NCBI GenBank assembly: GCA_963816535.1
Contig: CAWFKW010000003.1
Coordinates: forward strand, 1,708,059 to 1,772,058
Source: an uncultured Ignavibacteria bacterium
GTDB lineage: Bacteria > Bacteroidota > Ignavibacteria > Tepidaquicellales > OLB5
Length of the DNA: 64,000 nt
Reading direction: 5' to 3'
The notes under the pieces are model-generated. The model had not been told where the DNA came from. It saw only the letters and a program-made list of their open reading frames with translations, and did no database searches. Position 1 is the first letter of the stretch; every line of letters begins with the position of its first letter. A program made the position numbers and the translations under genes. Shown in pieces: positions 1-64,000 of this stretch.

Positions 1-2
1 TT

Positions 3-914
3 AAGGACAAAAATACGGTGTTAACCGTAGGGACCTTCGATGGAGTTCACCTCGCTCACAGGCAGATAATAGGTATGGTTCTGAAGCTTGCCAACAAAAG
101 GAGCGCCCGTTCATTTATCGTAACGTTTGAACCGCACCCTCAGGAAGTTCTGAAAACCAAAACGCCTGATATAAAAATGCTTTGCAGCATTGAAGAAAAG
201 CTGAAGATGTTCGATGAGCTTGGCGTTGGAAACGTGCTGGTAATTGAATTCACATGGGAATTTTCGAAGACAAAGGCGCACGAGTTTTACGAGAACATGA
301 TCTGCGGAAAAATAGGCATATGCGATCTTGTTGTGGGATACGACCACCTGTTCGGAAAAGACAGGGAAGGAAACTTCGAGGCGCTGAAGACGCTCAGCGA
401 AGAGTTTCATTTCGGGGTTCACAGGGTTGAAGAAATTGACGTCGGCGGCATGCCGGTATCAAGCACAAGGATACGCAAACTGATGGCCGAGGGGATGATA
501 CATGAAGCCAATAAACTGCTTGGATATGAATATGGGTTCGAAGGGATAGTGGTTGAAGGCGACAAGGTCGGAAGAACGATAGGATTCCCGACAGTAAATC
601 TAAAGCCCGTAAAAGCCAATAAAGTGATGCCCAATGACGGCATATATTGCGTTAAGGTGAAACACAAAGAGGATACATATTTCGGGATGATGTATGTGGG
701 GTACCGCCCCACGCTGACCGAAGGCAAAGCGAGAGCTCTTGAAGTGAACATATTCGACTTCGGGAAGACCGTTTACGGCGATAAGCTGCAGATAAATTTC
801 CTTGTGAAGCTGCGCGAAGATAAAAAATTTGATTCAAAGGAAGCGCTGATAGAGCAGATAAAAAAAGATAAAGAGGATTCACTGAATTTCATAAACATAA
901 ACATAAAATCATAG
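3..914 (+). CDS. ribF: Bifunctional riboflavin kinase/FAD synthetase (5' end truncated by window)
   Basis: GTFDGVHLAH, VSSTRIR, GRTIGFPTVN and EVNIFDF motifs. Frame is open back to base 3. Sits upstream of rpsO-pnp. Confidence 0.96.
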   Translation, partial: KDKNTVLTVGTFDGVHLAHRQIIGMVLKLANKRSARSFIVTFEPHPQEVLKTKTPDIKMLCSIEEKLKMFDELGVGNVLVIEFTWEFSKTKAHEFYENMICGKIGICDLVVGYDHLFGKDREGNFEALKTLSEEFHFGVHRVEEIDVGGMPVSSTRIRKLMAEGMIHEANKLLGYEYGFEGIVVEGDKVGRTIGFPTVNLKPVKANKVMPNDGIYCVKVKHKEDTYFGMMYVGYRPTLTEGKARALEVNIFDFGKTVYGDKLQINFLVKLREDKKFDSKEALIEQIKKDKEDSLNFININIKS

Positions 915-937
915 AGCAACAAATTTAAGGAGATAAG

Positions 938-1210
938 ATGTCTTTAAACAAAGATCAGAAACAGGAACTTGTTTCTAAGTACGGGAAGGGCCCGAAGGAT
1001 TCGGGGGCGCCCGAGGTGCAGATCGCGATCTTAACCAACAGGATCAACGATTTGCAGGCGACGCATTTTGATAAGAACAAAAAAGACAACCACTCGAGGC
1101 TTGGCCTTCTCAAAATGGTTGGTAAAAGAAGAAGGCTGTTAAGGTATCTTGAGAACAAAGATATCGAGCGCTACAGGAAGATTATTAAAGAACTTAACAT
1201 AAGAAAGTAA
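938..1210 (+). CDS. rpsO: 30S ribosomal protein S15
   Basis: [42 protein letters not shown]. Confidence 0.99.
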
Positions 1211-1287
1211 GTATATCGAATCCGGGCGGTTAATTAAAACCGGCCTGTTGACGGATAGTTGTTTTCAGGGAGAATAAAAAAAAAGAA

Positions 1288-3471
1288 ATGGTAACTACAA
1301 AAGAAATAAACATAGACGGTCAGATACTTAAGCTTGAGACAGGGAAACTTGCCAAGCAGGCAAGCGGCGCCGTGCTTGCAACATACGGCGATACAATAGT
1401 TCTTGCGACGGTTGTAGGAGCGGAAAACCCGGTCGAAGGACAGGATTTTTTCCCGCTGCAGGTTGAATACAGGGAAAAAACAGCGGCGGTTGGAAGGATC
1501 CCCGGCGGATTTTTCAAACGCGAAGGCAAACCGAGCGAAAAAGAAGTGCTTACATCAAGGTTAATAGACAGGCCGATCAGGCCGTTATTCCCCGATGGCT
1601 ATAAGTGCGAAACTCAAATTATTATCGGCGTCTATTCATCTGACCAGGAAAATGATTCGGACGTGGTAGCGGCGGTTGCAGCTTCTGCGGCGCTAATGGT
1701 ATCCGACATACCGTTCGAAGGGCCAATCGGCGAAGTAAGAGTAGGCAGAGTTAACGGCGAGTTCCTTGTGAACCCTACGCATACTCAGCTTAAAGAAAGC
1801 GATATGGACCTTATTGTTGGCGGCACGGAAGACTCGGTTGTGATGGTCGAAGGCGAAGCGAACGAAGCTTCAGAAACAGATTTGTTAAATGCCATCCGGT
1901 TCGCGCACGAGAACATTAAGCTTCTTTGCATAGCGCAGAAAGAGCTTGCAGCTGAATGCGGAAAGCCGAAACGCGAAGCGAAGCCCGCGGAAGTTAACGA
2001 AGAGCTTGTTAATGAAGTGAAGAGCCTTAGTTTTGACAAACTGAAAGAAATTCACCGCACCGCTTATAAGAAAGAAGAAAGAAGCCTGAAAACAAAAGAG
2101 CTTTTCGATTCAGTAATTGAAGCTCTAAAAGAAAAATACCCGGAACAGGAAAAAGCGATCTATACGATTTATGATGACCTTCAGTATGAAGATATGAGAG
2201 AAATGATACTTACCGAAGGCAAAAGAATAGACGGCAGAACCACGAAAGACATCAGAACAATAACCTGCGAAGTCGGAATACTGCCAAGAACCCACGGTTC
2301 GTCGCTCTTCACAAGAGGCGAGACCCAGAGCTTAACATCTCTTACGCTGGGAACAAAGATGGACCAGCAGAGAATAGACGGCTTACTTCCCGAAGACGAC
2401 AAATCGTTTATGCTTCACTATAACTTCCCGCCGTTTTCAACGGGCGAAACCGGAAGGTTTACGGGTCCGGGAAGGCGCGAGATCGGGCACGGACACCTGG
2501 CGGAGCGCTCACTAAAGAGCGTGCTTCCGGATGAAAAAGATTTTCCGTATACGATCAGGATCGTATCTGACATTCTTGAATCAAACGGCTCTTCTTCGAT
2601 GGCTACCGTTTGCGCAGGCACGCTTGCGCTTATGGATGGCGGCGTTGGCATTAAAAAGCCGGTTGCCGGTATCGCGATGGGACTTATAAAAGAAGGCGAC
2701 AGGATCGCGGTGCTTTCTGATATACTTGGAAATGAAGATCATTTAGGCGATATGGATTTCAAAGTATGCGGCACAACCGAAGGTATCACCGGATTCCAGA
2801 TGGATATAAAGATAAAAGGCGTTTCATTCGAGATAATGGAAACAGCTTTGCTTCAGGCAAAAGAAGGCAGGCTGCATATACTTGGAATAATGAAAGAAAC
2901 GCTTGCCGAGCCTAGAGCAAGCATATCCTCATACGCTCCGCACCTGTACACAATGACCGTTCCAATCGATATGATAGGCGCGGTAATTGGCCCGGGCGGC
3001 AAGAATATCAGGCATATTATAGAGCAAAGCGGCGCTGAAATTAATATTGAAGACGACGGAACGGTTACAATTGCAGCGGTTTCAGGCGAATCAGCAAGTA
3101 TCGCTCAATCTATGATAGCAAAGATAACCGAAGTTCCTGAAGTTGGAAAGATATACCAGGGTAAAGTAGTAAAGACAACCGAATTCGGCGCGTTTGTTGA
3201 AATTCTGCCGGGCAAAGAAGGCTTACTGCACATTTCACAAATTGACATTAAACGCGTTGCTAAGGTTGAAGACGTACTGAAACGCGGCGATGAAATTGAA
3301 GTTAAAGTTATCGCAATAGATAAAGAGAACGGCAAATATTCGCTCAGCAGAAAAGTGCTGATGGAAGGCTACAATCCCGAAGACGATAAGGATAAAGGGG
3401 AACGTAAACATCACAGCGGCGGCGGCGACCGCAGGCGCCACGATGGACACAGAGAACATAAGAAGGATTGA
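1288..3471 (+). CDS. pnp: Polyribonucleotide nucleotidyltransferase (PNPase)
   Basis: GGFFKREGKP, FTRGETQ, RREIGHG, SNGSSSMATVC, EDHLGDMDFKV, plus KH and S1 domains. Confidence 0.99.
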   Translation: MVTTKEINIDGQILKLETGKLAKQASGAVLATYGDTIVLATVVGAENPVEGQDFFPLQVEYREKTAAVGRIPGGFFKREGKPSEKEVLTSRLIDRPIRPLFPDGYKCETQIIIGVYSSDQENDSDVVAAVAASAALMVSDIPFEGPIGEVRVGRVNGEFLVNPTHTQLKESDMDLIVGGTEDSVVMVEGEANEASETDLLNAIRFAHENIKLLCIAQKELAAECGKPKREAKPAEVNEELVNEVKSLSFDKLKEIHRTAYKKEERSLKTKELFDSVIEALKEKYPEQEKAIYTIYDDLQYEDMREMILTEGKRIDGRTTKDIRTITCEVGILPRTHGSSLFTRGETQSLTSLTLGTKMDQQRIDGLLPEDDKSFMLHYNFPPFSTGETGRFTGPGRREIGHGHLAERSLKSVLPDEKDFPYTIRIVSDILESNGSSSMATVCAGTLALMDGGVGIKKPVAGIAMGLIKEGDRIAVLSDILGNEDHLGDMDFKVCGTTEGITGFQMDIKIKGVSFEIMETALLQAKEGRLHILGIMKETLAEPRASISSYAPHLYTMTVPIDMIGAVIGPGGKNIRHIIEQSGAEINIEDDGTVTIAAVSGESASIAQSMIAKITEVPEVGKIYQGKVVKTTEFGAFVEILPGKEGLLHISQIDIKRVAKVEDVLKRGDEIEVKVIAIDKENGKYSLSRKVLMEGYNPEDDKDKGERKHHSGGGDRRRHDGHREHKKD

Positions 3472-3472
3472 T

Positions 3473-3500
3473 GATTTGAGATTTGAGATGTAAGATTTAA
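3473..3500 (+). repeat. Degenerate heptamer tandem repeat (GATTTGA x4)
   Basis: gatttga gatttga gatgtaa gatttaa, directly after the pnp stop. Confidence 0.6.
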
Positions 3501-3515
3501 AAGATTCAGATAAAT

Positions 3516-3550
3516 AAAAATGCGGACTTAAAATGTTCGCATTTTTGTTT
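3516..3550 (+). terminator. Probable intrinsic terminator of ribF-rpsO-pnp
   Basis: aaaaatgcggac...gttcgcatttttgttt hairpin with U-tract. Confidence 0.6.
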
Positions 3551-3602
3551 AAACCAATTTCTAAATGCCATAAGAACAAAGGATAATTCTCCGGGTATGG
3601 AA

Positions 3603-3650
3603 TTGAAAATATTGAGCGAAAAGGATATATTGTAATAAATTGTAATACAA
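3603..3650 (+). promoter_or_regulatory. Sigma70-type promoter and probable operator of the RHH-PIN TA operon
   Basis: TTGAAA-N17-TATATT, overlapped by the direct repeat ATTGTAATA (3629, 3639) and the palindrome TTGTA-A-TACAA. Confidence 0.6.
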
Positions 3651-3874
3651 TGAGAGAAATTCTATCAATCAGTTTGACGGCAAAATTAAAACGCAAAATT
3701 AACAGCGCTTCAAGGCAGTATAAACTGTCTAAAAGCGAGATAGTAAAGCGGGCGCTTGATAAATATCTTGTAAGTATGGATTTTTTGAAACTCCGGGAAA
3801 AGATGATGCCATATGCGCGAAAAAAGAATTACTTTTCTGATGAAGACATTTTCAGCGATAAAGACATTTCTTGA
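3650..3874 (+). CDS. Ribbon-helix-helix (CopG-like) antitoxin
   Basis: ILSISL beta strand followed by LSKSEIVKRALDKYL helix. Overlaps the PIN gene by 4 nt. Confidence 0.8.
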   Translation: MREILSISLTAKLKRKINSASRQYKLSKSEIVKRALDKYLVSMDFLKLREKMMPYARKKNYFSDEDIFSDKDIS

Positions 3875-4269
3875 AGATTGTTTTTGATACTAACGTTATT
3901 ATGTCCGCTTTTTTAACGGAAGGTCTGTCTTATAAAGTATTTGATGAATGCCTGAATAATTTCGATATTGTTATATCAAAATGGATTATCTCGGAAATTC
4001 AAGAGAAGTTACAGGTTAAATTTAGAATTCCGAATCCTCAGATCAATCAACTTACCAAATTCCTAAGAACAAATTTGATAAACCTGGACCCAATCGGCCC
4101 GCTTCCCGGGGTTTGCCGGGACAGTGACGATAACAATGTTCTTAAATTAGCCGATTTTTCCCGGGCGGATGTGATTGTAACAGGCGACAAAGATTTACTT
4201 GTTTTAAAATCCTATTTAGGGGCCAAAATCATGAACCCACGGCAGTTTTTTGAAAAGTATCTTCATTGA
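3871..4269 (+). CDS. PIN-domain toxin (VapC-like)
   Basis: MKIVFDTNV, CRDSDDN and IVTGDKDLL acidic PIN motifs. TTG start. Confidence 0.9.
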   Translation: MKIVFDTNVIMSAFLTEGLSYKVFDECLNNFDIVISKWIISEIQEKLQVKFRIPNPQINQLTKFLRTNLINLDPIGPLPGVCRDSDDNNVLKLADFSRADVIVTGDKDLLVLKSYLGAKIMNPRQFFEKYLH

Positions 4270-4309
4270 AATTCTTGAAAATCAAGAAACCAATAGAATC
4301 AATCAATAA

Positions 4310-5827
4310 ATGAATTTTTCTCCCATCGATTACGGCATTGTAGCGGTCTATCTTGTTGGCGTTGTAGTTTACGGATTTATTTCATCGCGTAAGCAGAAAA
4401 CCACAAAGGATTATTTCCTTGGCGGCAAAGAAATGAAGTGGTGGGCAGTTGGACTTTCAATAGTAGCCAGCGAAACCAGCACTCTTACATTTATCAGCAT
4501 TCCCGGACTTGCATACCGCGGCAATTTGCAGTTTATGCAATTAATATTCGGATATTTTGTAGGCAGGCTGCTTGTAACTGTTATTTTTATCCCTGCTTAT
4601 TATAAAGGCGATATTGAAACCGCTTATGATTTCCTCGGCAAGCGGTTTGGACAGGGTCTTCGAAAACTTACATCATCTGTTTTTATAATAACCAGAGTTC
4701 TTGCTTCAGGAGTTAGATTATTCGCTACCGCAATTCCCGTTCACATAATAACCGGGTATGACTATCCTACCAGTATAGCAATTATCGGAGTATTCACGCT
4801 AATATATACTTACCTGGGCGGCTTAAAGGCTGTGGTCACAATGGACGTGGTTCAGATGTTTATATATGTTGGCGGCGCTGTAACATCTATGATCATTGTG
4901 TTTCACTACCTGCCAAATGGATTAGACGACGTAATAAAATACGCGACAATTAACGGAACAAACAAATTTGAAATTTTCAGCGTTAACCCATTCACAAATT
5001 TTTCTGAATTCTTTGCAGCTCCTTACACGCTTGTGGGCGCGCTTCTTGGCGGAACATTTCTAACAATGGCTTCACATGGCACGGACCAGCTGCTTGTACA
5101 AAGACTGCTTGGCTGTAAAACAAAGAAAGAGAGCCAAAAAGCGCTGATGCTTGACGCTACGGTTATAGTAATTCAGTTTGCATTCTTTTTATTCCTTGGT
5201 TTGTGCCTCTATGCGTTTTATCACGGCGTTGCCTTTAACGAGCTTGTAATGAAATCAACAGGTCTAAAGCTATCCAGCTCAGACGAGATTTTCCCGAAGT
5301 TTATCGTTGAAAATCTGCCGGCAGGAGTTGCAGGCCTTGTGATAGCGGGCATTCTTGCATCTGCCATGGGCACGCTTTCGTCTGCAATCAGCTCGCTTGC
5401 CTCTTCCACTTATCTTGATCTGTTCCGCCCAAGGTCAAAAGAAGGAATCGCAGAAAAGGGCGACCCGAAAAAAGAAATGTTCTGGTCGCGGATCTTCACA
5501 TTAGTGTGGGGCGCAGCTCTCACAGGCGGCGCAATGATATTTAAGGATTCAAAGAACCCCGTGGTTGAGCTGGGCTTATCCATTGCATCGTTTACATACG
5601 GCGGATTGCTTGGAACGTTTTTGCTTGGCGTGTTCTTTAAGAAAATAAAACAGGCCGACGCCTCTATAGGGTTTATATGTGGAATTCTTGGGATGGTTTT
5701 TGTAATTTACTATACCAAAACGGCATATACATGGTACACTGTTATAGGGGTTATTATAACGATTCTGGTTGCGAACATTGTAAATTTATTTACTAACAAA
5801 AAAACTAAAACGGCAGAACAAATATGA
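4310..5827 (+). CDS. Sodium:solute symporter family transporter
   Basis: DYFLGG, SIVASETSTLTFISIPG, GGLKAVVTMD, DQLLVQRLL. About 13 hydrophobic segments. Confidence 0.93.
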   Translation: MNFSPIDYGIVAVYLVGVVVYGFISSRKQKTTKDYFLGGKEMKWWAVGLSIVASETSTLTFISIPGLAYRGNLQFMQLIFGYFVGRLLVTVIFIPAYYKGDIETAYDFLGKRFGQGLRKLTSSVFIITRVLASGVRLFATAIPVHIITGYDYPTSIAIIGVFTLIYTYLGGLKAVVTMDVVQMFIYVGGAVTSMIIVFHYLPNGLDDVIKYATINGTNKFEIFSVNPFTNFSEFFAAPYTLVGALLGGTFLTMASHGTDQLLVQRLLGCKTKKESQKALMLDATVIVIQFAFFLFLGLCLYAFYHGVAFNELVMKSTGLKLSSSDEIFPKFIVENLPAGVAGLVIAGILASAMGTLSSAISSLASSTYLDLFRPRSKEGIAEKGDPKKEMFWSRIFTLVWGAALTGGAMIFKDSKNPVVELGLSIASFTYGGLLGTFLLGVFFKKIKQADASIGFICGILGMVFVIYYTKTAYTWYTVIGVIITILVANIVNLFTNKKTKTAEQI

Positions 5828-6558
5828 AACTAGCAATCCCGATTTTCCTGTTTCTTTCGCTTGCGTCCGGTTTGTATGCGCAGAGCTATACATTAGAAAC
5901 AAAAGAAATTAAAAAGAAGGTCGAAAAACCAAAACAGTACGAGGTAGATATTTCATACCCGCAGATCAAGGGACTCAACAACTCTTCGCAGGACGGGTTC
6001 AACAAAATGATGACCTCGCGAATGAACGCTGAAAAAGACACTTTTGTCGCCTGGATGAAGGACTGGGAAGTAATGAATCACCAGCCGGACATGGGAAGTT
6101 ATTATGATGTGAACGATACAGTGTTATACATGGATTCAAAATTGATCAGCGTAATTTGTTACGTTGATACATATTCCGAAGGAGCGGCGCATCCAAATAA
6201 CTGGTCATTCAGTATTAATTACGACCTCAGCAGGAACAAAGAGATATCGCTTTCAGATTTGTTCACTGGCGATTATGTCAAATTCTTTTCGGATTATTGT
6301 ATTAAAGATATTACAAAACAGAAAAAAGAAAACTATGCGCCGGATCTTAACGCGCCCGATGACTTCACGCTGGACGGAGCAGGACCAAAGGAAGAAAATT
6401 TTAAAGACTTCAATCCTACAAAAGAAGGCTTCTTGATTACATTCCCGACATACCAGGTTGGGGCGTATGTGGAGGGGCCTATGGAAGTGTTGATACCGTA
6501 CAATCTCTTAAAGGATTATGCAAAAGCAGGCGGACCGCTTGAAAGCTTTGTGAAATAG
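5824..6558 (+). CDS. Secreted DUF3298/DUF4163 (RsiV/PdaC-like) protein
   Basis: Signal peptide, EGAAHPN, INYDL...ISLSDLF and FPTYQVGAYVEG motifs. Confidence 0.8.
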   Translation: MKLAIPIFLFLSLASGLYAQSYTLETKEIKKKVEKPKQYEVDISYPQIKGLNNSSQDGFNKMMTSRMNAEKDTFVAWMKDWEVMNHQPDMGSYYDVNDTVLYMDSKLISVICYVDTYSEGAAHPNNWSFSINYDLSRNKEISLSDLFTGDYVKFFSDYCIKDITKQKKENYAPDLNAPDDFTLDGAGPKEENFKDFNPTKEGFLITFPTYQVGAYVEGPMEVLIPYNLLKDYAKAGGPLESFVK

Positions 6559-6590
6559 TTAAACAAAGTTCCGGGCTGATTATTTTTTTT

Positions 6591-6625
6591 AAGCCAAATC
6601 TGATTTTTCGGGTTTGGCTTTTTTT
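6591..6625 (+). terminator. Intrinsic terminator
   Basis: aagccaaatctga...tcgggtttggctt followed by a T-tract. Confidence 0.75.
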
Positions 6626-6673
6626 GTTCGCATCCGAGGCTTTAATATACCATTATACTGTTACATTTCCTGA

Positions 6674-6700
6674 TTAAACCTTTCCCCTTTCCTGTTGTCT
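6674..6700 (+). promoter_or_regulatory. Candidate ECF sigma promoter
   Basis: TTAAACCTTT with AAAC-N16-TGTC. The same motif precedes the paralogue at 7860. Confidence 0.5.
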
Positions 6701-6776
6701 TATTACCAGAAGACTCAAAAAAATCACAAAAACAATAAAAATCAGCAATTTAAACGAGAAACGGGAGATATTTGCA

Positions 6777-7754
6777 ATGAAGTATTCAAAGAAATTAACA
6801 ATGTTTGCTGTTATTGCGCTTTTAGCCGGAATGTCGGCATATTTTGCGGCATGCAGCAACAGCGTAACAACTACGCCAATCACAGATGAGGATTTCATCA
6901 AGGGAGTTGTAACCGGAACATATTCCGACGGGGCTTCAGAAAGTCCATTACTATCGACAACCGCCTCGGATCTTGACGACGGCGGAGCTGTAGCTGACCA
7001 GGATAACGGCGGAGGGAACCCGATCGATTCGCTTAAGAGATGGGGAAGAAAAGTTTTGTCGGTAGCTGTTGACGTCCAGATCACCAACGAAGGCGACACG
7101 GTAAAATCAGCTCTTGTTACCCGGACCATTACAGGGGTGTTTATTATCAGGGGATATTCAGGAGGAGTTATGGATTCAGTTAACAAACCATATACAGAAG
7201 TTCTGAAAAGAACGATCGACTTCAAGAGAATTAATACTACATCAGACCCAAGAAGGAACTGGAAGCTTTACCATGTTTCGATGGTAAACGGCAATACAAC
7301 AATGCCGCAAACGGGAACGGATAATATTACTATGACTAACATCAGCGTTTATGTAAACGGTAGCGCTACCCCGACGTATTCGTTCAACGGTCCGGATTTC
7401 AGCCAGAACGTATTTACCACAATCTGGGCAGGCGGCGCCGGAATCCCCGAATTTGACCGCGGGTCAACCATAAGGGTGGTTGTTTCACTTACATCAAACC
7501 AGCCGGATACAGATTATGTGGCGTGGCACTGGGTTAGAAATGCGTACGGTTTTCACAGGGTCGCTTTCACGTTGACATCAAGCATTGGTAACAGCGCAAG
7601 GACTTACGAGAAAACATTTACAATATTCAGCGATCACAGGATAGGCGTCTTTAACGGTTACATAAGCGCAAATACGCACAAATCATTATGGGATGACAAC
7701 CCGGCTTTATTCTCTTCTACAACAACCGGAACTCCATACAGAGTTACGCGTTAA
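6777..7754 (+). CDS. Hypothetical lipoprotein (paralogue A)
   Basis: Lipobox FAA-C. Shares RWGR, KPYTEVLKR, NWKLY, NGPDF, VAWHW and SANTH blocks with the next gene. Confidence 0.85.
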   Translation: MKYSKKLTMFAVIALLAGMSAYFAACSNSVTTTPITDEDFIKGVVTGTYSDGASESPLLSTTASDLDDGGAVADQDNGGGNPIDSLKRWGRKVLSVAVDVQITNEGDTVKSALVTRTITGVFIIRGYSGGVMDSVNKPYTEVLKRTIDFKRINTTSDPRRNWKLYHVSMVNGNTTMPQTGTDNITMTNISVYVNGSATPTYSFNGPDFSQNVFTTIWAGGAGIPEFDRGSTIRVVVSLTSNQPDTDYVAWHWVRNAYGFHRVAFTLTSSIGNSARTYEKTFTIFSDHRIGVFNGYISANTHKSLWDDNPALFSSTTTGTPYRVTR

Positions 7755-7781
7755 GAAATATTTTTACCTGAATATATTTCG

Positions 7782-7816
7782 GAGGCTGCTTTGAGAAAAG
7801 CGGCCTCTTGTTGTTT
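7782..7816 (+). terminator. Intrinsic terminator
   Basis: gaggctgctt...aagcggcctc followed by ttgttgttt. Confidence 0.65.
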
Positions 7817-7859
7817 ATGAATTCATAACTTTTTATTTTCACAAATACCCTGTTTAGGT

Positions 7860-7886
7860 TTAAACCTTTGGCGCCTGACCGCGTCA
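7860..7886 (+). promoter_or_regulatory. Candidate ECF sigma promoter
   Basis: TTAAACCTTT with AAAC-N16-CGTC. Confidence 0.55.
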
Positions 7887-7952
7887 TACTGTTACAAGGT
7901 CAAAAGAAAAAATAGATGAATCAAAAATAAAACTAAACAGGAGAAACAAGAA

Positions 7953-8936
7953 ATGAATTTACTAAAATCAGCAAAAGGCGCAATCGCGCTTCTTATCATC
8001 GGAGGCATCGCATTTTACTTTACAGCGTGCAGCCAGGATAACATAACTTCGGCGGATAATTTAACCGACGAACAATATCTTCAGCAGGTGGTTCAGTCAG
8101 GCACGGGAAGCAATAACCAGGCTGAAGAAGACCTGATGGCGGATGAATCAACGGATATGGACAACAGCGGCGCGGTCCCCAATAATGATAATCAAATTGA
8201 TACGCTGATAAGATGGGGAAGAAGAATAACCGGCGTAAACGTAAATTATTCTATTACTTCGCTTGGCGATACCGAAAAGACCGTAAATGTTACAAGAACT
8301 ATCACCGGCAATTATATTATTATAGGAAACATCAACGGATCAGTTGATACGATAGTAAAACCATACACGGAAGTTTTGAAGAGATACGTCGCATTTAAGA
8401 GGATTGCAAGAACTAACCATCCGAGGTTTAACTGGAAGCTTTACCAGGTTTCTATGGCAGACGCCCAAACAACCGCTCCGCAGGTTGGAAGCGATTACGT
8501 TAAAATGACTAAACTTGAAGTTTACGTTAACGGTACGCTGAAATATACTTTGAACGGGCCGGATTTTACGCAGGATGTATTTACAACAATACGTTTTGGC
8601 GGCGCGGGTATACCCTCGGTGAACAAAGGCGACCAGGTCAAAATGGTCTTATATACCAACTCAACCGAAACCGAAACGGATATAGTCGCATGGCACTGGG
8701 CGCGCAATACGTTTGGTTTCCACAGGGAGCCATTTGCAATGACCTCAAATGTGTGGAACCCGTCTATAAACGCATATGACAGGACATACGAGAAGACTTT
8801 CACAATCTACATGCAGCACAGGGCAGGTATCTTCAACGGGTACCTAAGCGCAAATACGCATCAGTCGTTATACGATAGTTCCCCCTCGCTGTTTGCATCT
8901 GATGAGCTTGGAACGCCGTACAAAGTGCTGCCATAA
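7953..8936 (+). CDS. Hypothetical lipoprotein (paralogue B)
   Basis: Lipobox FTA-C, AGGAG RBS, colinear similarity to 6777..7754. Confidence 0.85.
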   Translation: MNLLKSAKGAIALLIIGGIAFYFTACSQDNITSADNLTDEQYLQQVVQSGTGSNNQAEEDLMADESTDMDNSGAVPNNDNQIDTLIRWGRRITGVNVNYSITSLGDTEKTVNVTRTITGNYIIIGNINGSVDTIVKPYTEVLKRYVAFKRIARTNHPRFNWKLYQVSMADAQTTAPQVGSDYVKMTKLEVYVNGTLKYTLNGPDFTQDVFTTIRFGGAGIPSVNKGDQVKMVLYTNSTETETDIVAWHWARNTFGFHREPFAMTSNVWNPSINAYDRTYEKTFTIYMQHRAGIFNGYLSANTHQSLYDSSPSLFASDELGTPYKVLP

Positions 8937-8962
8937 TCAGGAAATAAATAGAGTTTTATCTT

Positions 8963-8996
8963 CAGAACCCTCCTTTAATAGGAGGGTTCTGCGTTT
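8963..8996 (+). terminator. Intrinsic terminator
   Basis: cagaaccctcc tttaata ggagggttctg, a perfect 11-bp stem. Confidence 0.7.
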
Positions 8997-9079
8997 ATGC
9001 ACAATTTTAATGGTTTAATCCGATATTACTATCACGTATATTTAATTTTACTTAAATTTGTAAAATTTATGCTATTACT

Positions 9080-9682
9080 ATGCCAAACTTAGTACTTATA
9101 CGCCACGGTCAATCCGAGTGGAACAAAGAAAACCGTTTTACGGGGTGGGTTGATATACCCCTTTCAGAAAACGGCAGGGAGGAGGCGCGCCAGGCAGGCG
9201 AGAAGCTCAAAGGGATGAAATTCGATAAGGGTTACACCTCCGTTCTTCAGCGGGCAACCGAAACTTACGATATTGCAGTTAAGGTTGCGGGGATTAATAT
9301 CCCGCTGGAAAAGGATAAAGCTCTGAATGAAAGAATGTACGGAGATTTGCAGGGATTGAATAAAGACGAATGCCGCAAGAAGTTTGGCGAAGAACAGGTG
9401 CACATCTGGCGCAGAAGCTACGACACTCCGCCTCCAAACGGGGAATCTCTTAGGGATACCGCCGATAGAACGCTTCCGTATTATAAACTAAAAATTGAAC
9501 CGGAGTTAAAAGCCGGGAATAATATACTTGTGGTGGCGCATGGGAACAGCCTAAGGGCGTTGATAATGTACCTGGACGATCTGAGCCCGGAGGAGATTGT
9601 GAAAGTGGAAATACCGACAGGCGTGCCGATATTATATGAACTGGATGAGAATTTGAAAATTGTCAATAAAAAGGAATTATAA
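9080..9682 (+). CDS. gpmA: 2,3-bisphosphoglycerate-dependent phosphoglycerate mutase
   Basis: LIRHGQSEWN, NRFTGW, LNERMYGDLQG, AHGNSLR, EIPTGVP. Confidence 0.97.
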   Translation: MPNLVLIRHGQSEWNKENRFTGWVDIPLSENGREEARQAGEKLKGMKFDKGYTSVLQRATETYDIAVKVAGINIPLEKDKALNERMYGDLQGLNKDECRKKFGEEQVHIWRRSYDTPPPNGESLRDTADRTLPYYKLKIEPELKAGNNILVVAHGNSLRALIMYLDDLSPEEIVKVEIPTGVPILYELDENLKIVNKKEL

Positions 9683-10101
9683 TTAACCGCCAAGGACGCA
9701 AAGAAAAATGACTGAAGATGAAATAGGCAGGATAATTGTAGATTCAGCTTTGGAAGTACATAAATCACTTGGTCCGGGATTACTTGAGTCGGCATATGAA
9801 TCTTGCTTAAAACACGAACTTAGAATTAGAAATCTCCGGGTTAAATCTCAGCAAGAGCTTCCGTTGATTTACAAAGGGTTGAAGATGGAGATTGCATACA
9901 GATTAGATTTATTGGTTGAAGATAAAGTTATCGTTGAAATAAAAGCAGTGGATAAATTAAGCGATGTGCACCTTGCACAGATTTTATCGTATTTGAAACT
10001 AACAGATTTGAGACTTGGGTTTCTTATAAATTTTAATGTAAAACTTATTAAGGAAGGCATAAAAAGAGTTGCCAATAATCTTGGCGTTCTTTTGCGGTTA
10101 A
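9683..10101. mobile_element. Candidate inverted-repeat-bounded GxxExxY cassette
   Basis: Left end TTAACCGCCAAGGACGCAAAGA (9683-9704). Right end TCTTGGCGTTCTTTTGCGGTTAA (10079-10101) is its imperfect reverse complement. Interior is AT-richer than the flanks. Confidence 0.55.
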
Positions 10102-10109
10102 AAGCATGA
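9708..10109 (+). CDS. GxxExxY protein (PD-(D/E)XK nuclease superfamily)
   Basis: LGPGLLESAYE, YRLDLLVEDKVIVEIKAV, HLAQILSYLK, GFLINF. Confidence 0.93.
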   Translation: MTEDEIGRIIVDSALEVHKSLGPGLLESAYESCLKHELRIRNLRVKSQQELPLIYKGLKMEIAYRLDLLVEDKVIVEIKAVDKLSDVHLAQILSYLKLTDLRLGFLINFNVKLIKEGIKRVANNLGVLLRLKA

Positions 10110-10660
10110 GCGATTTTGATACAGCAGTTGGTTTGATGCACTCATACGTGAAGAACGAGAATCTTCGCAAGCACATGTATTCTGTGGCCGAAGCGATGCG
10201 CCAATATGCGCGCAAGTATAACGAAGACGAAGATAAATGGGCGGCTGTGGGAATACTGCATGACTTCGACTGGGAAATACATCCAAGCGCAGAGGAGCAT
10301 CCCGTAAAGGGCAGCGAGATACTGAAAGAAAAGGGCTGGTCTGATGAGATCCGGCGAGCTGTGCTTTCGCATGCGGATTATACCGGGGTTACAAGAGATT
10401 CGCTTATGGAAAAAGTTCTGTTTGCATGCGACGAGCTATCCGGATTTATAGTAGCTTGCGCGCTTGTGCAGCCCTCAAAGAAGCTTGAAGATGTGAAAGT
10501 AGAATCAGTTAAGAAAAAAATGAAGAAAAAAGAATTTGCCCGCAACGTTAACCGTGACGATATAATAAAAGGAGCGGAAGGGCTGGGCGTTCCGCTGGAT
10601 GAACATATTGAGTTTGTACTGAGCGCCCTGAAAGGAATTTCAGAAAAACTGGGGATGTAG
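10106..10660 (+). CDS. HD/HDIG-domain metal-dependent phosphohydrolase
   Basis: LRKHM, GILHDFDWE, LFACDELSG, KEFARNVNR. Confidence 0.9.
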   Translation: MSDFDTAVGLMHSYVKNENLRKHMYSVAEAMRQYARKYNEDEDKWAAVGILHDFDWEIHPSAEEHPVKGSEILKEKGWSDEIRRAVLSHADYTGVTRDSLMEKVLFACDELSGFIVACALVQPSKKLEDVKVESVKKKMKKKEFARNVNRDDIIKGAEGLGVPLDEHIEFVLSALKGISEKLGM

Positions 10661-10703
10661 TGTGAAGTGAAATCGATAAATATAAACATGATTAATTTTT
10701 GAC

Positions 10704-11192
10704 ATGCCGGAAGAAATAATAATAAATAAGTCATTAGGTAAGCGGGAGAAGTACCGGGAGCTTTTGAAGCAAATAAGGTCTCTTGTAGAAGATGAAGACG
10801 ATTTTATAGCCAACCTCGCAAATATTTGCGCGGCTTTAAAATACAGCATGGAAGGATTCTTCTGGGTTGGATTTTATTTAAGGAAGGAAACGGACCTGGT
10901 GCTGGGCCCTTACCAGGGACCCGTTGCATGCACAAGAATACGAATTCCAAACGGAGTGTGCGGCACAGCGGTAAATGAGCGGCGCACAGTAATAGTTGAT
11001 GATGTTGATACATTCCCGGGGCATATTGCCTGCAACGCCGATTCAAAAAGCGAAATCGTTATTCCCATATTCAAAGATGACGTTGTAATCGGCGTTCTTG
11101 ATGTGGACAGCGATATGTATTCTAACTTCGACATGACGGACCTGGAATACCTCGAGGATCTATGCGCGTTCGTTTCAGGGTTGATAAACTAA
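10704..11192 (+). CDS. msrC: GAF-domain protein, free methionine-R-sulfoxide reductase-like
   Basis: WVGFY, LGPYQGPVACTRI, GVCGTA, FPGHIAC, SEIVIP, VLDVDS. Confidence 0.85.
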   Translation: MPEEIIINKSLGKREKYRELLKQIRSLVEDEDDFIANLANICAALKYSMEGFFWVGFYLRKETDLVLGPYQGPVACTRIRIPNGVCGTAVNERRTVIVDDVDTFPGHIACNADSKSEIVIPIFKDDVVIGVLDVDSDMYSNFDMTDLEYLEDLCAFVSGLIN

Positions 11193-11197
11193 TTGTT

Positions 11198-13714
11198 GTG
11201 AAATTATTTCTATTACCAATCTTATTTTTTATTCTATGTTTTGAATCGGCTTATGCCCGGCAAAACGCCGACTCCCTTAAATATGTCCCCATTAAAGATT
11301 CTTTGAATAAATCCGCCGATTCGCTGAAAACCAACGGCGATTTTGACGCTATTGTTGAATACAACGCGAAAGACTCCGCTGTATTTGACGTGGAGCATGA
11401 AAAACTGCTATTGTACAATGACGGCACGCTGAAGTATAAGGAATATGAATTAAAAGGGGCGAGGATAATTTTATATAAAGATATTTCCATTATGGAATCG
11501 TACGGGGTTACTGATACTTCAGGTAAAATGGTCGGGACGCCGGTGTTCATGGAGGGCAGCAAAAAATATGAGGCTGCGAAGCTGAGATATAATTTCAAGA
11601 CTAAGCAGGGTAATATTGAAATGGGATCCACTCAGCTTGAAGGCGGTTTCTATGAAGGCGAGAAGATAAAAAAGGTCACGGAAGACATCTTTTTCATCCA
11701 AAACGGCAGGTACACAACATGCGATAAGAAAGACCCTGATTTTTATTTCGGCAGCCCCAGAATGAAAATTATACAGGGCGATAAAGTAATAGCCGAGCCG
11801 GTGTATCTATATATTGCCGGCGTGCCTGTATTTGTAATTCCGTTCGGTATCTTTCCGAACCATTCCGGCCGTTCAAGCGGCATAATACCTCCTGCATACG
11901 GCGAGGACCCTACTTATGGAAGGTACCTCTCGCATCTAGGTTATTTCTGGGCGATAAACGATTTTACAGATATTGCCGTGCAGGGAGATTATTTTACAAA
12001 TAACAGGCTGGACCTTGAATCGCGTTTCCGATATGTATTAAGATATAAGTTCAACGGCTCGGTTGATTTGGGCGGCAGCCGCATAAGGGTTGGCGAGCCG
12101 GGCGACCTAGATAAATTCTTCTCTGACCAGTGGCACATTGGCGTTACGCATAACCAGAATTTTGACCCCACTACATCGCTTACGGCAAACGTGAGCCTGT
12201 ACAGCAGCAAGACATATCTTACAAACTCAACCAATAACCTGAATACGCTGCTGGAACAGAATGCGATATCCACGGTGACGCTTTCAAAAAGCTGGGAAGG
12301 AACCCCGAACAACCTTTCGATAAATTACACGCGCGACCAGAATCTTGAAAACGGAGAGATAAGCCAGGTAGCGCCGGCAATAAGCTTCAGCCGCAGCCAA
12401 ACGTTTCCTTTCAGGACAAAGAGTACTTCACAAACTGATTTGAAATGGTACGAAGAGATTTCATATTCATACAATGCACAATTGCAATACCACGCAAACA
12501 AGCTGTTGGTTAATGCAAACGATCAAAGTTACGGTTATAATTATAATGATAGGGGCGGAATTTCCCAGTCGGTAAGTTCTACGGCGCCCATCAAGATATC
12601 TGAGTTCAGTCTTTCGCCGTTCATAAATTATAATGAAGTTTGGTACCATAAATATGTGCTTGAATCATACGACCCGGTATCCCGAAGCGTTCTGACAACT
12701 GACCAAAAAGGATTCAAGGCGTTTCGTTATTTTAATACAGGCGTTAACCTCAACACGAAATTAATTGGTATTTTCAATACCAACTTTTTTGGGGTAATTA
12801 AGGGGTTTCGTCATACTATTTTACCAACAATATCATATATTTATACGCCTGATTTTTCTGACCCGAAGTGGAACATTTACGGAACATATAAAGATAGTTT
12901 GGGGAACCCGGTAAAGTACTCATTTTTTCAAAAAGAAATTTTTGGGTATCCCGGAATTGGCGAACAACAGAGCATTGGATTTAACGTCAGCAACATTTTT
13001 GAAATGAAGGTTAAAGACACTGATACTTCAAATACCAAGCTTCAGATACTGAACCTGAACGCCGCGTTAAATTATAATTTTGTAGCCGATAGCAATAAGT
13101 TTTCAGAATTGTCGCTTGGCTACAGAACGCAGGCGGGCAACTGGCTCAATATCGCGGGAACGACAACATATAACCTGTATAAATATGTGGACGGAGTAGG
13201 GAGGATAAGCAAATTCCTGTGGAACACAGATAAAAAACTTGCGCAGTTAACGTCCATCAGCGTAAATATCTCAACATCGCTGCAGGGCGGGCAGGATGAA
13301 TCGGTAAAAAAAGATACTACGAACCGCATAAGTAACTCTGCCGAGTACGTGGGGATTTATGGCGAAGAGCCGGTTGATTTTTCAATTCCATGGAACGTCG
13401 GGCTTAATTATAACTACTCAATAAACAAAGAAATCCCGAGCCAAATCCTGAAGTCTTCCAATATTTCGGCAAACCTGGGTTTTAACCTGACGCCAAACTG
13501 GAAATTTACTTTTTCAACGGGCTATGACATATTCCAAAAACAGTTTACTGCCCCTTATGTGACAATATACAGGGACCTGCACTGCTGGGAGATGAATTTT
13601 AACTGGGTGCCCACAGGCGCTTATAGGGGATTCCGGTTTGAGATAAGGGTAAAAGCTCCGCAGCTGCAGGACGTGAAGATAACCAAACAGACAAATTACC
13701 GCGGAGTATTCTAG
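11198..13714 (+). CDS. lptD: Putative LPS-assembly protein LptD (FCB type)
   Basis: Signal peptide from GTG 11198 (ORF track starts at 11162). YTTC, RSSGIIPP and RDLHCW motifs, beta-strand-rich barrel. Confidence 0.85.
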   Translation: MKLFLLPILFFILCFESAYARQNADSLKYVPIKDSLNKSADSLKTNGDFDAIVEYNAKDSAVFDVEHEKLLLYNDGTLKYKEYELKGARIILYKDISIMESYGVTDTSGKMVGTPVFMEGSKKYEAAKLRYNFKTKQGNIEMGSTQLEGGFYEGEKIKKVTEDIFFIQNGRYTTCDKKDPDFYFGSPRMKIIQGDKVIAEPVYLYIAGVPVFVIPFGIFPNHSGRSSGIIPPAYGEDPTYGRYLSHLGYFWAINDFTDIAVQGDYFTNNRLDLESRFRYVLRYKFNGSVDLGGSRIRVGEPGDLDKFFSDQWHIGVTHNQNFDPTTSLTANVSLYSSKTYLTNSTNNLNTLLEQNAISTVTLSKSWEGTPNNLSINYTRDQNLENGEISQVAPAISFSRSQTFPFRTKSTSQTDLKWYEEISYSYNAQLQYHANKLLVNANDQSYGYNYNDRGGISQSVSSTAPIKISEFSLSPFINYNEVWYHKYVLESYDPVSRSVLTTDQKGFKAFRYFNTGVNLNTKLIGIFNTNFFGVIKGFRHTILPTISYIYTPDFSDPKWNIYGTYKDSLGNPVKYSFFQKEIFGYPGIGEQQSIGFNVSNIFEMKVKDTDTSNTKLQILNLNAALNYNFVADSNKFSELSLGYRTQAGNWLNIAGTTTYNLYKYVDGVGRISKFLWNTDKKLAQLTSISVNISTSLQGGQDESVKKDTTNRISNSAEYVGIYGEEPVDFSIPWNVGLNYNYSINKEIPSQILKSSNISANLGFNLTPNWKFTFSTGYDIFQKQFTAPYVTIYRDLHCWEMNFNWVPTGAYRGFRFEIRVKAPQLQDVKITKQTNYRGVF

Positions 13715-13718
13715 GGTT

Positions 13719-14555
13719 ATGAAATATGAAATATATTCCGGCGCGGGCAATGATTTTATCATGATAAACAATTGGGAGAACATTGTTCCGCTAGATGGAC
13801 AGAGCGAATTTTCGGCAAAAATATGCGCCGAAAAATTCAAAGATATTGACGGCGTCATATTCCTGGATAAACCGCTACTTTCGGGTTCACAAATCCGCAT
13901 GAATTATTATAACCGTGACGGAAGCTACGGCGCTATGTGCGGCAACGGCGCAAGATGCACGGCGCAATTTGCATTAGCTGAGGGTATTGTGAAAAACGAT
14001 TCTTTTATTCTTGAAGCCGTGGATAAAACCTATAGGGCCGACGTTGCCGGAAAAGAGCGAATTAAGATCTATTTCCCGGACGGAATAATTTATAAAACCG
14101 GATTGCATACAGATACGGGAGAAGATTTAAAAGTCGCGAAAATTAATTTCATTAACGTGGGTTCCGAGCATATAGTTTTGTTTATTAATGAAATAGAAAC
14201 GCCTGCTGTAAACTCGCTTGAAGAAGTTGATGTGCAGAACTGGGGCTCTGTTCTTAGATACCACAATGATTTTCAGCCCAAAGGCGCCAACGTTAATTTT
14301 GTACAGATTTTAGGCGCCGGCAAAATTCAGATACGAACGTACGAAAGAGGCGTTGAACGGGAAACTTTGGCCTGCGGAACGGGTATTGTTTCTTCTGCTG
14401 TAATTTCGAACATTGTCAGAGATGTGAAGCCGCCTGTGACAGTACTTGTGCAAAGCGGCGAAGAGTTAAAGGTAGATTTCGAAGTGGCAGGAAATGCGGT
14501 TACGGGCGTAACTCTGGAAGGCAGCGCCAGGAAAATCGGCGAGGGCGAGATCTAG
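13719..14555 (+). CDS. dapF: Diaminopimelate epimerase
   Basis: GAGNDF, MCGNGARC, GANVNF, RTYERGVERETLACGTG. Confidence 0.97.
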   Translation: MKYEIYSGAGNDFIMINNWENIVPLDGQSEFSAKICAEKFKDIDGVIFLDKPLLSGSQIRMNYYNRDGSYGAMCGNGARCTAQFALAEGIVKNDSFILEAVDKTYRADVAGKERIKIYFPDGIIYKTGLHTDTGEDLKVAKINFINVGSEHIVLFINEIETPAVNSLEEVDVQNWGSVLRYHNDFQPKGANVNFVQILGAGKIQIRTYERGVERETLACGTGIVSSAVISNIVRDVKPPVTVLVQSGEELKVDFEVAGNAVTGVTLEGSARKIGEGEI

Positions 14556-14562
14556 CAATTAT

Positions 14563-14636
14563 TAGCTCCGTAGGAGCGAAATATTTGTAGTAATTATAAC
14601 TATCAAATTATAAGCTCCGTTAGGAGCGGCATATTT
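14563..14636. repeat. Paired REP-like mini-hairpins
   Basis: agctccgtaggagcgaaatattt and agctccgttaggagcggcatattt as a direct repeat. Each contains a GCTCC/GGAGC hairpin. Confidence 0.65.
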
Positions 14637-14669
14637 ATTGGATTCCCGAATGCCGGGAATAAAAAGAGA

Positions 14670-15359
14670 ATGAATCCTAAAAACGTACCTAAAATAATAT
14701 CTGCAAAAATTAAGCGCGCCCTGAAAAAGGACAAAGATGTTGTTGAAAAATTCAACAGCCACTATTATTACTCCAAAGTATGGAGCGACACTTACTGGCT
14801 GGGGAAAAAAGTGTTTAAATGCCCGACAGACCTGTGGATATACCAGGAATTATTATTCGAGACGAAACCGGATGTTATTATTGAGTGCGGCACGTTTCAT
14901 GGCGGCAGCGCGCTGTATTTCGCTAACCTGTTCGACGCGATGGGCGCTGACGGCGAAATAATTACGATAGATGTGGATGCAATGCCTGACATGCCCGAGC
15001 ATAAGAGAATAAAATACCTCAGCGGTTCAAGCATCTCGCAGGAGATTATAGAAAGGGTGAAAGAGCTTATTAATGGGAAACAGAAGATAATGGTCATACT
15101 GGATTCTGATCATTCGAGAGAACACGTCGGCAGGGAACTGGCGCTGTACCATGGATTTGTTACCAAAGGCTGTTACCTTGTTGTGGAAGATTCGAACCTG
15201 AACGGTCATCCGGTATATTCAGGTTTTGGCCACGGGCCGGGCCCGATGGAAGCGATGGAAGAGTTTCTCCCGAATCACCCGGAATTTAAACCCGACGAAT
15301 CAAAGGAAAAATTCTTTCTGACGTTTAATCCGAAAGGGTATCTGAAGAAAGTTAAATAA
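14670..15359 (+). CDS. CmcI/cephalosporin hydroxylase-family methyltransferase
   Basis: KCPTDLWIYQE, KPDVIIECGT, VILDSDHS, YLVVED, TFNPKGYL. Confidence 0.9.
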   Translation: MNPKNVPKIISAKIKRALKKDKDVVEKFNSHYYYSKVWSDTYWLGKKVFKCPTDLWIYQELLFETKPDVIIECGTFHGGSALYFANLFDAMGADGEIITIDVDAMPDMPEHKRIKYLSGSSISQEIIERVKELINGKQKIMVILDSDHSREHVGRELALYHGFVTKGCYLVVEDSNLNGHPVYSGFGHGPGPMEAMEEFLPNHPEFKPDESKEKFFLTFNPKGYLKKVK

Positions 15360-15384
15360 AGCGGAAAAAGCTTACGCGCATATT

Positions 15385-16167
15385 ATGGTCAAAGCTCTCA
15401 TTCAGCCCACAACAGAAACTTATAACGACTATCTTCAATTCGCCCATGAACATGATCTTGGTTTTGAAATAATCGATTTTGCGCTTGCCAACGTTATTAA
15501 TTCCGAATACGAAAATGTAATAAGATATTATGAATTAAGACCGGACGGAGAAAAACCTTTATTCATAAGCCAGCATGGAGCGTTTCTTGATATTTACATA
15601 AACAGCCGTGACCGGCTGATAAGAGAGGTTTCTGAAAAGAGGATACATGACAATCTTGCCATTTCTGACAGGCTTAATATACCTTTCACCGTTTATCATT
15701 CAGGGTTCATTCCCCTAATCGGACAAAAATCCTATATTGAGAATTGGATTAATAGCCACGCGGAATTTTGGGCGGAGGCAAACAGGAAATACAAATCAGC
15801 GATTCTCCTTGAGAACCTGTGGGACGCATCTCCGGATAAATTGAAGGAAGTGATGGACCGGTTGAATCCCGATAGCGCCAACATTTGTTTTGATACGGGC
15901 CATCATAATATATTTTCCAAAACCGCATTGAGGGATTGGTTTAAGGTTCTCGGTAAGAGGATACCGTATATTCATTTGAACGATAATATGGGCGATGTTG
16001 ATTCCGAGCTGCCCGCAGGAAAGGGCAGTATCAACTGGCTGGAGTTTAACGACGTTGTGAATGAGTTCTGCGATAAGCCGATTGTAGTTATTGAAGTGGG
16101 GAGCCTTCAAGCGATTGCCCAAACGATATATTTCCTGGAAAAGAACAGGATATATCCTTACAACTAG
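15385..16167 (+). CDS. Sugar phosphate isomerase/epimerase (AP endonuclease 2-type TIM barrel)
   Basis: HGAFLD, LLENL, CFDTGH, IHLNDNMG, GKGSINW. Confidence 0.85.
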   Translation: MVKALIQPTTETYNDYLQFAHEHDLGFEIIDFALANVINSEYENVIRYYELRPDGEKPLFISQHGAFLDIYINSRDRLIREVSEKRIHDNLAISDRLNIPFTVYHSGFIPLIGQKSYIENWINSHAEFWAEANRKYKSAILLENLWDASPDKLKEVMDRLNPDSANICFDTGHHNIFSKTALRDWFKVLGKRIPYIHLNDNMGDVDSELPAGKGSINWLEFNDVVNEFCDKPIVVIEVGSLQAIAQTIYFLEKNRIYPYN

Positions 16168-16179
16168 CATCGTTAATTA

Positions 16180-16217
16180 AAGAAAACCGGCTGGAATAAT
16201 TCCCTGCCGGCTTTCTT
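16180..16217. terminator. Probable bidirectional terminator
   Basis: aagaaaaccggc...gccggctttctt between convergent genes. Confidence 0.55.
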
Positions 16218-16257
16218 ATAGTGGGGAGATGTGGAACAACAATCTTTTTAATTCATT

Positions 16258-16566
16258 TTAATGGCGCCCGTGTCGTTCATGACGTTCGTGTCTTTCGTGG
16301 CGCTCACGCTGGCGGAAATGTCTTTCATGATGCCATCTGGGGTGTGTGTAATATGAATAATGCGGCCTTCTGTGCCTCTTATGATGGTTATCGTAATAAT
16401 AGATGTATCTCGGGTGCGGAGCGATCAATGGCCCCGAGCCAAGAGCGACTTTTAGGTTTGGAGAGCTGTAATAAACGCCGAAACCTACGGATTGGGCGGT
16501 TGTAACTTTTGCAAAAAACAAAAGCATTAATGCCGCCGGAATTAATAAGTAATACTTTTTAAGCAT
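16258..16566 (-). CDS. Small secreted protein with His/Arg-rich tail
   Basis: AAGGAGG RBS, signal peptide ending TTA-Q, C-terminal (RHE)n repeats. Confidence 0.75.
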   Translation of the reverse strand: MLKKYYLLIPAALMLLFFAKVTTAQSVGFGVYYSSPNLKVALGSGPLIAPHPRYIYYYDNHHKRHRRPHYSYYTHPRWHHERHFRQRERHERHERHERHGRH

Positions 16567-16620
16567 AATTATGCCTCCTTATATTACACTCAACTGTATG
16601 CGAATCCCCGTAGTTCCTTA

Positions 16621-16640
16621 TTTTTGTAACATTTGGTAAC
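16621..16640 (-). promoter_or_regulatory. Direct-repeat regulatory site GTTAC-N5-GTTACAAAAA
   Basis: 16/20 identical to 49416..49435. The two sites lie 55 and 52 nt upstream of their start codons. Confidence 0.45.
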
Positions 16641-16666
16641 GAAATCGATACTATTTGTAAATATTT

Positions 16667-16701
16667 AAACCTGACGGGTTTATTCTAAACCCGTCAGGTT
16701 T
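16667..16701. repeat. Palindromic element (AAACCTGAC...GTCAGGTTT), may act as terminator
   Basis: Perfect 16-bp stem aaacctgacgggttta/taaacccgtcaggttt. Degenerate relative at 60722. Confidence 0.7.
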
Positions 16702-16724
16702 TGCAATGTTTAATGTTATAAAGT

Positions 16725-17885
16725 CTACTTCAGCGCCAGAACTTTGTCTTTAAGCTCGGCGAATCCGTTATCATCAACTTTGTAATCCCAGTTTATATAA
16801 GAAACATTCCTTTCTTTATCAATTAAAAATATTGTTCTTTTATTATACCCAAACGTACTGTAACTATTATACATTGCGGATATGGCCCCGTTATCATCGC
16901 TGAGGAGCTTTACGTTCTGCAGGTTCATATCGTTTTTCCATTTTGCCAGAATGTATGGATTCGAAACGCTCACCATTAGAATCTCAAGGTCGTCATTATT
17001 CAGTTCGCTTGCGCTGACTTTCTCAAGCATCCTGTCTTCGGCGTAATGGTTAAAAACGCTTATTTCAGCTGAGCACGAGTAGCTGTACGCGGCCGGGTAG
17101 AATGCGATCAACACATTTTTCCTGCCGGTGTAATCCGAAAGCGCGCCGTCTTTTACATCCGGCGTTGCGCCGGCGTTGGTTCCGAACGAAACGTATTTAA
17201 AATCAAAGTCCCTGGCTTTGTCTCCTGTTACTAATGGACTGTAAACAGTCGAAGTCTGCATTTCTTCCTTAAGGTTGAATTGAGCATACAGCTCGCTCTG
17301 CACATTTTTTAGTTTTTCGCCCTCGCCCTTATAATCATAATTGGCATAAACTACCTTATTGTCCTTATCAACCATATAAACCTGCGAACCGATGTTTGAA
17401 TTATCAGCGTCCCATTTGCTTATCCCGAACAGGTTCTCAACGTTCAATTGTTTATCGGAAACCATCATGAAATCCAGATCCTTAGAGTTAATGTAATTCT
17501 GAATTATTGACGGGTCATCCGGAGTAACAACAAGTACCTGAAGGTCAGGGTTGCTGAACGCGTATTCCTGAAACGAACGGAACGAGAGCCCCTGTGCAAA
17601 ATATGTATCAAACGCGGCGCTCATAACGTCGGAGTAGTTCTGCGATACTGAAGGCATGAACGCTATCAGCAGGACTTTGCCCTCTTTAAGATCCTGCAGA
17701 CGCTGCGGCTTCATTTGCTCAGTTTGATTTTTGAAGATTGGCGAAATTTCAGGATTGGGAATTGTTTCGCCAAGTCCGAGCCCGGGGTTCGAAGAGCCTG
17801 CCGAGCAGTACGAATTTATGATAAATGAAATAGAAAGTAAAAGATAGAAAATTACGCGTTTATTCAGGTTTTTCATGGACTTCAT
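16725..17885 (-). CDS. Exported tandem redoxin (peroxiredoxin/AhpC-TSA) domain protein
   Basis: Signal peptide and two thioredoxin-fold repeats. The second has FYPAAYSYSCSAE (PxxxSxxC) and KRTIFLID. Confidence 0.8.
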   Translation of the reverse strand: MKSMKNLNKRVIFYLLLSISFIINSYCSAGSSNPGLGLGETIPNPEISPIFKNQTEQMKPQRLQDLKEGKVLLIAFMPSVSQNYSDVMSAAFDTYFAQGLSFRSFQEYAFSNPDLQVLVVTPDDPSIIQNYINSKDLDFMMVSDKQLNVENLFGISKWDADNSNIGSQVYMVDKDNKVVYANYDYKGEGEKLKNVQSELYAQFNLKEEMQTSTVYSPLVTGDKARDFDFKYVSFGTNAGATPDVKDGALSDYTGRKNVLIAFYPAAYSYSCSAEISVFNHYAEDRMLEKVSASELNNDDLEILMVSVSNPYILAKWKNDMNLQNVKLLSDDNGAISAMYNSYSTFGYNKRTIFLIDKERNVSYINWDYKVDDNGFAELKDKVLALK

Positions 17886-17978
17886 TTGTAGTTTGGTTTA
17901 ATAATCAGGGGTTGTACTGAAGCAGCGGGGGAATTGTTCCGGTATTCTATCTTATGTTAAACTTGCTTTCAATCAGAG

Positions 17979-18008
17979 TGTAGGCGTCAGGCATGCCTGA
18001 CACGTACA
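17979..18008 (+). repeat. GTAG-type REP-like palindrome
   Basis: tGTAGgc gtcaggc at gcctgac acgtaca. Confidence 0.55.
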
Positions 18009-18107
18009 AACAGGACGCACACTATGCACAATAAGAATATTTATTCTTGTAATTTACTTTTTGATAATTTCCGGAGTTTAAGCGAGGAGTAAATGCTTTT
18101 TTATAAT

Positions 18108-20441
18108 TTAAAAGTAAGTAAATACCACGTTCAGGAAATGATCGCCCTGGTAGCGGTTAAGGAACGGCAGCATCAGCCCGTTGCGTATCAGAATTTTAGA
18201 AAGGTCGGAAGATTTCCTCAGCACCTGGCTGTAGTCCGCGTTGGGGAACATGGCTATTACGTTACCGAGCGGGTAATAAGGGTCCTTAAGAAATTTTTCT
18301 TTTGATGCCAGCAATCTTTTTTCCTTTATTTTTACCAGCGCGCTCACTGTATCGTTTTTATTCTCTTTCTCTTTGTCCGGCGCATATACGTATAAGCTAT
18401 CGCCGCGGAAAATTGGAAGTTCCTTTTTGGTCAGATCGTCTATAACCGATAGCCGCAGCTGATACAACCCGCTCTCGAACGGCGACGATTTAAACTTCCT
18501 CGAGTAGTTAAGCATGGCAAAAGGTTTTAGGATCAATATATTTTTTATTTCCTCGTTTTCGAAGAACTGCTCCACGTTCCTTTCCGAAAACACGTTTGCG
18601 TAAGTATCATATGCCACCGTATCATTATCGGCTTCCACAAGCTGTATCTTGGTTTTGTATCTCCCGAAATCATCATCCGGCGTCTGGAGGCTATCCAGCG
18701 CCGATATATCCGCGATTTTCCATTTAAGCGTTACCGTTTGAGGATTCAGCCCGAAGTTTGAGTTATCTATATAGAAATCATTAAGTATCAGTTTTTTCCC
18801 GAACGAGATGGCGCCGGCCCCGTAATTTTTGCCGATCTGGTAGCTCACTTGCCTTGTCGTATCGGCGCTGCTGCCTTTTTTATATTCTATTTTATTTTCA
18901 GAGAGGTAAAATATCCTGTAATCGCCTATCTGTTCGTTCTTATAGCTCAGCTTCTTAAGCTTATCGATCAGCAGATCGCTTCTTACAATGAATAATTTTA
19001 TTTTCTTTGCCTCGAGAAATTTCCTGAGCTCAAGGATATTCATCTTCTGCTGTTCATCTTCGTTTTTACGCTTTGATGATTTCTTTGTGACTGGCACGTT
19101 TGGCGGGAAATAAGAAGGAATTGTATCCGAAGTAAACATCCCCGGCTTATTTGAAATTACCTGGAGCGGGTAAATATCATAATACCCCTCAACCCTTTCA
19201 AAATATATCTTTTCACCGTCGGCAAAATATTTTTTCTGAATGAGCTGCTTGGTGAGGTTGGCTACTTCGTAGGTATCATCCCTGTATGCAGGCTGGTAAT
19301 AGAAACACCAGATAATATTGACGAGGATTATCGCGGCGAGGCCCGAAATCAGAATATACTTCCTCAGGTCTGTAAGCTGCCATACGGCAAACGGAAAAAG
19401 CATAATGGCGTTTATTACGATGTAGCGCGATATCATGTTGGTGCCCCCCGAGCCGAAAATGCCGCTTAGCATCAGCAGCAAAAGCTCGATGAGATTAAAA
19501 AGCAGGAAAACCCTGAGCATCGGGAAATCGCCTTTGAAGCCGTTGGGCTTATTCATCAATACCCGTATTATCTTCCACAATCCCAAAACCGTTGTAAGAG
19601 GAGCGATATAGAAAATGAAGAAGGGATATTGTATAATTCTTTGCACGAGGCCCGCGCTTTCAAGTCCCGCGTATATTTTTGTGGTTTCCCTTACAAAGAA
19701 AAAAGCGTCCCCGTAATCTTTGGAGTTTTCATAGAGCCACCACAGCGCTGATAGAACTGAGATAAGTGAAACAGCTGCGCTTGCAAGCGTTGGCTTAGAG
19801 AACTTAAACTTGCGGTATGAAAGATATCCTGTAAGCAAAATGAGAGCTATTGAAAAAAACCAGCCCTCGTACCTGAGCAGGTTCGCAATATTTAACGAAA
19901 TACAGCCCGCGAGCAGATTAATTAGCGCCGAGCGTAATTTTCCTTCCTTCAGATCTTTGTACCAAAGAAGGAAGTAGTAGAAGGTTATAGTGATGAAACA
20001 GAAAAAGACCGATTCGGGCATTCCGGATGAGCTTAACCAGACCTGGAACGGGAACACTGCAAATATTAAACATGTGACAAAAGCGATGCCCTTGCTGAAA
20101 ATTCTCTCCATCAGAAGGTAAAGGAATACCAGGGTTAATACTGAAAAGAATGTATTGGCCATTACCGGCCCGAGCGTAAGGTCTTTGAACAGCCATATAA
20201 ACATGCCGTTCAGCCAGAAGTGAAGGCTGAGCCATACCCCGGAATAGATCCGCGGGTTTTGAAGCCAGTCCCATGAAATTACGGTTCTGCTGTAATCATC
20301 GGCAGTGAGCCATTTCAAACCGCTGTTAAGAACAATCAGCTGGAAAAAAGTCTTTAAAGCGATCAAAACGGTAATTGCAACAGGACGTTTGCGAAACTGC
20401 TTAATGAGCGCCGGCTTTATTTTAGAAAGAATGTCCTTCAA
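18108..20441 (-). CDS. GT-C fold (GT39/ArnT-PMT-like) glycosyltransferase with large soluble C-terminal domain
   Basis: ADDYSR acidic pair after TM1, MPES and LLRYEGW motifs, about 11 TM helices. TTG start. Confidence 0.8.
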   Translation of the reverse strand: MKDILSKIKPALIKQFRKRPVAITVLIALKTFFQLIVLNSGLKWLTADDYSRTVISWDWLQNPRIYSGVWLSLHFWLNGMFIWLFKDLTLGPVMANTFFSVLTLVFLYLLMERIFSKGIAFVTCLIFAVFPFQVWLSSSGMPESVFFCFITITFYYFLLWYKDLKEGKLRSALINLLAGCISLNIANLLRYEGWFFSIALILLTGYLSYRKFKFSKPTLASAAVSLISVLSALWWLYENSKDYGDAFFFVRETTKIYAGLESAGLVQRIIQYPFFIFYIAPLTTVLGLWKIIRVLMNKPNGFKGDFPMLRVFLLFNLIELLLLMLSGIFGSGGTNMISRYIVINAIMLFPFAVWQLTDLRKYILISGLAAIILVNIIWCFYYQPAYRDDTYEVANLTKQLIQKKYFADGEKIYFERVEGYYDIYPLQVISNKPGMFTSDTIPSYFPPNVPVTKKSSKRKNEDEQQKMNILELRKFLEAKKIKLFIVRSDLLIDKLKKLSYKNEQIGDYRIFYLSENKIEYKKGSSADTTRQVSYQIGKNYGAGAISFGKKLILNDFYIDNSNFGLNPQTVTLKWKIADISALDSLQTPDDDFGRYKTKIQLVEADNDTVAYDTYANVFSERNVEQFFENEEIKNILILKPFAMLNYSRKFKSSPFESGLYQLRLSVIDDLTKKELPIFRGDSLYVYAPDKEKENKNDTVSALVKIKEKRLLASKEKFLKDPYYPLGNVIAMFPNADYSQVLRKSSDLSKILIRNGLMLPFLNRYQGDHFLNVVFTYF

Positions 20442-20444
20442 CCG

Positions 20445-20930
20445 CTAATTCTTATTATGGCTCTTGATCTCAATGTTTTCTTTGTACATTTCGTCAAGCT
20501 TTTGCCCAAAGAAATCCAGGAATTTCAGCAAAATCTTATTCCCGAGTTTTGGATCGATCTTAACCAGGTCCTCGAACCCCGGCTTTGAAAATATGATCAG
20601 CCGTGTAACCTCGTCTGCAATACACGTGACTGAGTGATTAGACTCGGTAAACAGGTGAATTTCAGAAAAGTAGTCCCCGTCTTTAAATGCCCTCACTTCA
20701 TTTGAAACGGACCGGTTCTCAGAAACCATACTGACCGAGCCCTTAACTATTATATAGAAGCACAGCCCGATAGTTCCTTCGGCAAAAATTTTTTCCCCGG
20801 CGGAGTAGTCTCTGATGTGAGTTATTCTCAAAAGAGCTTTCACATCAGAGTCGCTTAGATCTGAAAAAATAACGCAGCCTTTGATCCTTCCGGCAAGGGT
20901 ATCTGTATCAGCGCTTCCTCTTTTAAACAT
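20445..20930 (-). CDS. Stand-alone cyclic-nucleotide-binding domain protein
   Basis: IFSDL, IFAEG, FYIIVKGSV, GDYFSE. No HTH domain. Confidence 0.85.
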   Translation of the reverse strand: MFKRGSADTDTLAGRIKGCVIFSDLSDSDVKALLRITHIRDYSAGEKIFAEGTIGLCFYIIVKGSVSMVSENRSVSNEVRAFKDGDYFSEIHLFTESNHSVTCIADEVTRLIIFSKPGFEDLVKIDPKLGNKILLKFLDFFGQKLDEMYKENIEIKSHNKN

Positions 20931-20942
20931 AACTTAGTTAAA

Positions 20943-22175
20943 TTATGATTTCAAAAATTTATTTAGTCTTATCCTGAACGTTGTGCCTTTACCGGGCGCT
21001 GAATCTTTAATTGTAAGCTTGCCCTTATGATAAGTTTCTATAATTCGTTTTGAAAGGCTGAGCCCCAGCCCCCAGCCCCTAACCTTGGTGCTGAAACCCG
21101 GCCTGAAAATATCTTTCTTGAACCGGAGGTCGATGCCCTTGCCGGTATCTATCACATCTATAAATATATGACCGCCTCTATCGCTCAATACAAACGCAAT
21201 GCTTCCGGTCGAGCTTTCAATTGCGTCAAGCGCGTTCTTTGTCAGATTTTCAATTACCCATTCGAACAGGTCGCGGTTGATCAGCGCCGAGCATGCTTCA
21301 GAACCGAGAATCTTCAGATCAATTTTTCTTTTTGAACCCTGGCCCTCAAAGGTCCCGACGGTTATCTTTGGGATCCGTATCTCAAAATACTTAATTACTT
21401 TATCAATAACGTCGTATATGTTTTCCATTTTCAGGTCGGGTTTGGAGCCTATCTTCGAAAAGCGGTTTGCAATTTTGCCGAGACGGTCCAGGTCATTTGA
21501 CATTTCATTTGCAAGCTCTTCGACCTTGGCGGAATTGCCGGCGTTTACTTTCATAAGCTCGTTCCATCCCATAAGGCTCGAGAGCGGCGTGCCAAGCTGG
21601 TGCGCGGTTTCTTTTGAAAGGCCAACCCAAATATTGCTTTGCTCGGTGCGCTTTATGTAATTGAAACCGAAATACCCCAGAAATATAAATACTCCCGCAA
21701 CAAAAAACTCAACTATTGGCAGTATCTTCAGGCGGGTAACAAGCTTTGATTGCCCGTAATGAACATAACTTAGAGGCACCGAGTCCTGGAAAGTAACTTT
21801 GATAGGTTTGTTTATCTCGTCCATGTTAGCAACGTACTTATCAATTATCTGCCTCTGGTCATCCTTCGGTTTCGTGGAATCTATCTCAAGGTTGCGGACA
21901 AATGTAGGGATTTTGGTTTTTGCATCTGTTACTATTATAGGAAAATTTATCGTGTTGGAAGTTATAACAGTATTGAAAATAAAATTATATTCGCCTGACT
22001 GGTTTTCGTCATTAGCGATAAATTCTATCGATTTTGCGTAAAGGTTGGCAATTTCGCGTTCTCTCTCAAGTATTTCAGACACAAGAATTTGCGTGTAAAC
22101 AAGCGTTGCGATCATTATGGCGACGCCTGTTAAAAACAGAGCAATTTTAATATTTGCAGAACCGTAACTTTTCAT
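20943..22175 (-). CDS. Membrane sensor histidine kinase
   Basis: Two TMs, H box ETAHQLGTPLSSL, N box ENLTKNALDA, DTGKGI, GWGLGL. Confidence 0.95.
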   Translation of the reverse strand: MKSYGSANIKIALFLTGVAIMIATLVYTQILVSEILEREREIANLYAKSIEFIANDENQSGEYNFIFNTVITSNTINFPIIVTDAKTKIPTFVRNLEIDSTKPKDDQRQIIDKYVANMDEINKPIKVTFQDSVPLSYVHYGQSKLVTRLKILPIVEFFVAGVFIFLGYFGFNYIKRTEQSNIWVGLSKETAHQLGTPLSSLMGWNELMKVNAGNSAKVEELANEMSNDLDRLGKIANRFSKIGSKPDLKMENIYDVIDKVIKYFEIRIPKITVGTFEGQGSKRKIDLKILGSEACSALINRDLFEWVIENLTKNALDAIESSTGSIAFVLSDRGGHIFIDVIDTGKGIDLRFKKDIFRPGFSTKVRGWGLGLSLSKRIIETYHKGKLTIKDSAPGKGTTFRIRLNKFLKS

Positions 22176-22287
22176 TATATCCTGAAAAAATAACTTAAAT
22201 GGTATTTATTTGAAAGATAAAACAGAGTAGGGAATTAACGAAAAGCGCGGTTTTTGAGGCTAAATTATATTTCGGGTTTGTGCGTTC

Positions 22288-23247
22288 TTATTCGTCGAAA
22301 TTCAGAATTGGCGTTAGCGCTCTGACCCGCTCGTGATGTGAGGCTTGCGGCATTTCGGAGAAACGTTTTCTTTCTTTAATGTTCAGCAGGTAGCCGCCGG
22401 TCATTCTAAGCTTGGCTGCCGCGCTTACATAACGCCTTTGGGAATAGACGTCATACGTATTGTTCTCAATTTCTTTAAGTATGCCCGCGTAAATTTTATA
22501 CATAAGCACGGCCGTTGTTCTGGAGCCGTCATTGGTGAGATAAGATAAGCCGTACGATGCAAGTTCATAGAACGCTTTGTTTCTGGCAACGTTAAATTTC
22601 ATCATTGCGCGGAACTGTTCGTTTGTAACTTTGCTGGCAATATCATTTTCGCTGTAATCAAAATAATTTCTTTCGTCTGCCGGCAGGTAGATCCTGTCCA
22701 TACTGTAATCTTCATATACATCGCGCAGAATATTTGTGAGCTGCATAGCTTTGCCAAGATAAACCGCATAAGGCAGCGCAGCTTTATTTGAGTACCCGAA
22801 TATCTCGGACATCATAAGTCCCACAACAGACGCCACTTTATAGCAGTAGGTATCAAGCTCCATAAAGGTTGCATAACGTTTCTTGGAGATATCCATCATA
22901 ACGCCTTCGATAAGATCTGTAAAATAATGTTTCGGTATTCTGAATCTCTTAACCGTTTCAGAAAAAGCAGATTCAGAAATTGGCTTTGAGCAGTAAACAT
23001 CATCAAGAAAATTATACAGCTCTGAATATTTAAGCTTAATTTCAGTCTGGGTGTAAATGCCTGAATGGTCAACAAGGTTATCCGCATATCTGCAAAATGC
23101 ATAAACAGTGTAAGCGGCGTTACGTTTTTCTTTTGGAAGCAGGAATGACGAAAAATAAAAACTCTTTGCATGAAGCCGCGTATAGGCTTTACACCCTTCG
23201 TAACCTGAAACCAGCGGAATTAATTTATCAGAAAGTAAAAGATTCAT
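22288..23247 (-). CDS. crtB: Phytoene synthase
   Basis: AKSFYF, VYAFCRYADNLVD, YCYKVASVVG, AMQLTNILRDV, RIYLP. Confidence 0.95.
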   Translation of the reverse strand: MNLLLSDKLIPLVSGYEGCKAYTRLHAKSFYFSSFLLPKEKRNAAYTVYAFCRYADNLVDHSGIYTQTEIKLKYSELYNFLDDVYCSKPISESAFSETVKRFRIPKHYFTDLIEGVMMDISKKRYATFMELDTYCYKVASVVGLMMSEIFGYSNKAALPYAVYLGKAMQLTNILRDVYEDYSMDRIYLPADERNYFDYSENDIASKVTNEQFRAMMKFNVARNKAFYELASYGLSYLTNDGSRTTAVLMYKIYAGILKEIENNTYDVYSQRRYVSAAAKLRMTGGYLLNIKERKRFSEMPQASHHERVRALTPILNFDE

Positions 23248-23259
23248 TCAATAATATTT

Positions 23260-24744
23260 TCAGCTATTTATAAGATTATCAGCAATTCTTGCAGACGAGA
23301 GAACTCCCGGCAACCCGGCCCCCGGGTGTGTGCCAGCCCCCACAATATATAAATTCTCAAAATCTTCCGAGCGGTTGTGCGGCCTGAACCAAGCCGACTG
23401 TGTTAAAACAGGTTCAACCGAAAACGCCGAGCCAAGGTAACTATTCAGCGTATTTTGGAAATGAAGCGGATCTATACAATGCTCGGCAATTATATTTTCC
23501 TGCAGCCCGGGTAAATAATTCTCTTCCAGGAAGTTCATTATCCTGTCTCTGTACGGTTTTGCCGCCTTGTTCCAATCCATGCCCGAAGCCAGGTTTGGAA
23601 CGGGCGAAAGCACATAGAAAGTCTCGCACCCTTCAGGCGCAACGGATGGATCTGTCGCGCTTGGCATATGCAAATATAATGAAAAATCATCACTTAAGCG
23701 TTTTTTTGTGAAGATATCGTTCAGCAATCCTTTATATCTTTTTCCGAGAATTATGTTGTGATGCTTCAGACCCGAATCAGTATATCTCTTCTTCGTTCCG
23801 AAATAAATTACAAAGAGCGACATGCTGTAGCGCATTCGTTTGATCTTTCCATCGGTATATTTTCTGCGATATTTTGGGGCAATCAGATTCTTGTATGTGA
23901 ACGCCATATCCGAATTCGAAATTATTATATCAGCCTGGTGAAGCGAACCGTCATGCAGCTTAACCCCGGTTACTTTTTTACCGCTGACTGTAATTTCAGA
24001 AATCTCTGAATTCAGATTTATTTTGCCCCCTAATTCAACGAATAGTTTAACCAACGCGTTTACCAATTCGCCTGTTCCGCCCATTACGTAATGAATTCCC
24101 CATTCACGCTCAAGATAATGTATAAGCGCGTAAATTGAAGTTGTATCAAACGGGTTGCCGCCTACCAGCAGCGGATGGAATGAAAAACACTGTCGCAGAA
24201 AATCATTCTTGATAAACCCTGAAGTGTATTTATAAACCGATTTATATGATTTAAGTTTTATAAGGTCGGGAATTACTTTTATCATATCCGAAAACTTCAA
24301 AAATGGCTTGTCGCCAAGCTCAACAAAACCCTTTTGAAAAATAGCCTTTGTCGTCTTTATGAAATCCGTATATCCTTTTTTGTCTTCAGGGTTCCATTTA
24401 TCTATTTGGCTTAAGGTAAAATCTGTATCTGCATTATAATCGAAACTCTTTTTTTCATGGTTAAATATCCCGTAAAAAGGATCGAGCGGAACCAGCTTAA
24501 CATAATCGGCCAGTTTTTTTCCGGTAAGCTCAAATAGTTCTTCGAACAAAAAAGGGGCTGTAATAACGGTTGGACCGGCGTCGAATTTGAAACCGTTTAA
24601 TTCATAAACATAAGCGCGGCCGCCCGGTTTATCCCGCTTTTCAAATAATTCAACATCATGCCCTCTTGCGGCCATTCGTATAGCGGCGGCAAGTCCGCCA
24701 AACCCGCTTCCGATAACAATTATTTTCTTTTTTGAATTTTCGAT
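23260..24744 (-). CDS. crtI: Phytoene desaturase (probable non-canonical ATC start at 24744)
   Basis: Frame extends upstream of the ORF-track Met to include [14 protein letters not shown] (FAD motif). Also [31 protein letters not shown]. Confidence 0.93.
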
Positions 24745-24767
24745 AACAGAATTAGAGTTAAATGTTG

Positions 24768-25070
24768 TTAACTTTGGACTATCTTCTTATTATAATACTC
24801 CCATATTATTATATTTCCGGTGAGTAAGCTGAATCCGTATAAAAAATCTTCAATTGGAATAGTGAACAATCTAACGTTCATGTAATAACTCTCTCCATAC
24901 GTTACAATTGGCCGCCATGTCAGGTAGCCGTTGATAATGAAAATAATTACAAACATAATGCCCCAGAATGCCCAAAATTTCTTATTCAGGATGAGTCGCG
25001 TGCCCAGGATAAAATCAAATAAAATCACCACAAAAACCGATGCAGCGGCAAGTATTGTATATTCCTTCAA
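24768..25070 (-). CDS. Lycopene cyclase domain protein (heterodimeric CrtYc/Yd-type subunit)
   Basis: 100-aa membrane protein with [11 protein letters not shown] motif, in crt context. Confidence 0.85.
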
Positions 25071-25378
25071 TTTTTATCCCTCATAAAGTACTTTACCGTT
25101 TCCCAGGTGAATAGGGCGCAAAACGGAATTACAATAAAAAACAAAACTTCTTCTATCGGTAAATTAATTATTCTAAATCCTGTTATGTAATTCTCATTAA
25201 AGCCCCAGTGGCCGCGGGCCGTAGCCCAAACGTCCCAGCTTGTAAATACTATGAAGGGTATTCCGATTGCCACGACTAAACGCGCGGGATTTCTGTAGAA
25301 ATCCAGCTTCCTGCTGAAGCTGAGGAAAAGGGGCCCGGCAAGGCAAAGAGCAAGTACTATAAAGTATTCAAGCTTCAC
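25067..25378 (-). CDS. Lycopene cyclase domain protein (heterodimeric CrtYc/Yd-type subunit)
   Basis: WDVWA...GHWGFN...LPIEEVLFF motif. Confidence 0.88.
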   Translation of the reverse strand: MKLEYFIVLALCLAGPLFLSFSRKLDFYRNPARLVVAIGIPFIVFTSWDVWATARGHWGFNENYITGFRIINLPIEEVLFFIVIPFCALFTWETVKYFMRDKN

Positions 25379-26150
25379 AGCTTTGGTAATTATAGATTAT
25401 GATTAATTCCGCCCCCATTAGAGCCAATCCAATAAATGTAAACAGGAAATATCCGTAATAAATGTTTATAATAGAAAAATTCAAAATATTTATGGAGAAA
25501 ACAATTGCAGGTATTGCAAACCATTTCTTGTCCCCAATCCTCTCCGTATCCCATTTTGTTACTTTTTCCATAATGAATGAGAAGATAAATCCCAATACAA
25601 ACCAGGCGGCAAAATTCTGCATGGGCACGCTGCCTTCATCCCACGCCCAAAAACCATTTGCAAAAGAGGCAAAAGGCTCAAGCAAAATGTCGGTTGCAAG
25701 GATCAGTACAGCGGATACAAAAGATACAGCAAATGATCCGGATTTAGGGAGAAACATCTTTGCAATCAGGAAAGAACTTACTGTGACGGAAACCCATGCA
25801 AACGCAATAGCGGGCGGCGTGCCTTTTATGAGTGGATAAAGCGCGTTAGTGTAATGATAAGCTCCAAACGGGATCGAATATCTTACGCCGATAAATTCAA
25901 CTGCAAAAGAGAGGTCCAGAATTATCATTGTCGAAATCAATATGCTGCGTAAGCCTGCAAGATGGCGGAGTGAAAGGATAATGATAAACGCCTGCAAAGC
26001 AAGAAATACGGATGTCGTCCATAAATATTGTCTGCCGAAGGCGCTTAGCATAATAAAAATACCCACGGGAAACATTACGCACAGAAGCCCCGTGAGAAAT
26101 TTTTCAGGCTTAGTATAAGCGCTAATTTCCTCTTTCGTCGCGGTTTTCAA
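25368..26150 (-). CDS. cruF: CruF-like carotenoid 1,2-hydratase (carotenoid biosynthesis protein)
   Basis: EFIGV..IPFGAYHYT, P.AIAFAW, DILLEP, VPMQNFAAW. Probable TTG start at 26150 (ORF open to 26201). Confidence 0.8.
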   Translation of the reverse strand: MKTATKEEISAYTKPEKFLTGLLCVMFPVGIFIMLSAFGRQYLWTTSVFLALQAFIIILSLRHLAGLRSILISTMIILDLSFAVEFIGVRYSIPFGAYHYTNALYPLIKGTPPAIAFAWVSVTVSSFLIAKMFLPKSGSFAVSFVSAVLILATDILLEPFASFANGFWAWDEGSVPMQNFAAWFVLGFIFSFIMEKVTKWDTERIGDKKWFAIPAIVFSINILNFSIINIYYGYFLFTFIGLALMGAELIIIYNYQSCEA

Positions 26151-26703
26151 GGTACATTTCTTTAGTGACGCTTGAAATAAAAGTATCCATGTCCGAATCA
26201 AGTTTCTCGCGCATCCGGTCGCTCAGGAATTTTTCGCCGAGTATCCCCGCCATAAAATGCACTTCGCTTGCCTTCTCACGAGTCATCTTAATGTGAAAAC
26301 GCAAAGTTACTTTTGTCTGGCTAGCGCTAAGCGAATCGAAAACAGCCTTGCAGTATAAATAATCCTTTACGCTGTCAACCGACTCAAATAAAAGCGTATC
26401 ATTTCCACGACTCTTATCCTCAAGCATGAATGTAAGATTGTAAGGAGAGGCGAGTGGAGCCTTTATCCTGTACAGCCATTCACTATCCTTATCGTTGATC
26501 TTTTTTACGCTCACTATGTCAGGGAAATATTTAGGGTATATGTCCAGGTTTCTGATAAAGTCAACTACAATACTTTCCGGCAAGCTTATAGTCGCCGATT
26601 TTTCAACATCTGCGGAAATACTGAATGAATATCTACGGGAAGCCGTTAAACTCACCGTTGTGACGCAAAACAGAATAATTATCAGAATGTATATTTTTCT
26701 CAT
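26122..26703 (-). CDS. Exported SRPBCC/START-fold protein
   Basis: Signal peptide, then VVDFIRNLDIYPKYFPDIVSV...SEW and a long C-terminal helix, typical of helix-grip folds. Confidence 0.7.
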   Translation of the reverse strand: MRKIYILIIILFCVTTVSLTASRRYSFSISADVEKSATISLPESIVVDFIRNLDIYPKYFPDIVSVKKINDKDSEWLYRIKAPLASPYNLTFMLEDKSRGNDTLLFESVDSVKDYLYCKAVFDSLSASQTKVTLRFHIKMTREKASEVHFMAGILGEKFLSDRMREKLDSDMDTFISSVTKEMYLENRDERGN

Positions 26704-26718
26704 CAGGTAATAAAAAAA

Positions 26719-27864
26719 TTATTCCGCCAGCGGATTATATACCCTGCCTTTCCATTTAGCGCCTTTGCCAAACCGAAACCAGCGCCAGGAATTTGCAGCG
26801 ATAACCGGAACCGTCAGCGCTCCGAGCGGGTGCAAAAAGGCAGATATTAAACCCAGCTTAAACTTTGCGGAAAGTAGAATCCTTGCCAAATAGAGCAGGA
26901 TTATCTGAATTAATAGTAAAATCGAGTTAATTTTTGAGCTGAATGGTAAAAATATGTCAATTATTAATAAGACAAAAGGAAGAAAAAACAACAGGAAATA
27001 CGTCATATTGACGCCAAAAAGCGATAAATCCGAGAAATTGAATCCCGCAAATATGTTCTTCGAAAAGCCGTCCCAGATCTCCCCGAAATTTCGGTACATT
27101 CTCACGCTAAGCATGTTTTTGCCGTCTTCGCAAACCAGTTTGAGCCCGTATTCTTTTATCTTTCTTCCCAGCCAAACGTCCTCAACCAGCGCGCTCTTAA
27201 CCGATTCATGCCCTCCGATCTTTTCATAAGCCGTTCTTCTGAAAAGCATAAACGGCCCGATGCCGAGCGAATATTTTCTGAACCCCGGTTTATCTACAAA
27301 ATAAAACGGAAGAAGACACATGAGGGTAAACATGAGCATCGGCATAATTATTTTCTCGGAGACACTTTTCATTTCAAGGCGGGGCAGAAGAGTTAACAGG
27401 TCGGCGCCGCGGTATAAGGCAAGCTCCACTGAATCGCGAATAGAGCCATTATAATGCGTTGTATCCGCATCGGTGAACAACAGCCATTCGCCCCTGGCCG
27501 ATTCGTATAACTGGCTGCATGCATAACATTTTCCAGTCCAGCCATTCTCAAGCTCTTTACCGTTAATTGATTTCAGTTTCGGAAACATGACCTTCAGCGA
27601 ATCGATAATTTCGCCCGTGCGGTCTTCGGAATTATCGTTAAGGGCAATAACTTCATAATTAGGATAATCCTGTTCTAATACCGAGCGGAGGATATTTTCT
27701 ATATTGCGCTCTTCATTTCGGGCCGGGATAAGTACAGATACAAAAGGAAGTCTATCGTCTGGAATATTAGGCGGGTATTTTTTCCGTAACATGTACAGGT
27801 TGGAAAGAAAGATCAAAAACAAAACCGCAAGAATTGCAGTAACCAGTAAATTATAAATCAGCAT
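26719..27864 (-). CDS. GT2 carotenoid glycosyltransferase (CruC/CrtQ-like)
   Basis: VSVLIPARNEE, GWTGK, LLFTDAD, IGGH...VED, VRMY, WKGRVY. Confidence 0.88.
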   Translation of the reverse strand: MLIYNLLVTAILAVLFLIFLSNLYMLRKKYPPNIPDDRLPFVSVLIPARNEERNIENILRSVLEQDYPNYEVIALNDNSEDRTGEIIDSLKVMFPKLKSINGKELENGWTGKCYACSQLYESARGEWLLFTDADTTHYNGSIRDSVELALYRGADLLTLLPRLEMKSVSEKIIMPMLMFTLMCLLPFYFVDKPGFRKYSLGIGPFMLFRRTAYEKIGGHESVKSALVEDVWLGRKIKEYGLKLVCEDGKNMLSVRMYRNFGEIWDGFSKNIFAGFNFSDLSLFGVNMTYFLLFFLPFVLLIIDIFLPFSSKINSILLLIQIILLYLARILLSAKFKLGLISAFLHPLGALTVPVIAANSWRWFRFGKGAKWKGRVYNPLAE

Positions 27865-27888
27865 GATGAATTTACGAATATAAAGATT

Positions 27889-28605
27889 TTAATCATGCAG
27901 CTTATCGATTGTTTTATTACGCGAGTCCTTTCCCAAAAAAATTGTTTGGAAGCCGTCCCGGATATTATCCGCAATCTTCGCCTTAAGAGCGTCCAGCTCG
28001 CAGGTAAGATCATTTTGAAGGCGAAGGATAAATTCTTTTTTATCCGAGACGCCGGCCGATTGCGCGGGTTTCCCCAACTGCAAAAATATCTCCGCCCGCT
28101 GCTCCATCATGAATTCATATCTTACCGCAAGCGGCATTAAGTTAACTCTTCCCAGTTTTTCCGCTATCGCGCTTACGCCCGAATAGAATTTCAAGGGGCG
28201 CGTATCGTTAGGCAGCAATATTCCCTGTGGGAAGATCCACAGCAGGCTGTTAGCGCCTCTCAGAAGTTCGACCGCATGATCGATCGATTCCAGCGCGCTT
28301 TGCGGAGAGTTTCTGTCGACTGAGAATACTCCAAGCCTCTTAAAAAATTTATACTTTTTCATCTGCTCTAAGTCCATCATGAGGTAAGAATCGGCTTTCC
28401 AGACCTCATCAGCAAGATAAAACGCTATAAACCCGTCCCACCAGCCGGAATGATTAACATAAACTAAGGTAGGTATGGTCTTATCAATTTCAGAGTAATT
28501 TTCTGCGCCGTACAGGTATATTTTATAGAAATGATTTCTCAGCAGTCTTTTCAAATAAAAACTGAACAGCGTTTCAAAAAACCTATTTTTCCGGGACTTG
28601 ATCAA
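27889..28605 (-). CDS. PlsC-family acyltransferase (CruD-like carotenoid glycoside acyltransferase)
   Basis: NHSGWWDG (HxxxxD), GVFSVD, WIFPQG. First gene of the crt operon. Confidence 0.85.
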   Translation of the reverse strand: MIKSRKNRFFETLFSFYLKRLLRNHFYKIYLYGAENYSEIDKTIPTLVYVNHSGWWDGFIAFYLADEVWKADSYLMMDLEQMKKYKFFKRLGVFSVDRNSPQSALESIDHAVELLRGANSLLWIFPQGILLPNDTRPLKFYSGVSAIAEKLGRVNLMPLAVRYEFMMEQRAEIFLQLGKPAQSAGVSDKKEFILRLQNDLTCELDALKAKIADNIRDGFQTIFLGKDSRNKTIDKLHD

Positions 28606-28834
28606 ATATCGTTAAACTTAACATTTTGATAATTAAGATTTAATTCAAAACAGCGGTCATTAAGCGATTAAAGGACGGGTAAATTCGGAGCTTTTTCCGT
28701 TAATTTTTCAAACGGCCCATTAAATTAACCCGCTTCGTTCTTTAGGCGCACATTCTTAAAATTTGGCCGTTTTTAATCCTTTAATCCATATGTATAATTG
28801 AATTATATTTGAAAAGCATAATCAACTTTCAGAC

Positions 28835-29551
28835 TTGTTTATTTCAAAAGGGACTTTGTATTTTTTGTTGGCGGCGCTATCCGGGATTGCCGGACTGGTC
28901 TTTCTTGTATATGCCATTGTAAAACCTAAAACAAAACCGTTTATTCCGCGCATTATTTCTCTTTCGCTCGGCTTGGTATTGCTGGCGGTTTCAATATATA
29001 CAGGCGTCGAACTTACCTTGAAAACCTATTACAAGATCAAAAATACCATTACGGCTCTTAAAAATTTTCCGGAAACTGTTGGGACGGATATGAACAGGGA
29101 TACCACTGATTATGTGAGAATATTAAAGCAGTATGAACCCCATAAGTATAAAGGGAAGGTACCCGAATATTTTTACACCGAGTACGGCTATTACGACTGG
29201 TGGCGCTTTCCGCTGGTTTATCCTTATGCAATTTATTGTATCGATGTTCTGGACAGGGGACAGGTTGCAAACGACAGCGGCAAAACTGATTTTTCAAACG
29301 GCAGTTCCGTTAATGCCGTCTCGCAATACTTTGAGAAGTTTATGTTTGACGCCGACTATTTTGTAGGCGAAGGCCCAGGCGACCCGGGCTCTGTGGAAAA
29401 GGCAGGGGGATTTTTCATCATTAATTTCCAAAACGGTAAAACAGAAAACATAGAAAACAGGGTAGCTCTTATGAAAAGACTGGACGAATTAGGTTTCATG
29501 GGAGAGAGAGATTTCATTACAGTTAGAAAATACAGCGGGGGATTCCAGTAA
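28835..29551 (+). CDS. Hypothetical membrane protein
   Basis: Two N-terminal TMs and a soluble domain with GYYDWWRFPLVYPY. Confidence 0.75.
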   Translation: MFISKGTLYFLLAALSGIAGLVFLVYAIVKPKTKPFIPRIISLSLGLVLLAVSIYTGVELTLKTYYKIKNTITALKNFPETVGTDMNRDTTDYVRILKQYEPHKYKGKVPEYFYTEYGYYDWWRFPLVYPYAIYCIDVLDRGQVANDSGKTDFSNGSSVNAVSQYFEKFMFDADYFVGEGPGDPGSVEKAGGFFIINFQNGKTENIENRVALMKRLDELGFMGERDFITVRKYSGGFQ

Positions 29552-29658
29552 CTGATCTAGCTGTATTGCCTGCCATCTGATTTACAAAATTCAATGAAAA
29601 AATACTGAAAAACGCTATGCGCAAAGCCATTGTATTTCCAATAATTAATTTTTAGATT

Positions 29659-29680
29659 TGCCGTAGTTAAAGAGACGGCA
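29659..29680. promoter_or_regulatory. Candidate operator upstream of trmB-like gene
   Basis: Inverted repeat TGCCGT-N10-ACGGCA, 11 nt before the ATG. Confidence 0.4.
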
Positions 29681-29691
29681 TATTTTAGATA

Positions 29692-30543
29692 ATGGAAGAT
29701 ACGATTAAATCACTGGAATCTATAGGGTTTACGAATTACGAAGCGAAAGTATTTCATGTACTTTTCCAAGGCCATCTTTTGACCGCTTCTGAAATTGCTA
29801 AGAAGGCGGGCATTCCCAGGTCTTCCTCTTACGACGTCCTCAAGTCCTTTACCGAAAAAGGTATATGCAACGAAATTCTGACCAGTTCGGTCGCCCGGTA
29901 TGAAATTATTGATCCAAAAGTTGTTGAAGATAAGATCGAGAAAGAGATACAGGATACTTTCAAAGATAAAATGAGCAAGCTCAAAGACTCATTTGAAAAG
30001 CTGCAGCCTTTGTTCAAATCAAAAGAGCTTGAAAGACAAAAAGTTGACGTTGAGCTTATTAAAGGATTTAACAGGCACCGTTTTGCAAAGTTCATGGAGA
30101 TCTTTAAAAGCGCCCAAAAGGAAGCTCTGCTTATGACTAAGCTTGAAGGGTTTGTAGATTCATCGGTTGACGAAGTAACCATGCAGTTTTTAAAGAGCGG
30201 GGGAGTTCTGAAAACGTTATATGAGGCCAGCGAGAATTTTAAGATAAGGGTAGATAACAAGTGGAAACAGATAACACGGGAGGAACTCCCGGATTTCTGC
30301 CTGACGCTGGTTGCCGACGGCGAAGAGATAAAGCTGACAGACAGGATTTACCAGAACATGTTGATTGTTGACCGGAAAATTGTTTTTATAAGCCTGGTCG
30401 ATCCAACCATAGCAAGATATAACAGGTCTGACATTATAGTAAAGAACGAAAATTTTGCAAGTTCAATGGCCGATTATTTTGAAGGCTGCTGGCAGAAGGC
30501 AAGCTCTCCGGAGGAATACAAAGCCAAAATCGGGAATTCATAA
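29692..30543 (+). CDS. TrmB-family transcriptional regulator
   Basis: GFTNYEAKVF...ASEIAKKAGIPRSSSYDVLKS wHTH and a C-terminal effector domain (MLIVDRK). Confidence 0.9.
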   Translation: MEDTIKSLESIGFTNYEAKVFHVLFQGHLLTASEIAKKAGIPRSSSYDVLKSFTEKGICNEILTSSVARYEIIDPKVVEDKIEKEIQDTFKDKMSKLKDSFEKLQPLFKSKELERQKVDVELIKGFNRHRFAKFMEIFKSAQKEALLMTKLEGFVDSSVDEVTMQFLKSGGVLKTLYEASENFKIRVDNKWKQITREELPDFCLTLVADGEEIKLTDRIYQNMLIVDRKIVFISLVDPTIARYNRSDIIVKNENFASSMADYFEGCWQKASSPEEYKAKIGNS

Positions 30544-30552
30544 AAGAACCGG

Positions 30553-32559
30553 ATGAAACCAAAACTGAGAAATATTATTATTCTGATTCTTGCATTTGCC
30601 GCTAATGCCGCTTCGGTATTTGGGCAGGCTTATTCTTGGTCTCCCTTAAACGGCAGTTTTAATCAAAACGGAGTGAACGGCGTAATATATTCTATAGCTT
30701 CTTATCAAAATAACATTGTGGTGGCAGGCGGATTTACACGCGCCGGCGGAGTGAACGCTAAAAATATTGCGGTTTGGGACGGGTCTTCGTGGTCTGCGCT
30801 GGGGGGCGGAGTCGGAAACACAGACGAAGACACCGTATACGCATTAGCGTTCTTTAACGGAAACCTGTATGCAGGCGGAAGTTTCAGCTCAGCCGGCGGC
30901 AATTCCGCCAATAATATTGCCAAGTGGAACGGCTCAGGCTGGTCCGCGCTTGGCTCAGGAGTAAACGGAGATGTAAGGTCGCTATTGGTATTCAATTCTG
31001 TACTTGTTGTTGGCGGAGATTTCTCAAACGCAGGTAATGATATAGCATCATGGACAGGCTCATCATGGCAGTCATTTGGACAGGGATTTTCAGGCAGCAG
31101 CAGCGTTGTGTACGCTTTAGCGAGCTTCAACGGTCAGCTTATCGCCGCCGGCAAGTTTCAGCAGTCCGGGTCTAATTCAGTCGACAACATTGCTTACTGG
31201 AACAATTCAAGCTGGCACTCGCTTGGTTCTGGCGTTGGTTCATCAAGCGAGAAGGTTTATGCGCTCACTGTTTTTAACAATACTCTGATAGCGGGCGGAA
31301 AGTTCTCCACAGCAGGAGGCAACGCTGCGCACAATATAGCAAGATGGACAGGAACTGTGTGGCAGAACGTGGGCGGAAGCAATGATATTGATAACGAAAT
31401 TGATGCTTTGGTTTCGTACAACAGCCAGTTGGTTGCAGGCGGCAATTTCAGGTTTACAGGCGGCTTGTTTTCGAGCAGGATCAGCAAATGGAACGGCGCT
31501 TCATGGTCAAGAATGATCACCGGAATGAATGACCAGGTTTTTGCGCTGGCGGTTAAAGATTCAAGCCTGTACGCCGCAGGCAAATTTGATTACGCAGGGG
31601 GGAACACAGCTAATAGCGTCGCAAGGTGGTTCAGTCAGGCGACGGGTACAATATCAGGGCTGGTCTTATATTCTGATAATAACCAGCCTGTACCAAGCGG
31701 TATAGTCCGCGCTTTCAGGATAGACAAGTTTACGAGAGAGTTAATTATCGAGGATTCGTCGTTAATTTCCAACGGCGCATTTTCAATTCATGGCGGGATA
31801 CACATGGATACGCTGCGTGTAATAGCGTTTCCCGACGATGAACTGGATTATGTCCCAACCTACTATCCGTCAACAATTGACTGGAGCTTAGCCCTAACGG
31901 TTGTTCCGGGCGCAAATTCAACCAACATAAATATTATTGTGCCCAGGATTACGCCGCTTGCAAATCCATTGCTGGCATCGGCTACTATCGGCGGGCATAT
32001 TTATCTAAACATAAGCATTCCCGGAAATCCATCGGGCAGTTACCCTTACCAGCAGGATGCGATATTGTACGTCAAATCGGGAGGCACATACAAAAGATTT
32101 GCCGTAAGCCGGGCTGATGAAACATATACGACATCCCAGCTTGACCCGGGAACATATGACCTGGTTGTTAACCGTGCGGGTTATATGTCTGCGGCAAGAA
32201 ACGTTGTTTTAGGGACTGCAAATTTAGACACTATTAATTTCCATCTCGATTCGCTTGATATTATAGGGCTTCAGAATATCAGCCAAACGGTTCCAAAGGA
32301 ATTTAAGCTCTCTCAGAATTATCCGAATCCGTTTAACCCGGCAACATCAATTTTGTTCTCATTGCCGAAAGCCGGGCATGTTGAGCTGGCGGTGTTTAAC
32401 GTGCTTGGGCAGAAAGTTGCCGCGCTCGTAAACGAAGAGTTGGCCCGGGGCGAGTATAAATACATTTTTGACGCGTCGTCGCTGCCCAGCGGTATATATT
32501 TTTACAGGCTGAGGGTTGGCGATTTTACAGATACAAAAAAGATGGCGCTTATAAAATAG
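30553..32559 (+). CDS. T9SS type A sorting-domain protein with 7 propeller-like repeats
   Basis: Signal peptide, seven VYAL...AGGxF..AGG...NIA.W.G..W repeats, CTD LSQNYPNPFNP...GIYFYRL...TKKMALIK. Confidence 0.9.
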   Translation: MKPKLRNIIILILAFAANAASVFGQAYSWSPLNGSFNQNGVNGVIYSIASYQNNIVVAGGFTRAGGVNAKNIAVWDGSSWSALGGGVGNTDEDTVYALAFFNGNLYAGGSFSSAGGNSANNIAKWNGSGWSALGSGVNGDVRSLLVFNSVLVVGGDFSNAGNDIASWTGSSWQSFGQGFSGSSSVVYALASFNGQLIAAGKFQQSGSNSVDNIAYWNNSSWHSLGSGVGSSSEKVYALTVFNNTLIAGGKFSTAGGNAAHNIARWTGTVWQNVGGSNDIDNEIDALVSYNSQLVAGGNFRFTGGLFSSRISKWNGASWSRMITGMNDQVFALAVKDSSLYAAGKFDYAGGNTANSVARWFSQATGTISGLVLYSDNNQPVPSGIVRAFRIDKFTRELIIEDSSLISNGAFSIHGGIHMDTLRVIAFPDDELDYVPTYYPSTIDWSLALTVVPGANSTNINIIVPRITPLANPLLASATIGGHIYLNISIPGNPSGSYPYQQDAILYVKSGGTYKRFAVSRADETYTTSQLDPGTYDLVVNRAGYMSAARNVVLGTANLDTINFHLDSLDIIGLQNISQTVPKEFKLSQNYPNPFNPATSILFSLPKAGHVELAVFNVLGQKVAALVNEELARGEYKYIFDASSLPSGIYFYRLRVGDFTDTKKMALIK

Positions 32560-32680
32560 AATTTGAAGCGGCCACATGCGGCTGCTTTCCGCTTTTTCGG
32601 AGGGGGGAAAGCGGATGAGAAATAATGCGGTAAAAAATTACTAAATGCTGTAATCTGCTTATTCAGGGGGAATACTAAAA

Positions 32681-32824
32681 ATGGCAATTAAGAAACTATT
32701 CTTGTGGTTTTCTGAAGGGGTTGTTCTTTTGGCTATTGTTTTTCTTGTGAACGCCCAGCTTTTCATTTCGGTTTATTATTATGCGGTAAAAGCGCTTGAT
32801 AAAATTAAATCGATACTTTTGTAA
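32681..32824 (+). CDS. Candidate 47-aa small membrane protein (not in ORF track)
   Basis: AGGGGG RBS-like site. MAIKKLFLWFSEGVVLLAIVFLVNAQLFISVYYYAVKALDKIKSILL. Confidence 0.5.
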   Translation: MAIKKLFLWFSEGVVLLAIVFLVNAQLFISVYYYAVKALDKIKSILL

Positions 32825-32957
32825 TAAGATTTACGGGTTTTTATTGGTTTTTCCGTAGGAAGTTCTGAACATATGACAGTTCTGTATTAATCAGGGATTG
32901 CGGAAATGTCCGAAGGCTTTAATCAAAGAGTACCCATCCTCATATCCAAATTCCCGG

Positions 32958-32988
32958 GCGCAGCATTTTTTTCGCTGCGCTTTTTTTT
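32958..32988 (+). terminator. Intrinsic terminator
   Basis: gcgcagc-N9-gctgcgc followed by T8. Confidence 0.75.
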
Positions 32989-33223
32989 ATGACTTAATTC
33001 TGTTCTATTATCGTTCACTTTTTAACCATTGTTTTTACATTGCTTAGCTTGAAACAAAATCATGCTGTTCGTTTTCAAATCTGACGTAATACAGGGATGA
33101 AGCGATTGCGCTATAAAATATTTTATTTTAATTTTAAATGAGATTAACAATTGATAAACTCATAGATTTATCATAAAACAAAAAAATTAATTGAGAGACA
33201 TTAAAATTTTAAAGGCATCAAAA

Positions 33224-33928
33224 ATGAAATTCTTAAACTCAAATCAGTTCAGAAACCTAGCCCTTTTAACTTTAAGTTTAACAGCGTTAGCCTTATTTAT
33301 ATCAGGGTGCGATGAAGGCGGCGGCATAACCGTGCCGAGCGGAGTCACAACGCTCTCGGTTAGCGCTAAGAACACGAACATCAATAACCCCGGCAGCATA
33401 CTTGTTATCACGCAGGCAAAGGCGCTTATCAGCAACATGAAGCTGGAAAACGAGGGCGGGAACAATGAACAAATCCCCGTTAACCCGTTTGTTGTAAATT
33501 TTAACCTTGATGGCAGCCTGGCTGAAATGACGTCGGGAGCGATTATTAGGGATAGTTATATTAACGTTAAGTTTGAACTCCATAAGCCCGATGCCAATGA
33601 GACTCCGGCAGACCCTGAGTTTAAAACGGGCTCGCTCGATAACCAGAGATTTTCTTTTATCGTTAAAGGGGTTTACAACGGAAACTCTTTTGTTTATAAG
33701 TCGCTGGCGGACGCCAATGTTGTGATCAGTTTCAGCGCGTCGCAGAATATTAACCTGGCAAACATGAACATAACCGTTTTGTTCAATATTCCCGATTGGT
33801 TCAAGAACGGGAATATCATCATGAATCCATCTGACCCGCAGAATGCCGCCTTGATAGATGCGAATGTTAAGAGTTCATTTAAGCAGGCATTTGTAGATAA
33901 CAACAAAGATGGTAATCCCGATAACTAA
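33224..33928 (+). CDS. Hypothetical lipoprotein
   Basis: Lipobox ISG-C, KFELHKPD and RFSFIVKG blocks. ATG 33224 preferred over TTG 33191. Confidence 0.75.
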   Translation: MKFLNSNQFRNLALLTLSLTALALFISGCDEGGGITVPSGVTTLSVSAKNTNINNPGSILVITQAKALISNMKLENEGGNNEQIPVNPFVVNFNLDGSLAEMTSGAIIRDSYINVKFELHKPDANETPADPEFKTGSLDNQRFSFIVKGVYNGNSFVYKSLADANVVISFSASQNINLANMNITVLFNIPDWFKNGNIIMNPSDPQNAALIDANVKSSFKQAFVDNNKDGNPDN

Positions 33929-33974
33929 GGTTATGGTTTAAAAAGTAAGTTAGTCAGCGTTTTTCAGAATTAGA

Positions 33975-34002
33975 GCGCGGCATTTATTGCCGCGTTTTTT
34001 TT
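33975..34002 (+). terminator. Intrinsic terminator
   Basis: gcgcggca ttat tgccgcg followed by a T-tract. Confidence 0.75.
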
Positions 34003-34089
34003 ATCCTCTCCGGCCACTACATTCGAAAAAAATACGCGAAGAATTTATTTATTGCTTTTTACATCAGGGGGCAGTTATTAAATTGCGCA

Positions 34090-34764
34090 ATGGCTGATAT
34101 TAAGATCGATAAGATAATACGTTCGCGCCGCAGAAGCGTTGCCCTGGTTGTAATGCCGGATGCGAGTATTGTTATAAGGGCGCCAATTGGAGTTTCTGTT
34201 GATTACATAGAAAACTTTGTCAGGCAAAAAAGCCTTTGGATCGAAAAAAAACAACAATATGTATCCAAATTTGCTAAAAATCGCAGGCCTAAGAACTTTG
34301 TTAACGGCGAAAAATTCTATCTTGCCGGCGCAGAGTTTTCACTGAATATTGTTCAGGGCCTAAAACCCTCCGTGTGGCTTGATGAAAATCTGAATATGAC
34401 AGAAGCGTGCCTGCAGAAACCGCATAAGTATATCGAACATTGGTATGGCTTGCAGGCTAAAAATAAAATCCCGGAACGCGTGAAATATTACTCGCGCTTA
34501 ACGGGCCTAAAATATAAGTCTGTAAGAATAAACAGGGCGAAAACACGTTGGGGCTCATGTGGACACAAGAATACGCTTAATTTCAGCTGGCGGCTTATTA
34601 TGGCGCCGCTTGAAATTATCGACTATGTTATTATGCACGAGCTTGTGCATACCGAAATAAAGAACCATTCTGAAAAGTTTTATTTTCGGCTGGGCGAGCT
34701 TATGCCTGATTATAAGACCAGGGAAAAATGGTTCAAGAGTAATTTGGGATTCGCGGATTTATAA
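34090..34764 (+). CDS. YgjP/DUF45 (M48-like) zinc metallopeptidase-domain protein
   Basis: RSRRRS, KTRWGSC, LNFSWRL, DYVIMHELVH (HExxH), NHS. Confidence 0.92.
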   Translation: MADIKIDKIIRSRRRSVALVVMPDASIVIRAPIGVSVDYIENFVRQKSLWIEKKQQYVSKFAKNRRPKNFVNGEKFYLAGAEFSLNIVQGLKPSVWLDENLNMTEACLQKPHKYIEHWYGLQAKNKIPERVKYYSRLTGLKYKSVRINRAKTRWGSCGHKNTLNFSWRLIMAPLEIIDYVIMHELVHTEIKNHSEKFYFRLGELMPDYKTREKWFKSNLGFADL

Positions 34765-34901
34765 CAATCCCGGGTGAGGCCCTGGCATAGATTAGAGCTC
34801 TTTGAACAATAAAATATTATTGCTAAATTGCGAAAAACAAAACCGTCGGGTTTTTTGGGGGGCCGGGGCGGTTTTTATTTATCTTGCCGGAGGGGGAAAT
34901 A

Positions 34902-35600
34902 ATGAGAGTTGTATTAAGTTATTCAGTTTTGTGCTTTATTCTTTTCGTATCTTTTAATTATTCTTTTTCACAGGTAGCTATGATACAAACACAGGAGAGC
35001 CAGGCTCCAATGGATGCCGATAAAGCTTTTGACCTGCTTAAACAGGGGAATAAAAGATTTGTTGCCGGAAATCCGATAAACACGGATTATAAGTCGCAGA
35101 TAAAAAAGACCGCCGCCGGACAGTATCCATTTGCGGTTATATTAAGCTGCATGGATTCCCGCGTTACGCCTGAGATCATATTTGACCAGGGTATGGGCGA
35201 TATCTTTGTTATAAGGGTCGGTGGAAATACGGTTGATGATGACGTGCTTGGCAGCCTTGAATTTGCCTGCAAAATCGCAGGAGCGAAACTTATAGTGGTG
35301 CTGGGGCATACAAACTGCGGCGCAATTATGGGAGCCTGCGACAGCGTAAATATGGGAAACTTATCCAAGCTTGTTGCAAAAATAAAGCCATCGGTCGATA
35401 AGACCGAAACCACGGGCGAACGCTCGTCAAAGAACGCGGAGTTTGTAAATGACGTATCTGCTCAAAATGTAAACGACCAACTGGATATTATCAGGCGGCC
35501 GGGAACTATACTGGACGATATGATCAACAAACAGGAGATTGGACTGATCGGCGCCATGTACGATGTGGAAACGGGAAAAGTGCATTTCTACACTGAATGA
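34902..35600 (+). CDS. Exported beta-class carbonic anhydrase (copy 1)
   Basis: Signal peptide, GNKRF, CMDSR and GHTNCGA zinc ligands. GGAGG RBS before ATG 34902. Confidence 0.92.
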   Translation: MRVVLSYSVLCFILFVSFNYSFSQVAMIQTQESQAPMDADKAFDLLKQGNKRFVAGNPINTDYKSQIKKTAAGQYPFAVILSCMDSRVTPEIIFDQGMGDIFVIRVGGNTVDDDVLGSLEFACKIAGAKLIVVLGHTNCGAIMGACDSVNMGNLSKLVAKIKPSVDKTETTGERSSKNAEFVNDVSAQNVNDQLDIIRRPGTILDDMINKQEIGLIGAMYDVETGKVHFYTE

Positions 35601-35635
35601 TTAAATGGGTACTTCAAAATTAACAGAGGAGAACA

Positions 35636-36334
35636 ATGAGATTAGTCATAAATAGCATCTTCATCTTTTTCATTTTATTTGCATCGGTAAACGGCTTGTA
35701 TTCTCAGAATGTCGAAACCCAAACCAAAGAAAGCCAGTCGAAGATAGATCCTCAAAAGGCGCTTGACATGCTGAAACAGGGAAACCAGAGATTCATTGAC
35801 GGAACCCAGCTGAAACGCGATTATAAAGACCAGGTGAACATAACATCATCAGGCCAGTACCCCTTTGCGGTAATACTTAGCTGCATGGATTCCCGTGTTC
35901 CGCCCGAACTGGTTTTTGACCAGGGAATCGGCGATATTTTCGTGATTAGAGTCGCGGGAAATGTGGTTGACGATGACGCGCTTGGAAGCCTCGAATATGC
36001 CTGCAAGGTAGTTAGCGTTAAGCTGATAGTTGTGCTCGGTCACACCAACTGCGGCGCGGTAAAAGGAGCGTGCGATGATGTAAAAATGGGAAATCTTACC
36101 CAGCTTGTCGCAAAGATCAAGCCTTCCGTCGACAAGACTGAAACCGCGGGCGAACGAAGCTCAAAGAACCATCAGTTTGTAGACGACGTGTCTGAGAATA
36201 ATGTAGGCGATCAGGTTGAGATAATTAAAAAGCCCGGAACTATAGTTGGTGATATGATAAGTAAGAATGATGTAGCTATTGTTGGAGCTATGTATGACGT
36301 TGAATCAGGCAAGGTTACATTCTACGAAAAATAG
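35636..36334 (+). CDS. Exported beta-class carbonic anhydrase (copy 2)
   Basis: Signal peptide, GNQRF, CMDSRV, RVAGN, GHTNCGA. Confidence 0.93.
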   Translation: MRLVINSIFIFFILFASVNGLYSQNVETQTKESQSKIDPQKALDMLKQGNQRFIDGTQLKRDYKDQVNITSSGQYPFAVILSCMDSRVPPELVFDQGIGDIFVIRVAGNVVDDDALGSLEYACKVVSVKLIVVLGHTNCGAVKGACDDVKMGNLTQLVAKIKPSVDKTETAGERSSKNHQFVDDVSENNVGDQVEIIKKPGTIVGDMISKNDVAIVGAMYDVESGKVTFYEK

Positions 36335-36378
36335 GTAAGGCCGCGCGTGAGCAGAAACGGGAAGGGCGCTTTCAATTG

Positions 36379-37599
36379 TTAAAGCGCCTTTTTAGCATGA
36401 AACATTAATTTCATTTCTTCGGCGTCTCTTGTAAAAAACAAATATTCATCCCCGCCGTCTTTTAATCTGAATAGTTTTGATATTTCATCAGCGGAGAGCG
36501 GGAAGTTCCTTTTGGAAACATTTGCCCGCGTAATATTATTTTCGTGCAGATATTTTTTGACATTTGACTTACTGAACGATACTCTTGAAATAATCTCAAA
36601 TTTCCTTCCAAAAAAATCATCAATTAATTCATCTCCCAGCATATACAGGCTGTTCTTAGCGGGCAATCGCAGCTTAAGCCAAGCGGCATATTTTGCGGCT
36701 AACCCAGATTTTATCAGAGCAGTTGCCGGCTCATAAAAATACCGGCCGTGGGCTGAATATTCGGATCTTATCGGTTCGTTCAGCTTTCCTGAGAATTCTC
36801 TTTCTTTCCCTGCAATCGTAATGTCAATTGCCTTTACTTCCGGAATTCCGGAAAAAAAATATTCAAGCAATGCGAGTATTTCTTTGACTTCATTATTTAA
36901 GGAAACAACATAAATTATTTTAGTCCCGGGAAGAGTTTTGACAAGATAAGTTAAATCAATTAAAGGCGATAATTTCAGAAGAATAATTTTGCTTAATTCG
37001 AACAGCACGTCTTTTATTTTCAGTATTGAGGGTTCTGAATCATGCAGCGTCACCGATCTCTTTTTATCGGCATTTGCTCGTCTGTCGGCATCCAAATACA
37101 CAAGATCAAATTTGCGCTCGTTTCCAGTCCCCGGTTTGTGAACGCACATATCTGCATAATCGTAAGCATCTGAATCTACTCTTTTCACATTGCTTATCCT
37201 TAACCTGGAGAAATTATACCTTGCAATTTCGTTCAGTTCTGCGTCATTATCAACCGATATGATCTCGTTAAACGATCTTGAAAATGCAGCGTCGTCGGCT
37301 CCCAATCCGCCTGACAGGTCAAGCAGTCTTTTCCCTTTGAAACGTCGAGCCTTAAACTCTGCCAGTGGTTCTGAACTTGATTGTTCAAGGCTCTTGCCGT
37401 TATATAAACAGGATCTTTTGGCAAAGCCCGGGAGTTTTGATTCAGCTTTTGAGCGAAGCTTGATCTGCTCAGCTACAAACGCCGCATATTTTCCGTATTC
37501 TTTCTTTAGCTTTTCGGCAAGTTTAACTCCATGAAGCCCTTCATTAGACTTCAAAACCGATTCTAAATCAAATTTATCCGGGAGTAATGATTCTTTCAA
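36379..37599 (-). CDS. Class I SAM-dependent methyltransferase with THUMP-like C-terminus
   Basis: SLEQSSSE, LDLSGGLGAD, VYLDADRR, LLKLSPLID, YFYEP, RNFP, LKDGG. Confidence 0.8.
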   Translation of the reverse strand: MKESLLPDKFDLESVLKSNEGLHGVKLAEKLKKEYGKYAAFVAEQIKLRSKAESKLPGFAKRSCLYNGKSLEQSSSEPLAEFKARRFKGKRLLDLSGGLGADDAAFSRSFNEIISVDNDAELNEIARYNFSRLRISNVKRVDSDAYDYADMCVHKPGTGNERKFDLVYLDADRRANADKKRSVTLHDSEPSILKIKDVLFELSKIILLKLSPLIDLTYLVKTLPGTKIIYVVSLNNEVKEILALLEYFFSGIPEVKAIDITIAGKEREFSGKLNEPIRSEYSAHGRYFYEPATALIKSGLAAKYAAWLKLRLPAKNSLYMLGDELIDDFFGRKFEIISRVSFSKSNVKKYLHENNITRANVSKRNFPLSADEISKLFRLKDGGDEYLFFTRDAEEMKLMFHAKKAL

Positions 37600-37811
37600 T
37601 TAACCGATGGATTAGTTAATTCAAAACTACTTTGTTAATTCCGTAAATGCAATTCTACTGAAACGCGCATAGGTCCTTTAAAAAAAACCATGGAAATAAA
37701 TGTTGGCTGTTATGAATTTAAAAATTGCGTTACCTTTGAATTTCTGAAACCTGGAACTGCCAAATTTAAACAAACTATTTTTTGCAATAGATTCATCAAA
37801 AAGGTAAGCAC

Positions 37812-38897
37812 ATGTCGCTTGAAACATATTTTCCAGCTATGGATAATTGGGCTACAAAAAAACCGGAGGAAGTTTCAATGGATTCCGGCATTTTGGAAGA
37901 AGCTATTTCCATGGCGGAAAAAGATGCAGTTGCCGATTATCCGCCCGGGGTTGATATCTATGAGTACAAAGCCGAAGAACTTCGGAATTTTACCAAGGGG
38001 CTTGATGACGGGAAAATAATAGGGCCTTTAATAAGAAAGGGGACCGTGAACGGGCTGGTTATTCGGCATGGGTATATAGTAGCGGAATTCGGAGATACTT
38101 CCCAAACTGACGAATTAGCAAGCGCTTCAAAGAGTTTTATTGCCACGATTGCCGGCTTAGCAAAAGAGGACGGTCTAATCGGAGATTTCAGCGATCCGGT
38201 AAAAGATTATATCAGCGACTGGAAATTTGAATCAGAACATAATTCTAAAATTACATGGCGCCAGCTATTACAGCAAACAAGTGAGTGGGAAGGAACACTT
38301 TGGGGAAAATCAGATGAGACTTGTCGGGCGAAAGGCAGAGAGCTACAGGAACCGGGGAGCATATGGGAATATAACGATGTGAGGGTCAACTGCCTTGCCC
38401 TGTGCCTGATGCAACTGTATAAACAGACTCTGCCTCAAATCTTACATGAGAGAATAATGAATCCAATCGGCGCATCTGACGCCTGGCAATGGCACGGGTA
38501 TGATAATTCAGATATAGAGATTGATGGAAGGATATTAAAGTCCGTTACCGGCGGAGCGCATTGGGGAGGGGGCATCTGGATGAATTCTCGGGATTTTGCG
38601 CGCTATGGTTACTTACATTTAAGGCGGGGAAACTGGAACGGAAACCAATTATTCAGGCAAGACTTTATAGATGAAATTATTTCCCCATGCAAAGCCCTTG
38701 AAAACCCCATTTACGGTTACCTATGGTGGATTCAGCCCGATAAAGAAGGCAGCATGCTTTCATATGGAGCCGAAGGCGGGGGCTATCATATATGCAGAGT
38801 TTTCCCTAAATATGATCTAGTGACCGTAGTTCGCTGGACCGGATGGGATGGATTTTGGAATTTTAATAAAAGGGTTGTTGAATCAATAATTAAGTAA
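37812..38897 (+). CDS. Serine hydrolase, beta-lactamase/class C-like family
   Basis: SASK (SxxK), WEYND (YxN-like), ITWRQLL, DFARYG, YGYLWW. Confidence 0.88.
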   Translation: MSLETYFPAMDNWATKKPEEVSMDSGILEEAISMAEKDAVADYPPGVDIYEYKAEELRNFTKGLDDGKIIGPLIRKGTVNGLVIRHGYIVAEFGDTSQTDELASASKSFIATIAGLAKEDGLIGDFSDPVKDYISDWKFESEHNSKITWRQLLQQTSEWEGTLWGKSDETCRAKGRELQEPGSIWEYNDVRVNCLALCLMQLYKQTLPQILHERIMNPIGASDAWQWHGYDNSDIEIDGRILKSVTGGAHWGGGIWMNSRDFARYGYLHLRRGNWNGNQLFRQDFIDEIISPCKALENPIYGYLWWIQPDKEGSMLSYGAEGGGYHICRVFPKYDLVTVVRWTGWDGFWNFNKRVVESIIK

Positions 38898-38930
38898 CTT
38901 CGATCGTTCGGCGTTTCCATAGATATTAAT

Positions 38931-39083
38931 ATAGAATGGTGAGTCGGTTGGGTCGAAAAGGAAGGGGCCGCTTATTTTTTCGCGATAAACATTGAAAAAG
39001 ATGGAGACGCTGACGATTTGTTCCCGGCTGCGAGAAAGGAAATTACAAAAAAAGTTTTAACCGGCCTGGGAATTTTACCATGA
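38931..39083 (+). pseudogene. C-terminal remnant of a class D (OXA-like) beta-lactamase
   Basis: Translates IEW*VGWVEKEGAAYFFAINIEKDGDADDLFPAARKEITKKVLTGLGILP*. In-frame TGA at 38940, no start codon. Confidence 0.7.
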
Positions 39084-39090
39084 TAAAAAT

Positions 39091-39999
39091 ATGAGTAAAA
39101 CAGTTTTGATAACCGGCGCTACAGGGTTTATCGGCAGGCACATTACACGCGCCCTTGCCGATAGGGGAGATGAGTTCATTGCGCTCACCACAAATACCGA
39201 AAAGGCGGCCAAACTTTTTCCCGGGGCAAAGCAAATTGCAGGCTTTGATGATATCCTTTCTCTCCGTTACGAAAAAATCGACGCAGTAATAAATCTCGCG
39301 GGGCGCAATCTGGCCGACCACAGGTGGAATGAATATTTCAAAAGAGAGATATATGATTCAAGAATTAATGTTACAAAAAAAATTACGGGATTAATTTCAG
39401 CGATGGAACGTAAGCCGGAAGTTTTGATCAGCGCTTCCGGGACGGATTATTACGGCGACACAGGCTCAAAAGACATCTACGAAGATTCGCCGCATGCCAG
39501 CGACTTTATGGGAAGGCTTTGCAAAGACTGGGAATCGGCGGCCCTTGGCGCCCGTGAATACGGGGTGCGCGTTGCGGTTTTAAGAACTTCGTTTGTTATC
39601 GGAAGAGACTCGACGGCTGTGAGAAAACTCGTACTGCCTTTCAGGTTTTTTGTAGGCGGGCCCATAGGCAGCGGCAAACAATATATGTCGTGGATACATA
39701 TTGACGACGTTGTTGGAATATATCTGCTTACGCTCGATGACGCAAAAGTGAGCGGACCGGTTAACGCTACATCGCCCGGACCAGAGACAATGAAAAATTT
39801 CTGCAGGATCATGGCGAAGCAAATACACAGGCCGTCTTTTTTTCCCATTCCTGCGTTTGCCGTGAATATTGCAGCCGGCCAAATGGCGCAGGTTGTGCTT
39901 TCCGGCAGAAAGGCGCTACCGCAGAAAATTATGGAATTGGGCTATAAATTCAAATTTGAGCATGCAAATGATGCGTGGAAAGAGGCGCTTGGGAAATAA
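39091..39999 (+). CDS. TIGR01777/YfcH-family NAD-dependent epimerase-like oxidoreductase
   Basis: ITGATGFIG, VINLAG, SRINVT, GGPIGSGKQYMSWIHIDD. Confidence 0.93.
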   Translation: MSKTVLITGATGFIGRHITRALADRGDEFIALTTNTEKAAKLFPGAKQIAGFDDILSLRYEKIDAVINLAGRNLADHRWNEYFKREIYDSRINVTKKITGLISAMERKPEVLISASGTDYYGDTGSKDIYEDSPHASDFMGRLCKDWESAALGAREYGVRVAVLRTSFVIGRDSTAVRKLVLPFRFFVGGPIGSGKQYMSWIHIDDVVGIYLLTLDDAKVSGPVNATSPGPETMKNFCRIMAKQIHRPSFFPIPAFAVNIAAGQMAQVVLSGRKALPQKIMELGYKFKFEHANDAWKEALGK

Positions 40000-40090
40000 C
40001 GGCCAATTTCTAATTACGAATCATAGATATTTAGGATTTGATTGCGCAACAATTCCATTATTACTTATTAATATTGTTCATTAGTCATTC

Positions 40091-42760
40091 TTAATAATCG
40101 CCATTATCAGGTCCATAATCATTATTGTCGTCGTTATTATCGTCATTGTTGTCGCCCTTCTTCTTCCTGTTAGGCAGTTTTTTATATTTTATGTTGCCGA
40201 TCTTCAGAGTAAGCGTAAGGAACGCTATGCGCGAATCTCTTTTCCGGTAATTGGTTTGCGTGAATCCGTTGCCGGAGGTAAATATTGAAAATTTCTGCGA
40301 ATTAAACAGGTCGCTTACCCTGAATGCAATACTTGCTCTGCCCTTAAGGAAGTCTTTTTTTAATCCAAGGTCTGAAGTCTGAACCGGCTGGCTGCTTCCC
40401 TGCGCAGTTACATATTCCCCCTGGTAATTATACCTGAACTGCATGTTTATCCCCGCCCATAGTTTTATGGTTGCCGAGAGCTTGCCGTTCCATGAATAGT
40501 TCGTATTGTTAACTTCGCCGACGCTCAGCGTTCCGTTAAGAACGGAACGGAAATAGCTTGCGCTTCCGTTAATGCTGAGCCAGGGAGTTATGTCAGATAG
40601 CGCTATCAGTTCGACTCCGTATGATTTTGAAGACGCCAGGTTTTCGAAAGTGGTAACTGTCACGCCGCTATCGGTCAGCATCCGGGAGCGGACAATATCA
40701 TCATGAACCTGTTTATAGAACACGGTTCCTTCAATCGTTGTTGAGCCGATATATCTCAGGTAGTTGAATTCATACAGGTCGGCGTATTCCGGCTTTAAGT
40801 TCGGGTTGCCCACGCTTATATTCAGCGGGTCTGACTCATTTACAAACGGGTTCAGAAAACCCAGGCGCGGCCGGCTAATTTTTCTGCTGTAATTTAACTG
40901 GAGCTCGTCGGCAGGGTCCACCTTCTCTGCAAGATTTACGTTTGGGAAAAAATCTATATATTTATTCCTGAAAGTCTGGCCGTTTGTTATCAGGTCGCCC
41001 TCGGCTACTGTCCCTTCAGTTCTGAGTCCGAATTGATAAGCCAGACCGCCTATTTTGCTTGAAAACAGCGCGTATGCCGCGTATATCTGCTCGCTGTATT
41101 TGAAATGGTTGCTCAGGTCGGTATTATAGGCCCACATATTCAGTGTTGAATCAAAGTAATTGTTTATATAGTTGTTATCTGTTGAGCGGAAAATACTTCT
41201 TACCCCTGCCTCCAGTTTTGTGGCCGGTCCGTGTGAATGTGTGGTGTTATCGCTGTTGCCTCTATCCCTGTCGCCGCGGTCGTGGTAACCATGCCCGTCC
41301 TGGTTGCTGTTGTCGGAGTTGTTATCTCCTTTCAGCCATCCATTCTTGTTCTTATCATGTCTTCCGGAATTTCCGAATGGCTGCACATAATCAAGCTGAA
41401 CGTTGAAGTAGTTCAATAAGCTGTTTGTAGTTGTATTTTGCTGGTTAGCGAAATCACTGAACGGGGTTCCGTCAGGGTAGTACTGCTGCAGGAAAATATC
41501 CGATGCATTGTCATCTTTAGTTCTAGAATATGAAATATCGCCCGTCAGTGTCTGTTCCGGCGATTTAAACGTCCCGTTATAATCCAAAGATAAGTCCATA
41601 CCGTACCCGTTGCCCATGCCGCTGGTTCTATTAATTGAATAATCCGTTAGTGCCTGGAAGCTGTTGAGGTCGTCGTTAATGCTGTAATCGTTCCGGTTTC
41701 TTTTCCTGTAGCTGAAAGTTCCGCTCAGGCTCAGAACATTTTTTGGGTTAATGTTATAGTCCATTCCCAGTTTTGCAAAATGGCTCTGGAACCGGATAGC
41801 CGAAGTGGAGTTCTGGTCCAGAAAACTGTTGTTAAAAAGATCGTCGCGTGAGCTCGTACCGGTCATTCCGAAATTAAAGAGCCTGAAGTTATAATTCGCA
41901 TAAGCGTTGAGCACGTCGTTTTTCATGTTCAAGCCCATCGAGCCGTTATACTTATCTTTTGTTCCCGAGCCTAGCGAGAAATTTGCGCTGTGCCCGAACG
42001 CGCCTGTATTTTTTTTCAGTATTATGTTAATTATCCCGGAGCTGCTTTCGGCTTCGTATTTGGCCGATGGGTTTGTAATAAGCTCAATGCTTTGAATCAG
42101 GTTTGCCGGGATCTGCTGAAGTATGTCGGCTTCATTATCCCCATTTAAGCCCGAAGGTTTGCCATCGACAAGTATCTTAACATCTGAGCTTCCTCTTAAG
42201 CTCACATTCCCGTCTATATCAACCGAAACTGAAGGGACATTCTTGAGCACGTCTGTTGCATCGCCGCCGTTGCTGGTTACATCCTGCCCAACATGGAATA
42301 TTTTTTTATCCGGCAGTATCTCTAAGCTGCTTCTCTGGCTTGTTACGTCTATTTCTTCGGTTTGGGTTGTTGATTGCGATAGCCAGACTGTATCTAATAC
42401 CACATCAGGTTTTTTCGGAAGCACCGCTACCCTGCTGACAACCGACAAGGAATATCCAACATACTCAACCTCTAACTTATAAATTCCGTAAGGGATTTCG
42501 GTTGTGAATTTTCCCTGTTTATCCGTGCCTGCGCCTTTTACTTTCACCGAATCACGCATCTTGTAAAAGCTGAGGGCGGCGCCTTCCAGCGGAATATTAT
42601 TATCTTTATCCATTACAACGCCCGATACCGAACCGTTTCCTTCAGGAATGCTGAAATTCCGCCGGCGGTTAATATTATCCTGTGAGATCGCAGGCTGAGC
42701 GATGGCGCAAAACAATGTTAATATTAAAGATATGCGAGCATATCTTCCAAAATTGGTCAT
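40091..42760 (-). CDS. TonB-dependent receptor (carboxypeptidase-regulatory N-domain, plug, beta-barrel), paralogue 1
   Basis: DVLKNVPSVSVD, VSLRG, IELITNPSAKYEAE..SGIINIILKK, GNPNLKPEY. Confidence 0.9.
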   Translation of the reverse strand: MTNFGRYARISLILTLFCAIAQPAISQDNINRRRNFSIPEGNGSVSGVVMDKDNNIPLEGAALSFYKMRDSVKVKGAGTDKQGKFTTEIPYGIYKLEVEYVGYSLSVVSRVAVLPKKPDVVLDTVWLSQSTTQTEEIDVTSQRSSLEILPDKKIFHVGQDVTSNGGDATDVLKNVPSVSVDIDGNVSLRGSSDVKILVDGKPSGLNGDNEADILQQIPANLIQSIELITNPSAKYEAESSSGIINIILKKNTGAFGHSANFSLGSGTKDKYNGSMGLNMKNDVLNAYANYNFRLFNFGMTGTSSRDDLFNNSFLDQNSTSAIRFQSHFAKLGMDYNINPKNVLSLSGTFSYRKRNRNDYSINDDLNSFQALTDYSINRTSGMGNGYGMDLSLDYNGTFKSPEQTLTGDISYSRTKDDNASDIFLQQYYPDGTPFSDFANQQNTTTNSLLNYFNVQLDYVQPFGNSGRHDKNKNGWLKGDNNSDNSNQDGHGYHDRGDRDRGNSDNTTHSHGPATKLEAGVRSIFRSTDNNYINNYFDSTLNMWAYNTDLSNHFKYSEQIYAAYALFSSKIGGLAYQFGLRTEGTVAEGDLITNGQTFRNKYIDFFPNVNLAEKVDPADELQLNYSRKISRPRLGFLNPFVNESDPLNISVGNPNLKPEYADLYEFNYLRYIGSTTIEGTVFYKQVHDDIVRSRMLTDSGVTVTTFENLASSKSYGVELIALSDITPWLSINGSASYFRSVLNGTLSVGEVNNTNYSWNGKLSATIKLWAGINMQFRYNYQGEYVTAQGSSQPVQTSDLGLKKDFLKGRASIAFRVSDLFNSQKFSIFTSGNGFTQTNYRKRDSRIAFLTLTLKIGNIKYKKLPNRKKKGDNNDDNNDDNNDYGPDNGDY

Positions 42761-42910
42761 GTCAGTTCAAAAGATATTTTCTTCCGATGTATTTACTAAA
42801 GATAATCTTTAAGGATTCTGCTTGCTGTAAAAAAATGTTACGAATTGTATCGCGAATTAGTATTATGGAGAAATCTAAGAGGAGGGTCTAAATCGAATTC
42901 GGGTGGAACT

Positions 42911-43006
42911 GCCTGATGCGGGCGGACACGCCGCATCAGGTGCGGGGCAAGCTCAGGTCCTCCCTACAGGTACTTTTCGCAGTCCCAAGCTCCAGCTTGG
43001 GACTGC
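42911..43006. repeat. Cluster of nested REP-like palindromes
   Basis: Minus-strand GTAG-type REP (42920-42967) interrupted by ccgcatcaggtgcggggcaagct. Separate perfect hairpin gcagtcccaagc tcca gcttgggactgc (42979-43006). Confidence 0.6.
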
Positions 43007-43057
43007 ACTTAGAAGTTAGGGTTTTTATAATTTTCTCTGCGCTCGTCACAGTTTATC

Positions 43058-44029
43058 TTAAAATGGAAGATTGTTCAAATCTACGTTGCCGCCAGAGAGG
43101 ATGATGCACGTTTTTTTATTTTTAAGTTTACCTGAAATTTTCAGAGCCGCAGCAAACGAAACGGCTGCGGAGGGCTCGACGACTATCTTCATTCTTTCCC
43201 ATATCAATCGCATTGCCGCTGCTATTTCTTTTTCGGTGACGCGGATAATATCATCAACAAAATTTTGAATGATTGGGAATGTAATATCGCCCAGCGAAGT
43301 CCTGAGTCCGTCGGCAATAGTATCGGGGTTCTTTGACGGAACAATCTTTCCCGATCTAACGCTGCGGTAAGCGTCATCGGCATTCATAGGCTCTCCGGCG
43401 ATGACTTTGGTTCCGGGTGAAAAACAGCCGAAGCCCAGCGCGATTCCGCTGAGGAGTCCGCCTCCGCCAACCGGAGTGAATACGTAATCGGCATTCTTAA
43501 TTTCATTTATAAGTTCAATAGCGCATGATGCGTGCCCGTGAATCACATCAATGTTATTTGACGGATGAATAAATGCCGCTCCGCTTCGTTCCATAATTTC
43601 AGCGCATTTTTTATCCCGGTCGCCCGGTTTGTTGCCGGAATAAATTATCTCAGCGCCGTATCCGAGTACTGCATCGCGTTTTGCGGGAATCACATTTTTC
43701 GGCATTATTATACTTGCTTTTATACCGCGGCATTTTGCCGCGTATGCAAGCGCCTGCGCAAAGTTGCCCGATGAATGAGTTACAACCCCATGCCTGACGG
43801 CTTCTTTGCTGAGCGACAAGACGGCGTTCATTGCCCCGCGAATTTTAAAAGACCCGGTTTTCTGAAAGTTCTCGCATTTGAAACAAAACGACGCTCCCGA
43901 TAACTTACTTATTCCCGAAGAAGTCAAAACCGGCGTTGTATGAATATATCTCCCGATGCGCAAATTTGCCGTTTTCAGAGAGGCAGATAATTTACTATCC
44001 TTGTAAACTCCGTGTTTTCCCATGCTCAA
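43058..44029 (-). CDS. PLP-dependent serine/threonine dehydratase or serine racemase
   Basis: KCENFQKTGSFKIRGA, HSSGN, PVGGGGLLSG, TIADGL, EPSAA, ILSGGN. No ACT domain. Confidence 0.9.
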   Translation of the reverse strand: MSMGKHGVYKDSKLSASLKTANLRIGRYIHTTPVLTSSGISKLSGASFCFKCENFQKTGSFKIRGAMNAVLSLSKEAVRHGVVTHSSGNFAQALAYAAKCRGIKASIIMPKNVIPAKRDAVLGYGAEIIYSGNKPGDRDKKCAEIMERSGAAFIHPSNNIDVIHGHASCAIELINEIKNADYVFTPVGGGGLLSGIALGFGCFSPGTKVIAGEPMNADDAYRSVRSGKIVPSKNPDTIADGLRTSLGDITFPIIQNFVDDIIRVTEKEIAAAMRLIWERMKIVVEPSAAVSFAAALKISGKLKNKKTCIILSGGNVDLNNLPF

Positions 44030-44243
44030 ATATAACTAAAACTGATTGCGCTAACCATCAATATTTATTATACTTAAAAAAGCTAATTTGGTTTTAAAAT
44101 CACTATTAATTTAAGCTTCTATACCGCAAACAGGGTATTTACAAATTGTTTCATTGTATATCTGTATTTTTATGAATATAATTACCCATACCAAATCAAT
44201 CAATATTTCTTTTTTCAAACTAACAAAATTCGGAGAAAAATTT

Positions 44244-46181
44244 ATGAAAAGACTCAGACTATTTTTTTCAGCCCTTGCCATTTTTGCATTTATTGTTGGA
44301 CAAATTGCAAACGCCCAGGTGCCCGAGTTAATGTATTACAGGTTTCATAACAATACAGCTACCGGAACGCCGAACTTTGCCAGCGCTCCTGTAGGGACCA
44401 ACCCGGCGCTATTGGTCGCTTCGGATGTGTTCACTTCAGGCGGACAGTTCGATAGCTGTTTATCCGGCACAGGTTCGTTAACCGGATGCCTTAACACAGG
44501 CTGGGCAACGGCAATGCCTTCAAACTGGACGATCAGTTTCTGGCTCGGCCCGAATCAGGTTGACGCTAACCCGTCATATCTGTGGGGCGATATAAATGCA
44601 GGCACATTCCGCTGTTTCTATGGCGGCGCGGCCGGCGTAAATAATGTTCTTCTAAGGGGCGGCTCTGCCGACGTTTTGATAACTGGCGTGAATCCGACCG
44701 CTACGGTTATAACAATAGTATATAACGGCACAAACACTACAGTTTATAAGAACGGAGTATTTTTCCAGACTTTCGCAGTTACGTTTGCGCCTTCAGGCTC
44801 AGGACCATTCAAAGTCGGAGGCTATGGCACAGGCGCATCGGCTTCTATCAGCGGAAAAATGGATGAGTTCAGAATGTATAACAGAGCGTTGGGCCAGGCC
44901 GAGATTACAGCTACATGGAATACTGAATTAACCGGTGGTACATCGGTTAATGCGCCTCACCAGTGGTGTTCCAATTACCCAGCCATGACCGGCACCGGAG
45001 CAATATTCGGACATGCTGTTTGCTCTTACGGCGATACAATTTACGTTGCCGGCGGCGATCCTGCAGGAGCAGGCACAACTAATTTTTATAAATATTCCAT
45101 CAGCGGCAATGTTTGGTCGACAGGCGCTTCGCTGCCGACAGCTAAAACAGGCGGAGATCTGGTTGCCTGCGCAGGCAAGATCTATTATATTGGCGGAGGA
45201 ACTGCCATCACTGCCGGCGACGCCACCGAGTATGTTTATAATCCTGCAACAGGGCAATGGACAACAATCGCTAATATTCCTACTCCGGTTACCGGGAATG
45301 TTGCCGTTCAGGTAGGAGATGCGAACATTTATTGCTTAATGGGAGGCTGGACCTCTTATCTTACTACAATACAGGTTTATAATGTGGGGGCAAATACGTG
45401 GTCAACAGCAACAGCAATTTCCGGCGGACCGGGAAGAAGGTCGTTTGCCGCGGGAATTATGGGCAGAACAATACTTGTATCTATGGGTTATAACGGAACT
45501 TATCTGAACAGCACCGTAAAAGGCGTAATTGACGCTAGCAACCCGCTTACAATAACATGGAGCGCTGTTACAAACGTACAGTGGACCGCCAGCCGGGCAG
45601 GCGGAACAGCTATAGGCGGAAAATTCTATGTGTGCCCGGGAGATACGGGAACAGGAATTGCAAGCGGCGGTATTGGTATTTTTGACACTACTACGGGAAC
45701 ATGGACTTATGCTTATGGCGACCCGTTTGTTGCTTCGAACTACTGGGGCGCTATGACGGCAAACATAACAAACTGCAACGGGGTTCAGGGAATTAAGGTC
45801 TGGAGAGTCGGCGGACTTTTGTCAACGCAGACCACAAGGCCGCTTATTGCGTATGCAGACACATGTTTGACAGGCTGCGGATTGGTGGGTATAACAAGCC
45901 ATCATACGGACGTTCCAAACTCATACAGGTTGTCTCAAAACTATCCAAATCCGTTCAACCCGTCCACGGAAATAGAATTTGCTATTCCTAAAGCGGGATT
46001 GGTCAAGATAGTGGTTTATGATATTTTGGGACGCGAAGTGAAAACTCTTGTAAATGAAACTAAACAAGCCGGCGAGTATAAGATATACTTCAATGCATCA
46101 TCGCTTGCCAGCGGAGTTTACTTCTACAGGATCAATGCGAATGACTTTACTCAAACAAAGAAAATGCTGCTGATAAAATAA
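44244..46181 (+). CDS. T9SS type A sorting-domain protein with LamG-like and Kelch-repeat domains
   Basis: GGAG RBS, signal peptide, WTISFW/GKMDEFRMYNRAL (LamG), IYVAGG/IYYIGG Kelch repeats, LSQNYPNPFNP CTD. Confidence 0.88.
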   Translation: MKRLRLFFSALAIFAFIVGQIANAQVPELMYYRFHNNTATGTPNFASAPVGTNPALLVASDVFTSGGQFDSCLSGTGSLTGCLNTGWATAMPSNWTISFWLGPNQVDANPSYLWGDINAGTFRCFYGGAAGVNNVLLRGGSADVLITGVNPTATVITIVYNGTNTTVYKNGVFFQTFAVTFAPSGSGPFKVGGYGTGASASISGKMDEFRMYNRALGQAEITATWNTELTGGTSVNAPHQWCSNYPAMTGTGAIFGHAVCSYGDTIYVAGGDPAGAGTTNFYKYSISGNVWSTGASLPTAKTGGDLVACAGKIYYIGGGTAITAGDATEYVYNPATGQWTTIANIPTPVTGNVAVQVGDANIYCLMGGWTSYLTTIQVYNVGANTWSTATAISGGPGRRSFAAGIMGRTILVSMGYNGTYLNSTVKGVIDASNPLTITWSAVTNVQWTASRAGGTAIGGKFYVCPGDTGTGIASGGIGIFDTTTGTWTYAYGDPFVASNYWGAMTANITNCNGVQGIKVWRVGGLLSTQTTRPLIAYADTCLTGCGLVGITSHHTDVPNSYRLSQNYPNPFNPSTEIEFAIPKAGLVKIVVYDILGREVKTLVNETKQAGEYKIYFNASSLASGVYFYRINANDFTQTKKMLLIK

Positions 46182-46226
46182 TGCGGTGAAGCCAAAAGCT
46201 AAAAAAGCGTTTGGCCTGAATAATTT

Positions 46227-46263
46227 AAAAGCCCCGTCCGCTATAATAGGACGGGGCTTTTTT
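46227..46263. terminator. Bidirectional intrinsic terminator
   Basis: aaaa gccccgtcc-N9-ggacggggc tttttt between convergent genes. Confidence 0.85.
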
Positions 46264-46351
46264 TGATTACTCACTGAAGTTACGCAAAAAGACAAATTTG
46301 CATATAATTTTCATTTTTATAAGCTCCGGTTTTGGACAGAATTGATTTTAT

Positions 46352-48838
46352 TTAATAATCTTCATCTTCCGGAGGATTGTTATTGTTGTAATCCGGCTTC
46401 TTACCTTTTCTCTGCTTCTGCTGGTTATCGAACAGGTTTCCGAATTTATATGTAAACGTCAGGTATGCGTTGCGCGAATCCCTTTTATGAGTAGCATATT
46501 CAGTGAAGCCTGAATTAGCTATATTGATATTAAATTGCTGAGTGTCGAAAATATCGCTTCCCCTAACGCTAAGGCTTGCTCTTCCCCCGAAGAAATCTTT
46601 CTTGAGAGAAACATCCATCGCCTGCAGCGGCTGAATTTCGCCGAGAGCTGTCGGGCGCTTGCTAAGGTAAAAATATGACGCCGACAGGTTGAATCCAAAC
46701 GGGAGCTTGAAGTTTGTGATAAATTTTGCAGTCCATGAGTATCCGCTGTTGGTCAGGTCAGCCTGAAGGTTCCCCGCATTTATATCGGTTCTGAAATAGC
46801 TGAAGCTGCCGCTGAAGTTCCACCACGGCGCGATCTGGGAATTGCCAATAAGCTCAAAACCATACGACTTTGCGCTGGCCAGGTTTTCAATAGTGGTAAA
46901 AGTTGTGATACTATCAAGCAGCGTTCTGAATCTCGTGATCAGCCCGTGCGTCTGGCGGTAAAATACCGATGATGTGACTATCGCGGGGCCCATATTGCGC
47001 AGGTAACTGAGCTCATATGAGTCTATATATTCCGGATTGATATCCGGGTTACCCTGTCTCAGGTTCAGCGGGTCGGAATAGTCGATAAACGGATTTATCA
47101 TTCTTAGATTTGGCCTGTTTACTCTTCTTGAGTAACTTAACTGAAACTGGTCCTGCAAGCCCAGCTTTTGTGTGAGGCTGACGCTGGGGAAAAAATCAAT
47201 GTATTTTTTGTCAAATGTCTGCCCGGTTGTATATAAAGTCCCTTTTGTATTTGTGGCTTCCGCTCTTAAGCCTACCTGGTAACCGAAGTTATTTATCTTG
47301 CTCGCGAAGATTAGATACGCCGCGTTAATATATTCTTTGTAGTCGAAGTTATTGCTCACGCTGTTATCGTACACCCATTGGTTGGTAGTATCATTGAAAT
47401 GATTTGAAGTAAAATCGTCGCCGTTTTGCCTGTATGTCGATTTTATTCCGGCATCAAGTTTCGAGTCATTCCCGAACGGATGAGAATAATCTGCCTGGAA
47501 ATAAGCTAAATGCTGTATGTCGGTCTCCGCTGTGTTTTGAAGTCCTGCCGGAAAATCAACCGGATCATAATTATCAATATACTGTTGGTTTGTAATATTG
47601 TTATTTATGTCGTCTTTTGCACGGCTGTATGTCGCTTCCAGATAAAGTGTCTCTTTCGGATTTTTGAACTTTGCATTATAAGTAAGCGATGCTGCGTAGT
47701 TAAGCCCTTTGTGCTCCTCCAGGTTGTTCGTATTTGACTGGGTTGAAAGCCCGCCCGTAATATCATAACCGTTATAGAGCGTATTTTCGTTCTGGTTCCT
47801 GTCTCTGTAGCTGATCGTGGTCGAGAATCCAAGAACCTGTTTATCGGTGATGGAATAATCGACGCCTATCTTTCCGAGGTGCGAGTTCATTCTGGTAACG
47901 CTGAGCGAAGGCTGCTCAAGCGTAGCTATGGAACTATTCGATTCAAAATTTGTAGTATTTAATCCGTTAAAATACCTGCTCGCGTCCTGGAAATTATAAT
48001 CGGCGTACAGGTTTATTTTCCTGTTCTTCAGGTTCAGGTCGATTGAACCGCTGTATTTATCTCTTGTTGCCCCGCTGAGAGATACAACCCCGTTGTAACC
48101 AAAACTGTCGTTCTTTTTCAACACGATATTGATAAACCCTGTTTCGCCTTCAGCCTCATATCTTGCAGACGGGTTTGTTATTAATTCAACAGATTCGATC
48201 GATCCTGCGGGGATACCCTCAAGAAGCGTCGGCACATCCTGTGTTACGGGCTTTCCGTCTATCATTATCTTAACGTTCTGGCTGCCGCGAAGGCTGACAT
48301 TTCCGTCGTTATCAACTGTCACCGAAGGCACATTGTTCAGCACGTCGCTTGCGTTTCCGGTTGAACTAACAGGCGTCTCGCTCACGTTGAATATTTTTTT
48401 CTCGGGTGTGAACTCTATCACGCTTCTTTCGGACTCGACAACAATTTCTTCGGTTTTTGCGGAACCCTGTGTGAGCTTTATTGTATCAAGCGTCACGTCT
48501 GTTTTTCGCGGCGATACCAGTATTTTGCTGACTGACGCGATGTTGTAACCCACGTAGTTTGCTTCGATCCTGTACATCCCAAAAGGGACATCCATCTTAA
48601 ACTGTCCTTTGCTGTCTGAGCCTGCTCCTTTTATTCTGGTTGAATCTTTTGATCCGTAAAGCGTAAGAACCGCTCCTTCCAAAGGAGTGCGGCTATCTTT
48701 GTCAATTACTATTCCGGATATTGTTCCGTTTCCTTCAGGCATTTTGCGTTCGTTAGTCTGAGCGCTTAAATTTGCTCCGATTAGAGCGATTACTAAGGCA
48801 AATACAAACCGAAAGCTGCGTTTATTCATTTTGTCCAT
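46352..48838 (-). CDS. TonB-dependent receptor, paralogue 2
   Basis: DVLNNVPSVTVD, VELITNPSARYEAEG, GNPDINPEY. Colinear with 40091..42760. Confidence 0.9.
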   Translation of the reverse strand: MDKMNKRSFRFVFALVIALIGANLSAQTNERKMPEGNGTISGIVIDKDSRTPLEGAVLTLYGSKDSTRIKGAGSDSKGQFKMDVPFGMYRIEANYVGYNIASVSKILVSPRKTDVTLDTIKLTQGSAKTEEIVVESERSVIEFTPEKKIFNVSETPVSSTGNASDVLNNVPSVTVDNDGNVSLRGSQNVKIMIDGKPVTQDVPTLLEGIPAGSIESVELITNPSARYEAEGETGFINIVLKKNDSFGYNGVVSLSGATRDKYSGSIDLNLKNRKINLYADYNFQDASRYFNGLNTTNFESNSSIATLEQPSLSVTRMNSHLGKIGVDYSITDKQVLGFSTTISYRDRNQNENTLYNGYDITGGLSTQSNTNNLEEHKGLNYAASLTYNAKFKNPKETLYLEATYSRAKDDINNNITNQQYIDNYDPVDFPAGLQNTAETDIQHLAYFQADYSHPFGNDSKLDAGIKSTYRQNGDDFTSNHFNDTTNQWVYDNSVSNNFDYKEYINAAYLIFASKINNFGYQVGLRAEATNTKGTLYTTGQTFDKKYIDFFPSVSLTQKLGLQDQFQLSYSRRVNRPNLRMINPFIDYSDPLNLRQGNPDINPEYIDSYELSYLRNMGPAIVTSSVFYRQTHGLITRFRTLLDSITTFTTIENLASAKSYGFELIGNSQIAPWWNFSGSFSYFRTDINAGNLQADLTNSGYSWTAKFITNFKLPFGFNLSASYFYLSKRPTALGEIQPLQAMDVSLKKDFFGGRASLSVRGSDIFDTQQFNINIANSGFTEYATHKRDSRNAYLTFTYKFGNLFDNQQKQRKGKKPDYNNNNPPEDEDY

Positions 48839-48980
48839 GTTTTTGAGAACTTAAGTCCTTTCATCTACAAAAATACCTCTAAATTAGGAGCCACGCTGTA
48901 AATAAGTGTATCATTCTTGTATATTTTTGTAGAATTTCATTAAAGTTAAGGGCAAAAACAAACAAAATTGCCCGGTGATG

Positions 48981-49364
48981 TTATTCCATCAACCATTTCA
49001 TAGAACTTTCAAAATCGTCTATGAAAACACGGATCCTGAAACCGCGGCTTTGAGCCGCAATTTCGAAAAATCTGGCTACATCGATGTTATGGTGCGCTCC
49101 AAGCAAAACTGCCATTTTGTCGTCATACAAATGACTGTATTTGCTCAATCTTTCCAGAAATTCATAAACGTCCGGTAGATTTAATTCTGATTTTGACGCC
49201 CTTACATCAATCAGCATGCGATAATGACTTGCAGAACGAAGAGAAGACACCATTCGCGCAAAAATCCTTATTCCTGCCCTTATGTTCAGTTCTCCCGCAA
49301 CATAAGTCATGAGGAAATTACTGTTTAGCGATTTATAACCTGTTTTTATCGATAAATTATTCAT
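48981..49364 (-). CDS. Hypothetical protein (possibly STAS/SEC14-like)
   Basis: AAAGGAG RBS and a MLIDVR...KMAVL...FFE..A..RG...RVF......A..WL pattern. Confidence 0.6.
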   Translation of the reverse strand: MNNLSIKTGYKSLNSNFLMTYVAGELNIRAGIRIFARMVSSLRSASHYRMLIDVRASKSELNLPDVYEFLERLSKYSHLYDDKMAVLLGAHHNIDVARFFEIAAQSRGFRIRVFIDDFESSMKWLME

Positions 49365-49415
49365 AATGAACTCCTTTCACCCTTAGAACAATCTGGCGTT
49401 CAAAAGATTGCAGAA

Positions 49416-49435
49416 TTTTTGCAACAAATCGTAAC
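49416..49435 (-). promoter_or_regulatory. Direct-repeat regulatory site GTTAC-N5-GTTGCAAAAA
   Basis: Matches 16621..16640 in sequence and in distance from the start codon. Confidence 0.45.
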
Positions 49436-49492
49436 AGGTTTTGAAATAATAGTATTTATAGGATCGGGAAGTAAATGTGCGGGCTCGCGGGG

Positions 49493-49615
49493 AGTTTGGA
49501 ATTTGGGGATTTGATTTTTCTTCGGCTTTCAAAAATAGAATAAATTTTTCTGGCTTTTCTTTCAGATTTCGTTATTCGAATTTGTTTACTATTTAGATAT
49601 TCTGATTTCGAATTA
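49493..49615. repeat. Degenerate heptamer-periodic tracts
   Basis: tttgga atttggg gatttga and gatttcg ttattcg aattt...tatttag atattct gatttcg aatt. Confidence 0.45.
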
Positions 49616-49618
49616 ACG

Positions 49619-50158
49619 CTACCACTCTTTTCTTTTTTTTAAATCCTCAATGTGTGCAAGGTGATGCGAGCAGTGCCACGCATAAAGATGAATAACCTGC
49701 CGGATCGAAACCTCTTTGCCGGTTTCCGGATGAAAATATTTCCTATCGAGTTCTGATTCATTTAATGACCTTAACAGAGCCACCCATCTTTTGTGGAGGT
49801 TATCAATCAGGTCGAAAGAAACATCGGGCTCGCATTTATAATCGGCAAGCTTAGCCCACCTGTCTTCAAAATAAGGCTTAATTGAGGGAAGGTCTTCGGT
49901 CAATGCCAGTTTTATTCTCATAAAGGCGTTCATGTGGCTATCGGCCAGGTGATGAATAACCTGCCTGATAGTCCAGCCATCCGGCCTGTACGCAGTATCA
50001 AGCTGCGTTATTGTCATTTTCCCGGCGGTCTTTCTGAGTTTTGCAGGGAATTCCTCAATTACGTTTATGTACCTGTTGGTTTCTTCCGAATTATAATCTT
50101 TCTGCTGGCGCCACTTGCCAATCGGATATTTCAGTTTTTCCAGTTCCTGTTCAGTCAT
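49619..50158 (-). CDS. bstA: YfiT/BstA-family bacillithiol transferase (DinB superfamily)
   Basis: LKYPIG, YRPDGWTIRQVIHHLADSHMNA, LALTED, YAWHCSHHLAHI. Confidence 0.88.
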   Translation of the reverse strand: MTEQELEKLKYPIGKWRQQKDYNSEETNRYINVIEEFPAKLRKTAGKMTITQLDTAYRPDGWTIRQVIHHLADSHMNAFMRIKLALTEDLPSIKPYFEDRWAKLADYKCEPDVSFDLIDNLHKRWVALLRSLNESELDRKYFHPETGKEVSIRQVIHLYAWHCSHHLAHIEDLKKRKEW

Positions 50159-50172
50159 TTATTTATATTTAT

Positions 50173-51339
50173 TTAGAAAAATTTGATAGATTCTACAGGC
50201 TCGCCTTCGATGAATCTGGACGGCCGCAGAGGATGCGCATCTATTGAAACAGATTTACCGCCTATAATAATTTCCGAGAGAATTTGCCCGATTGCAGGGG
50301 AGTGCATAACTCCGTGGCCCGAAGAACCGTTTGCAAGATATAAATTACTAAAGCCTGGCGCAAGTCCGAGAAGAACGTGTTCATCCGGCGACATCTCGTA
50401 CAGGCCAGCCCATGATTGCCGCTTATCTATGCTGCAATAACCGAGTTTTGGAATACGCCTCTTAAATATTACGTTAATTTTCTGCAACCACGCTTCTTCT
50501 ACTGATGTATCGTACATGTCTTTTATTTCATTCTCCGTTGGAAGCAGAAGCAGAAGTTTTCCGTCTCTGATCCTGAAGTGAAAACTGTCATTAGTAAAAA
50601 CAGTCATAGGCAAATTTTCCGGCAGAGCGTTTTTTTCGCTCAAACAGGCAACCTGCCTTTTAAGAGGAACTACCGGGATATCAGCTCCGGCAAGCCGCAC
50701 AACCTCTCCGGCCCACGCGCCTGCGGCATTAACTACGCATCCTGCGGAATAATTTTCGTGCGGGGTTATTATTTCGATTATCTTCTCATTCGTCCCGCTT
50801 AACGTAATTCCGGTCAGTTCAACCCCGTACTGAAAGACCGCGCCCATGTTTTTTGCCGCCGCGCAATATCCTTTCAGCAAATTCAAAGGAGAAATGAAAC
50901 CGTCGGTTGGCGAATATGCGCCGCCAATTATACCGTCATGTTCTATGTACGGGTTAAGCTTCTTAATATCGTCTGCGCCAACTACGCTTGCTTCATCCAG
51001 CCCGGCTTTCTTTTGGAGGATTACCGCGCTGCCGAGCGTATCCATTTCGGATTTATTTCCAGCAAGGAATAAATAGCCGCACGGAACATACCCGGGATCA
51101 ACCCCCGTTTCTTCTTTGAACGAAAGAAGCTTTTCACGCGAAAGGAGAGACAGCCTTACGCCGATTTCGGAACCGAACTGTGCGCGGAAGCCGCCCGTAG
51201 CCTTGCCCGTGCTGCCTTCGCCCGGCCGCCCGGCTTTATCAATAACAACAATGTTTTTTAATCCCCGCAGGGCTAAATGATATGCAACGCTCGCGCCGAT
51301 GACGCCTGAACCTATTACGATAGCATCGCAGGTTTTCAT
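50173..51339 (-). CDS. FAD-dependent oxidoreductase (sarcosine oxidase beta/DadA family)
   Basis: VIGSGVIG, GSTGKATGG, VNAAGAW, WAGLY..SPD, SGHGVMHSPAIG. Confidence 0.9.
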   Translation of the reverse strand: MKTCDAIVIGSGVIGASVAYHLALRGLKNIVVIDKAGRPGEGSTGKATGGFRAQFGSEIGVRLSLLSREKLLSFKEETGVDPGYVPCGYLFLAGNKSEMDTLGSAVILQKKAGLDEASVVGADDIKKLNPYIEHDGIIGGAYSPTDGFISPLNLLKGYCAAAKNMGAVFQYGVELTGITLSGTNEKIIEIITPHENYSAGCVVNAAGAWAGEVVRLAGADIPVVPLKRQVACLSEKNALPENLPMTVFTNDSFHFRIRDGKLLLLLPTENEIKDMYDTSVEEAWLQKINVIFKRRIPKLGYCSIDKRQSWAGLYEMSPDEHVLLGLAPGFSNLYLANGSSGHGVMHSPAIGQILSEIIIGGKSVSIDAHPLRPSRFIEGEPVESIKFF

Positions 51340-51345
51340 TCCCGT

Positions 51346-51774
51346 TTATGAGTTTCGTGGAGTGAAGACATGTTCCGGATTCTTGAACGACTTGAATTCA
51401 AGGCTGTTTCCGCTGAAATCGTTGAAGAACATAGTAGCCTGTTCAACCGGCTCGCCGGCAAACCGTATATATGGCCTTATGATAAATTCAATTTCATTTT
51501 CGCTCAGGCGGGTTGCAAGCTTGTGAAATTCTTCCCATGGCAGAATGCACCCGAAATGCGGGATCGGCACAATCACCTTTTCAACTATCCCGCAATTTAT
51601 CGGCTTCGGAATTTCATAGTGTATATGGCATGAAAGCTGGTTGCCGAAAAAATCAAAATCTACCCACGATTGGGAGCTTCTTCCCTCGGGGCAGCCCATT
51701 ATCTCGCCGTAAAATTTTCTCGTCGATTCAAGGTCCTTAACTAAGAATGAAAAATGGAACGGGTAATTATTCAT
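51346..51774 (-). CDS. VOC/glyoxalase-family protein
   Basis: PFHFSF, FYG...GCPEGRS, DFFGNQ, PIPHFG, EQATMF, GNSLEFK. ATG 51774 preferred. Confidence 0.88.
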   Translation of the reverse strand: MNNYPFHFSFLVKDLESTRKFYGEIMGCPEGRSSQSWVDFDFFGNQLSCHIHYEIPKPINCGIVEKVIVPIPHFGCILPWEEFHKLATRLSENEIEFIIRPYIRFAGEPVEQATMFFNDFSGNSLEFKSFKNPEHVFTPRNS

Positions 51775-51823
51775 ATTATTTGAACTGCTCTTTGCCCGCA
51801 AAAGGCAATGCACGTTTTCTCTA

Positions 51824-52348
51824 TTATTTTTTCTTATAAATTGCAGATTCGTTGAACGGAGTTTCCTGCCCGTTCATTGTCATTGAGCCCTTTGCAGACA
51901 TCGTCATCTCGCTGCCGCTAACGGCAAAAGTTCTTGTTTCCTTAAACATATCATTCCCGTCGGTTATCTCAAACATGTTATCGCCGAATTTTCCCGATCC
52001 TGAAGACATTGCCGCAGCGCCCCAGTCGTCAAACCACCATCCTTTTACCGCGCCTTTTTCATCAACGCCGAATATCCCCATGCCCCCGTAAGTTATTTTT
52101 GGGTTATCAACGCCGGTTGCCTTCAGGTCCATAATAATATATTGGTGATTCAGAGCCCAATGGATTGATACATCCTGCTTCATCTTGGTTCCCATCATGT
52201 CGCTTTCCGTTGTCCAATCGCCTATCATAGATTCATATACCTTATTTTCAAGGGGCTTTGGCGGCGCCATATTATCCTGGCTGTATGCCCGGATAAATGT
52301 AAAGCTCATTATAACGAAAAACAAAGAAAGTAATTTTAACGCGGACAT
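51824..52348 (-). CDS. Exported DUF1579-like protein
   Basis: Signal peptide, MIGDW, YGGMGIFG, WWFDDWG, YKKK terminus. AAGGAGG RBS. Confidence 0.65.
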   Translation of the reverse strand: MSALKLLSLFFVIMSFTFIRAYSQDNMAPPKPLENKVYESMIGDWTTESDMMGTKMKQDVSIHWALNHQYIIMDLKATGVDNPKITYGGMGIFGVDEKGAVKGWWFDDWGAAAMSSGSGKFGDNMFEITDGNDMFKETRTFAVSGSEMTMSAKGSMTMNGQETPFNESAIYKKK

Positions 52349-52579
52349 ATCGAACCTCCTTAATTTGAAAATGAATGTTTAAAAGAAATTAAATATCTCT
52401 AATAGGAAAAGAAGGATAATAGCAAAGATACGAAACTTATTAAAATGTTAATAGAAGAAAATAATAAGACAGCAGGTGCTGAGTGACCCATTTTCAATTT
52501 CCTGTCTTTTCAATCTCTTAAATTGCATAAATTACAGCTTTTTACCGCAAACCATGCGGATATTAGAAATATTGATGCA

Positions 52580-52813
52580 TCAGAAATTCATTTTCACAAT
52601 AAACGAATAGAGAATGTTCAATAGCACGGCTGCAAACACTCCGAACGCGGCGTAAACGGCAGCCTGCCTGGCGGCATCGGGCCTGGATTTTCTCATTGCG
52701 AAAAACAGGACTATTCCAACCATCGGAAGACAGAATGAAACCGCTTTTAGCAATAACCCCAGGCCCTGCTTTTCAGTTATCCCCTGAGTCGACCCCGGAT
52801 TAGTTGGCTCCAT
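52580..52813 (-). CDS. Small two-TM membrane protein
   Basis: SFCLPMVGIVLFF....PDAARQA followed by a second TM. Confidence 0.65.
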   Translation of the reverse strand: MEPTNPGSTQGITEKQGLGLLLKAVSFCLPMVGIVLFFAMRKSRPDAARQAAVYAAFGVFAAVLLNILYSFIVKMNF

Positions 52814-52901
52814 GTTGTATATACTTTATTTTATTAAAAACGTAAAGTAGCGATGTAAGAATGGAAAATCAATGAAATTTAAGGAAAACTCTGATCGGAA
52901 T

Positions 52902-52932
52902 AAATAAAGAGGGGTCTTATTCAGACCCCCTT
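52902..52932 (-). terminator. Intrinsic terminator after ECF operon
   Basis: ggggtct/agacccc stem with an A-rich (minus-strand U) tail. Confidence 0.6.
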
Positions 52933-52977
52933 ATCGAACTCAGCCTCAAAAACGTTTCTGTACTTCCCGGCCGTGCG

Positions 52978-53283
52978 CTATCCGCATCTGTGTTCGAATT
53001 TTGCCTTAACCTTTTCCTGTTCTTCGGGCGTGAGCGTCTTGAGGTATTCCTCAAATTTTTTCCTCCGCCAGTAGTGATGATGTCTCCATCCTCTTCTTCC
53101 GAATCCGCCGCCAAAACCCATGAACAGCAACTTTGAAAGTACGAGCAATCCTAGGGCCTGAACGTATGTAATTGCAGGTCCTTTAAAGATATCCGGGATC
53201 AGCCAGTTCCACAGAGTCATTACTATCAGCGTTACAAGCGCCAGTATTACAACTACTTTTAAGATTATTTTTAGTATTCTCAT
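52978..53283 (-). CDS. Small membrane protein downstream of the ECF sigma factor
   Basis: LWNWLIP.IF, ITYVQALGLLVLSKLLF and LTPEEQEK motifs. Confidence 0.8.
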   Translation of the reverse strand: MRILKIILKVVVILALVTLIVMTLWNWLIPDIFKGPAITYVQALGLLVLSKLLFMGFGGGFGRRGWRHHHYWRRKKFEEYLKTLTPEEQEKVKAKFEHRCG

Positions 53284-53315
53284 TTTATTTCTTATTTATT
53301 TCTTGTGAGTTTGTT

Positions 53316-53897
53316 TTATTTTTTTGAGATTTCTTTGTAAAATTCGTCTAATTTTTTCCTGAGATACAGGACTGCGTATCGTTTTCTGGAAATCAGCGTC
53401 TGGATCGGTACGCCTGTTTCCTCGGATATCTCCCTGAAGCTTTTTCCGTCTATCTGATTCATCAGGAACGCGTTTCGCTGTTCCTCCGGCAGTTCGTCAA
53501 GCCCTTCTTCAATCTGGTCCAGTATTACCGTCCTGAGGGCATAATCTTCCGGTGAACTCCCGAGCTCAGGTATCATCTCCTCGATCGTGAGAGACCCGCC
53601 ATCTTCCTGGCTGACGCTGATTTCACTCATGGGTTCGGCCTTCTTCTTTCTGAACAGGTCCGTAATTCTATTCCTTGCTACGGTAAAGAGCCACGAAGAG
53701 ATCCTGTCCATATAATTTATCTGGTCTATGTTTTGTGTCAGCTGGTAGAATACATCCTGCAGTATGTCTTCCGCATCTTCGATTCGCCGTACATATTTCC
53801 TGATGTAGTTGAAGAGCCTGGGGCTTTCCTTCCTTACAGTTTCTTCAATTTGATTTTTCTGACTCAAGCTGAGTTCTATTACACCTGTTTCAACCAT
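53316..53897 (-). CDS. ECF RNA polymerase sigma-70 factor
   Basis: DAEDILQDVF, SWLFTVARNRITD, LPEEQR, SFREISEETG. Confidence 0.95.
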   Translation of the reverse strand: MVETGVIELSLSQKNQIEETVRKESPRLFNYIRKYVRRIEDAEDILQDVFYQLTQNIDQINYMDRISSWLFTVARNRITDLFRKKKAEPMSEISVSQEDGGSLTIEEMIPELGSSPEDYALRTVILDQIEEGLDELPEEQRNAFLMNQIDGKSFREISEETGVPIQTLISRKRYAVLYLRKKLDEFYKEISKK

Positions 53898-53910
53898 CTG
53901 TATTTCTTAA

Positions 53911-53935
53911 GACGGCTGTCCGGATAAAATATTTT
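53911..53935 (-). promoter_or_regulatory. Candidate autoregulatory ECF promoter
   Basis: Minus strand AAAT-N16-CGTC, just upstream of the sigma ATG. Confidence 0.4.
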
Positions 53936-53952
53936 AATTGTTAAATATAACG

Positions 53953-53980
53953 AAAAAGTCAGGTATTAAACCTGACTTTT
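53953..53980 (-). terminator. Intrinsic terminator
   Basis: aaaaagtcagg...cctgactttt hairpin. Confidence 0.65.
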
Positions 53981-54006
53981 CATGAAAATAATGCTGCGAT
54001 TTTCCT

Positions 54007-54492
54007 TTACTTTTTGTCTTTTTTAACGCCACTGGAGTCGGAATCCAGTCCAAGAGAATTTATCCAGCCGCAAATGGCGTCCTTATCAGCCTGAGAGAGG
54101 ACTTTATCCTTATGAAGAATCAGGTACTTAGGTAGTGGCATATCGCCCTGTGAAATCTCGTCGCAAATATTTGTAAGCCTAAGCTCCTGCTTAGCCTGGG
54201 AGAGCTTTCCCCATTCATTGAAGTTCATTTTTTTTCTGCCGTTTGTCACATCATCTGCCACCAGCCATGAAACTGGCGCTATGTTGCTATACCACGGCCA
54301 GTAAGTCTGGTTGGAATGGCAGTCATAGCACGAGCGTTTTAATATGCCCTGCACGTTCCCCGGAATCTGCATTTTGTTATTTATATCATCAGCCGTCATT
54401 TGGCTTATCGAAACTCTTTCGGGCCTGAAGAACTGGATAACAATAATTCCCAAAACCAATAATATGAAAACCCACTTTAGTACTTTCTTCAT
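54007..54492 (-). CDS. Heme-binding domain (monoheme cytochrome c) protein
   Basis: N-terminal anchor, CYDCH (CxxCH), SNQT.WPWY..IAPVSW, MP..Y. Confidence 0.9.
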   Translation of the reverse strand: MKKVLKWVFILLVLGIIVIQFFRPERVSISQMTADDINNKMQIPGNVQGILKRSCYDCHSNQTYWPWYSNIAPVSWLVADDVTNGRKKMNFNEWGKLSQAKQELRLTNICDEISQGDMPLPKYLILHKDKVLSQADKDAICGWINSLGLDSDSSGVKKDKK

Positions 54493-54529
54493 AGACAGTT
54501 ATTTAGTTTCTTTAAGATAGCAATAGAAA

Positions 54530-55753
54530 CTATATATTTAAAGTCCAGAGTTTTTTGCCCGTATTAAAGTCAAAACCCATCATCCCTTCGCCTTTTAGTT
54601 CAAGCACAACCAGGTTGCCTGAGCGTTTTAATTTTATTTTATCCTTTGTAAAAAATAAGCTGGAAAACGCATCTTTGTTTTCATCTATCTTCATTTTATT
54701 AAACATGTCGTCCTGCTGAACCGTCCATTTTTCTTTCCCTGATTTCATATCAATGCAGGTTAATATCCTGTTTGATTTTTTGCTAAGCTGGTCAAGATGA
54801 ACTATCAGCGCGCAATCTTCATCCTGGTAGTAAATAATTCCTTCAAGATATATCCTGTCGCCTAACGGTTCGCCTTTAGCGCCGCCGGCGAAAAACTCCA
54901 GCGAGTGCTCGTTGGTTACCCAGTTTGAAAGGCTTGATTTGTACGATGATAACGCTCCCTTTGTCCCGGTGACTTTGTAAAGCTTCTTTCTTGGCGCCGA
55001 AGAACTCTCCGCCCCTAAAACCAAAACACTGTAGGGCTCGTTTGATTTACTTCGTTCATCGAAAAAATCTTTATTGTTACCATAAAGCTTGTCATCATCA
55101 AGACTATATATAAGCTGGTCCCTGCCGTCTTTAGTTTTAAAAGTTATTGTATTATCAGCCTCAGTATATCTTAAGCCTGCAAGCCCTCCCGCCAGTTCAG
55201 GAAATTTTGCAACGAACGCTTTTGTGTCCATCACAAGCTCGTTAGTCTCAGCGTCATATACCTCTACTTTTGGATCGTTCTCTCCGTATTCATGCGTCAG
55301 TTCCCAGACTTTTCCTTTATTATATACCATGTCTATTTGCGTGATAATATCTTTCTGCTCTGTCTTTGTCTTCTTGATGACCATTTCACCAATGGGATCG
55401 TAAATATAGGTCCATGTCTTGCAGAAAAAGCATTTCCGGCCCGAGGAATAACTGCCGGGTGATTTTGAAGTCTGGATATAATTGAACGAGCCGTCGGTCA
55501 ATATCCATAGTTTCGCACTCCCGTCTTTTTGGGGAACTATCGCCATGTCCATAAAGTCGCCATGTATGCTGTTTGGCGTCAGCGCAGGGTAAGCGAAAAA
55601 TATTCCGCCAAGTATTATTACGACTAACAGGACTATAGCCCCGAAAATTCCAATGCATCCTTTGCCCGCGAATCCCGAACGCTTTCCGTAAATTTTTTGT
55701 CCGCCGCCCGGATTTTGCGGCTCGTAAGCTCCATAATTAGTTTGTGGTTCCAT
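54530..55753 (-). CDS. Membrane-anchored beta-propeller-like protein, array copy 3
   Basis: Single TM, KCFFCKTW, PQQ-like GKEKW/GKKLW blades. Strongly similar to its neighbours. Confidence 0.8.
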   Translation of the reverse strand: MEPQTNYGAYEPQNPGGGQKIYGKRSGFAGKGCIGIFGAIVLLVVIILGGIFFAYPALTPNSIHGDFMDMAIVPQKDGSAKLWILTDGSFNYIQTSKSPGSYSSGRKCFFCKTWTYIYDPIGEMVIKKTKTEQKDIITQIDMVYNKGKVWELTHEYGENDPKVEVYDAETNELVMDTKAFVAKFPELAGGLAGLRYTEADNTITFKTKDGRDQLIYSLDDDKLYGNNKDFFDERSKSNEPYSVLVLGAESSSAPRKKLYKVTGTKGALSSYKSSLSNWVTNEHSLEFFAGGAKGEPLGDRIYLEGIIYYQDEDCALIVHLDQLSKKSNRILTCIDMKSGKEKWTVQQDDMFNKMKIDENKDAFSSLFFTKDKIKLKRSGNLVVLELKGEGMMGFDFNTGKKLWTLNI

Positions 55754-55824
55754 AATAAATCTTTAAAATTAATTTGTAAATTTTTCTTTTTATAAAAATA
55801 TGTTTAGTCCCGTTGAGGCTATTT

Positions 55825-57045
55825 CTATATGTCTAAAGTCCAGAGCTTCTTTCCCGTGTCATAATCAAAACCCATCATTCCTTCGCCTTTAAACTGGAGC
55901 GTAACTAAGTTGCCCGAACGTCTCACTTTTATATCGTCTTTAGTGAAAAATAAACTTGAAAATGAATCTTTGTTTTCATCAATTTTCATTTTCTTAAACA
56001 GGTCGTCCTGCTGGATGGTCCATTTTTCCTTTCCTGATTTCACGTCGATGCATGTTAACATCCTGTTTGATTTTTGTCCAAGCTGGTCAAGGTGCACAAT
56101 GAGAGCGCAATCTTCATCCTGGTAATATATAAGTCCTTCAAGGTAGATTCTGTCGCCTAACGGTTCGCCTGTTGCTCCTGCAAAGAATTCAAGCGAGCTC
56201 TCATTTCCCACCCAGCTTTCAAGGCTTGTTCTGTTCGAGAAAAGCTGGCCCTTGGGGCCGGAGACCTTATAAAGTTTTTTTCTTGGCCCGGATGAGTTCT
56301 GCGTGCCTAATACTAAAACCGATGAAGGTTCCGTTAATTTTGTCATTTCATCGTTGAATTCGCCAAAGGTTTCATACATTTTATCGGTGTCGAAGCTGTA
56401 GGTGAGCTGGTCCTTTCCGTCCTTGGTCTTCAGCGTAATAGTGTTTTCTTTTTCATTATAATTAATGCCGGCAAGGCCGCCGCTTAATGTCGGAAATTTG
56501 GCAATGAAGGCTTTTGTATCCATTTCAAGCTCGTAGGTTTCAGCGTTATAAACTTCTATCTTCGGCTCGTTCTCGCCGTATTCATGCGTTAGCTCCCATA
56601 CGTTTCCTTTGTTATAAACCATATCTATCAAGGTAATGATATCTTTCTGCTCGGTTTTTGTTTTCCTTAGGATTTTTTCATTGATTGGGTCATACACGTA
56701 CGTCCAAGTTTTGCAGAAGAAACACTTGCGCCCGGTTGAATAACTTCCCGGCGATTTATTAGTCTGTATATAATTAAACGAGCCGTCTGTCAGTATCCAA
56801 AGCTTTGTGCTGCCGTCTTTTTGGGGAACGATCGCCATATCCATAAAATCTCCGTGTATGGAGTTTGACGTCAGCGCGGGATATGCAAAAAATATTCCTC
56901 CCAAAACAATTAAAATAATTAAGACGATTCCGCCGATGATGCCAATGCAACCTTTACCGGCGCAGCCGGATTTTTTTCCGTAAATCTTTTGCCCGCCCGC
57001 CGGATTTTGCGGCTGGAAAGCGCCATAATTTATTTGTGGTTCCAT
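55825..57045 (-). CDS. Membrane-anchored beta-propeller-like protein, array copy 2
   Basis: Same architecture and motifs as copy 3. Confidence 0.8.
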   Translation of the reverse strand: MEPQINYGAFQPQNPAGGQKIYGKKSGCAGKGCIGIIGGIVLIILIVLGGIFFAYPALTSNSIHGDFMDMAIVPQKDGSTKLWILTDGSFNYIQTNKSPGSYSTGRKCFFCKTWTYVYDPINEKILRKTKTEQKDIITLIDMVYNKGNVWELTHEYGENEPKIEVYNAETYELEMDTKAFIAKFPTLSGGLAGINYNEKENTITLKTKDGKDQLTYSFDTDKMYETFGEFNDEMTKLTEPSSVLVLGTQNSSGPRKKLYKVSGPKGQLFSNRTSLESWVGNESSLEFFAGATGEPLGDRIYLEGLIYYQDEDCALIVHLDQLGQKSNRMLTCIDVKSGKEKWTIQQDDLFKKMKIDENKDSFSSLFFTKDDIKVRRSGNLVTLQFKGEGMMGFDYDTGKKLWTLDI

Positions 57046-57084
57046 AATAAATCCCGAAATTTAGTTACTAAATTATTTTACAAA

Positions 57085-58290
57085 CTATATATTTAATTTC
57101 CAAAGCTGCTTCCCCGTTTCGTAGTCGAACCCGATCAATCCCTCGCCTTTCATTTCCAGGATAACCAGGTTGCCTGAGCGCCGTACTTTAATTTTATCTT
57201 TGGTAAAGAACAGGCTTGAAAATGAATCGGAGTTCTCATCGATCTTCATTTTCTTAAACATATCATCCTGCTGAGCGGTCCATTTTTCTTTACCCGTTTT
57301 TGTATCTACACAGGTCATCATCCTGTTTGATTTTTTCCCGAGCTGGTCAAGATGTATAAAAATTGCGCAGTCTTTATCCTCGTGATAAATAATTCCTTCA
57401 AGGTAAACCCTGTCTCCAAGAGGGTCGGCTGTTATTGAGTCGTATGGAGTAATCGCGCCTTGTGAGATAGGAAAACTTTCGACAGAAGATCTTTTCATGA
57501 TTATGTTTCCTTCTTTACCGGTCAGTCTGAAGAGCTTCTTTCTGCTGTTTCCCGAGCCCTGCTCGGGAGATAACGCGATAATAGAAATGATTCTCTGCGA
57601 ATTCCCTTTTTCTTTGCTGAAATCCGCGAAATTATCGTACATTTTTTCCTTTTCTATGCTGTACGTAATCTGTTTTCTGCCGTCCTTTGTTTCAAAATCT
57701 ATTATTCCCTGTTTTTCGTCGTACCTGATTTCTGAAATCCCGCCGCTTAAGACCGGGTATTTAGCTGCGAATTGTTTTGTGTCCATTAGCATTTCAGATG
57801 AAATCGCGTCATATATTTCTATCTTAGGCTCGTTCTCATGATAGCCGCCCGTTACAACATAAACTTTGCCGCTATTGTAAAAAATATTCATTGTAGTTAT
57901 AACATCCTGCTGCTCCGTCTTTATTTTTTTAAGAATTTTTTGAGCGGCGGGATCGTACACATATGTCCATGTTTTGCAGAAATAGCATTTGACGCCGGTT
58001 GAATAACTGCCCGGTGATTTAGTTGTCTGAACAAACCTGAAAGAACCGTCGGTCAGAATCCACAGATCCTGGCTGCCGTCTTTTTGTGGTACTATTGCCA
58101 TGTCAAGAAAATTGCCCCGTATGGAATTAGGAGTGAGGGCCGGATAAACAAAATAAAATCCTGCGGCAATGATAATTACCAGGATTATTAAAACGCTGAA
58201 TATTTTCATGCAGCCGCCGCCGGCTCTTGATTTGCCGTATATTTTCTGCTCCTGAACCGGGGCGCCGCCGTAGTTTATTTGGAGTTCCAT
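57085..58290 (-). CDS. Membrane-anchored beta-propeller-like protein, array copy 1
   Basis: Same architecture, with KCYFCKTW. Confidence 0.8.
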   Translation of the reverse strand: MELQINYGGAPVQEQKIYGKSRAGGGCMKIFSVLIILVIIIAAGFYFVYPALTPNSIRGNFLDMAIVPQKDGSQDLWILTDGSFRFVQTTKSPGSYSTGVKCYFCKTWTYVYDPAAQKILKKIKTEQQDVITTMNIFYNSGKVYVVTGGYHENEPKIEIYDAISSEMLMDTKQFAAKYPVLSGGISEIRYDEKQGIIDFETKDGRKQITYSIEKEKMYDNFADFSKEKGNSQRIISIIALSPEQGSGNSRKKLFRLTGKEGNIIMKRSSVESFPISQGAITPYDSITADPLGDRVYLEGIIYHEDKDCAIFIHLDQLGKKSNRMMTCVDTKTGKEKWTAQQDDMFKKMKIDENSDSFSSLFFTKDKIKVRRSGNLVILEMKGEGLIGFDYETGKQLWKLNI

Positions 58291-58354
58291 GTCTTAATTT
58301 TGAATTATTTGAGTACTCTAATATAACTAATATTTGGACTAAAATGCCACGCCG

Positions 58355-58493
58355 TCATTTAGCATGAATTTCAAGCTGCCATGTCTGCTTTCCTGACTGC
58401 AGGTCGAACCCTTTCATCCCGGTCCCCCGGAATGTGAGCATCAAAGTATTGTTAGCGCGGCGGAACTTAATTTTGTGATATTTGCGGTTCCAT
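58355..58493 (-). pseudogene. Internally deleted fourth copy of the propeller array
   Basis: ATG GAA CCG CAA ATA (MEPQI) joined out of frame to KIKFRRANNTLMLTFRGTGMKGFDLQSGKQTWQLEIHAK*, which matches the paralogues' C-terminus. Confidence 0.8.
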
Positions 58494-58678
58494 AATTGAT
58501 TTATGGAGTTTCCAAAAACATATAAATATAAAAATAAATGTCGGCATTTTATCGGTATTAGACCGAAAAATAAGCGGAAACTTTTTCTAAATTGTTTTAA
58601 AAAAACAGGGATGAATTGATTGCTTTAGGGTCAAAAACGAAATATTTCGATTTGGAGGGTTGAGAAATGTTTTCTAAT

Positions 58679-58951
58679 TTATCGAGTGAATTCTTCCCTG
58701 ATCTTATCAGATAAGAACATCTTCATAAGGGACTGGTATGGGATATCTTTTTTATTAGCCAGGGTTTTGAGGTTGTCGAGCATTGCTTTTGGAAGCCTGA
58801 GAGAAATTGATTTTACAGATGGTTTCAATTTCGGGAAAGATATCCTCTTAGCCTTAGACCAATCGATATACGAACTTGAGTCGTTTTTGGACCAGAACTT
58901 TCTCTCCTCGCCCGCGTTTCTAAATTTTGGGATTATTTTCTTCTTCATCAT
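58679..58951 (-). CDS. brnA: BrnA-family antitoxin
   Basis: IPKF....EERKFW...D, SISLRLP, IPYQSLMK. Confidence 0.88.
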   Translation of the reverse strand: MMKKKIIPKFRNAGEERKFWSKNDSSSYIDWSKAKRISFPKLKPSVKSISLRLPKAMLDNLKTLANKKDIPYQSLMKMFLSDKIREEFTR

Positions 58952-59234
58952 AAATGCTCCTTTCTTTCTTTGACATATCCCTTGCAGATAGGATCCGTAA
59001 TGAATTACTTCTGATTGTAAATACTATAAACAAATATCTTTCCAAATCAGTTTTCCCAAGCGCATAAAATCGATTTTCATCCCCGGTTGAGTGTTTTTCA
59101 ACATTTTGAATAATAAGAGGCTTGTTAAAAAAAATTTGTTCAGCCTCTATATTTAACACTTTATGGAATTTCCAGTTTTTATCTAAGTTACCTTTGTCCC
59201 ACTGAAACCCTTCTATTTTGTCAAAATCTATCAA
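58920..59234 (-). CDS. brnT: BrnT-family ribonuclease toxin
   Basis: FQWD.GN..KN..KH, EAEQIF, E.R...LG, VFTIR, RILSARDM...ER..Y. Confidence 0.9.
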   Translation of the reverse strand: MIDFDKIEGFQWDKGNLDKNWKFHKVLNIEAEQIFFNKPLIIQNVEKHSTGDENRFYALGKTDLERYLFIVFTIRSNSLRILSARDMSKKERSIYDEEENNPKI

Positions 59235-59250
59235 TATTTATAGCGGATTC

Positions 59251-59271
59251 TGTATATTGTGAACATATACA
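59251..59271. promoter_or_regulatory. Probable BrnA operator
   Basis: Inverted repeat TGTATAT-N7-ATATACA just upstream of brnT. Confidence 0.6.
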
Positions 59272-59347
59272 ATTATTATAAATATTTCAATCGAGAAATT
59301 GGGTCTCGGTGGAACAGAATGCGCCTATGATTATCAATTATTTGTAT

Positions 59348-60601
59348 TTACCCAGTAATTTTCATCTTAAGCAGAGTTTTCGATCTTAAGAATATGTAAC
59401 CTGTCACTAGCAGGGTCATTGCTCCGCCGAATATAACCGATGGCACAGTTCCTAAAATCTTAGCGGCTAATCCTGATTCAAAGGCTCCGACTTCATTTGA
59501 TGTGCTCAGGAAAATTCCGTTTATGGCGTTTACCCTGCCGCGCATATTATCCGGCGTCAGAAGCTGAAGCACAGTCGACCGTATCACAACGCTTATGCTG
59601 TCCAGCGCGCCCGTTAAGAAGATCGCCGCAACGGAGAGAATGAAATTCTGTGAAACCGCAAACACCAGCGTGGCTGCTCCAAAGCCGGTTACTGCAAGCA
59701 TAAGGTTCCGCCATGCATGCTCCATCGGCGATTTTTTTGACAGTATCAGCAAAACCAGCACGGCTCCGACCGATGGCGCCGCGCGGAGTATTCCCAGTTC
59801 TTCGGGGCCTACATGCAGAATGTCCTGGGCGAATATAGGCATTATGGCTGTCACTCCGCCGAACATAACTGAAAACATATCAAGCGAAATTGAGTATAGA
59901 ATTACTTTTGTTTTGTAAACATAGCTAAACCCTTCTTTGATTCTCTGAATGACCGAAACTTCCTTGCCCTGTTCCACAACCCGGTCTTTTATCAGCGCTG
60001 CAAATACAATTGATAACCCGATTAGCCCGATCACAAAGAGCAGCGTATTTGAAAATCCGAACATATTATACAGGAAGCCTGAAACGGCGGGGCCCACAAT
60101 AACGCCTGACTGCCACGATGCGCTGCTCCATGTGGACGCGTTTGCGTACGCTTCGCGGGGAATAAGAAACGCCCTGAGGGAAGTTATTGACGGCGAATAA
60201 AATGCACGGCATACTCCTATAAAAAATACGTTGCCCCATATTACGTATTTCAGGTCCTGTGCGTTCTCAGATGAAAGAATATGAAATGAGAGAGCATACA
60301 ATGCAAATGACGCCGCCATTATCAGCGCCAGCGACCATATTATTAATTTCTTTTTGCTGAATTTATCCGCGAAGTGGCCGCCGAATAGCGAAAGAAGTAT
60401 GAACGGCGCCGCTTCCGCCAGCCCGAGAAAGCCGATCGCCATCGGGTCATGCGTTAAGCGGTAAAGCTCGTAGCCGATTATGACCTCCTGGATCATCTGC
60501 GCCATGGTGGTAAGGAAACTCACGAAGAAATAAAAACGGAACTCTGCGTATCTGAGAGCTTGGAAAGCGTCGGTATTGGTTACAGGCAGCGGCTTGTTCA
60601 A
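59348..60601 (-). CDS. MFS transporter (EntS/H+ antiporter-like)
   Basis: GGHFADKFSKK, 12 TMs, TPDNMRGRVNA, SNEVGAFESG. Confidence 0.92.
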   Translation of the reverse strand: MNKPLPVTNTDAFQALRYAEFRFYFFVSFLTTMAQMIQEVIIGYELYRLTHDPMAIGFLGLAEAAPFILLSLFGGHFADKFSKKKLIIWSLALIMAASFALYALSFHILSSENAQDLKYVIWGNVFFIGVCRAFYSPSITSLRAFLIPREAYANASTWSSASWQSGVIVGPAVSGFLYNMFGFSNTLLFVIGLIGLSIVFAALIKDRVVEQGKEVSVIQRIKEGFSYVYKTKVILYSISLDMFSVMFGGVTAIMPIFAQDILHVGPEELGILRAAPSVGAVLVLLILSKKSPMEHAWRNLMLAVTGFGAATLVFAVSQNFILSVAAIFLTGALDSISVVIRSTVLQLLTPDNMRGRVNAINGIFLSTSNEVGAFESGLAAKILGTVPSVIFGGAMTLLVTGYIFLRSKTLLKMKITG

Positions 60602-60721
60602 TTAATTCTGAGTGTATTTACATTATCTGAATTCCTAAAAATAACCGTTAATCTGTTATTATTCTATTATATTACGCGGCCGTGTCGTAACCGCAGAAGC
60701 GGGGATCTTAGATAAATTTTA

Positions 60722-60810
60722 AAACCCGACAGGTTTTAAAAAAATTGTCAGGTTTGAAGATTTGTTAACGGCCCGGTGTATTTTCCTTCCCTGGCTCAAG
60801 CTTGGGAAGG
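60722..60810. repeat. Two degenerate REP-like palindromes
   Basis: aaacccgacaggtttt...ttgtcaggttt (relative of 16667) and ccttccctggctcaagcttgggaagg (relative of 42979). Confidence 0.5.
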
Positions 60811-60816
60811 GAGAAA

Positions 60817-61347
60817 CTATTTACTTCCTGCAATAAATCTCTCTATTTTTTCTTTTTGCCTTAAGTGGTGACGGTAGTGCATATCAATTAACTCAAACCA
60901 CTCAATTGCGTTTAAGTAACCAAGCGCCGGATGCTGCGCTTTACCATGATGCTCTGCGTTATCGATCTTTGCCGCGTATTCAGGCATCAGGGCAATTACT
61001 TCTTTTATTTTTGTTCTTGCTTCATCTTTGTTTTCAGGCTGAGCGGGCGTTGGCTGGAACTCGATCGGCACTTTTACCTCGATTGGAGGAAGCCCTCCCA
61101 TTTTATAAATTTCTATGGTGCGCTCGCTCATTGGCTCCGAGCCATGTTCATCCGAGCTGATGCATTCCTTAATCCTTGCGAACTGAAAAAATATGGCAGA
61201 TTTGGTTATGTGCTGATATACCTGCCCAAGCGACCACGCGTCATCTACAGGCTTTATCTTAAATTCTTCCTCAGTGTATTTTTCCAGATCGTTTATCCAG
61301 AGATTTGCCGTCTTTTCAAAATTTTCCTGAATTGTTTTAGTATCCAT
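60817..61347 (-). CDS. DinB-family protein
   Basis: KP...WSLGQVYQH, HPALG.LNA.EW, MHYRHHLRQ. Confidence 0.88.
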   Translation of the reverse strand: MDTKTIQENFEKTANLWINDLEKYTEEEFKIKPVDDAWSLGQVYQHITKSAIFFQFARIKECISSDEHGSEPMSERTIEIYKMGGLPPIEVKVPIEFQPTPAQPENKDEARTKIKEVIALMPEYAAKIDNAEHHGKAQHPALGYLNAIEWFELIDMHYRHHLRQKEKIERFIAGSK

Positions 61348-61420
61348 TATTATTTATTTTAATTTGAAGTAATCTTTCTTAGTTATTTGACGTTCAATTG
61401 ACTCTAAATGTTCTATTCAC

Positions 61421-61663
61421 TCATATAACTTTATTCCAGGTTTCTTTTATCTTTGAAATAATCTTTTCATTTTTCAAATCCTCATCGCTTATATACTCCT
61501 CAAAATGACCGCAGTTTGTGCAGATGTATGTATCAAGAAAGAAAAGCTTTATGGATGATACTACAAGCTGCATCCTTTCTCCGCGCTTACCAAGGCCATG
61601 AGTCGTATAAACCTCTTTTGATCCGCACTTAGGGCAGGTTTCCGATTTTAGATTTTGTTCCAT
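61421..61663 (-). CDS. Small zinc-ribbon protein
   Basis: CPKCGS and YICTNCGHFEEY. Confidence 0.75.
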   Translation of the reverse strand: MEQNLKSETCPKCGSKEVYTTHGLGKRGERMQLVVSSIKLFFLDTYICTNCGHFEEYISDEDLKNEKIISKIKETWNKVI

Positions 61664-61726
61664 TTATGATTTATATTTTTATCCGTTATTAAAATTACTG
61701 CTTACTTGTTGCTGCTGTCCGCCCAA

Positions 61727-61768
61727 ATAAATCTCAAATCGCAAATCTGACCTCTCAAATTTCAATAT
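61727..61768 (-). repeat. Degenerate heptamer tandem repeat (GATTTGA-type x6)
   Basis: Minus strand atattga aatttga gaggtca gatttgc gatttga gatttat, directly after a stop codon. Confidence 0.55.
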
Positions 61769-62524
61769 TTACCGCTTATATTTTCTCTTTAAATACTCTT
61801 CCCATGTAACGCTGGAATCGCTGCACTTATTGCACGTGTTATACCCATTTTGAAAAGCCAGAGGTAATTTACCCTTCACTGGAACCGGAATTATAAACGA
61901 AGTTTCGCCCCTTGCCTTAAACAGTAACCTTGCCATTTTCCCCGCCGTGAGGATTTCAGGGCCGCCCTGGTTAAATATTTTGCCTGAAGGGCCCATCCGG
62001 TATAGTTCGATAAGTTTTTTGGCAACGGCGGCTGTTTCAATAGACTGGAACTTCATGCTCTTTATCAAGAATCCGACCGGTCGCTTCACGTACCGGTCAA
62101 GCAGCATTTCTGCAAACTCATGGAACTGCGTTGTACGCAAAATTGTGTAATGTAAGCCGCTCTGTTTTATAATTTCTTCGCTCTTTAGTTTCTCTTTATA
62201 ATACGGAGTGTCCATTTTATCTATCCCGACTATGGATACGTAAATAAAATGCTTTATTCCGGCTGTTTTACATCGCTCTATCAGTGTGTTTGTTGTGACG
62301 CTGTCGGGAGCGGCGTTTCTGTTTGATGAATTTGACGCCAGATGGATAACAGCGCCGCAGTCAATTAGCGCTTCATCAAGTCCCTCGCCTGTATCAAGAT
62401 TTATTTTAAGCAGGCTGTCGATTTCGGGATTCCTGCTTGTACCCTTAAATGAAATATTATTTTCCGTAAGAGTTTTACAGACTTCTTTGCCTAACGTTCC
62501 GGTTGCGCCCGTTACTAAAATCAT
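61769..62524 (-). CDS. NAD(P)-binding atypical SDR/NmrA-like oxidoreductase
   Basis: ILVTGATGTLG, YVSIVG, YYKEK, TILRTTQFHE. Confidence 0.88.
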   Translation of the reverse strand: MILVTGATGTLGKEVCKTLTENNISFKGTSRNPEIDSLLKINLDTGEGLDEALIDCGAVIHLASNSSNRNAAPDSVTTNTLIERCKTAGIKHFIYVSIVGIDKMDTPYYKEKLKSEEIIKQSGLHYTILRTTQFHEFAEMLLDRYVKRPVGFLIKSMKFQSIETAAVAKKLIELYRMGPSGKIFNQGGPEILTAGKMARLLFKARGETSFIIPVPVKGKLPLAFQNGYNTCNKCSDSSVTWEEYLKRKYKR

Positions 62525-62543
62525 ATAGCCCTAATCAATAATT

Positions 62544-63866
62544 TTACCAGCTGACCTTTTCAACCTGTTTAAAATCCTCCGGGGTCACTTTAGTTTTGTC
62601 GCCGAGGTAGGTCCATTTTATAGAGCCGATATTGCTTCTGAATACCCTGTTAAGAGTCCCGAGGGATACATTGCTAACCTCTTTTTCGAAATTCTCGTAT
62701 GTTTTGAGGTTATTCCTTAAATACCAGCGTCCAATATTGGCTGACTGGCTTGCGGAGGTTCCCATTCTCATATAGTAAAGAGTCAGATAACTGTTCTTCG
62801 AATTTTTCAGGTCCTCTTCAGTGAAACCATTTTTCTGCACATCATTTATAATATCAACCATCTCCTCCAGCGCTTCTTTTGGCTTTTCGGTTGTAATATA
62901 GAGTACATTCAGAGGGGTAGTTATTGTACTGCCCGCCATATAGATCGCAGGCGCATACGAAAGGCTGCGCTTTGTCCGCAGCTCCAGGAAATATTTATCA
63001 TACATAATATTCATTGCTACCATCATGGCCGCGGCATCAGGCGAGCTCCAGTCAATGCCCGGCATTAATCCGTATATATAGTTTGTTGCAATTTTCCGGT
63101 CAAAAATTTCTTCTCCCGGTTTGCCCAGCTTCACCTGTTCAGCTGTTTTACCCGGGGCGCCTTCGGGCAGTTTGGAAAGCGCCGATTTTATTTTTGCGGT
63201 CAGATCGCTTTGCTCTACGTTGCCAACTACGACTATAAATACGCGCTTTTTGCAGACAGCATCTTTGTAATAAGTTTTTAAAACGTCAAGCGTAAGACCT
63301 GCAAGGGATTCTGCTGTTCCCTGAGGGTTTTTCGCGTAATCAGTTCCCTTAAATGTTGTTGTGAACGCCAGCTGGTTAAGTCTGTAATCCGGGTCCGCTT
63401 CGTTCTGTTTTGCTCCGGCTATGAGCTGTTCCTTCTTGATATTGAATTCCGTTTCACTGAATGCAGGATTCATAACCGCATCGCTGAACAGGTTCCATGA
63501 TTCGTCCCAGTATGTCCTCAGGCATCGTAAATTCATTTCACCGTAATCAAGCGATGCATCGGAGCCTATGGTTGTCCCGATCTTTTCAGCTTCGGAAAGA
63601 AATTCAGTTTTGTCCATCGATGTAGTGCCGCCTGAAACCGCCAGGCTGTATGCAAAGCCCTCGACGCCTTGTTTCTCAAGCGGGTAATTCGCCGTACCGC
63701 CCCTTACAAATAAACGCACGCTTATCACATCCTTTGGAGTATCATAAAGTATAACCTTTATGCCGTCCACGTCAAACTGGTTAACTTCGCCTGCTTTAAC
63801 TAAACCGCTGTAAAAAATTAAAAGCGCTGCGAATAACACGGTAAGTAGTTTTGCTGTTTTTTTCAT
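62544..63866 (-). CDS. M16B (pitrilysin-like) peptidase, non-catalytic subunit
   Basis: Signal peptide, LFVRGG, ELRTKRSLSYA (R/Y motif). No HxxEH. Confidence 0.85.
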   Translation of the reverse strand: MKKTAKLLTVLFAALLIFYSGLVKAGEVNQFDVDGIKVILYDTPKDVISVRLFVRGGTANYPLEKQGVEGFAYSLAVSGGTTSMDKTEFLSEAEKIGTTIGSDASLDYGEMNLRCLRTYWDESWNLFSDAVMNPAFSETEFNIKKEQLIAGAKQNEADPDYRLNQLAFTTTFKGTDYAKNPQGTAESLAGLTLDVLKTYYKDAVCKKRVFIVVVGNVEQSDLTAKIKSALSKLPEGAPGKTAEQVKLGKPGEEIFDRKIATNYIYGLMPGIDWSSPDAAAMMVAMNIMYDKYFLELRTKRSLSYAPAIYMAGSTITTPLNVLYITTEKPKEALEEMVDIINDVQKNGFTEEDLKNSKNSYLTLYYMRMGTSASQSANIGRWYLRNNLKTYENFEKEVSNVSLGTLNRVFRSNIGSIKWTYLGDKTKVTPEDFKQVEKVSW

Positions 63867-63872
63867 ATGGCA

Positions 63873-64000
63873 TTAATTTAACAAATCTTCAAATTTTGTA
63901 ATGTTCATACTGCTTTGCATTTCCGGAGAAAGCAGCAGCCCAGATACTTTAGGCATATCCTTAATATATTTTCTAACATACTTCTTTATGTCTTCCCTGG
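63873..64000 (-). CDS. C-terminus of a probable partner M16 peptidase (truncated by window)
   Basis: REDIKKYVRKYIKDMPKVSGLLLSPE...*. Stops 6 nt before the next ATG. Confidence 0.6.
   Translation of the reverse strand, partial: REDIKKYVRKYIKDMPKVSGLLLSPEMQSSMNITKFEDLLN

What the first reader, a model, noticed from the sequence alone, without database searches (positions are those of the whole stretch)
9683..10101. GxxExxY nuclease gene bounded by TTAA-ended inverted repeats: candidate transposase-free mobile or intervening cassette
Seen: the gene starts 4 nt after TTAACCGCCAAGGACGCAAAG, which begins at the base right after the gpmA stop. It is closed by TCTTGGCGTTCTTTTGCGGTTAA, 4 nt before the HD-gene ATG. 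The ends match as reverse complements at 19/22 positions with one gap (one mismatch is G-U compatible), and each is built of two ~9-nt CGC(A/C)AAG units. Removing the cassette and one TTAA leaves gpmA-TAA-TTAA-AAGC-ATG, a normal operon junction. The ORF reads through the right repeat and ends in an ATGA overlap with the next gene, so the operon stays coupled. Known: GxxExxY proteins belong to the PD-(D/E)XK superfamily and their function is not established. Inference: a minimal selfish element whose nuclease recognises its own repeats, or an mRNA intervening sequence whose ends pair into a stem that loops out the gene.
Basis: partly seen in the sequence, partly recalled or inferred. Interest (0 to 1): 0.75.

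Follow-up and report, generated by a model that had tools for sequence, protein, structure and literature searches.

The report
Palindromic nuclease cassette with repeat-array ends
A small nuclease gene wedged between two housekeeping genes is bracketed by mirrored arrays of short repeats, and the same design surrounds its relatives in many bacterial and some archaeal lineages, which points to a kind of selfish DNA cassette that I could not find described.

Summary
A 133-aa GxxExxY/PDDEXK_3 gene (9708-10109) lies between gpmA and an HD gene. It is bracketed by TTAAC+CGCCAAG+CGCAAAG (9683-9703) and its imperfect reverse complement (10079-10101).

Taken alone this repeat is weak: it ranks 104 of 3194 ORFs in the genome. 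It is nevertheless the consensus end of the family. In 78 relatives from many phyla, 44 have at least 2 sense units upstream and at least 2 antisense units downstream, mostly 9 nt apart, behind a T-rich+AAC tip.

A second protein subfamily carries a different tip and unit (TGTCTGAAC + NNNGATT). The two motif classes do not mix: 69/78 versus 0/65, and 1/78 versus 60/65. Both occur in this one genome.

The cassettes turn over between congeners. They also occur as about 96%-identical copies at different loci, form tandem copies, and leave gene-less hairpins and orphan arrays. At this junction relatives show 2 empty sites, 2 filled sites and 15 decayed remnants.

TTAA is part of the inverted repeat, not a target duplication. 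Arm mismatches show no G-U bias, so an RNA stem is not supported.

Best reading (about 0.5): a selfish DNA cassette whose Cas4/RecB-like nuclease recognises its own repeat-array ends. The copy here is old and decaying. The mechanism is inferred, not shown.

The parts
9080..9682 (+). gpmA (2,3-bisphosphoglycerate-dependent phosphoglycerate mutase), the upstream neighbour. Its TAA stop abuts the left arm.
   Evidence: TIGR01258 258 bits; PF00300. The gpmA-HD neighbourhood is kept in all 23 family relatives examined.
9683..9703 (+). Left arm: tip TTAAC (9683-9687), unit CGCCAAG (9688-9694), spacer GA, unit CGCAAAG (9697-9703).
   Evidence: It matches the family consensus tttTTaAC|CRCARAG(1-3 nt)CRCARAG.
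9708..10109 (+). GxxExxY / PDDEXK_3 nuclease gene, 133 aa, with D67, E77 and K79 intact. The last ~9 residues are encoded by the right arm.
   Evidence: invariant G22 G24 Y30 D67 E77 K79 Q91 Y95 F109; pLDDT 92, residues 126-133 below 50; best fold matches are Cas4, RecB-type nuclease domains and lambda exonuclease (E 1.3e-3, TM about 0.5).
10079..10101 (+). Right arm (antisense units): CTTGGCG (10080-10086), CTTTTGCG (10089-10096, a unit with one inserted base), tip GTTAA (10097-10101). It lies inside the 3' end of the ORF.
   Evidence: It pairs with the left arm in both the MFE and the centroid RNA fold.
10106..10660 (+). HD-domain gene, the downstream neighbour. Its ATG overlaps the cassette's TGA (ATGA).
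   Evidence: PF01966; TIGR00277 HDIG.

Best explanation
The feature is an intact but old copy of a widespread selfish DNA cassette. A ~125-aa PD-(D/E)XK nuclease gene of the GxxExxY family is bracketed by inverted arrays of 2-4 short tandem units, each array capped by a conserved tip.

Here the unit is CGCNAAG with a 9-nt period and the tip is TTAAC. Unit and tip are specific to the protein lineage and travel with the gene between hosts. The most economical partner for the repeats is therefore the cassette's own protein.

Proposed mechanism: several nuclease protomers bind the unit arrays at both ends and cut at or near the tips. This allows copying or relocation of the gene-plus-arms unit, and of gene-less arm pairs supplied in trans.

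At this locus the cassette sits inside the gpmA-HD operon junction. It probably depends on read-through transcription. It has been inherited and eroded over family-level time rather than having arrived recently.

Shown: the architecture, its lineage specificity, turnover, recent duplicates that end at the arms, gene-less derivatives and orphan arrays.

Inferred: protein binding to the units, cleavage at the tips, and the route of movement.
For: 1. Family-wide bracket.
- In this genome 6 of 7 GxxExxY copies score 24-51 for own left flank against own right flank. Mismatched pairs average 17.8 (sd 3.3).
- In 78 relatives from record titles spanning at least a dozen phyla, including 3 archaeal records, there are 161 sense units upstream against 51 antisense, and 193 antisense units downstream against 53 sense. 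My own estimate of chance is about 11 per class.
- 44 of 78 have at least 2 units on each side in this arrangement, against 6 of 78 in the reverse arrangement. The modal spacing is 9 nt.
- The consensus tip was built from 42 left and 52 right arms.

2. Lineage specificity.
- 65 loci of the G3-like subfamily end in TGTCTGAAC + NNNGATT units.
- Motif 1 is found in 69/78 G1-like against 0/65 G3-like loci. Motif 3 is found in 1/78 against 60/65.
- Both subfamilies, each with its own motif, coexist in this genome.

3. Mobility or turnover.
- Identity to the window's protein is 49-63% across phyla. That is as high as or higher than the syntenic copy in L027 (57%).
- Of this genome's 7 sites, the congener G001 lacks the gene at 4, has it at 2, and holds a G6-like gene at another site.
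- G129 holds two copies 95.9% identical over 608 nt on different contigs with unrelated upstream flanks. The identity starts and ends in arm sequence.
- G180 has tandem copies, 94% identical over 906 nt.

4. Derivatives.
- Gene-less hairpin modules and a 27-unit expanded arm lie next to G2 and G3.
- CRCNRAG doublets number 85 against 19 in a shuffled genome, in 43 clusters, 23 of them intergenic.
- Triple arrays occur in 30 of 151 genomes of the phylum sample, with almost none for the reversed-pattern control.

5. This junction. Of the 23 relatives, 2 carry the gene. Of the 21 that lack it, 15 keep units (mostly sense near the gpmA side and antisense near the HD side), 2 have only a 6-7 nt gap and 4 have other sequence.

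6. Enzyme. The catalytic D-E-K is intact and the fold is nearest to the DNA nucleases Cas4, RecB-type domains and lambda exonuclease.
Against: - No binding, cleavage or transposition has been shown, and no known transposase is present.
- No target-site duplication was seen.
- Linkage alone would make gene and arms co-vary, so lineage specificity does not prove recognition.
- Four-helix-bundle (Avd-like) genes, which are not nucleases, carry the same kind of inverted arrays: 6 of 6 in this genome and 18 of 29 in the phylum sample at or above the 95th percentile of cross pairs. A nuclease is therefore not needed for the architecture.
- Arrays can be abundant where no close G1-like gene was found: G081 has 75 hits and G175 has 11.
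- The copy in the window looks stationary and vertically inherited.
- Paralogs within this genome are only 30-43% identical to the window's copy, so there is no recent burst here.
- Fold matches are weak (E about 1e-3).
- Abutted ends, a possible circle junction, were found in 0 of 401 genomes.
Confidence: 0.5

Rival explanations
1. RNA-level intervening sequence. In the operon transcript the two arms pair into a stem that RNase III, or the encoded nuclease, cuts. This releases or insulates the cassette mRNA, as in the ORF-bearing intervening sequences of 23S rRNA. The DNA repeats exist to make that stem.
For: - The terminal stem appears in both the MFE and the centroid fold of 9676-10108.
- Precedent: the 428-444 nt Coxiella IVS carries an S23p four-helix-bundle ORF, and its 28-bp terminal stem is cut by RNase III in vitro (PMC4990558, abstract and passages).
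- Four-helix-bundle genes of that family in this genome have the same inverted arrays.
- The cassettes mostly sit co-oriented between genes: both neighbours are co-oriented in 47 of 74.
- Arms of one cassette resemble each other more than arms of other cassettes: same core variant in 60% against 14%, identical spacer in 26% against 5%.
Against: - Arm mismatches show no excess of G-U-compatible changes: 39 GU-type against 52 AC-type with 108 transversions in 38 G1-like loci, and 39 against 35 with 132 in 35 G3-like loci.
- Spacers are identical in only 20-26% of unit pairs.
- The whole-molecule fold is not better than shuffles (z = -1.05).
- Pairing does not need unit sequences and tips that stay conserved across phyla.
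- None of the 160 loci lies in rRNA.
- No Rfam family matched.
Confidence: 0.2
2. The arrays are binding sites for the encoded protein but serve something other than movement. They could act as operators for autoregulation, or as marked sites where a nuclease or an Avd-like protein acts, for example in local recombination, repeat expansion or defence. On this view turnover reflects ordinary gain and loss.
For: - Lineage-specific units.
- The same design around non-nuclease four-helix-bundle genes, with 7-nt units.
- Orphan arrays far outnumber genes in some genomes: G109 has 110 triple-array hits against 5 genes.
- Arrays expand in place: 27 units beside G3.
Against: - Near-identical copies at unrelated loci end at the arms.
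- The distribution crosses phyla.
- Gene-less arm pairs are amplified in tandem.
All three are more typical of a mobile unit than of a regulator with its operator.
Confidence: 0.15
3. The repeats are host-generated intergenic tandem arrays of the kind already reported as heptamer repeats. They merely accumulate in the same permissive intergenic spots as small dispensable genes, and the bracket in the window is coincidence.
For: - This genome holds 204 heptamer arrays of at least 3 units, against 12-25 for periods 6 and 8. Most are solo: 12 inverted pairs among 222 arrays.
- Intergenic TAACTGA heptamer arrays of unknown function are described in Beggiatoaceae, Cyanobacteria and Bacteroidetes (PMC4679880, abstract and passages).
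- The window's own repeat ranks only 104 of 3194.
Against: - The unit class follows the protein subfamily, not the host (69/78 against 0/65; 1/78 against 60/65).
- The arrangement is oriented: 44 of 78 canonical against 6 of 78 reversed.
- The tips are conserved.
- Duplicates carry gene and arms together.
Confidence: 0.05

Closest known systems
ORF-bearing intervening sequences (IVS) of 23S rRNA, with the S23p / four-helix-bundle ORF (Coxiella, Leptospira)
   Same: A unit of about 0.4-0.5 kb holds one small ORF between complementary ends. It sits inside a host transcript, is sporadically distributed and is regarded as selfish (PMC4990558). The S23p-family genes of this genome carry inverted tandem arrays of the same style.
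   Different: The cassette lies between protein-coding genes, not in rRNA; none of 160 loci touches rRNA. The ORF is a PD-(D/E)XK nuclease. The ends are arrays of conserved units with a conserved tip rather than an arbitrary stem. The mismatch spectrum gives no sign of selection for RNA pairing.
REP/REPIN elements and their RAYT genes (recalled; the REPIN paper PMC3116915 was seen only in a search listing)
   Same: A single-copy enzyme gene is flanked in inverted orientation by its own cognate short repeats. Gene-less palindromic derivatives and orphan repeats lie elsewhere in the genome. Different gene lineages carry different repeat sequences.
   Different: The enzyme is a PD-(D/E)XK fold, not an HUH/Y1 transposase. 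The repeats are tandem 8-10-nt units with a tip, not a single GC-rich hairpin. Orphans number tens, not hundreds, in this genome. This genome also has ordinary RAYT-like genes with GC-rich REP hairpins as a separate system.
MITEs and foldback-type transposons whose terminal inverted repeats are built of subterminal tandem repeats (recalled)
   Same: Inverted ends are made of tandem short units behind a conserved tip. Autonomous gene-bearing forms and non-autonomous gene-less forms coexist. Arms expand and contract.
   Different: No recognised transposase and no target-site duplication. The only gene is a ~125-aa nuclease.
Integron gene cassettes with attC (recalled)
   Same: A promoterless small ORF sits in a host operon. 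Some loci show right arm-spacer-left arm palindromes between successive genes, and tandem cassettes (G129, G180), as attC sites separate integron cassettes.
   Different: No integrase or attI context was looked for or seen. Most copies are single, scattered and bracketed on both sides. The palindromes are arrays of lineage-specific units.
Intergenic heptamer direct repeats (TAACTGA arrays; MacGregor 2015, PMC4679880)
   Same: Short-period tandem arrays in intergenic DNA of Bacteroidetes, Cyanobacteria and others, of unknown function and with a patchy distribution that suggests horizontal spread. This genome has 204 such arrays.
   Different: In the passages I searched, that paper does not link the arrays to flanked genes, nucleases or four-helix-bundle proteins (0 occurrences of 'nuclease' and 'four helix'). 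Here the arrays are paired, inverted, and tied to a protein lineage.

Membership tests
TIGR04256 GxxExxY / Pfam PF13366 PDDEXK_3 | Score above the curated cut-offs over the full model | tested here: met
   145.7 bits against cut-off 35 (model positions 3-115 of 116); 142.9 bits against cut-off 22.
PD-(D/E)XK nuclease superfamily | Catalytic D ... (D/E)-x-K on the core beta-sheet, with the restriction-endonuclease-like fold | tested here: met
   D67, E77 and K79 are invariant in 56 sequences. The model has pLDDT 92. Nearest folds are Cas4 4ic1/4r5q, AdnAB/AddAB nuclease domains and lambda exonuclease, weakly (E 1.3e-3 and up). Activity was not tested.
23S rRNA intervening sequence (IVS) | Located within a 23S rRNA gene helix | tested here: not met
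   It lies between gpmA and an HD gene. None of the 160 related loci has rRNA similarity in its flanks.
23S rRNA intervening sequence (IVS) | Terminal complementary stem cut by RNase III | not testable with these tools
   The stem is predicted. No RNA run is listed. The mismatch spectrum gives no support for RNA selection.
REP/RAYT-type system | Gene flanked by inverted copies of its cognate repeat, with orphan copies elsewhere | tested here: met
REP/RAYT-type system | HUH/Y1 (IS200-like) transposase fold | tested here: not met
   The protein is PDDEXK_3.
Classical IS/MITE transposon | Terminal inverted repeats | tested here: met
Classical IS/MITE transposon | Target-site duplication flanking the inverted repeats | tested here: not met
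   The outer bases continue the inverted repeat (L063). The empty sites L015 and L031 have no TTAA. The G3-like ends differ.
Classical IS/MITE transposon | Near-identical copies at unrelated loci whose identity ends at the element ends | tested here: met
   One case examined in detail: G129, 95.9% over 608 nt, with upstream flanks unrelated. No such pair exists within the window's own genome.
Integron cassette | attC next to an integron integrase/attI platform | not tested
   Only the resemblance of the right arm-spacer-left arm junctions in G129 and G180 was noted.

The most novel reading that the evidence does not exclude
GxxExxY nucleases (8-10-nt units) and the Avd-like four-helix-bundle '23S IVS proteins' (mostly 7-nt units) are the sequence-specific protein partners of the unexplained short tandem intergenic arrays (STRR/TAACTGA type) found across bacteria and some archaea. 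Together they form a previously unrecognised class of palindromic array elements. It is analogous in logic to REP/RAYT, but a lone PD-(D/E)XK nuclease mobilises or propagates gene-bearing and gene-less arm pairs.
Probability: 0.25. Interest if true: 0.9.

Novelty: new variant of a known kind. Interest (0 to 1): 0.8.

Why it matters
GxxExxY/PDDEXK_3 is a large family of unknown function. The 2012 PD-(D/E)XK survey lists it as 'Unknown' with multiple transfers (one table row read).

The family now has a concrete, testable partner: its own flanking unit arrays and tips. If the nuclease acts on them, this would be a transposase-free mobile cassette with a minimal enzyme. That would bear on genome annotation, because repeat-encoded peptide tails and spurious ORFs arise from the arms. 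It would bear on the origin of ORF-bearing rRNA intervening sequences, and on the unexplained heptamer and nonamer arrays of Bacteroidota, Cyanobacteria and others.

The lineage-specific unit-protein pairs would also form a natural set of orthogonal DNA-recognition modules.

I found no paper describing this architecture. The searches were: GxxExxY (3 papers), PDDEXK_3/PF13366 (2), IVS/S23p terms (14), STRR/heptanucleotide terms (246, 20 listed), and TIGR02436/TIGR04256/PF05635/'four helix bundle protein' (22). Subscription journals are not covered, so prior description cannot be excluded.

Tried and rejected
- RNA evidence: no RNA holder is listed for window 9000-10700.
- Laying the two DNA runs X1 and X2 gave only short contigs identical to the window, with no joints.
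- Complex prediction on two copies of the protein gave no verdict.
- Rfam: nothing on the arms in the window or in 20 related loci. The one hit, 5_ureB_sRNA in L106, lies outside the arms.
- PDB by sequence or profile: no match.
- RNAduplex energies over all ORFs looked implausibly large (median -29.9). I did not use them and replaced them with a Smith-Waterman score.
- A strict array-pair scan was too strict (5 pairs) and was replaced.
- Orientation of the 222 arrays relative to neighbouring genes showed no clear rule (72 against 44).
- GxxExxY genes inside 23S rRNA: none among 160 loci.
- Abutted ends, as in a circle junction (CTYNGYGGTTAACCRCNRAG): 0 of 401 genomes.
- Phage carriage: only 5 relatives in the viral collection.
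- Defence-system models: only weak Cas4 hits (E 0.005).
- TTAA as a target duplication was rejected.
- Two other tip-like matches in the window (59459, 60363) lie inside a coding region, by my own reading of the sequence, and look like chance.

Full report
**1. The observation**

The sequence is as described.
- gpmA ends with TAA at 9680-9682.
- TTAACCGCCAAGGACGCAAAG occupies 9683-9703. After AAAA, a 133-aa ORF starts at 9708 and ends at 10109.
- TCTTGGCGTTCTTTTGCGGTTAA occupies 10079-10101, inside the ORF's 3' end. After AAGC, the HD-domain gene starts at 10106, and its ATG overlaps the ORF's TGA.

The repeat finder lists the outer 14 nt of the arms as 86% complementary. A gapped alignment gives 19 matches in 23 columns.

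The ORF is TIGR04256 GxxExxY (145.7 bits, cut-off 35) and PF13366 PDDEXK_3 (142.9 bits, cut-off 22).

On its own the repeat is unremarkable. Scoring every ORF's upstream flank against the reverse complement of its downstream flank, this gene ranks 104th of 3194.

**2. The bracket is a property of the family**

The genome has 7 TIGR04256 matches, 6 over the cut-off and 1 fragment.
- The scores for own left flank against own right flank are 24, 19, 47, 42, 35, 27 and 51.
- The 156 mismatched pairs, which include six four-helix-bundle loci, average 17.8 (sd 3.3, max 35).
- Each copy has its own unit: CGCNAAG, CACTTAG, CACAAAG, CACGAAT, CGCAGAT or CATGATT, mostly 9 nt apart.
- The one low scorer, G2, is embedded in gene-less hairpin modules of the same unit class.

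A scan of one genome per species returned 583 confirmed relatives among the first 600 pattern matches. I kept the best 80, at 49-63% identity. By their titles they come from Bacteroidota, Chloroflexota, Cyanobacteria, Acidobacteriota, Planctomycetota, Verrucomicrobiota, Pseudomonadota, Gemmatimonadota and others, plus three methanogen or methanotroph archaeal records.

Results for the 78 loci with full flanks:
- The unit C[GA]CN[AG]AG occurs 161 times in sense upstream (51 antisense) and 193 times in antisense downstream (53 sense). From the motif's information content I estimate about 11 per class by chance.
- 44 of 78 have at least 2 units on each side in that arrangement, against 6 of 78 in the reverse arrangement.
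- Spacings of 9 nt (94), 8 (34) and 10 (23) dominate.
- The arms end in a conserved tip: T-run, A, A/C, C, then the first unit (42 left and 52 right arms).

The window's TTAAC-CGCCAAG-GA-CGCAAAG is simply the consensus end.

**3. The repeats follow the protein lineage, not the host**

I took the second subfamily present in this genome (G3, 34% identical to the window's protein) and scanned metagenomes. This gave 526 confirmed relatives among 601 matches, of which 80 were kept at 66-80% identity.

In the 65 loci with full flanks the ends are (T)TGTCTGAAC followed by NNNGATT units, again with a 9-nt period.

The two motif classes separate cleanly:

| Motif | G1-like loci | G3-like loci |
|---|---|---|
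| Motif 1 (CRCNRAG doublet) | 69 of 78 | 0 of 65 |
| Motif 3 (GATT triplet or GAACNNNGATT) | 1 of 78 | 60 of 65 |

Both classes sit side by side in the window's genome. This is what one expects if the thing that reads the repeats travels with the cassette. Physical linkage of gene and arms would also produce co-variation, so it is an argument, not a proof.

**4. Behaviour as selfish DNA**

*(a) Turnover between congeners.* The congener G001 has flanks about 80-86% identical in DNA and holds three TIGR04256 genes. Site by site:

| Site in this genome | State in G001 |
|---|---|
| G1 (window) | Only the left arm and the first bases of the ORF remain |
| G2 | 115-nt spacer with a solo three-unit array |
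| G3 | No cassette; unrelated GC-rich hairpins |
| G5 | No cassette; unrelated GC-rich hairpins |
| G4 | Shared |
| G7 | Intact in G001; internally deleted here, with both arms kept |
| G6 | A G6-like gene lies at another site |

*(b) A recent copy.* Genome G129 has two cassettes on different contigs, 95.9% identical over 608 nt. The upstream flanks are unrelated and the downstream flanks are at most 69% alike. The identity starts in a T-run plus the last bases of a right arm, just after the upstream gene's stop. It ends after a second left arm.

*(c) Tandem copies.* G180 has tandem cassettes (94% over 906 nt) separated by right arm-spacer-left arm palindromes.

*(d) Derivatives.* Gene-less arm pairs are amplified beside G2. 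One arm beside G3 has grown to 27 units. CRCNRAG doublets number 85 against 19 in a shuffled genome. They fall in 43 clusters, 23 of them intergenic.

*(e) Orphan arrays across the phylum sample.* In 151 genomes, triple arrays occur in 30 (up to 110 hits), and the reversed-pattern control gives almost none. By my count, 20 of these 30 genomes also have a G1-like gene, against 40 of the other 121. Relatedness is not corrected for, and arrays that flank the genes contribute. G081 (75 hits) and G175 (11) have arrays but no close gene.

The cassettes are rare in viral contigs, with 5 relatives.

**5. History of this locus**

gpmA and the HD gene are neighbours in all 23 family relatives for which a locus was held.
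- The gene is present in two. L017 is 69% identical, has the same TTAACC tip, and its ORF stops before the right arm. L027 is 57% identical, has a different tip (TCTCGC) and an 8-nt period, so it may be a separate lineage at the same site.
- Two junctions are empty: 6 nt in L015 and 7 nt in L031.
- 15 of the 21 gene-less junctions still hold strict units. Sense units lie mostly near the gpmA side and antisense units near the HD side.
- One junction (L026) holds a right arm-left arm hairpin.

So this intergenic point has long been occupied and repeatedly eroded. The copy in the window is intact but not recent.

TTAA is not a target duplication:
- The outer bases continue the inverted repeat in other loci.
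- Neither of the two empty sites (L015, L031) has it.
- The G3-like tips are different.

The repeat-encoded C-terminal tail (residues 126-133) is modelled as disordered.

**6. DNA or RNA?**

The stem is present in the MFE and centroid folds of the cassette RNA, but the molecule as a whole folds no better than shuffles (z = -1.05).

If pairing in the sense RNA were selected, arm mismatches should be biased towards G-U. They are not:

| Set | GU-type | AC-type | Transversions |
|---|---|---|---|
| G1-like, 38 loci | 39 | 52 | 108 |
| G3-like, 35 loci | 39 | 35 | 132 |

The arms of one cassette are nevertheless more alike than the arms of different cassettes. They share the core variant in 60% against 14% of cases, and an identical spacer in 26% against 5% (G3-like: 24% against 4%, and 20% against 9%). 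Some copy-specific homogenisation or constraint therefore exists.

Conserved units and tips are not needed for an RNase III stem.

The protein model (pLDDT 92) is nearest to Cas4, RecB-type nuclease domains and lambda exonuclease. A splicing endonuclease appears only at rank 22, and PADLOC gives weak Cas4 hits.

I therefore favour a DNA-level role, without excluding that the transcript stem is also processed. No RNA data could be had.

**7. The parallel family**

All six TIGR02436 four-helix-bundle genes of this genome are also bracketed by inverted tandem arrays, with periods of 9, 7, 7, 7, 7 and 8 nt. This is the '23S rRNA IVS protein' family, Avd-like by PHROGs.

In 29 relatives of one of them from the phylum sample, 18 reach the 95th percentile of cross pairs. 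The nearest homologues share GTGA(A/G)AN heptamers, and more distant ones share other heptamers.

GTGARAN triple arrays occur in 29 of 151 genomes. By my count, 26 of those 29 have such a gene, against 52 of the other 122 (not corrected for relatedness).

This links the cassette design to the ORF-bearing rRNA intervening sequences, whose stems RNase III cuts (PMC4990558). It also links it to the unexplained intergenic heptamer arrays (PMC4679880). It is also evidence against a mechanism that needs a nuclease.

**8. Verdict**

The 'selfish cassette whose nuclease knows its own repeats' reading is the best supported (about 0.5). The TTAA-duplication detail and the RNA-intervening reading are not supported.

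I found no description of this architecture in the searchable literature. Non-open journals and supplements were not seen.

What moves the cassette, and whether the protein touches the arrays at all, remains to be shown.

Noticed in passing
Whole genome G000; inside the window for example 3473-3496 (GATTTGAGATTTGAGATGTAAGAT): The genome is littered with short-period tandem arrays. There are 204 arrays of period 7 with at least 3 units, against 25 (period 6), 12 (period 8), 14 (period 9) and 2 (period 10). A few unit families (GGCAGAA, AATTACT/AATGACT, GTGAAAC, CAAATCT, TGTTAAC) recur at many loci. Most are solo, not inverted pairs.
   Followed up: partly
G000 C7:119376-119693, C1:328092-328412, C3:36729-37052, C6:223651-223911, C3:1111916-1112233, C3:1203787-1204032 (L038-L043): All six four-helix-bundle (TIGR02436, Avd-like) genes are bracketed by inverted tandem arrays, mostly of 7-nt units. 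Relatives in the phylum sample show the same, and the heptamer type follows protein similarity.
   Followed up: partly
G000 C1:187523-187981; C7:67000-67422; C8:240648-241019; C2:37466-37810: By my reading of the printed translations (no family search was run), two look like IS200/RAYT-type genes and two like GIY-YIG genes. They are among the ORFs with the strongest flanking inverted repeats, here GC-rich REP-like hairpins. This repeat system is separate from the unit arrays. Similar GC-rich hairpins fill several gpmA|HD junctions of relatives.
   Followed up: no
G000 C3:1598215-1598462 (beside G3); C3:1791958-1792156; C6:216067-216181: Long pure nonamer arrays: TTAATCATG x27, GAGTGTATA x22 and GTGTTCTTG x12. 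The first is an expanded arm of a gene-less hairpin next to a GxxExxY gene.
   Followed up: partly
G081 (contig C2, for example 329334-330242 and 446669-446993) and G175 C1:31502-31874: Genomes with many CRCNRAG triple arrays (75 and 11 hits), partly in higher-order tandem modules of about 42, 100 or 174 nt, but with no G1-like GxxExxY gene at E <= 1e-25.
   Followed up: no
G000 C3:349730-350062 (G4) and C3:1552548-1552880 (G6): Two GxxExxY copies carry one in-frame TGA each. The G4 ortholog in the congener G001 has none. They look like decaying copies.
   Followed up: no
window 6777-7754 and 7953-8936: Two adjacent paralogous ORFs of 325 and 327 aa lie just upstream of gpmA. Their N-termini look like lipoprotein signals; this is my reading of the translations, and no family search was run.
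   Followed up: no
L106:112-401: An Rfam hit to 5_ureB_sRNA (94.4 bits, gathering score 40) lies upstream of a cyanobacterial GxxExxY cassette. It is outside the arms and probably overlaps a urease gene.
   Followed up: no
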